14,076 nucleotides of DNA from Candidatus Bathyarchaeia archaeon (GCA_049517415.1 JBEKSC010000042.1:1-14076), one strand, 5' to 3'; counted from the first letter of the stretch, positions 1-14,076 are shown. Notes: generated by a model from the letters alone, not told the origin. Program-made: numbers and translations.

Positions 1-186
1 AGAAATCAATTCCTGCAGATCTGACTCTATTCGAGTGTAGGTCTCGATATCTGGACAGTCGACTTCGATCACATCTGTCTTTCCATTGCACCAGCCTACC
101 ATCTTGACGTTCGGGTGTTTCATTGAGAACTTCACGTAGGGGCAGTCGTGCTTTGCTTTGAAGGAGACTTCGAACAACCTTCTCAA
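1..186 (-). CDS. Partial (runs off window) putative transcription regulator, N-terminal part of an archaeal Bat/HTH-10-type protein
   Basis: Not in the ORF track. My translation from TTG at 186 (or TTG at 177) is MRRLFEVSFKAKHDCPYVKFSMKHPNVKMVGWCNGKTDVIEVDCPDIETYTRIESDLQELIS, open to base 1. The FEVSFKxxHDCPY...WCN..DVIE pattern resembles N-termini of archaeal proteins with a C-terminal HTH-10 domain (recalled, not searched). The HTH itself is outside the window. Confidence 0.6.
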   Translation of the reverse strand, partial: MRRLFEVSFKAKHDCPYVKFSMKHPNVKMVGWCNGKTDVIEVDCPDIETYTRIESDLQELIS

Positions 187-272
187 CTAACCTTGAATAT
201 CGGCGCTAGCCTAATAACTGGTCAACCGTCCCACGCCGGTATACGCGGCCCGTCTTGGGCTTTTGCGATTTT

Positions 273-305
273 TACCATCGTACGACGGTACAAACTACTA
301 CCGTC
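273..305. promoter_or_regulatory. Putative operator: three TACCRTC half-sites forming overlapping inverted repeats
   Basis: TACCATCGTACGACGGTA (273-290) is an 18-bp palindrome with one mismatched pair. GACGGTA (284-290) also pairs with TACCGTC (299-305). The site lies between the divergent regulator and the 340 ORF. Confidence 0.45.
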
Positions 306-339
306 ACTTCCGACCCTATCGTTCCCGGAGATAATGTGA

Positions 340-570
340 TTGAGTATCGTGACAAACGTATTGGACAGGCTAGGACTCACCGGTGCGTTAAGCCCGAAGA
401 TCATTTCCTTTGTTCCGAAACTGAGCTCACAACTTTCACAAGCCCTGTGGATGCCTTTCAGTCAAGGGCGGGAATGGACTTCAATTAAGCACGCTCAAGA
501 GTTCCAGCAAGAAGCAATGGCACGACGGGCCTTCTACGAAATGCAAGGCAGGCTACCATCAGCGAGGTGA
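340..570 (+). CDS. Hypothetical small protein (76 aa)
   Basis: TTG start with GGAG at 327-330. Its stop overlaps the next start as GTGA (567-570), which is typical of translational coupling. No family recognised. Confidence 0.55.
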   Translation: MSIVTNVLDRLGLTGALSPKIISFVPKLSSQLSQALWMPFSQGREWTSIKHAQEFQQEAMARRAFYEMQGRLPSAR

Positions 571-953
571 ATCAAGTGCAAAGAACAATAACCGAACAAG
601 CCGCACCCAAAGCGGGACAAGCCGAACCTGAAGTCCTGCAACGAATGCGAACCGACCCGAGAATTTGTTCGATAGTCATAGTCCGAGCCCCAAATCCCTC
701 AAATGTAATTGGGACTCACGTCCTTGTCAAGACCAGCCGCATCACGTTCCCGACGCCAGATACGAGTTCCTTCCTTGTAACCGACCTTCTCGAGGACATT
801 TCGTACATGGTTGGGCAGGAAGGGTCGTTCTGCAAGCTTGTCTTCACGTTGAATGACGAACAAGTCGTGGTAATAGTTCAACCCGGCTCGGACCTCACCG
901 AAATCGCTCACGACTTCGTAATCCACTTAGCGACCATAGCGGCCCACAACTGA
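567..953 (+). CDS. Hypothetical protein (128 aa), possibly Roadblock/profilin-like fold
   Basis: GTG start coupled to the upstream stop. The segment order EVLQRMRTDPRICSIVIV ... DISYMVGQEGSFCKLVFTLNDEQVVVIVQPGSDLTEIAHDFVIHLATI fits a helix, strands, three strands, helix pattern like Roadblock/LC7-type proteins. The fold call is tentative. Confidence 0.6.
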   Translation: MNQVQRTITEQAAPKAGQAEPEVLQRMRTDPRICSIVIVRAPNPSNVIGTHVLVKTSRITFPTPDTSSFLVTDLLEDISYMVGQEGSFCKLVFTLNDEQVVVIVQPGSDLTEIAHDFVIHLATIAAHN

Positions 954-986
954 GTCTGAGGCAGCATTGCGATGCCCTCATCAGTT
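948..986. terminator. Bulged hairpin between convergent genes, possible terminator or processing signal
   Basis: Pairings AACTGA(948-953)/TCAGTT(981-986), TGAGG(957-961)/CCTCA(976-980) and GCAT(964-967)/ATGC(972-975) close a TGCG loop. The hairpin includes the stop codon at 951-953. Confidence 0.3.
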
Positions 987-1004
987 ATGTCGAAGCGATT
1001 CCAC

Positions 1005-1151
1005 TCAGACTGCTTCTGGCAGCGCAGCGAGTATGTTTCGGATGTATCGTTCCAATCCTTCCGCCCCTTCCCAAATCTTCATTTCCAGCACGCCTTCGAA
1101 CATCAAGAGAAGAGCATTCTGGAAACGTTGTTCAAGAATCTCGGTCGTCAA
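1005..1151 (-). CDS. Hypothetical micro-protein (48 aa)
   Basis: My translation from TTG is MTTEILEQRFQNALLLMFEGVLEMKIWEGAEGLERYIRNILAALPEAV*. It looks amphipathic-helical, is co-directional with the AbrB gene and starts 49 nt after it. It is more protein-like than the + strand ORFs at 967 and 972. Confidence 0.4.
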   Translation of the reverse strand: MTTEILEQRFQNALLLMFEGVLEMKIWEGAEGLERYIRNILAALPEAV

Positions 1152-1200
1152 TCAAAACTTGTCAGTGCATATTTCGTTTCGGCCTTTTTGACTTCCTAAA

Positions 1201-1365
1201 CTAGCGCCTAGTCACAGGTTCGACGATTATCTTAGTCCCATCAAGGGATATGAAGAGGGGTTGGCCCTTTTGCCACTTCAATTTCTCTACCATGTCCCTA
1301 GGAATCGTAATCCTATACTGCCCTCGAAAATCCTGAAGCCGAACAATTTCCAGGCCTTGAGACAT
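1201..1365 (-). CDS. AbrB/MazE/SpoVT-family DNA-binding protein (54 aa)
   Basis: Below the ORF-track cutoff. ATG at 1365 gives MSQGLEIVRLQDFRGQYRITIPRDMVEKLKWQKGQPLFISLDGTKIIVEPVTRR*, the classic GQxxITIPxxxxxxLxWxxGxxL...IIVEP swapped-hairpin signature. Confidence 0.85.
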   Translation of the reverse strand: MSQGLEIVRLQDFRGQYRITIPRDMVEKLKWQKGQPLFISLDGTKIIVEPVTRR

Positions 1366-1379
1366 GCCTCGACGCCCTA

Positions 1380-1493
1380 TGAGTACTTACGAGCCTCCAT
1401 AGGCTTAATGAGCATTGCTAAGCCTTAAATATACTACTAATACTAATTAGTACTCTTGAGGACTCATCAATTGGAGACTACAGAGTACTACAG
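1380..1493 (-). promoter_or_regulatory. AT-rich promoter/operator region upstream of the AbrB gene
   Basis: Minus-strand TATATTTAA at 1425-1433. Perfect palindrome TACTAATTAGTA at 1441-1452. GAGTACT at 1381-1387, 1449-1455 (inverted) and 1483-1489. Inverted repeat AGGCTTA/TAAGCCT at 1401-1407/1419-1425. Confidence 0.4.
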
Positions 1494-1602
1494 GGACGCT
1501 TCTGGCTTCTGGAAGATCAAGTCGCCTAAACGCAGACGAATCGTTCACCTATAGACCAGCATACTATCACTCGGCCTCGGAGCTGGAATTAGCGGATTCG
1601 CG

Positions 1603-3381
1603 CTATGTTTCAGCTTCGATCTTCTTGAGCTGTTTCTGGTACATTTCCAGCGCTTCTTGCGAAGTAGTCGCGTCCTCCGCAGACTTGTCTTTCCGCCAAT
1701 TACCAGTGAATCTGGGGAATCTAAGCGCCAATCCGCCACCGGGCCGTATTAGGTTCCAGCCGCACGTGTGAAGCGGGGATAATGTGATTTCATCCGCAGC
1801 TACCTCCAAAACCGCATAGGGCGCAAACCACACGTCGGGCTCCATCAACGAGTTGACCCGTGGATGCCTGTGTGTGACCACGCTCTTCTCCAACATCTTC
1901 GGAAGGTCCGCTAAGTCTTGGTCGGTGAAGCCTGACCCTAGCTTGCATAGTGTCTCGAAAACGTCCTCCTTCTGATTATAGGAGGCCATGAGGAGCGCAC
2001 CATAACTACCTGCCCGTCTTCCCCGTCCTGCGAACGCCCCGACGGGAACCAAGTCAAAGGTATCCTGAACTTCTGCCTTGTACGACCGCTTGTATTTTAT
2101 CCATAGCCAACCGCGAGCCCCAGCCTGGTAGGTAGATTGCTCCGAGATGCTCTTGACAACTAAACCCTCACAACCCGAAGCAACGGCTTCGTCCATCAAT
2201 TGCTCCAGTCTCTTTGGATCCTTCGTCAAATGTTGGTGAGCTATCGCCACGTGTTCAGAGGGTCGTATAATCTTCACTAGCTCCTTTCTCCTTTCGAGGT
2301 AGGGGGTTAGTGTCATATCACGTCCGTTCAGGAAGAGGATATCGAAAAGGAATACCGTCACGGGTACCTCTTCGGACATTCTCTGAATTTCATACTTTCT
2401 TCCGCGCCTTTGGGAAATTACTTGGAAGGGGAGCATATCACCGGTGTTTGCATCCACTGCTACACATTCGCCTTCCACGATCGCCTCTTTCGCCTTGACG
2501 CATGTTTGTAAGAGTTTGGCGACGTCAGGGAATTGGTCGGTAATGTTCTCGAGCCGCCGCGAGAAAAGTTGTACCCCCTTAGGACTCAGGTGCATTTGTA
2601 TTCTGAGGCCGTCGTACTTGTATTCTGCAGCTCCTTCACCCCCAAGCTTCTCCAGAATGTCCTGGGCAGCGGGTAAGCGCTCGCAGAGCATCGGCCTAAT
2701 TGGACGTCCGACTGTAATCTTGAACTTTTCTATGCCCACGAGGCCTTCGTGAGCGACCACATCTGCAACGTACCCTAGATCGGATGAGAGATTGTACGCC
2801 CTCTCGATCGGTACCCGTGCAACTTTGTCGCCTCCGTAAGCAACCGCAAGCCCATCCAGTACAGTCATATCGGCGACGCCCAACCTTAGCTTACCAATAG
2901 CCATCCTCGCGATAAACTTCCCTTCTAACGGCGTCGCATCGTTCAAGAGGCTTATCAGTAAACGCATTTTCGTATCAACAGAACCGGAGCCAGTTGCCTT
3001 CGCGATCTTGTCGAAGGTTTCGTATACCGTCTTGACAGTTAGAGACCTTTTCACGAGGGAGGCTTGCGATTTCTTTCGAAGTAAGGTTTCAACGGTCAAC
3101 CCTACGTCCCCGGTCTTCTTGTAGTCCTCCTCAACCGACGTCTCTGTCTTTCCAGAAACTTCTGCAGCCGCCTTGATCAGGAGTTTTTCGGCGAGGCCAA
3201 GTTCGACGCCGACATAGTCAGGGTAAAGCTTTCCTTGAAGCAGGTAGACAACTTTGCTAATTTCATCCTTCGGTGTCTCCGTGATCAAGTCCACAAGGAG
3301 GCTGGTCATTTCCAAGCGTTTCGTGGTAGCCTCTATTTTTTCGAACAGATCGGCTACCTGATTGAACCTCAAGGGCGTCAC
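1603..3381 (-). CDS. lig: ATP-dependent DNA ligase (archaeal type)
   Basis: Motif I EYKYDGLR with the adenylated Lys, motif III EGE, IIIa FDIL, IV EGLVVK, V WIKYK and VI LRFPRF, plus an N-terminal DNA-binding domain. The true start may be TTG at 3372 (MRFNQVADLFEKIE). Confidence 0.97.
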   Translation of the reverse strand: MTPLRFNQVADLFEKIEATTKRLEMTSLLVDLITETPKDEISKVVYLLQGKLYPDYVGVELGLAEKLLIKAAAEVSGKTETSVEEDYKKTGDVGLTVETLLRKKSQASLVKRSLTVKTVYETFDKIAKATGSGSVDTKMRLLISLLNDATPLEGKFIARMAIGKLRLGVADMTVLDGLAVAYGGDKVARVPIERAYNLSSDLGYVADVVAHEGLVGIEKFKITVGRPIRPMLCERLPAAQDILEKLGGEGAAEYKYDGLRIQMHLSPKGVQLFSRRLENITDQFPDVAKLLQTCVKAKEAIVEGECVAVDANTGDMLPFQVISQRRGRKYEIQRMSEEVPVTVFLFDILFLNGRDMTLTPYLERRKELVKIIRPSEHVAIAHQHLTKDPKRLEQLMDEAVASGCEGLVVKSISEQSTYQAGARGWLWIKYKRSYKAEVQDTFDLVPVGAFAGRGRRAGSYGALLMASYNQKEDVFETLCKLGSGFTDQDLADLPKMLEKSVVTHRHPRVNSLMEPDVWFAPYAVLEVAADEITLSPLHTCGWNLIRPGGGLALRFPRFTGNWRKDKSAEDATTSQEALEMYQKQLKKIEAET

Positions 3382-3607
3382 ATCTAGCGAGAGTTACAGG
3401 TTCTACAATGCTTCAGATGACGCTGAAAGTAATGGACGAATTATTAGCGGTTACCGTTCGCAAGGTGAACCGAGGAACATGCATCGTCAGCCGACTTATG
3501 GCGGCTCGCCTGTCCCGCAATGGAGAAATAAACCGGCACATTGTACTTGATCCCGACCTGAATCTGAATCAGAGAAGTCTTGGAGGTCTAATGCGACGAC
3601 AGCAATC

Positions 3608-4450
3608 ATGGGTCGATTCTATTTTGGTTGCGCGGGTTGGTCATACAGGGAATGGAATGGCCCATTCTACGACCCCGGCAAGAGCATGCTTCAACAATAT
3701 GCCTCAGTATTTGACACCGTAGAACTCAATTCTTCCTTTTACAGGCAACCTGACGAAGGAACAATCATAGGCCTAACACGAAACACCAAGAGGGGGTTCA
3801 TGTTCAGTGCGAAGATTAACAAGAAGTTCACGCACGACCTACGGCTGAAGTTAGACGAGGGTTCTCAGGAAGAGTTGGAGAGTTTCATACAGCTCTTCGA
3901 CCCTTTGCTCACTCAAGACAGGTTGGGATGTTTCCTTGTCCAGCTTCCCCCTTCTCTCAAAAGGAACGATAAACTCCTTGAGGATTTCCTAGCAGCTCTC
4001 CCACATCGCTATGAGTATGTGGTTGAGTTCAGGCACGAGTCGTGGATGGAAGATTCGACGTGGCGCATTCTTTCGAAATACGAGGCAGCCTATTGTATCG
4101 TCGATGAACCTCTTTTGCCGCCGGAGGTACATGTTACATCATCGACCGGTTACATCAGGTGGCATGGCCAAGGAGAACGGCCGTGGTATGACTACCGTTA
4201 CACGCAGCAGCAACTCCAAGATTGGGTTCCTAAGATCAGAGAGGTTCAGGCAAATACGAAGAAGACTTTTGGAATATTCAACAACCACTTTCATGGGTAC
4301 GCTCCAGAAAATTGCATTCAGACAATGCAAATGCTAGGCATAGCGACTCCGATTCATCTGAAAACCATTAAACGCCTGCAGAGTTACATCGACAGGGAAG
4401 CGGCTGGGTTACCACCCGCCGGAACTCTCGACCAATACGCTAAACCTTGA
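3608..4450 (+). CDS. DUF72 (YecE-like) TIM-barrel protein
   Basis: Signature segments GCAGWSYREW-GPFY, FDTVELNSSFY, FSAK...FTH, LVQLPPS, VEFRHESW, YIRWHG, YDYRY and FNNH...A..N. Confidence 0.92.
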   Translation: MGRFYFGCAGWSYREWNGPFYDPGKSMLQQYASVFDTVELNSSFYRQPDEGTIIGLTRNTKRGFMFSAKINKKFTHDLRLKLDEGSQEELESFIQLFDPLLTQDRLGCFLVQLPPSLKRNDKLLEDFLAALPHRYEYVVEFRHESWMEDSTWRILSKYEAAYCIVDEPLLPPEVHVTSSTGYIRWHGQGERPWYDYRYTQQQLQDWVPKIREVQANTKKTFGIFNNHFHGYAPENCIQTMQMLGIATPIHLKTIKRLQSYIDREAAGLPPAGTLDQYAKP

Positions 4451-4539
4451 TGAGATTGGAGATGCGACTGAGGATTCATCCGAGTTAGTGATTTCGTCGG
4501 GAGCTAAGGCGTAACCTCAGGCCCCGTTGGTTCGGGTTG

Positions 4540-4586
4540 AAGGGTTTTAATAAAAGGGTTTTAGCTATCGATAGTCTATCTGATAG
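4540..4586. promoter_or_regulatory. Repeat and palindrome cluster upstream of the zinc-finger gene
   Basis: Direct repeat AAGGGTTTTA at 4540-4549 and 4554-4563, overlapping the TATA-like TTTTAATAAAA (4545-4555). Tandem palindromes CTATCGATAG (4565-4574) and CTATCTGATAG (4576-4586) follow. Confidence 0.35.
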
Positions 4587-4622
4587 GATTCCAATGGGGT
4601 TCGGGGAAGGTCTGGTCTAGTC

Positions 4623-4811
4623 TTGAAGTGCCCTCTTTGCGGAAAGGAGATGACGCCGATGAGCGAGCGTCCGGCCGTGGATTCCCCGACGTTGCCGAGA
4701 CCAAAACAGGAACCTCTCTATTTCTGCGGGCAACACGGAGTAATGAATAAGTCCGCTGACTTGAAGGATAAGGTCGACCAAGTGACCAAGAAGGCAAGGA
4801 CCACCCCGTGA
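4623..4811 (+). CDS. Small CPxCG-type zinc-finger protein (62 aa)
   Basis: MKCPLCGKEM at the N-terminus and a second knuckle YFCGQHG give a C2-CH ligand set, typical of archaeal one-domain zinc-finger micro-proteins. Confidence 0.65.
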   Translation: MKCPLCGKEMTPMSERPAVDSPTLPRPKQEPLYFCGQHGVMNKSADLKDKVDQVTKKARTTP

Positions 4812-5019
4812 GTTGTCCCTCGGCGTGTTGCCGTCGTAATACCAATTGACTTCTAGGTCATCTTGTCTTTAGTTGCTTCTACGGTTGGCGTTGTAGGTTC
4901 TTGCTGACTGGCGTCTTGTTAGCTTCCTAAAGCTCGACCTTGAGAAGGCAAAGGAAGATTAACCTGAGCCCTTGTTCTGTGAGTGCCTTCGCCGTTCACA
5001 ATTACTCGAGTGTAAGCAT

Positions 5020-5472
5020 ATGCCTTCGGAGAAGTCATGCGGAGCTGTGATCTTCAAAGCCAACGGGAAACGCAAGTACCTACTGCTTCACTACGAAGGC
5101 GGCCACTGGGATTTCGTAAAGGGACATGTGGAAAGGGATGAAACCGAAATGGAAACCGTTCTCAGAGAAACCAATGAAGAGACCGGCCTGACTGACCTGA
5201 AATTCTTTGAGGGTTACCGTGAGCCAATAAGCTACTACTACAGAAGAGCGGGAAGAATCGTTCACAAGGAAGTCGTCTTCTACCTTCTTGAGGCTAAGAC
5301 GGACTCGGTTCGGCTCTCTAGGGAACATGTCGGTTTTGACTGGATGTCCTATGAGCCAGCCTACGAGCGATTAACGTACAAAAACGCGAAGGATACGTTG
5401 CGCAAGGCCCATGAGTATTTGGAGAAGTTGCAAGCGCAGACTCTAGTCGGGGACGCCGAGAAAAGCGGCTAA
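5020..5472 (+). CDS. Nudix hydrolase, bis(5'-nucleosyl)-tetraphosphatase (asymmetric Ap4A hydrolase)-like
   Basis: Nudix box GHVERDETEMETVLRETNEETGL, plus EKSCGAVIF, YLLLHY..GHWDFVKG, KEVVFYL and LSREH motifs. ATG at 5020 is preferred over TTG at 4972. The 3' end overlaps convergent argF by 30 nt. Confidence 0.9.
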   Translation: MPSEKSCGAVIFKANGKRKYLLLHYEGGHWDFVKGHVERDETEMETVLRETNEETGLTDLKFFEGYREPISYYYRRAGRIVHKEVVFYLLEAKTDSVRLSREHVGFDWMSYEPAYERLTYKNAKDTLRKAHEYLEKLQAQTLVGDAEKSG

Positions 5473-6378
5473 GACCGCCCTTGCCCCATGTAACTTGTTC
5501 TCAGCCTGGTGCCACACGATACTTTTCGGCCCCTCCAAGACTCCATCGGTGATTTCCAGTCCCCTGTGTGCAGGAAGGCAGTGCATTACCGAAACGTCGG
5601 GTTTTGCCTTTTGAACAAGTTTCTCGTTGATCTGGTACGGTTTGAACTTCAGTTCCTTCCTTTTGGCTCCTTTCTCTTGGCCCATACTAACCCACACATC
5701 AGTGTAGAGAACGTCCGCACTTTCAGCGGCCTTCTGCGGGTTCCCCTGGAACTCGACTGCTCCACCAGACTCCTTTGCAAGCTTCCTCGCCCTCTCAAGC
5801 ATGGATTCGTCCGGCTCACAGCCCTTCGGAGTAGAAACGACCATATTCATCCCCATGTTCGCTCCGCCAATCAACCATGAATTGCAAACGTTGTTTCCGT
5901 CTCCGACCCACACAAACTTCAGGCCTGAGAACTTACCCTTAGCCTCAAGGACCGTGAGCAGGTCCGAGATAATTTGAGTCGGATGCTCAAGGTCGCAAAG
6001 AGCGTTGATTATTGGAACGGGTGCATATTCAGCAAACTCCACCAAGGTTTGGTGCGCGTACGTTCGAATAACAAGGCCGCTTAGGTAGGCTCCTAGCACC
6101 CTGGCGGTATCTTTCAGGGGTTCGCCCCGTGTCAACTGCAGCTCGTCAGCGCGAAGATACATGGCCTGGCCGCCCAGCTGATAGGCCGCAGTTTCGAAGC
6201 TAACTCTAGTTCGCGTTGAGGGCTTCTCAAACAGTAGGCCAATGACCTTACCGGACAATGAAGGTTTGAGCGTCCCCTGCTTTGCATCCGATTTGAGTTT
6301 GACCGCAAGCTCCAACAGGGATTGAGTTTCCTCGTGTGTTAGGTCGCCCATGGAAAGAAAGTCTCTACCAGATAACAA
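5443..6378 (-). CDS. argF: Ornithine carbamoyltransferase
   Basis: Carbamoyl-phosphate motif FEKPSTRTRVSF, plus HPTQ, VGDGNNV, the ornithine-binding YTDVWVSMG loop, HCLP and QAENK. Confidence 0.95.
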   Translation of the reverse strand: MLSGRDFLSMGDLTHEETQSLLELAVKLKSDAKQGTLKPSLSGKVIGLLFEKPSTRTRVSFETAAYQLGGQAMYLRADELQLTRGEPLKDTARVLGAYLSGLVIRTYAHQTLVEFAEYAPVPIINALCDLEHPTQIISDLLTVLEAKGKFSGLKFVWVGDGNNVCNSWLIGGANMGMNMVVSTPKGCEPDESMLERARKLAKESGGAVEFQGNPQKAAESADVLYTDVWVSMGQEKGAKRKELKFKPYQINEKLVQKAKPDVSVMHCLPAHRGLEITDGVLEGPKSIVWHQAENKLHGARAVLAAFLGVPD

Positions 6379-6448
6379 CTAAGACCACGGCCTCGCTTTG
6401 CTTAGCAGCCATTGAAAAACACTTCAGCCTAATTCCGTCGTCGAGCGT

Positions 6449-6859
6449 TTAGGTTCGTTTCTCTGCCCTTACGACGCCACGATATCTAGGGGGAGCTTTC
6501 TTCGTCGGGTCGATCAGGAACCGTCCTGACTTCAGTATGTCCATTCCAATCAGCACGGGGTACCTCATGTCCGAGCGGTCATTAACCGTCACAGGTAGGG
6601 CAAATCTTTCACCAGCAATTTCGACAATCCCCCGCACTAATGGTCGGGTCCGCACTTTGTCTAGAAATGCAGACTTGACCTTGGCAACGTCCACCGTGGG
6701 CCCCAGGCCTATGTTTGCCGCCAGCCATACGTCCACTGAAGTTCTAGTCGCACCTGTGTCGACTTTCCCTTTGACTCGAGCCTCGCCGTGGTGTCCGACG
6801 ACCTTCACATACTCGATTGGGCCGATAACGATCTGCTGTTTCACATTCAATGAAAACAC
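6449..6859 (-). CDS. RimK-associated retropepsin-like aspartic peptidase (RimB / putative ATP-dependent zinc protease family)
   Basis: IG..EYV, KVDTGATRTSVD (catalytic DTG), R.RPLV and DRSDMRYPVLIGMDIL...FLIDP are hallmarks of the RimK-associated protease family. The start could be 6859, 6850 or 6844. Confidence 0.85.
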   Translation of the reverse strand: MFSLNVKQQIVIGPIEYVKVVGHHGEARVKGKVDTGATRTSVDVWLAANIGLGPTVDVAKVKSAFLDKVRTRPLVRGIVEIAGERFALPVTVNDRSDMRYPVLIGMDILKSGRFLIDPTKKAPPRYRGVVRAEKRT

Positions 6860-6924
6860 TGCGGTGGCGAGCGCTTTATGAGCAAACTAAGTATTAAGCT
6901 CACATCGGTAAGTGGCCGAATTTT
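6860..6924. promoter_or_regulatory. Compact divergent promoter shared by the peptidase and rimK-like genes
   Basis: The gap is 65 nt. TATTAA at 6892-6897 lies about 28 nt upstream of ATG 6925 and, read on the minus strand as TTAATA, about 32 nt upstream of GTG 6859. This fits leaderless archaeal transcripts in both directions. Confidence 0.35.
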
Positions 6925-7797
6925 ATGAAAATTGGAGTTCTATCAAAGAACCCGGAATTCTGGGCGACAACGGAAATCATTAGTGCGCTGAAAGAAAGAG
7001 GTGTTCAACCAATCTACGTCAGGACGCCTGAAGTCCACCTTATCTTGGCCGGCCCTAAGGTTGATGCAATTTACGAGAGGCAATCACTATCTCGCCTAGA
7101 CTCGGTGATACCGAGGATTGGGCGCAGCCTCACGCAGCTCGGCGTTATGATTCTGAAACACTTCGAGCTCATGAAACTGCCCTCAACGCTCTCTTTGAAC
7201 GGCCTCTTAACCGCGAGGAACAAGTACCTAGCCCTGCAAGCACTCCATGGGGCTGGAGTAAAGATTCCCGAAAGCGTTCTAATCGCTTCTCGCAACAAGA
7301 ACGATGAACCAACCGAATACCTGTCTCCCCCACTTGTAATGAAACTGCTGAGTGGAACGCAGGGCATCGGGGTGATGCGTGTAAGAGATGCAAAGGAAGC
7401 AGGACCCATAATTGACACCCTCTCCGAACTCGACCAAATGATCTGCCTGCAGAAATTTCTACCCAATCCAGGTGAAGATATTCGAGTCTTTGTTATTGAT
7501 GGAAACATTATTGGGGCCATGAAACGTAAGGCAGCTCCCCACGAGTGGAGAAGCAACATCCACATAGGGGGACAGGGAATCGCACACAAACCCTCCAAAG
7601 CAGAGGCTGAAACTTCCCTCAAGGCAGCGGAAGCAGTTGGTGTCGAAATCGCCGGGGTCGACATAATCTCGGTTGACGAAGTCCCCTATGTCATCGAAGT
7701 GAACGCTTCACCGGGTTTCCAGGGCCTCCTAGGTGCAACCGGAATAAACGCGGCTGAAGAAATTGCGAAGTATGCCATTGCGAAAGGCAAACATTAG
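6925..7797 (+). CDS. rimK: RimK-family ATP-grasp alpha-L-glutamate ligase
   Basis: VIPRIG, ARNK, VMKLLSGTQGIGV, EDIRVFVI, WRSNIHIGG, AGVDII and EVNASPG. The GTQGIGV loop is RimK-type, not the LysX/ArgX GSWG type. Confidence 0.9.
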   Translation: MKIGVLSKNPEFWATTEIISALKERGVQPIYVRTPEVHLILAGPKVDAIYERQSLSRLDSVIPRIGRSLTQLGVMILKHFELMKLPSTLSLNGLLTARNKYLALQALHGAGVKIPESVLIASRNKNDEPTEYLSPPLVMKLLSGTQGIGVMRVRDAKEAGPIIDTLSELDQMICLQKFLPNPGEDIRVFVIDGNIIGAMKRKAAPHEWRSNIHIGGQGIAHKPSKAEAETSLKAAEAVGVEIAGVDIISVDEVPYVIEVNASPGFQGLLGATGINAAEEIAKYAIAKGKH

Positions 7798-7855
7798 AAT
7801 TACGTTAGGCCTAACTCCATAACACTCATTGGAATCATCATCGTACAAGGACTTC

Positions 7856-7929
7856 GCCTGTTGGCAATGAAGACAGTCACAAATACGATGCTCAAATGAC
7901 ATGAACCTGGGGTATCGGAGCTGACAGGC
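7856..7929 (+). ncRNA. Candidate box C/D guide sRNA or structured intergenic RNA
   Basis: C-box variant ATGAAGA (7867-7873) and D box CTGA (7921-7924) span 58 nt. GCCTGTTGGC (7856-7865) can pair with GCTGACAGGC (7920-7929). The internal D'/C' boxes are degenerate. Confidence 0.2.
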
Positions 7930-7974
7930 CTACACGCTCGAATCTGATGAGCTTCTGTTCGACGTGACAAGACG

Positions 7975-8583
7975 TCAGAGCGCCTTGGGCGTTGTGTCGA
8001 TGATTCTGCTTTCGGTCACAATACGGTCCACCCGTTGGTCGTACCGCGACCTTGGAACATTTGAGATGAATTGGAAATCGTAGGCTAAGCCGATGGTCGC
8101 AATGTGGGTTCGCAGCGCGTTTATGCTTCGATCATAGTATCCGGCGCCGTATCCTATTCTGAACCCTCTCTGATCCCACGCGACACCTGGGACTAGGATT
8201 ACGTCGGCTTGCTCCAGGGCTACGGGCCGGCGAAACTCGCTTTTGGGTTCTGGGATTCCATGGGCTCCCCTTTCAAGCTCCTCTGGTGCCTTGAACTCCG
8301 AGAATATCAGGCGCTGGTTGGCCTGGTCAACCACGGGCACTATTAGCCTCTTACCATTCTCGAGTGCCCACCCGACAAGACCACGCGTTCTTACCTCGCT
8401 ACCGATGTCTAAGTAGGTCGAGATTGTTCGAGCTTCCTTTACCTTTGGGAGTTCAAGCAACCTAGCGGTGATCTTGGAGCTCAGTTGGTCCAGTTCTGAA
8501 GCGGGCTTGCTGTTTCTTAATGCAAGCATTTGGGTTCGCAGCATCCGCTTCCTTTCATAGCTTTCCAGGAGTTCCCAACTCAT
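7975..8583 (-). CDS. 5-formyltetrahydrofolate cyclo-ligase (MTHFS/YgfA family)
   Basis: K..LR N-terminal helix, Y....SEV.T, GIPEP, DVILVPGVAWD..GFRIGYGAGYYDR and D..VD.IVTE. The start overlaps the folD stop region by 29 nt. Confidence 0.93.
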   Translation of the reverse strand: MSWELLESYERKRMLRTQMLALRNSKPASELDQLSSKITARLLELPKVKEARTISTYLDIGSEVRTRGLVGWALENGKRLIVPVVDQANQRLIFSEFKAPEELERGAHGIPEPKSEFRRPVALEQADVILVPGVAWDQRGFRIGYGAGYYDRSINALRTHIATIGLAYDFQFISNVPRSRYDQRVDRIVTESRIIDTTPKAL

Positions 8584-9457
8584 CAGGGTTGTACGCCAAT
8601 TTCACACCGCTCTGGGAACACGCCGCGGTCAGCGTGTTGTACATGAGCATTGCAATCGTCATTGGCCCCACTCCACCCGGCACGGGTGTCACAAAGGAAG
8701 CAACAGGAATTACTGCATCAAAATCAACATCCCCCACTAATGCTCCTCCAATGCTACTTGTCCCAATATCGACGACGATAGCCCCTGCTTTGACCATGTT
8801 CGGGCCAACATTGAATTCGGCACGGCGACCAATACCGGTCAAGAGAAGGTCAGCCGTCTTGGAGATTTCCTCAAGCCGTTCAGTCTTTGAGTGGCAGATA
8901 GTCACTGTAGCATCTTCGTTTAGTAGGAGTTGGGCGAGGGGCCTACCCAGCAGCTTACTCCGGTTAATTATGACCGCGTGCTTGCCGGCTATTCTTGCAC
9001 CGTAATGTTTCAGCAAGAGAACGACGCCCATCGGAGTGCAAGGAACGAGCGTCGCCTTCCCTTTCTGATAGAGTAAGCCGAGGTTGCATGGGTTCACCCC
9101 ATCAACGTCTTTCTCTTGGCTTATAGTTGTGCAAACTGCAACATCGTCCAAACCCTTCGGCAAGGGCAATTGGAGTAGGATCCCTGTTACCGAACGATCC
9201 GAATTCAGTTCGGAAACGGCTTTCTCCAACTTTCCCTGGGCTACGTTGGAAGACAACTCAATGCCGCGAGAATTTATTCCAACATCACTGCATGCTAAAT
9301 GCACACTTCGCAAATATGCCTTCGAAGCGGGGCTTTCGCCAACAAGTATTGTTGCTAGTTTGGGTTCCACACTCGAACTCAAAGCTCTAACCTTGTCTCT
9401 AATCTTCGACCTTATCCCTTCAGCTACTATGCGTCCCTCCATCATCTTGGCAGGCAA
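8555..9457 (-). CDS. folD: FolD-family methylenetetrahydrofolate dehydrogenase (cyclohydrolase Lys absent)
   Basis: GILLQLPLP, EKDVDG, PCTPMG, ATVTICHSKT, GDVDF and TPVPGGVGPMTIAML. The true start is probably TTG at 9457 (MPAKMMEGRIVA, 300 aa). The track's extension to 9886 is antisense to FTCD. Confidence 0.93.
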   Translation of the reverse strand: MPAKMMEGRIVAEGIRSKIRDKVRALSSSVEPKLATILVGESPASKAYLRSVHLACSDVGINSRGIELSSNVAQGKLEKAVSELNSDRSVTGILLQLPLPKGLDDVAVCTTISQEKDVDGVNPCNLGLLYQKGKATLVPCTPMGVVLLLKHYGARIAGKHAVIINRSKLLGRPLAQLLLNEDATVTICHSKTERLEEISKTADLLLTGIGRRAEFNVGPNMVKAGAIVVDIGTSSIGGALVGDVDFDAVIPVASFVTPVPGGVGPMTIAMLMYNTLTAACSQSGVKLAYNPDELGTPGKL

Positions 9458-9578
9458 ATTCCTCAGCCCTAAGCGGTTCCGAGTATTGTTGTTCCGCCTT
9501 ATAGAACGATAGAGTCCGTGGAAACTGACCGAAACGAAATTAGCCCCGACAAGTGATTCTCGAGTTCGACGATGAGTT

Positions 9579-11114
9579 TTGAGGCTAGTTGAGTGTGTCC
9601 CGAATTTCAGCGAAGGCAGGAGAAGGGAAGTCATCGACGCGATTGTTGCAGAGGCAAAGGCCCGAAACGTAAAGGTTCTCGATATCGAATCGGACGCGGA
9701 CCACAATCGCTCCGTCCTAACCTTCGTGGGTGAACCTGAAGCGGTTAAGGAAGCGGCCTTGGCCGTCAGCGCCAAGGCGATTGAGCTTATCGACCTGAAC
9801 AAGCACAAGGGCCAACATCCTCGAATGGGTGCGGTCGACGTCATACCCTTCATACCAATCTCCGATGTAACCATGGCAGACTGCATTCAGTTAACGAAGG
9901 ATTTCGCGAAGGAGTATGCATCACGCTTCAAGGTTCCAGTATTCCTCTACGAGGAAGCTGCTACACGGCCCGATCGGCGGAACCTAGCCGAAGTGAGGAA
10001 GGGTGAGTTCGAGGGCCTGAGAGGTGAGATTGGAAAGAACCCGGAAAAGACACCGGACTTCGGTCCCACCGCAATTCACCCAACCGCCGGAGCTACCGCA
10101 ATAGGGGCAAGACGGGTTCTCATAGCCTACAACGTGAACCTCGCAACGAACAACCTCGACGTGGCTAAGAAGATAGCCAAGCAAATTCGAGGAAAAGATG
10201 GGGGCCTAACCGCCGTGAAGGCACTTGGTTTCGAATTGAAGGACCGGGGCATCGTACAAGTTTCCATGAATATGGTTGATTACAAAGCTAGCCAACTCTT
10301 CAAGGCCTTTGAGCTAATTAGAGCCCTAGCGGAGAGCTATGGCGTTCAAGTTCTTGAAAGCGAAGTCGTGGGGCTCGTCCCAATGGAAGCCCTCACTGAC
10401 AGCGCGCAGTTCTATCTCCGATTGCGGGGCTTCAACAACGATCAAATTCTTGAACGCAAGCTAACTGAAACCGGCGGAAACAGGTTAATTGAAAAGAGCC
10501 TTTCGAGTTTTGTGACAGAAGTAGCCTCTGATCAACCGGTTCCGGGCGGTGGAAGTGTATCGGCTTTGGCTGGATCCTTGGCGGCCAGCCTCGTTAGTAT
10601 GGTCTCCCGCCTAACGCTCAAGAAACCCGAGTACGAGAAACATTGGGCGCGTGTCACGGAGGTTCTTACAGAGAGTGAGTTACTCCAGAACGCCCTCCTC
10701 GCCTTGGTCGATGAAGACTCGAGAAGCTTCACGGAATTGCTGCAAGCCTACCGCCTACCCAAGAAGAATGAAGAGGAGAAACGCAAGAGGTCCGATGAAA
10801 TTCAAAAAGGGTTGAAGGCAGCAGCCGAGGTACCGATGAGAACGGCCCAGAAAGCCGCGAAGGCATTGTCCATGGGTAAAACTCTGGCCGAATTCGGCAA
10901 CGAGAATGCGATTTCCGACCTCCAAACCGCAATCCACCTAGCTCACGCGGCCGCGCTAGGCGCAATTTCAAATGTGACCACAAACCTAGCGGCGATAAAG
11001 GATGAAGGTTACAAGAAACAGATGAGCAGTAGGCTTGAAGTCCTCCAGAATGATATTGAAACGGACAAGTCAGCTGCGCTCGCGGTACTGACAAAAAGAA
11101 GTTTGAAAAGTTAA
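9579..11114 (+). CDS. ftcd: Bifunctional glutamate formimidoyltransferase / formiminotetrahydrofolate cyclodeaminase
   Basis: FT domain: LVECVPNFSEGR, DHNRSV, HKGQHPRMGAVDVIPF (catalytic His), IGAR..LIAYNVNL and QVSMN. Cyclodeaminase/FchA-like domain from about 10485: PVPGGGSVSALAG, LVDEDS and GN.NAISD. Confidence 0.95.
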   Translation: MRLVECVPNFSEGRRREVIDAIVAEAKARNVKVLDIESDADHNRSVLTFVGEPEAVKEAALAVSAKAIELIDLNKHKGQHPRMGAVDVIPFIPISDVTMADCIQLTKDFAKEYASRFKVPVFLYEEAATRPDRRNLAEVRKGEFEGLRGEIGKNPEKTPDFGPTAIHPTAGATAIGARRVLIAYNVNLATNNLDVAKKIAKQIRGKDGGLTAVKALGFELKDRGIVQVSMNMVDYKASQLFKAFELIRALAESYGVQVLESEVVGLVPMEALTDSAQFYLRLRGFNNDQILERKLTETGGNRLIEKSLSSFVTEVASDQPVPGGGSVSALAGSLAASLVSMVSRLTLKKPEYEKHWARVTEVLTESELLQNALLALVDEDSRSFTELLQAYRLPKKNEEEKRKRSDEIQKGLKAAAEVPMRTAQKAAKALSMGKTLAEFGNENAISDLQTAIHLAHAAALGAISNVTTNLAAIKDEGYKKQMSSRLEVLQNDIETDKSAALAVLTKRSLKS

Positions 11115-11224
11115 GGCGCTCAGAGTATTTGGCACGGCTTGGAGAAAAAAGGCAAAAGGACGAATGTTTCACATTTCTACCAAAGCGAACATAACGTAGC
11201 AAGCTTCGGCGCGTAAGGGTTGAT

Positions 11225-11809
11225 TCATTTCTTCCCGCCCGTTTTTTCGTACATTCTTCGGAGCGTCCAGCGTATGGCGTTCTTCAGCTCGAGGAGGCGC
11301 CGGTCGTCACCGTAGTTCTGGATGTGAATCGCCTTCAAGCGACCGTCGTCCTGTTCAACATTGTAAGTGAGAATGGCGTCCGGCGGAATCGTTCCGGCCG
11401 AGGCTGCTTCCTTATCCTTCGTTTGCATAGGCTCAAGAACTTTGGCCAGGAGAAATGAGCGAAGTGGCGGGGAATTGGAATCCAAGTTGATGTTGGGCTC
11501 CGACGTGACGTGAAGGCCGCCTTGCTCAACCTGAATCGACCCTATGCGGACACCGTCAACAGTCAGAACAGGAACACTATCCGCACTTTTGAGAGTCATT
11601 CTGGGTTTTACCGCTTGTTCGGGTTCGCTTGGCGTACTTATCTCAACCGGTCTGAAGCTTCTCTCTGCTAGAAGCGAATCAACAACTTCTATGAAGGAAC
11701 GCAAGTAGGTCACTTCCTCTTCCTGTTGCTTTAAGCGCCGCTCCAAGAACGTCTTCATTTCTGCAAGTTTCTTGGTTAACTGTTGATCAGACGAGGACAA
11801 AACGACCAC
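11225..11809 (-). CDS. Conserved hypothetical protein (N-terminal coiled coil plus alpha/beta domain)
   Basis: 194-aa ORF with a GTG start and TATA-like CTTTAATT about 30 nt upstream. The heptad-rich N-terminus and PP..SF...KVLE.M..KD...I.NY.D..R..E......W...RM.E resemble an uncharacterised Thaumarchaeota/Bathyarchaeia family (recalled, not searched). Confidence 0.8.
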   Translation of the reverse strand: MVVLSSSDQQLTKKLAEMKTFLERRLKQQEEEVTYLRSFIEVVDSLLAERSFRPVEISTPSEPEQAVKPRMTLKSADSVPVLTVDGVRIGSIQVEQGGLHVTSEPNINLDSNSPPLRSFLLAKVLEPMQTKDKEAASAGTIPPDAILTYNVEQDDGRLKAIHIQNYGDDRRLLELKNAIRWTLRRMYEKTGGKK

Positions 11810-11985
11810 CCGTACCCTTCGCCATTAGTCTGCTCAACAATTAAAGGCCGCTCATATAGGCTACCGGCCTTACCCGAATCCAGTTCTGCTACAACAATAC
11901 TTACCATCTCCTCCCCCGTCCACAAATGAACGTTGCGAGACATAACCTACTTTAGTCAAACCAATCAAGTCTAGGTTGATACCGA

Positions 11986-13845
11986 TTGTCGTCCCCACTC
12001 AGCATGAGCGTCAAGAGACTCGGGCAAATTCTCAAAGATGGGGCCGAAGGCCAAGTCGGAGAAAGTGAAAGTCGACTCCAGACTGCAAGCGATAACTATT
12101 GGCCTCTAATCACAGACTTGCTGATTACAGACTTCAAATTCGACAAATCACATGAAACAGCCCTGAAACTGTTCAAGAAAGACAAGGCCCGGTTCGCGGC
12201 AGTTGACGGCTCAGAAGATCAGAGATTGTTAGGAGGGTTGGCGGTGTTTTGGGCGGGCTCGTACGCCGCAACAGGGTCGATTACGTTCTACAAAGATCAA
12301 CAACCAGACGTGCAATACGATACAGGTTTCGTTGAAAGAGGCCAAGGCCTAGCGAGCTGTGTTCCGATCTATGTGGACTCACTCCCCGAGGTCGACCCGC
12401 AATCAGCATTACACAAGAGCGGTCAACAGTTCACCATATCGGGACCGATGACGGAGCAGTCGACGGTTGACAATTCGACGATAGCAGATTGGATAATGTT
12501 GTTCTCAGAAATTTACCTCGCTCATCAGCTCGCGGCGTCAAAGGAATACGAGATCATTCTTCTTGATAGGTCACTCTCTGGGACTTTGAGCAATTTGATA
12601 TACGATACAGCGAAGCGACCCTTATGGAAACGCCAATGCGCAATCTTTGGTTTTGAAATTGATAATGTCCCAATCGACGAATCAGAGCTAGCATATGGTA
12701 GGTATCACACGCCAAAACTGGACGGCTCCTTACCTCCCCGTGGAGATTACCTGCGCTATTCCACCATCTTTCTGTTGCAGAAACATAACAAAGCACTCAG
12801 CCTTTCTGAGATTGCGAATGAATTGAATTACTCTGCCCAGGATCAGCTTACCCGACTCGGCCGTTTTGTTAAGAAATCAACAGAAGAGGGCTACCTCCAA
12901 GAATCAAACGCGAAGTACAACGCGAACCCCCGCTATTCAAACACTTGGAACCGCCTGCGTAAACTAGTCGAATTGTTCGGTGCCCGCTTCTTCGCGAGCA
13001 GCACAGGAAATCCGCTCCGTCTCTCAGATGCTCCCGAACCTCGGTGGATAACAACACTCGACCTTGCTTTCCTTTGCCTCTTCGCTTTCAACCTTCTAAT
13101 AGAAGAATCACAAGAAAACCACATTCTCCTAGTAGGCATCACAAAGGACACAACCGCAAGGGATCTTATCAGCCATCTCATACCCGTATCACTCAAAGAA
13201 GGAGTTTGGAAGCAAAAGGTCCAACACGTCGCGACAACCGACAGAATGTTATTGCAGGCGATCAGCATGTTTCATCACAGCGACTTACCCATACCTTGGG
13301 CTACGCTTGAGTACGACACCGCCTTTCAGACAATAGTCCCCGACTTTCAGCACAGAGAGGGCTATGTATCGGGAGCAATTAGCAATCGTATCATTCTTGA
13401 ACAACGTTTCGTAAAATCCTACATTCAACTTGACAAAGCCAAATCTGACGACCAGTTCAGAAGCAACGTATTGTTTATCGACCGTTTATATCATGACCTC
13501 GAGAAGGCGCCCACGCTAAAGCTCAAACACGATTACGCAAGCACAATAGAGGAAATGCAGCCAGTCCTCTGGGATTCGAAACTGTTGACGAATCGTGTCC
13601 AGGAACTCACTATGGTAACTCTGAAGGCTATGACGCAGCAGAGCCTTCCGGAGGTTTTCGGACACAATAAACCGCTCTACATTGCTGACAAGATCGTCAA
13701 GGCTCAAAGGGACCGCGCAGCAGAAATAGTCAAAGCTACTGGCCACTGGCTAGTAACACATCCAAAGCTGAGGAAGTTCTCATTCTACATGAACACTTTC
13801 CGGGCAAGAAGGAGCGAAGTTGAGAATGCAAGAAGTAGATCTTAG
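11986..13845 (+). CDS. nurA: NurA-family nuclease, long variant with winged-helix-like insertion
   Basis: NurA-like motifs in the right order: FAAVDGS (D74), helix Glu (E175), ILLDRSL (D194), LVGITKDT (K387), GHNKPLYIADKIVK (D568), then a basic C-terminal tail. Alternative start ATG at 12004. Confidence 0.75.
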   Translation: MSSPLSMSVKRLGQILKDGAEGQVGESESRLQTASDNYWPLITDLLITDFKFDKSHETALKLFKKDKARFAAVDGSEDQRLLGGLAVFWAGSYAATGSITFYKDQQPDVQYDTGFVERGQGLASCVPIYVDSLPEVDPQSALHKSGQQFTISGPMTEQSTVDNSTIADWIMLFSEIYLAHQLAASKEYEIILLDRSLSGTLSNLIYDTAKRPLWKRQCAIFGFEIDNVPIDESELAYGRYHTPKLDGSLPPRGDYLRYSTIFLLQKHNKALSLSEIANELNYSAQDQLTRLGRFVKKSTEEGYLQESNAKYNANPRYSNTWNRLRKLVELFGARFFASSTGNPLRLSDAPEPRWITTLDLAFLCLFAFNLLIEESQENHILLVGITKDTTARDLISHLIPVSLKEGVWKQKVQHVATTDRMLLQAISMFHHSDLPIPWATLEYDTAFQTIVPDFQHREGYVSGAISNRIILEQRFVKSYIQLDKAKSDDQFRSNVLFIDRLYHDLEKAPTLKLKHDYASTIEEMQPVLWDSKLLTNRVQELTMVTLKAMTQQSLPEVFGHNKPLYIADKIVKAQRDRAAEIVKATGHWLVTHPKLRKFSFYMNTFRARRSEVENARSRS

Positions 13846-14065
13846 CCGCCACTTCACCGACCTGAACAACCGGTTCGACGCGAGGCTATCGGCCGTCCTG
13901 GCAATAAGACGGGCTGAAGTCTCGGCTGAGACTACAGGTTTCTCAGCGAAGTACGAATGCCGTGTGAAGGCACAGTATCAGAGAGACTTGATGGGCCTTC
14001 TCGAGGAGGGCATGCTATTAGCGGTGCGCAATTTCAAAGCGAAGAAGCATAACGGCAACCGCTAA
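13826..14065 (+). CDS. N-terminal fragment of a probable HerA-type ATPase partner of NurA (apparent stop likely artefactual)
   Basis: ATG at 13826 (TTG at 13820) overlaps the nurA end. The beta-rich segment ending LLEEGMLLAVRNF is compatible with a HAS-barrel N-terminus. The identity is inferred mainly from position; no Walker motifs are in view. Confidence 0.5.
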   Translation: MQEVDLSRHFTDLNNRFDARLSAVLAIRRAEVSAETTGFSAKYECRVKAQYQRDLMGLLEEGMLLAVRNFKAKKHNGNR

Positions 14066-14076
14066 TAGCATGCCCT
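14007..14076. repeat. Perfect 19-bp inverted repeat ending at the last base (probable fold-back artefact)
   Basis: AGGGCATGCTATTAGCGGT (14007-14025) is the exact reverse complement of ACCGCTAATAGCATGCCCT (14058-14076). Confidence 0.9.

Follow-up and report, generated by a model that had tools for sequence, protein, structure and literature searches.

A putative RimB/RimK-type poly-alpha-L-glutamate writer and eraser in a Bathyarchaeial lineage

RimB and RimK have been described as a bacterial ribosome-modifying system. What would such enzymes modify in an archaeon? The question was raised by a 14,076-nt stretch of DNA from Candidatus Bathyarchaeia archaeon (GCA_049517415.1 JBEKSC010000042.1:1-14076; the whole stretch is called the window below), in which the region 6449..11114 holds a RimK-type ligase gene and a RimB-like protease gene beside three folate genes. 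The host genome, G000, is 100% complete and 6.9% contaminated, and the source names of homologues with 80-85% identity agree in placing the host in Bathyarchaeia. We consider it probable, from sequence and from analogy with bacterial enzymes, that the pair is a lineage-restricted archaeal poly-alpha-L-glutamate writer and eraser of the RimB/RimK type, whose acceptors are peptides in a host that lacks bS6.

Layout of the locus and spread of the pair

Profile matches showed that all five genes named in a first-pass annotation of the region are genuine. The protease gene (6449..6859, minus strand) encodes a 136-aa RimB-like retropepsin, a clan AA aspartic peptidase of a short archaeal subfamily (PF05618, PF13975, PF13650), whose true start may lie a few codons further in; its catalytic DTG motif, D34-T35-G36, lies at 6752..6760 (minus strand, codon position checked). 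The ligase gene (6925..7797, plus strand) encodes a 290-aa RimK-type ATP-grasp alpha-L-glutamate ligase (TIGR00768, with PF18030 and PF08443). The pair is followed by the genes for 5-formyl-THF cyclo-ligase (5-FCL; 7975..8583, minus strand; TIGR02727 score 172.5, cut-off 84.9), FolD (8555..9445, minus strand; PF00763 and PF02882, 296-aa form) and bifunctional FTCD with its cyclodeaminase domain present (9579..11114, plus strand; TIGR02024 score 420, cut-off 221). A 443-aa folD ORF reaching 9886 was rejected as an over-long call, because it overlaps ftcd and the Pfam domain already begins at the second residue of the 296-aa form. The ornithine carbamoyltransferase gene argF (5443..6378, minus strand; TIGR00658, 427 bits), in the same orientation as the retropepsin gene and ~70 bp downstream of it, served as context and as a linkage control.

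The folate genes are thus present next to the pair as annotated, but they do not form one operon with it. Since the reading directions of rimK and 5-FCL converge (stops at 7797 and 7975) and those of folD and ftcd diverge, no transcript is common to rimK and any folate gene. FTCD here is most simply the final step of histidine breakdown, since urocanase was found in the host genome. Sigma-70 and terminator scans of the locus, both ill-suited to archaea, gave results at chance level.

The head-to-head arrangement of retropepsin and ligase, with 65 bp between the genes, recurred in 20 of 20 genus loci. Two back-to-back TATA-like boxes (6875..6898, unstranded), TTTATGA at 6875-6881 and GTATTAAG at 6891-6898, appeared as conserved columns in an alignment of the 20 genus intergenic regions, and the second has its end 27 bp upstream of the rimK ATG. 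Apparently, they constitute a single putative divergent promoter driving both genes. The pairing itself is far beyond chance, because every one of the 20 genus loci is paired and RimK-protease fusions occur elsewhere; the retropepsin was fused to RimK in 11 of 30 representatives scanned, which had been taken from 150, mostly by length. Genetic coupling to rimK was also seen in three more genomes (G255, G181 and G310), where protease and ligase are co-oriented instead of head-to-head. The distribution is patchy: 14 of 301 class genomes carry the pair, 11 of those 14 belonging to one genus, and it was found in 0 of 400 other genomes of the phylum sample. A genome-wide scan with the G255 ligase gave matches in G255 and G181 only.

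Two further patterns were considered. In G255 and G181, too, a NUDIX gene lies ahead of the pair, but it was not counted as a conserved partner because the match to the window NUDIX spans only 31 residues. G009, G020 and G007 at first seemed to have lost the pair together with folD, but little of this held on inspection: a protease fragment lies at a contig end in G020, the G007 contig ends in argF, and G009 has no pair but does have FTCD.

The ligase and the protease compared with known enzymes

The ligase, which has RimK_N and RimK domains, scored 187.5 bits against the RimK family model (TIGR00768, cut-off 143.4). Its best PDB matches were Pseudomonas RimK (178 bits) and E. coli RimK (138), at an identity to bacterial RimK of only 32-38%. 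Scores lay below the cut-offs of the narrower models, namely the bS6-ligase equivalog (RimK proper, PRK10446; 153 vs 331), MptN (NF040720; 159 vs 350), LysX/ArgX (TIGR02144; 108.7 vs 275.6) and CofF (TIGR04443; 68.8 vs 300). All ATP-grasp catalytic residues are kept (E. coli numbering K100, K141, D187, R189, R203, R211, D248, E260 and N262; window numbering K100, K140, D185, R187, R201, R209, D246, E258 and N260), and E178 of E. coli RimK is a lysine in the window ligase. Five of the seven poly-Glu contacts of Pseudomonas RimK, as given in the available text of PMC10092738, are identical, with R8 changed to K and S14 to A; the MptN-like rows differ at contact positions 7, 68, 211 and 215. Taken together, these features show an intact RimK-clade enzyme that keeps most contacts of the poly-Glu groove.

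In the ligase tree, where MptN-like rows stand in for characterised MptN and CofF references, the paired Bathyarchaeia ligases formed one clade (97/94). Bacterial RimK and a single protease-RimK fusion made up its sister group (99/96), with 16 MptN-like and 3 LysX-like rows lying apart. A tree constrained to unite the paired and MptN-like rows was rejected (p-AU 0.026). The first-pass annotation had set the ligase beside both bacterial RimK and the archaeal enzymes MptN and CofF; the tree upheld the grouping with RimK and left the ligase outside the MptN-like clade.

The retropepsin scored 30.5 bits against the RimB equivalog NF052261, whose cut-off is 200. Its AlphaFold model (pLDDT 92) has the retropepsin fold, with RloA, RloA2 and DUF785 as top Foldseek matches, and D34, the catalytic aspartate of the DTG motif, and G36 are invariant in 60 aligned relatives. 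By sequence it is an intact RimB-family protease with the RloA/DUF785 fold. A DRSxM-type motif is common to it and bacterial RimB-like proteins, to which it is 21-30% identical; it is ~20 residues shorter, an insert of about that length in the bacterial proteins being missing. Because this insert is missing and the score is far below the RimB cut-off, the specificity ascribed to the retropepsin is borrowed from bacteria. The protease tree was poorly resolved at depth and was not used to name a donor. A complex prediction for RimK with the protease dimer scored 0.04 (mark 0.32), which is evidence neither for nor against an interaction.

By analogy with the bacterial enzymes, the ligase would spend ATP on activating the alpha-carboxyl of the glutamate at a C-terminus, and then add L-Glu repeatedly. 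The protease dimer, with its two D34 residues, would cut within glutamate runs of ~5 residues or longer, and it may modulate the ligase as well.

The archaeal pair resembles Pseudomonas RimB-RimK (rimABK) and the bacterial RimBK hybrids, as described in the available text of PMC11957791 and PMC10092738, in its RimK-clade ligase with a PreATP-grasp domain, in catalytic residues and most poly-Glu contacts, in the DTG retropepsin partner of DUF785/RloA fold and in its patchy, accessory distribution. It differs in having a host without bS6, in its divergent genes rather than one operon and in the lack of RimA beside the pair within the window. The same short protease subfamily (37-45% identity) occurs in haloarchaeal RimK-retropepsin fusions on plasmid records of Halolamina, Haladaptatus and Natrononativus, where it again has a RimK-family ligase as its partner and the host's domain, too, lacks bS6. 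These proteins, uncharacterised in the literature found, differ from the window pair in being fused, with the ligase first and belonging to another clade, and in ending in Glu-Glu; they are often encoded next to an AstE/AspA-family gene.

Folate, cofactor and metabolite readings

The first-pass annotation had proposed that the ligase might build alpha-linked Glu tails on THF and the protease trim them, so that the two would take over from, or add to, FolC and gamma-glutamyl hydrolase; in a variant, the ligase would lengthen gamma tails. We consider this unlikely, as we do its corollary that scavenged folates with alpha-linked polyglutamate tails, trimmed by the retropepsin, serve folate retention in a FolC-less archaeon. 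The glutamate of folate does carry a free alpha-carboxyl, and FolC is indeed missing as far as our searches went, with no match in G000 or 43 other family genomes; a full-length C26 hydrolase was not found in G000, which gave partial matches only. FolD occurs in 13 of 14 pair carriers versus 116 of 287 other genomes (11 of the 14 being one genus), and the available text of PMC1971073, citing Ferone 1986, reports that folate tails of E. coli contain distal alpha-linkages. The convergent orientation of rimK and 5-FCL speaks against a folate target. Linkage within the genus points both ways: in 15 of 20 loci folD shares a contig with the pair at no more than 12 kb from it, but its distance varies from 0.3 to 12 kb within one chromosomal block of the genus and is at most 1.5 kb in just 5 of the 20; unrelated genes are equally or better linked, with NUDIX within 1.1 kb in 20/20, DNA ligase within 4.8 kb in 19/20 and argF within 131 bp in 17/20. 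Rather than partners of the pair, the folate genes look like neighbours that share a genus-syntenic block with it, and the gap between them and rimK is prone to insertions. No folate neighbours were seen in the DNA fetched around the pair in G255, G181 and G310 (the upstream side of G310 ends at the contig end), which represent two other Bathyarchaeia lineages, or in 8 metagenome loci, 3 haloarchaeal and 5 bacterial records. Nor does the pair track a need for FolC replacement: it is present in 11 and absent from 61 of 72 FolD-positive, FolC-negative Bathyarchaeia genomes, and the distant carriers G181 and G255 have two FolC each. Just 8 of the 23 genus genomes have 5-FCL, sister genera have folD and 5-FCL within a pur operon and no pair, and G009 retains FTCD although the pair is absent. 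CofE-family genes, by comparison, were found in 59 of 59 family genomes, mostly in three copies, and a CofE homologue stands in for FolC in Chlamydia (FolC2, CT611; CofE/COG1478 family), glutamylating folate through gamma linkages and unrelated to RimK. G000 has three such genes, outside the window, the best candidate scoring only 132.8 on TIGR04132 (cut-off 350). The paralogue C15, considered as a possible FolC2, had matches at E<=1e-62 in 32 genomes, many at the threshold and confounded by kinship (FolC in 0/32, FolD in 17/32). No paper linking RimK to folate was found in text searches.

Both MptN and CofF are, like the window ligase, archaeal ATP-grasp alpha-L-glutamate ligases of the TIGR00768 family, and the ligase might cap coenzyme F420 or methanopterin with alpha-Glu. 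The host makes or uses F420, to judge by CofD, CofE and 15 matches to F420/LLM-type oxidoreductases (CofC and CofG/H lay outside the search); an F420-type LLM gene adjoins rimK in one genome, G004, and the MptN model scored slightly above the bS6-ligase model. We nevertheless hold a cap to be highly improbable. The ligase is far below both the CofF and MptN cut-offs, and Fwd, Ftr, Mch, Mtd and Cdh were not found in G000 with relatives' proteins as queries, tblastn giving no match to the first four and hence no sign of an H4MPT pathway. In relatives, MptN-like genes lie within the H4MPT cluster and fall in a clade of their own; G001 has both such a gene and the pair. None of the 16 MptN-like loci fetched has a protease of this kind. 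CofE is family-wide and the pair is not. CofF adds a single terminal Glu, according to the available text of PMC8498797, and would therefore leave nothing for an endopeptidase to cut. A further proposal is that the ligase makes a small acyl-glutamate metabolite, just as animal RimK homologues make NAAG (the available text of PMC10550729 calls Rimkla NAAG synthetase II), or serves arginine metabolism with argF, the protease having some other task. It leaves both the constant pairing and the fusion with an endopeptidase unexplained. argF directly follows the protease gene in 17 of 20 loci, but it is lost or shortened in several loci that retain the pair and is absent beside it in G255, G181 and G310. 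With the low LysX/ArgX score, no LysZ or LysY found in G000 and separate LysX/ArgX genes in other genus members, we give a metabolite or arginine role very little weight.

Candidate acceptors and what they imply

The bS6/RpsF profile (PF01250) found no match in G000, and the same profile detected bS6 in 10 of 14 controls; the first-pass description of a writer and eraser pair in an archaeon without bS6 is supported. With bS6 missing from the host, the likeliest acceptor is a free poly-alpha-Glu chain or a protein C-terminus, two alternatives already named at first pass that fit better than folate. Our tentative choice is the free chain, as a reversible glutamate store or polyanion; the C-terminus of some host protein is possible but less probable. 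The available text of PMC11957791 reports that RimB promotes the synthesis of free poly-alpha-Glu and requires an uninterrupted run of 5-6 Glu, a requirement that fits a polymer product and not a one-residue cofactor cap.

The RimK-protease fusions ended in Glu-Glu in 12 of 13 examined, pointing to peptide acceptors in the fusion branch; these fusions belong to another ligase clade, and neither window protein ends in Glu. In a search for acidic C-termini among 3160 called ORFs of the host, 9 ended in EE versus ~10 expected, and no runs of five or more Glu were found. Eight tail candidates were scanned, seven of the nine EE-ending ORFs plus one acidic tail. Two of them matched no family; the other six were an aldehyde dehydrogenase, a response regulator, a coiled-coil protein, a cupin-like protein and a pair of CBS proteins. 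None of the eight was a ribosomal protein.

Where available, the text of the RimB paper (PMC11957791) surveys bacterial accessions only and makes no mention of archaea. Finding the pair intact and conserved in an archaeon that lacks bS6 implies either a second protein target or turnover of free poly-alpha-glutamate as a function in its own right. We regard the value of this as moderate, because the chemistry is already known. The locus also exposes a gap, in that folate enzymes are used without a FolC found in 44 family genomes, for which the three CofE-family paralogues are candidates. If the alpha-tail folate reading were true, RimK-type enzymes would become candidates for the alpha-linked folylpolyglutamate activity of E. 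coli. The question is directly testable, since both proteins of the pair are small, look soluble and lend themselves to assay.

The protease–ligase pair and its conservation

All five genes that the first-pass annotation had named were present and passed family searches: a retropepsin (6449-6859, –), a RimK ligase (6925-7797, +), 5-FCL (7975-8583, –), folD (8555-9445, –) and ftcd (9579-11114, +). The claim that rimK is directly followed by the folate genes was correct for position but not as a transcript: rimK and 5-FCL are convergent and folD and ftcd divergent, so no folate gene is co-transcribed with rimK. On the other side, argF lies ~70 bp downstream of the protease gene on the same strand. 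The window forms contig C42 of the assembly (G000), which spans 2.65 Mb, with completeness of 100% and contamination of 6.9%.

The protease was head-to-head with the ligase in 20/20 genus loci, window included, with 53-86 bp between the two matches and two conserved TATA-like boxes. Of the other 22 genomes of the genus, 19 had a ligase orthologue of at least 70% identity; the 18 genomes of the same sample from outside the genus had none. Strong protease matches (E<1e-15) were found in 14/301 class genomes, namely 11 of the genus and three other Bathyarchaeia (G310, G181 and G255). Eleven further genomes of this sample gave weak matches, and rimK was absent beside the match in both such loci opened (G065, G100); none of 400 other genomes of the phylum gave a match at E<=1e-12. 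In G255 and G181 the two genes share a strand with the protease first, and G310 has the ligase first; the fetched DNA around these three pairs, which in G310 ends upstream at a contig end, held no folate genes. Ligase and protease are both intact and their pairing is constant, and the RimB-RimK-like pair is a real, conserved system. In the mostly non-subscription literature covered, we found no report of RimB-RimK pairing in archaea, nor of RimK activity towards folate. A 2009 comparative study reportedly noted ATP-grasp ligases beside aspartyl peptidases. The accessible parts of PMC4431377 and PMC10861534 have no bearing on the pair.

Elsewhere in the window, a conserved 194-aa protein (11225-11809, –) without a Pfam or NCBIfam match lies between ftcd and nurA in 11/20 genus loci. 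A NurA-like protein of unusual length (619 aa, weak PF09376) and then the start of herA occupy 11986-14076; the remainder of herA lies with asnS on contig C21, so herA is split by the contig break. Four more carbamoyltransferase paralogues beyond the window argF were among the top hits listed (C1:30913-36264 and 161183-163466).

Relationships of the two enzymes

The protease carries DTG at residues 34-36, invariant or nearly so across 60 relatives. Its predicted structure is confident (pLDDT 92), with RloA, RloA2 and Lpg0085/DUF785 as the best fold matches. It has motifs in common with RimB-like proteins of bacteria, though not their ~20-residue insert, and it scored 30.5 on the RimB model, below the cut-off of 200. 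Among 30 scanned of 150 representatives returned, selected mostly by length, 11 were fused to RimK (ligase first in 10, protease first in one). Haloarchaeal plasmid proteins matched one such fusion at 45-60%, and the named free-standing relatives came from Aenigmarchaeota and Nanoarchaeota. The partner that stays constant across this protease subfamily is therefore a RimK ligase.

The ligase passed TIGR00768 (187.5, cut-off 143.4) and failed every specific model (score/cut-off: MptN 159/350, bS6 ligase 153/331, LysX 109/276, CofF 69/300). Its closest solved structures were Pseudomonas RimK (178 and 170 bits) and E. coli RimK (138), compared to at most 69 bits for LysX/ArgX, and its homologues of 80-85% identity bear the name Candidatus Bathyarchaeia. 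We built a 44-row tree from the window ligase, 10 of 19 genus orthologues, three paired ligases of other lineages, 16 MptN-like, three LysX-like and five bacterial RimK sequences and six fusion domains. The paired Bathyarchaeia ligases formed a single clade (support 97/94), whose sister group comprised the bacterial RimK sequences together with one protease-RimK fusion (99/96). A constrained tree grouping them with the MptN-like rows was moderately rejected (p-AU 0.026), a comparison made with MptN-like rows only, as the tree contains no characterised MptN or CofF. The MptN-like label reflects MptN model scores of 204-280 in the five scanned, and most of these ligases sit in fwd/ftr/mch/mtd/cdh clusters. 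Such clusters in other Bathyarchaeia (L052-L068) also hold a CitG-like gene, a divergent CofE-like gene and an unannotated ~350-aa family (c27). All catalytic residues are retained in the window ligase. Of the seven residues described as contacting poly-α-Glu in the Pseudomonas RimK structure, in the part of PMC10092738 available, five are identical and two are changed (R8 to K, S14 to A).

Folate and other small molecules as possible acceptors

The earlier proposal was that the pair may build and trim α-Glu tails on folate or a related pterin, in place of or in addition to FolC and γ-glutamyl hydrolase. Searches of G000 and of 43 other genomes of the family indeed found no FolC, as had been guessed, and no full-length C26 hydrolase was found in G000. 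folD shared a block with the pair in 15/20 genus loci, counting G012, where it lies ~0.3 kb after rimK on an adjoining contig. Sixteen loci extended for 6 kb or more on the folate side; in these, folD lay within 2.2 kb in eight, at 2.9-8.5 kb in three and at ~10-12 kb in three; one had ftcd only and one had nothing within 8 kb. FolD also occurred in 13 of the 14 pair carriers, although kin among these are not independent, and α-linked distal folate glutamates are reported for E. coli in the accessible part of PMC1971073. However, synteny across the genus covers the entire pair region, and neighbours of unrelated function are linked more tightly: NUDIX within 1.1 kb (20/20), argF within 131 bp (17/20) and DNA ligase within 4.8 kb (19/20), compared to folD within 1.5 kb in 5/20. 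5-FCL was present in just 8/23 genus genomes (FTCD in 19/23). Nor does the distribution of the pair fit a FolC replacement: among the 72 class genomes found to have FolD but not FolC, it was missing from 61, 57 of them without even a weak protease match, and G181 and G255 carry the pair plus two FolC each. Sister genera have folD and 5-FCL within a purine operon, and the CofE family, a homologue of which replaces FolC in Chlamydia, was present in 59/59 family genomes, with three genes in G000. Because G000 has urocanase, with neither FolP nor Fhs found, we infer that ftcd, folD and 5-FCL most simply serve to process histidine-derived C1 units carried on scavenged folate. Folate tails are an improbable target, retained only as a minority reading.

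Capping of F420 or a pterin by the ligase appears highly improbable. F420 is plausible as a G000 metabolite, but H4MPT (and LysW) pathway genes were not found there, and G001 holds an MptN-like gene alongside the pair. MptN adds one residue, as does CofF. Since CofF adds a single terminal glutamate only (PMC8498797, accessible part), an endopeptidase would be left without a cut site. A small-metabolite product of the ligase, or a link to arginine, is likewise very unlikely.

Between rimK and the folate genes lies an insertion-prone gap (window 7798-7974; counterparts in L034-L051) that ranges from 0.2 to 12 kb; its inserts include LLM oxidoreductase, GNAT, PPK2, glycosyltransferases, integrase and a DDAH-like gene. 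In G004, 5-FCL has shrunk to a remnant. In the sister genera (L122-L128, L131, L133, L139-L141), a pur operon that includes purN and purH of bacterial type contains folD and mostly also 5-FCL, and FolC was not found in these genera. The CofE paralogues of G000, a FolC-less folate user (C8:28423-29166, C10:44672-45757 and C15:12808-13572; L075-L077), form a trio typical of the family. The C15 copy scored best of the three on the folate γ-glutamate ligase model, yet far under the cut-off.

A peptide as the probable acceptor

We believe that the acceptor is probably a peptide. The ligase would use ATP to add L-Glu repeatedly to the α-carboxyl of a terminal glutamate, a protease dimer would trim the chain endoproteolytically, and a common divergent promoter may co-regulate both genes. 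Free poly-α-Glu is the leading, tentative candidate for this peptide, with a protein tail somewhat less likely. According to the accessible part of PMC11957791, RimB cuts only stretches of at least five to six glutamates and stimulates free poly-α-Glu synthesis by RimK. bS6 was not found in G000, and its proteome gave no pointer to a target, with 9/3160 ORFs ending in EE against ~10 expected. The C-termini of two CBS-domain proteins of G000 (C14:21547-22122 and C4:11513-12103), both with cysteine-rich tails, read EEE and EE; as ligase acceptors these proteins are possible but unsupported.

C-terminal Glu-Glu was present in 12 of 13 RimK-retropepsin fusions, haloarchaeal where named (P0136, P0172, P0192, P0262, P0142, P0177, P0190, P0248, P0135 and P0169; further L169:3998-5320, L170:3992-5308 and L171:4001-5308). 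This end resembles the bS6 acceptor end, and the fusion enzyme may act on its own C-terminus, priming or tagging it. One haloarchaeal fusion lies 2.5 kb from hutU (L169:1-1520), which, after the window ftcd, is a second proximity to histidine breakdown, possibly by chance; histidine breakdown yields glutamate.
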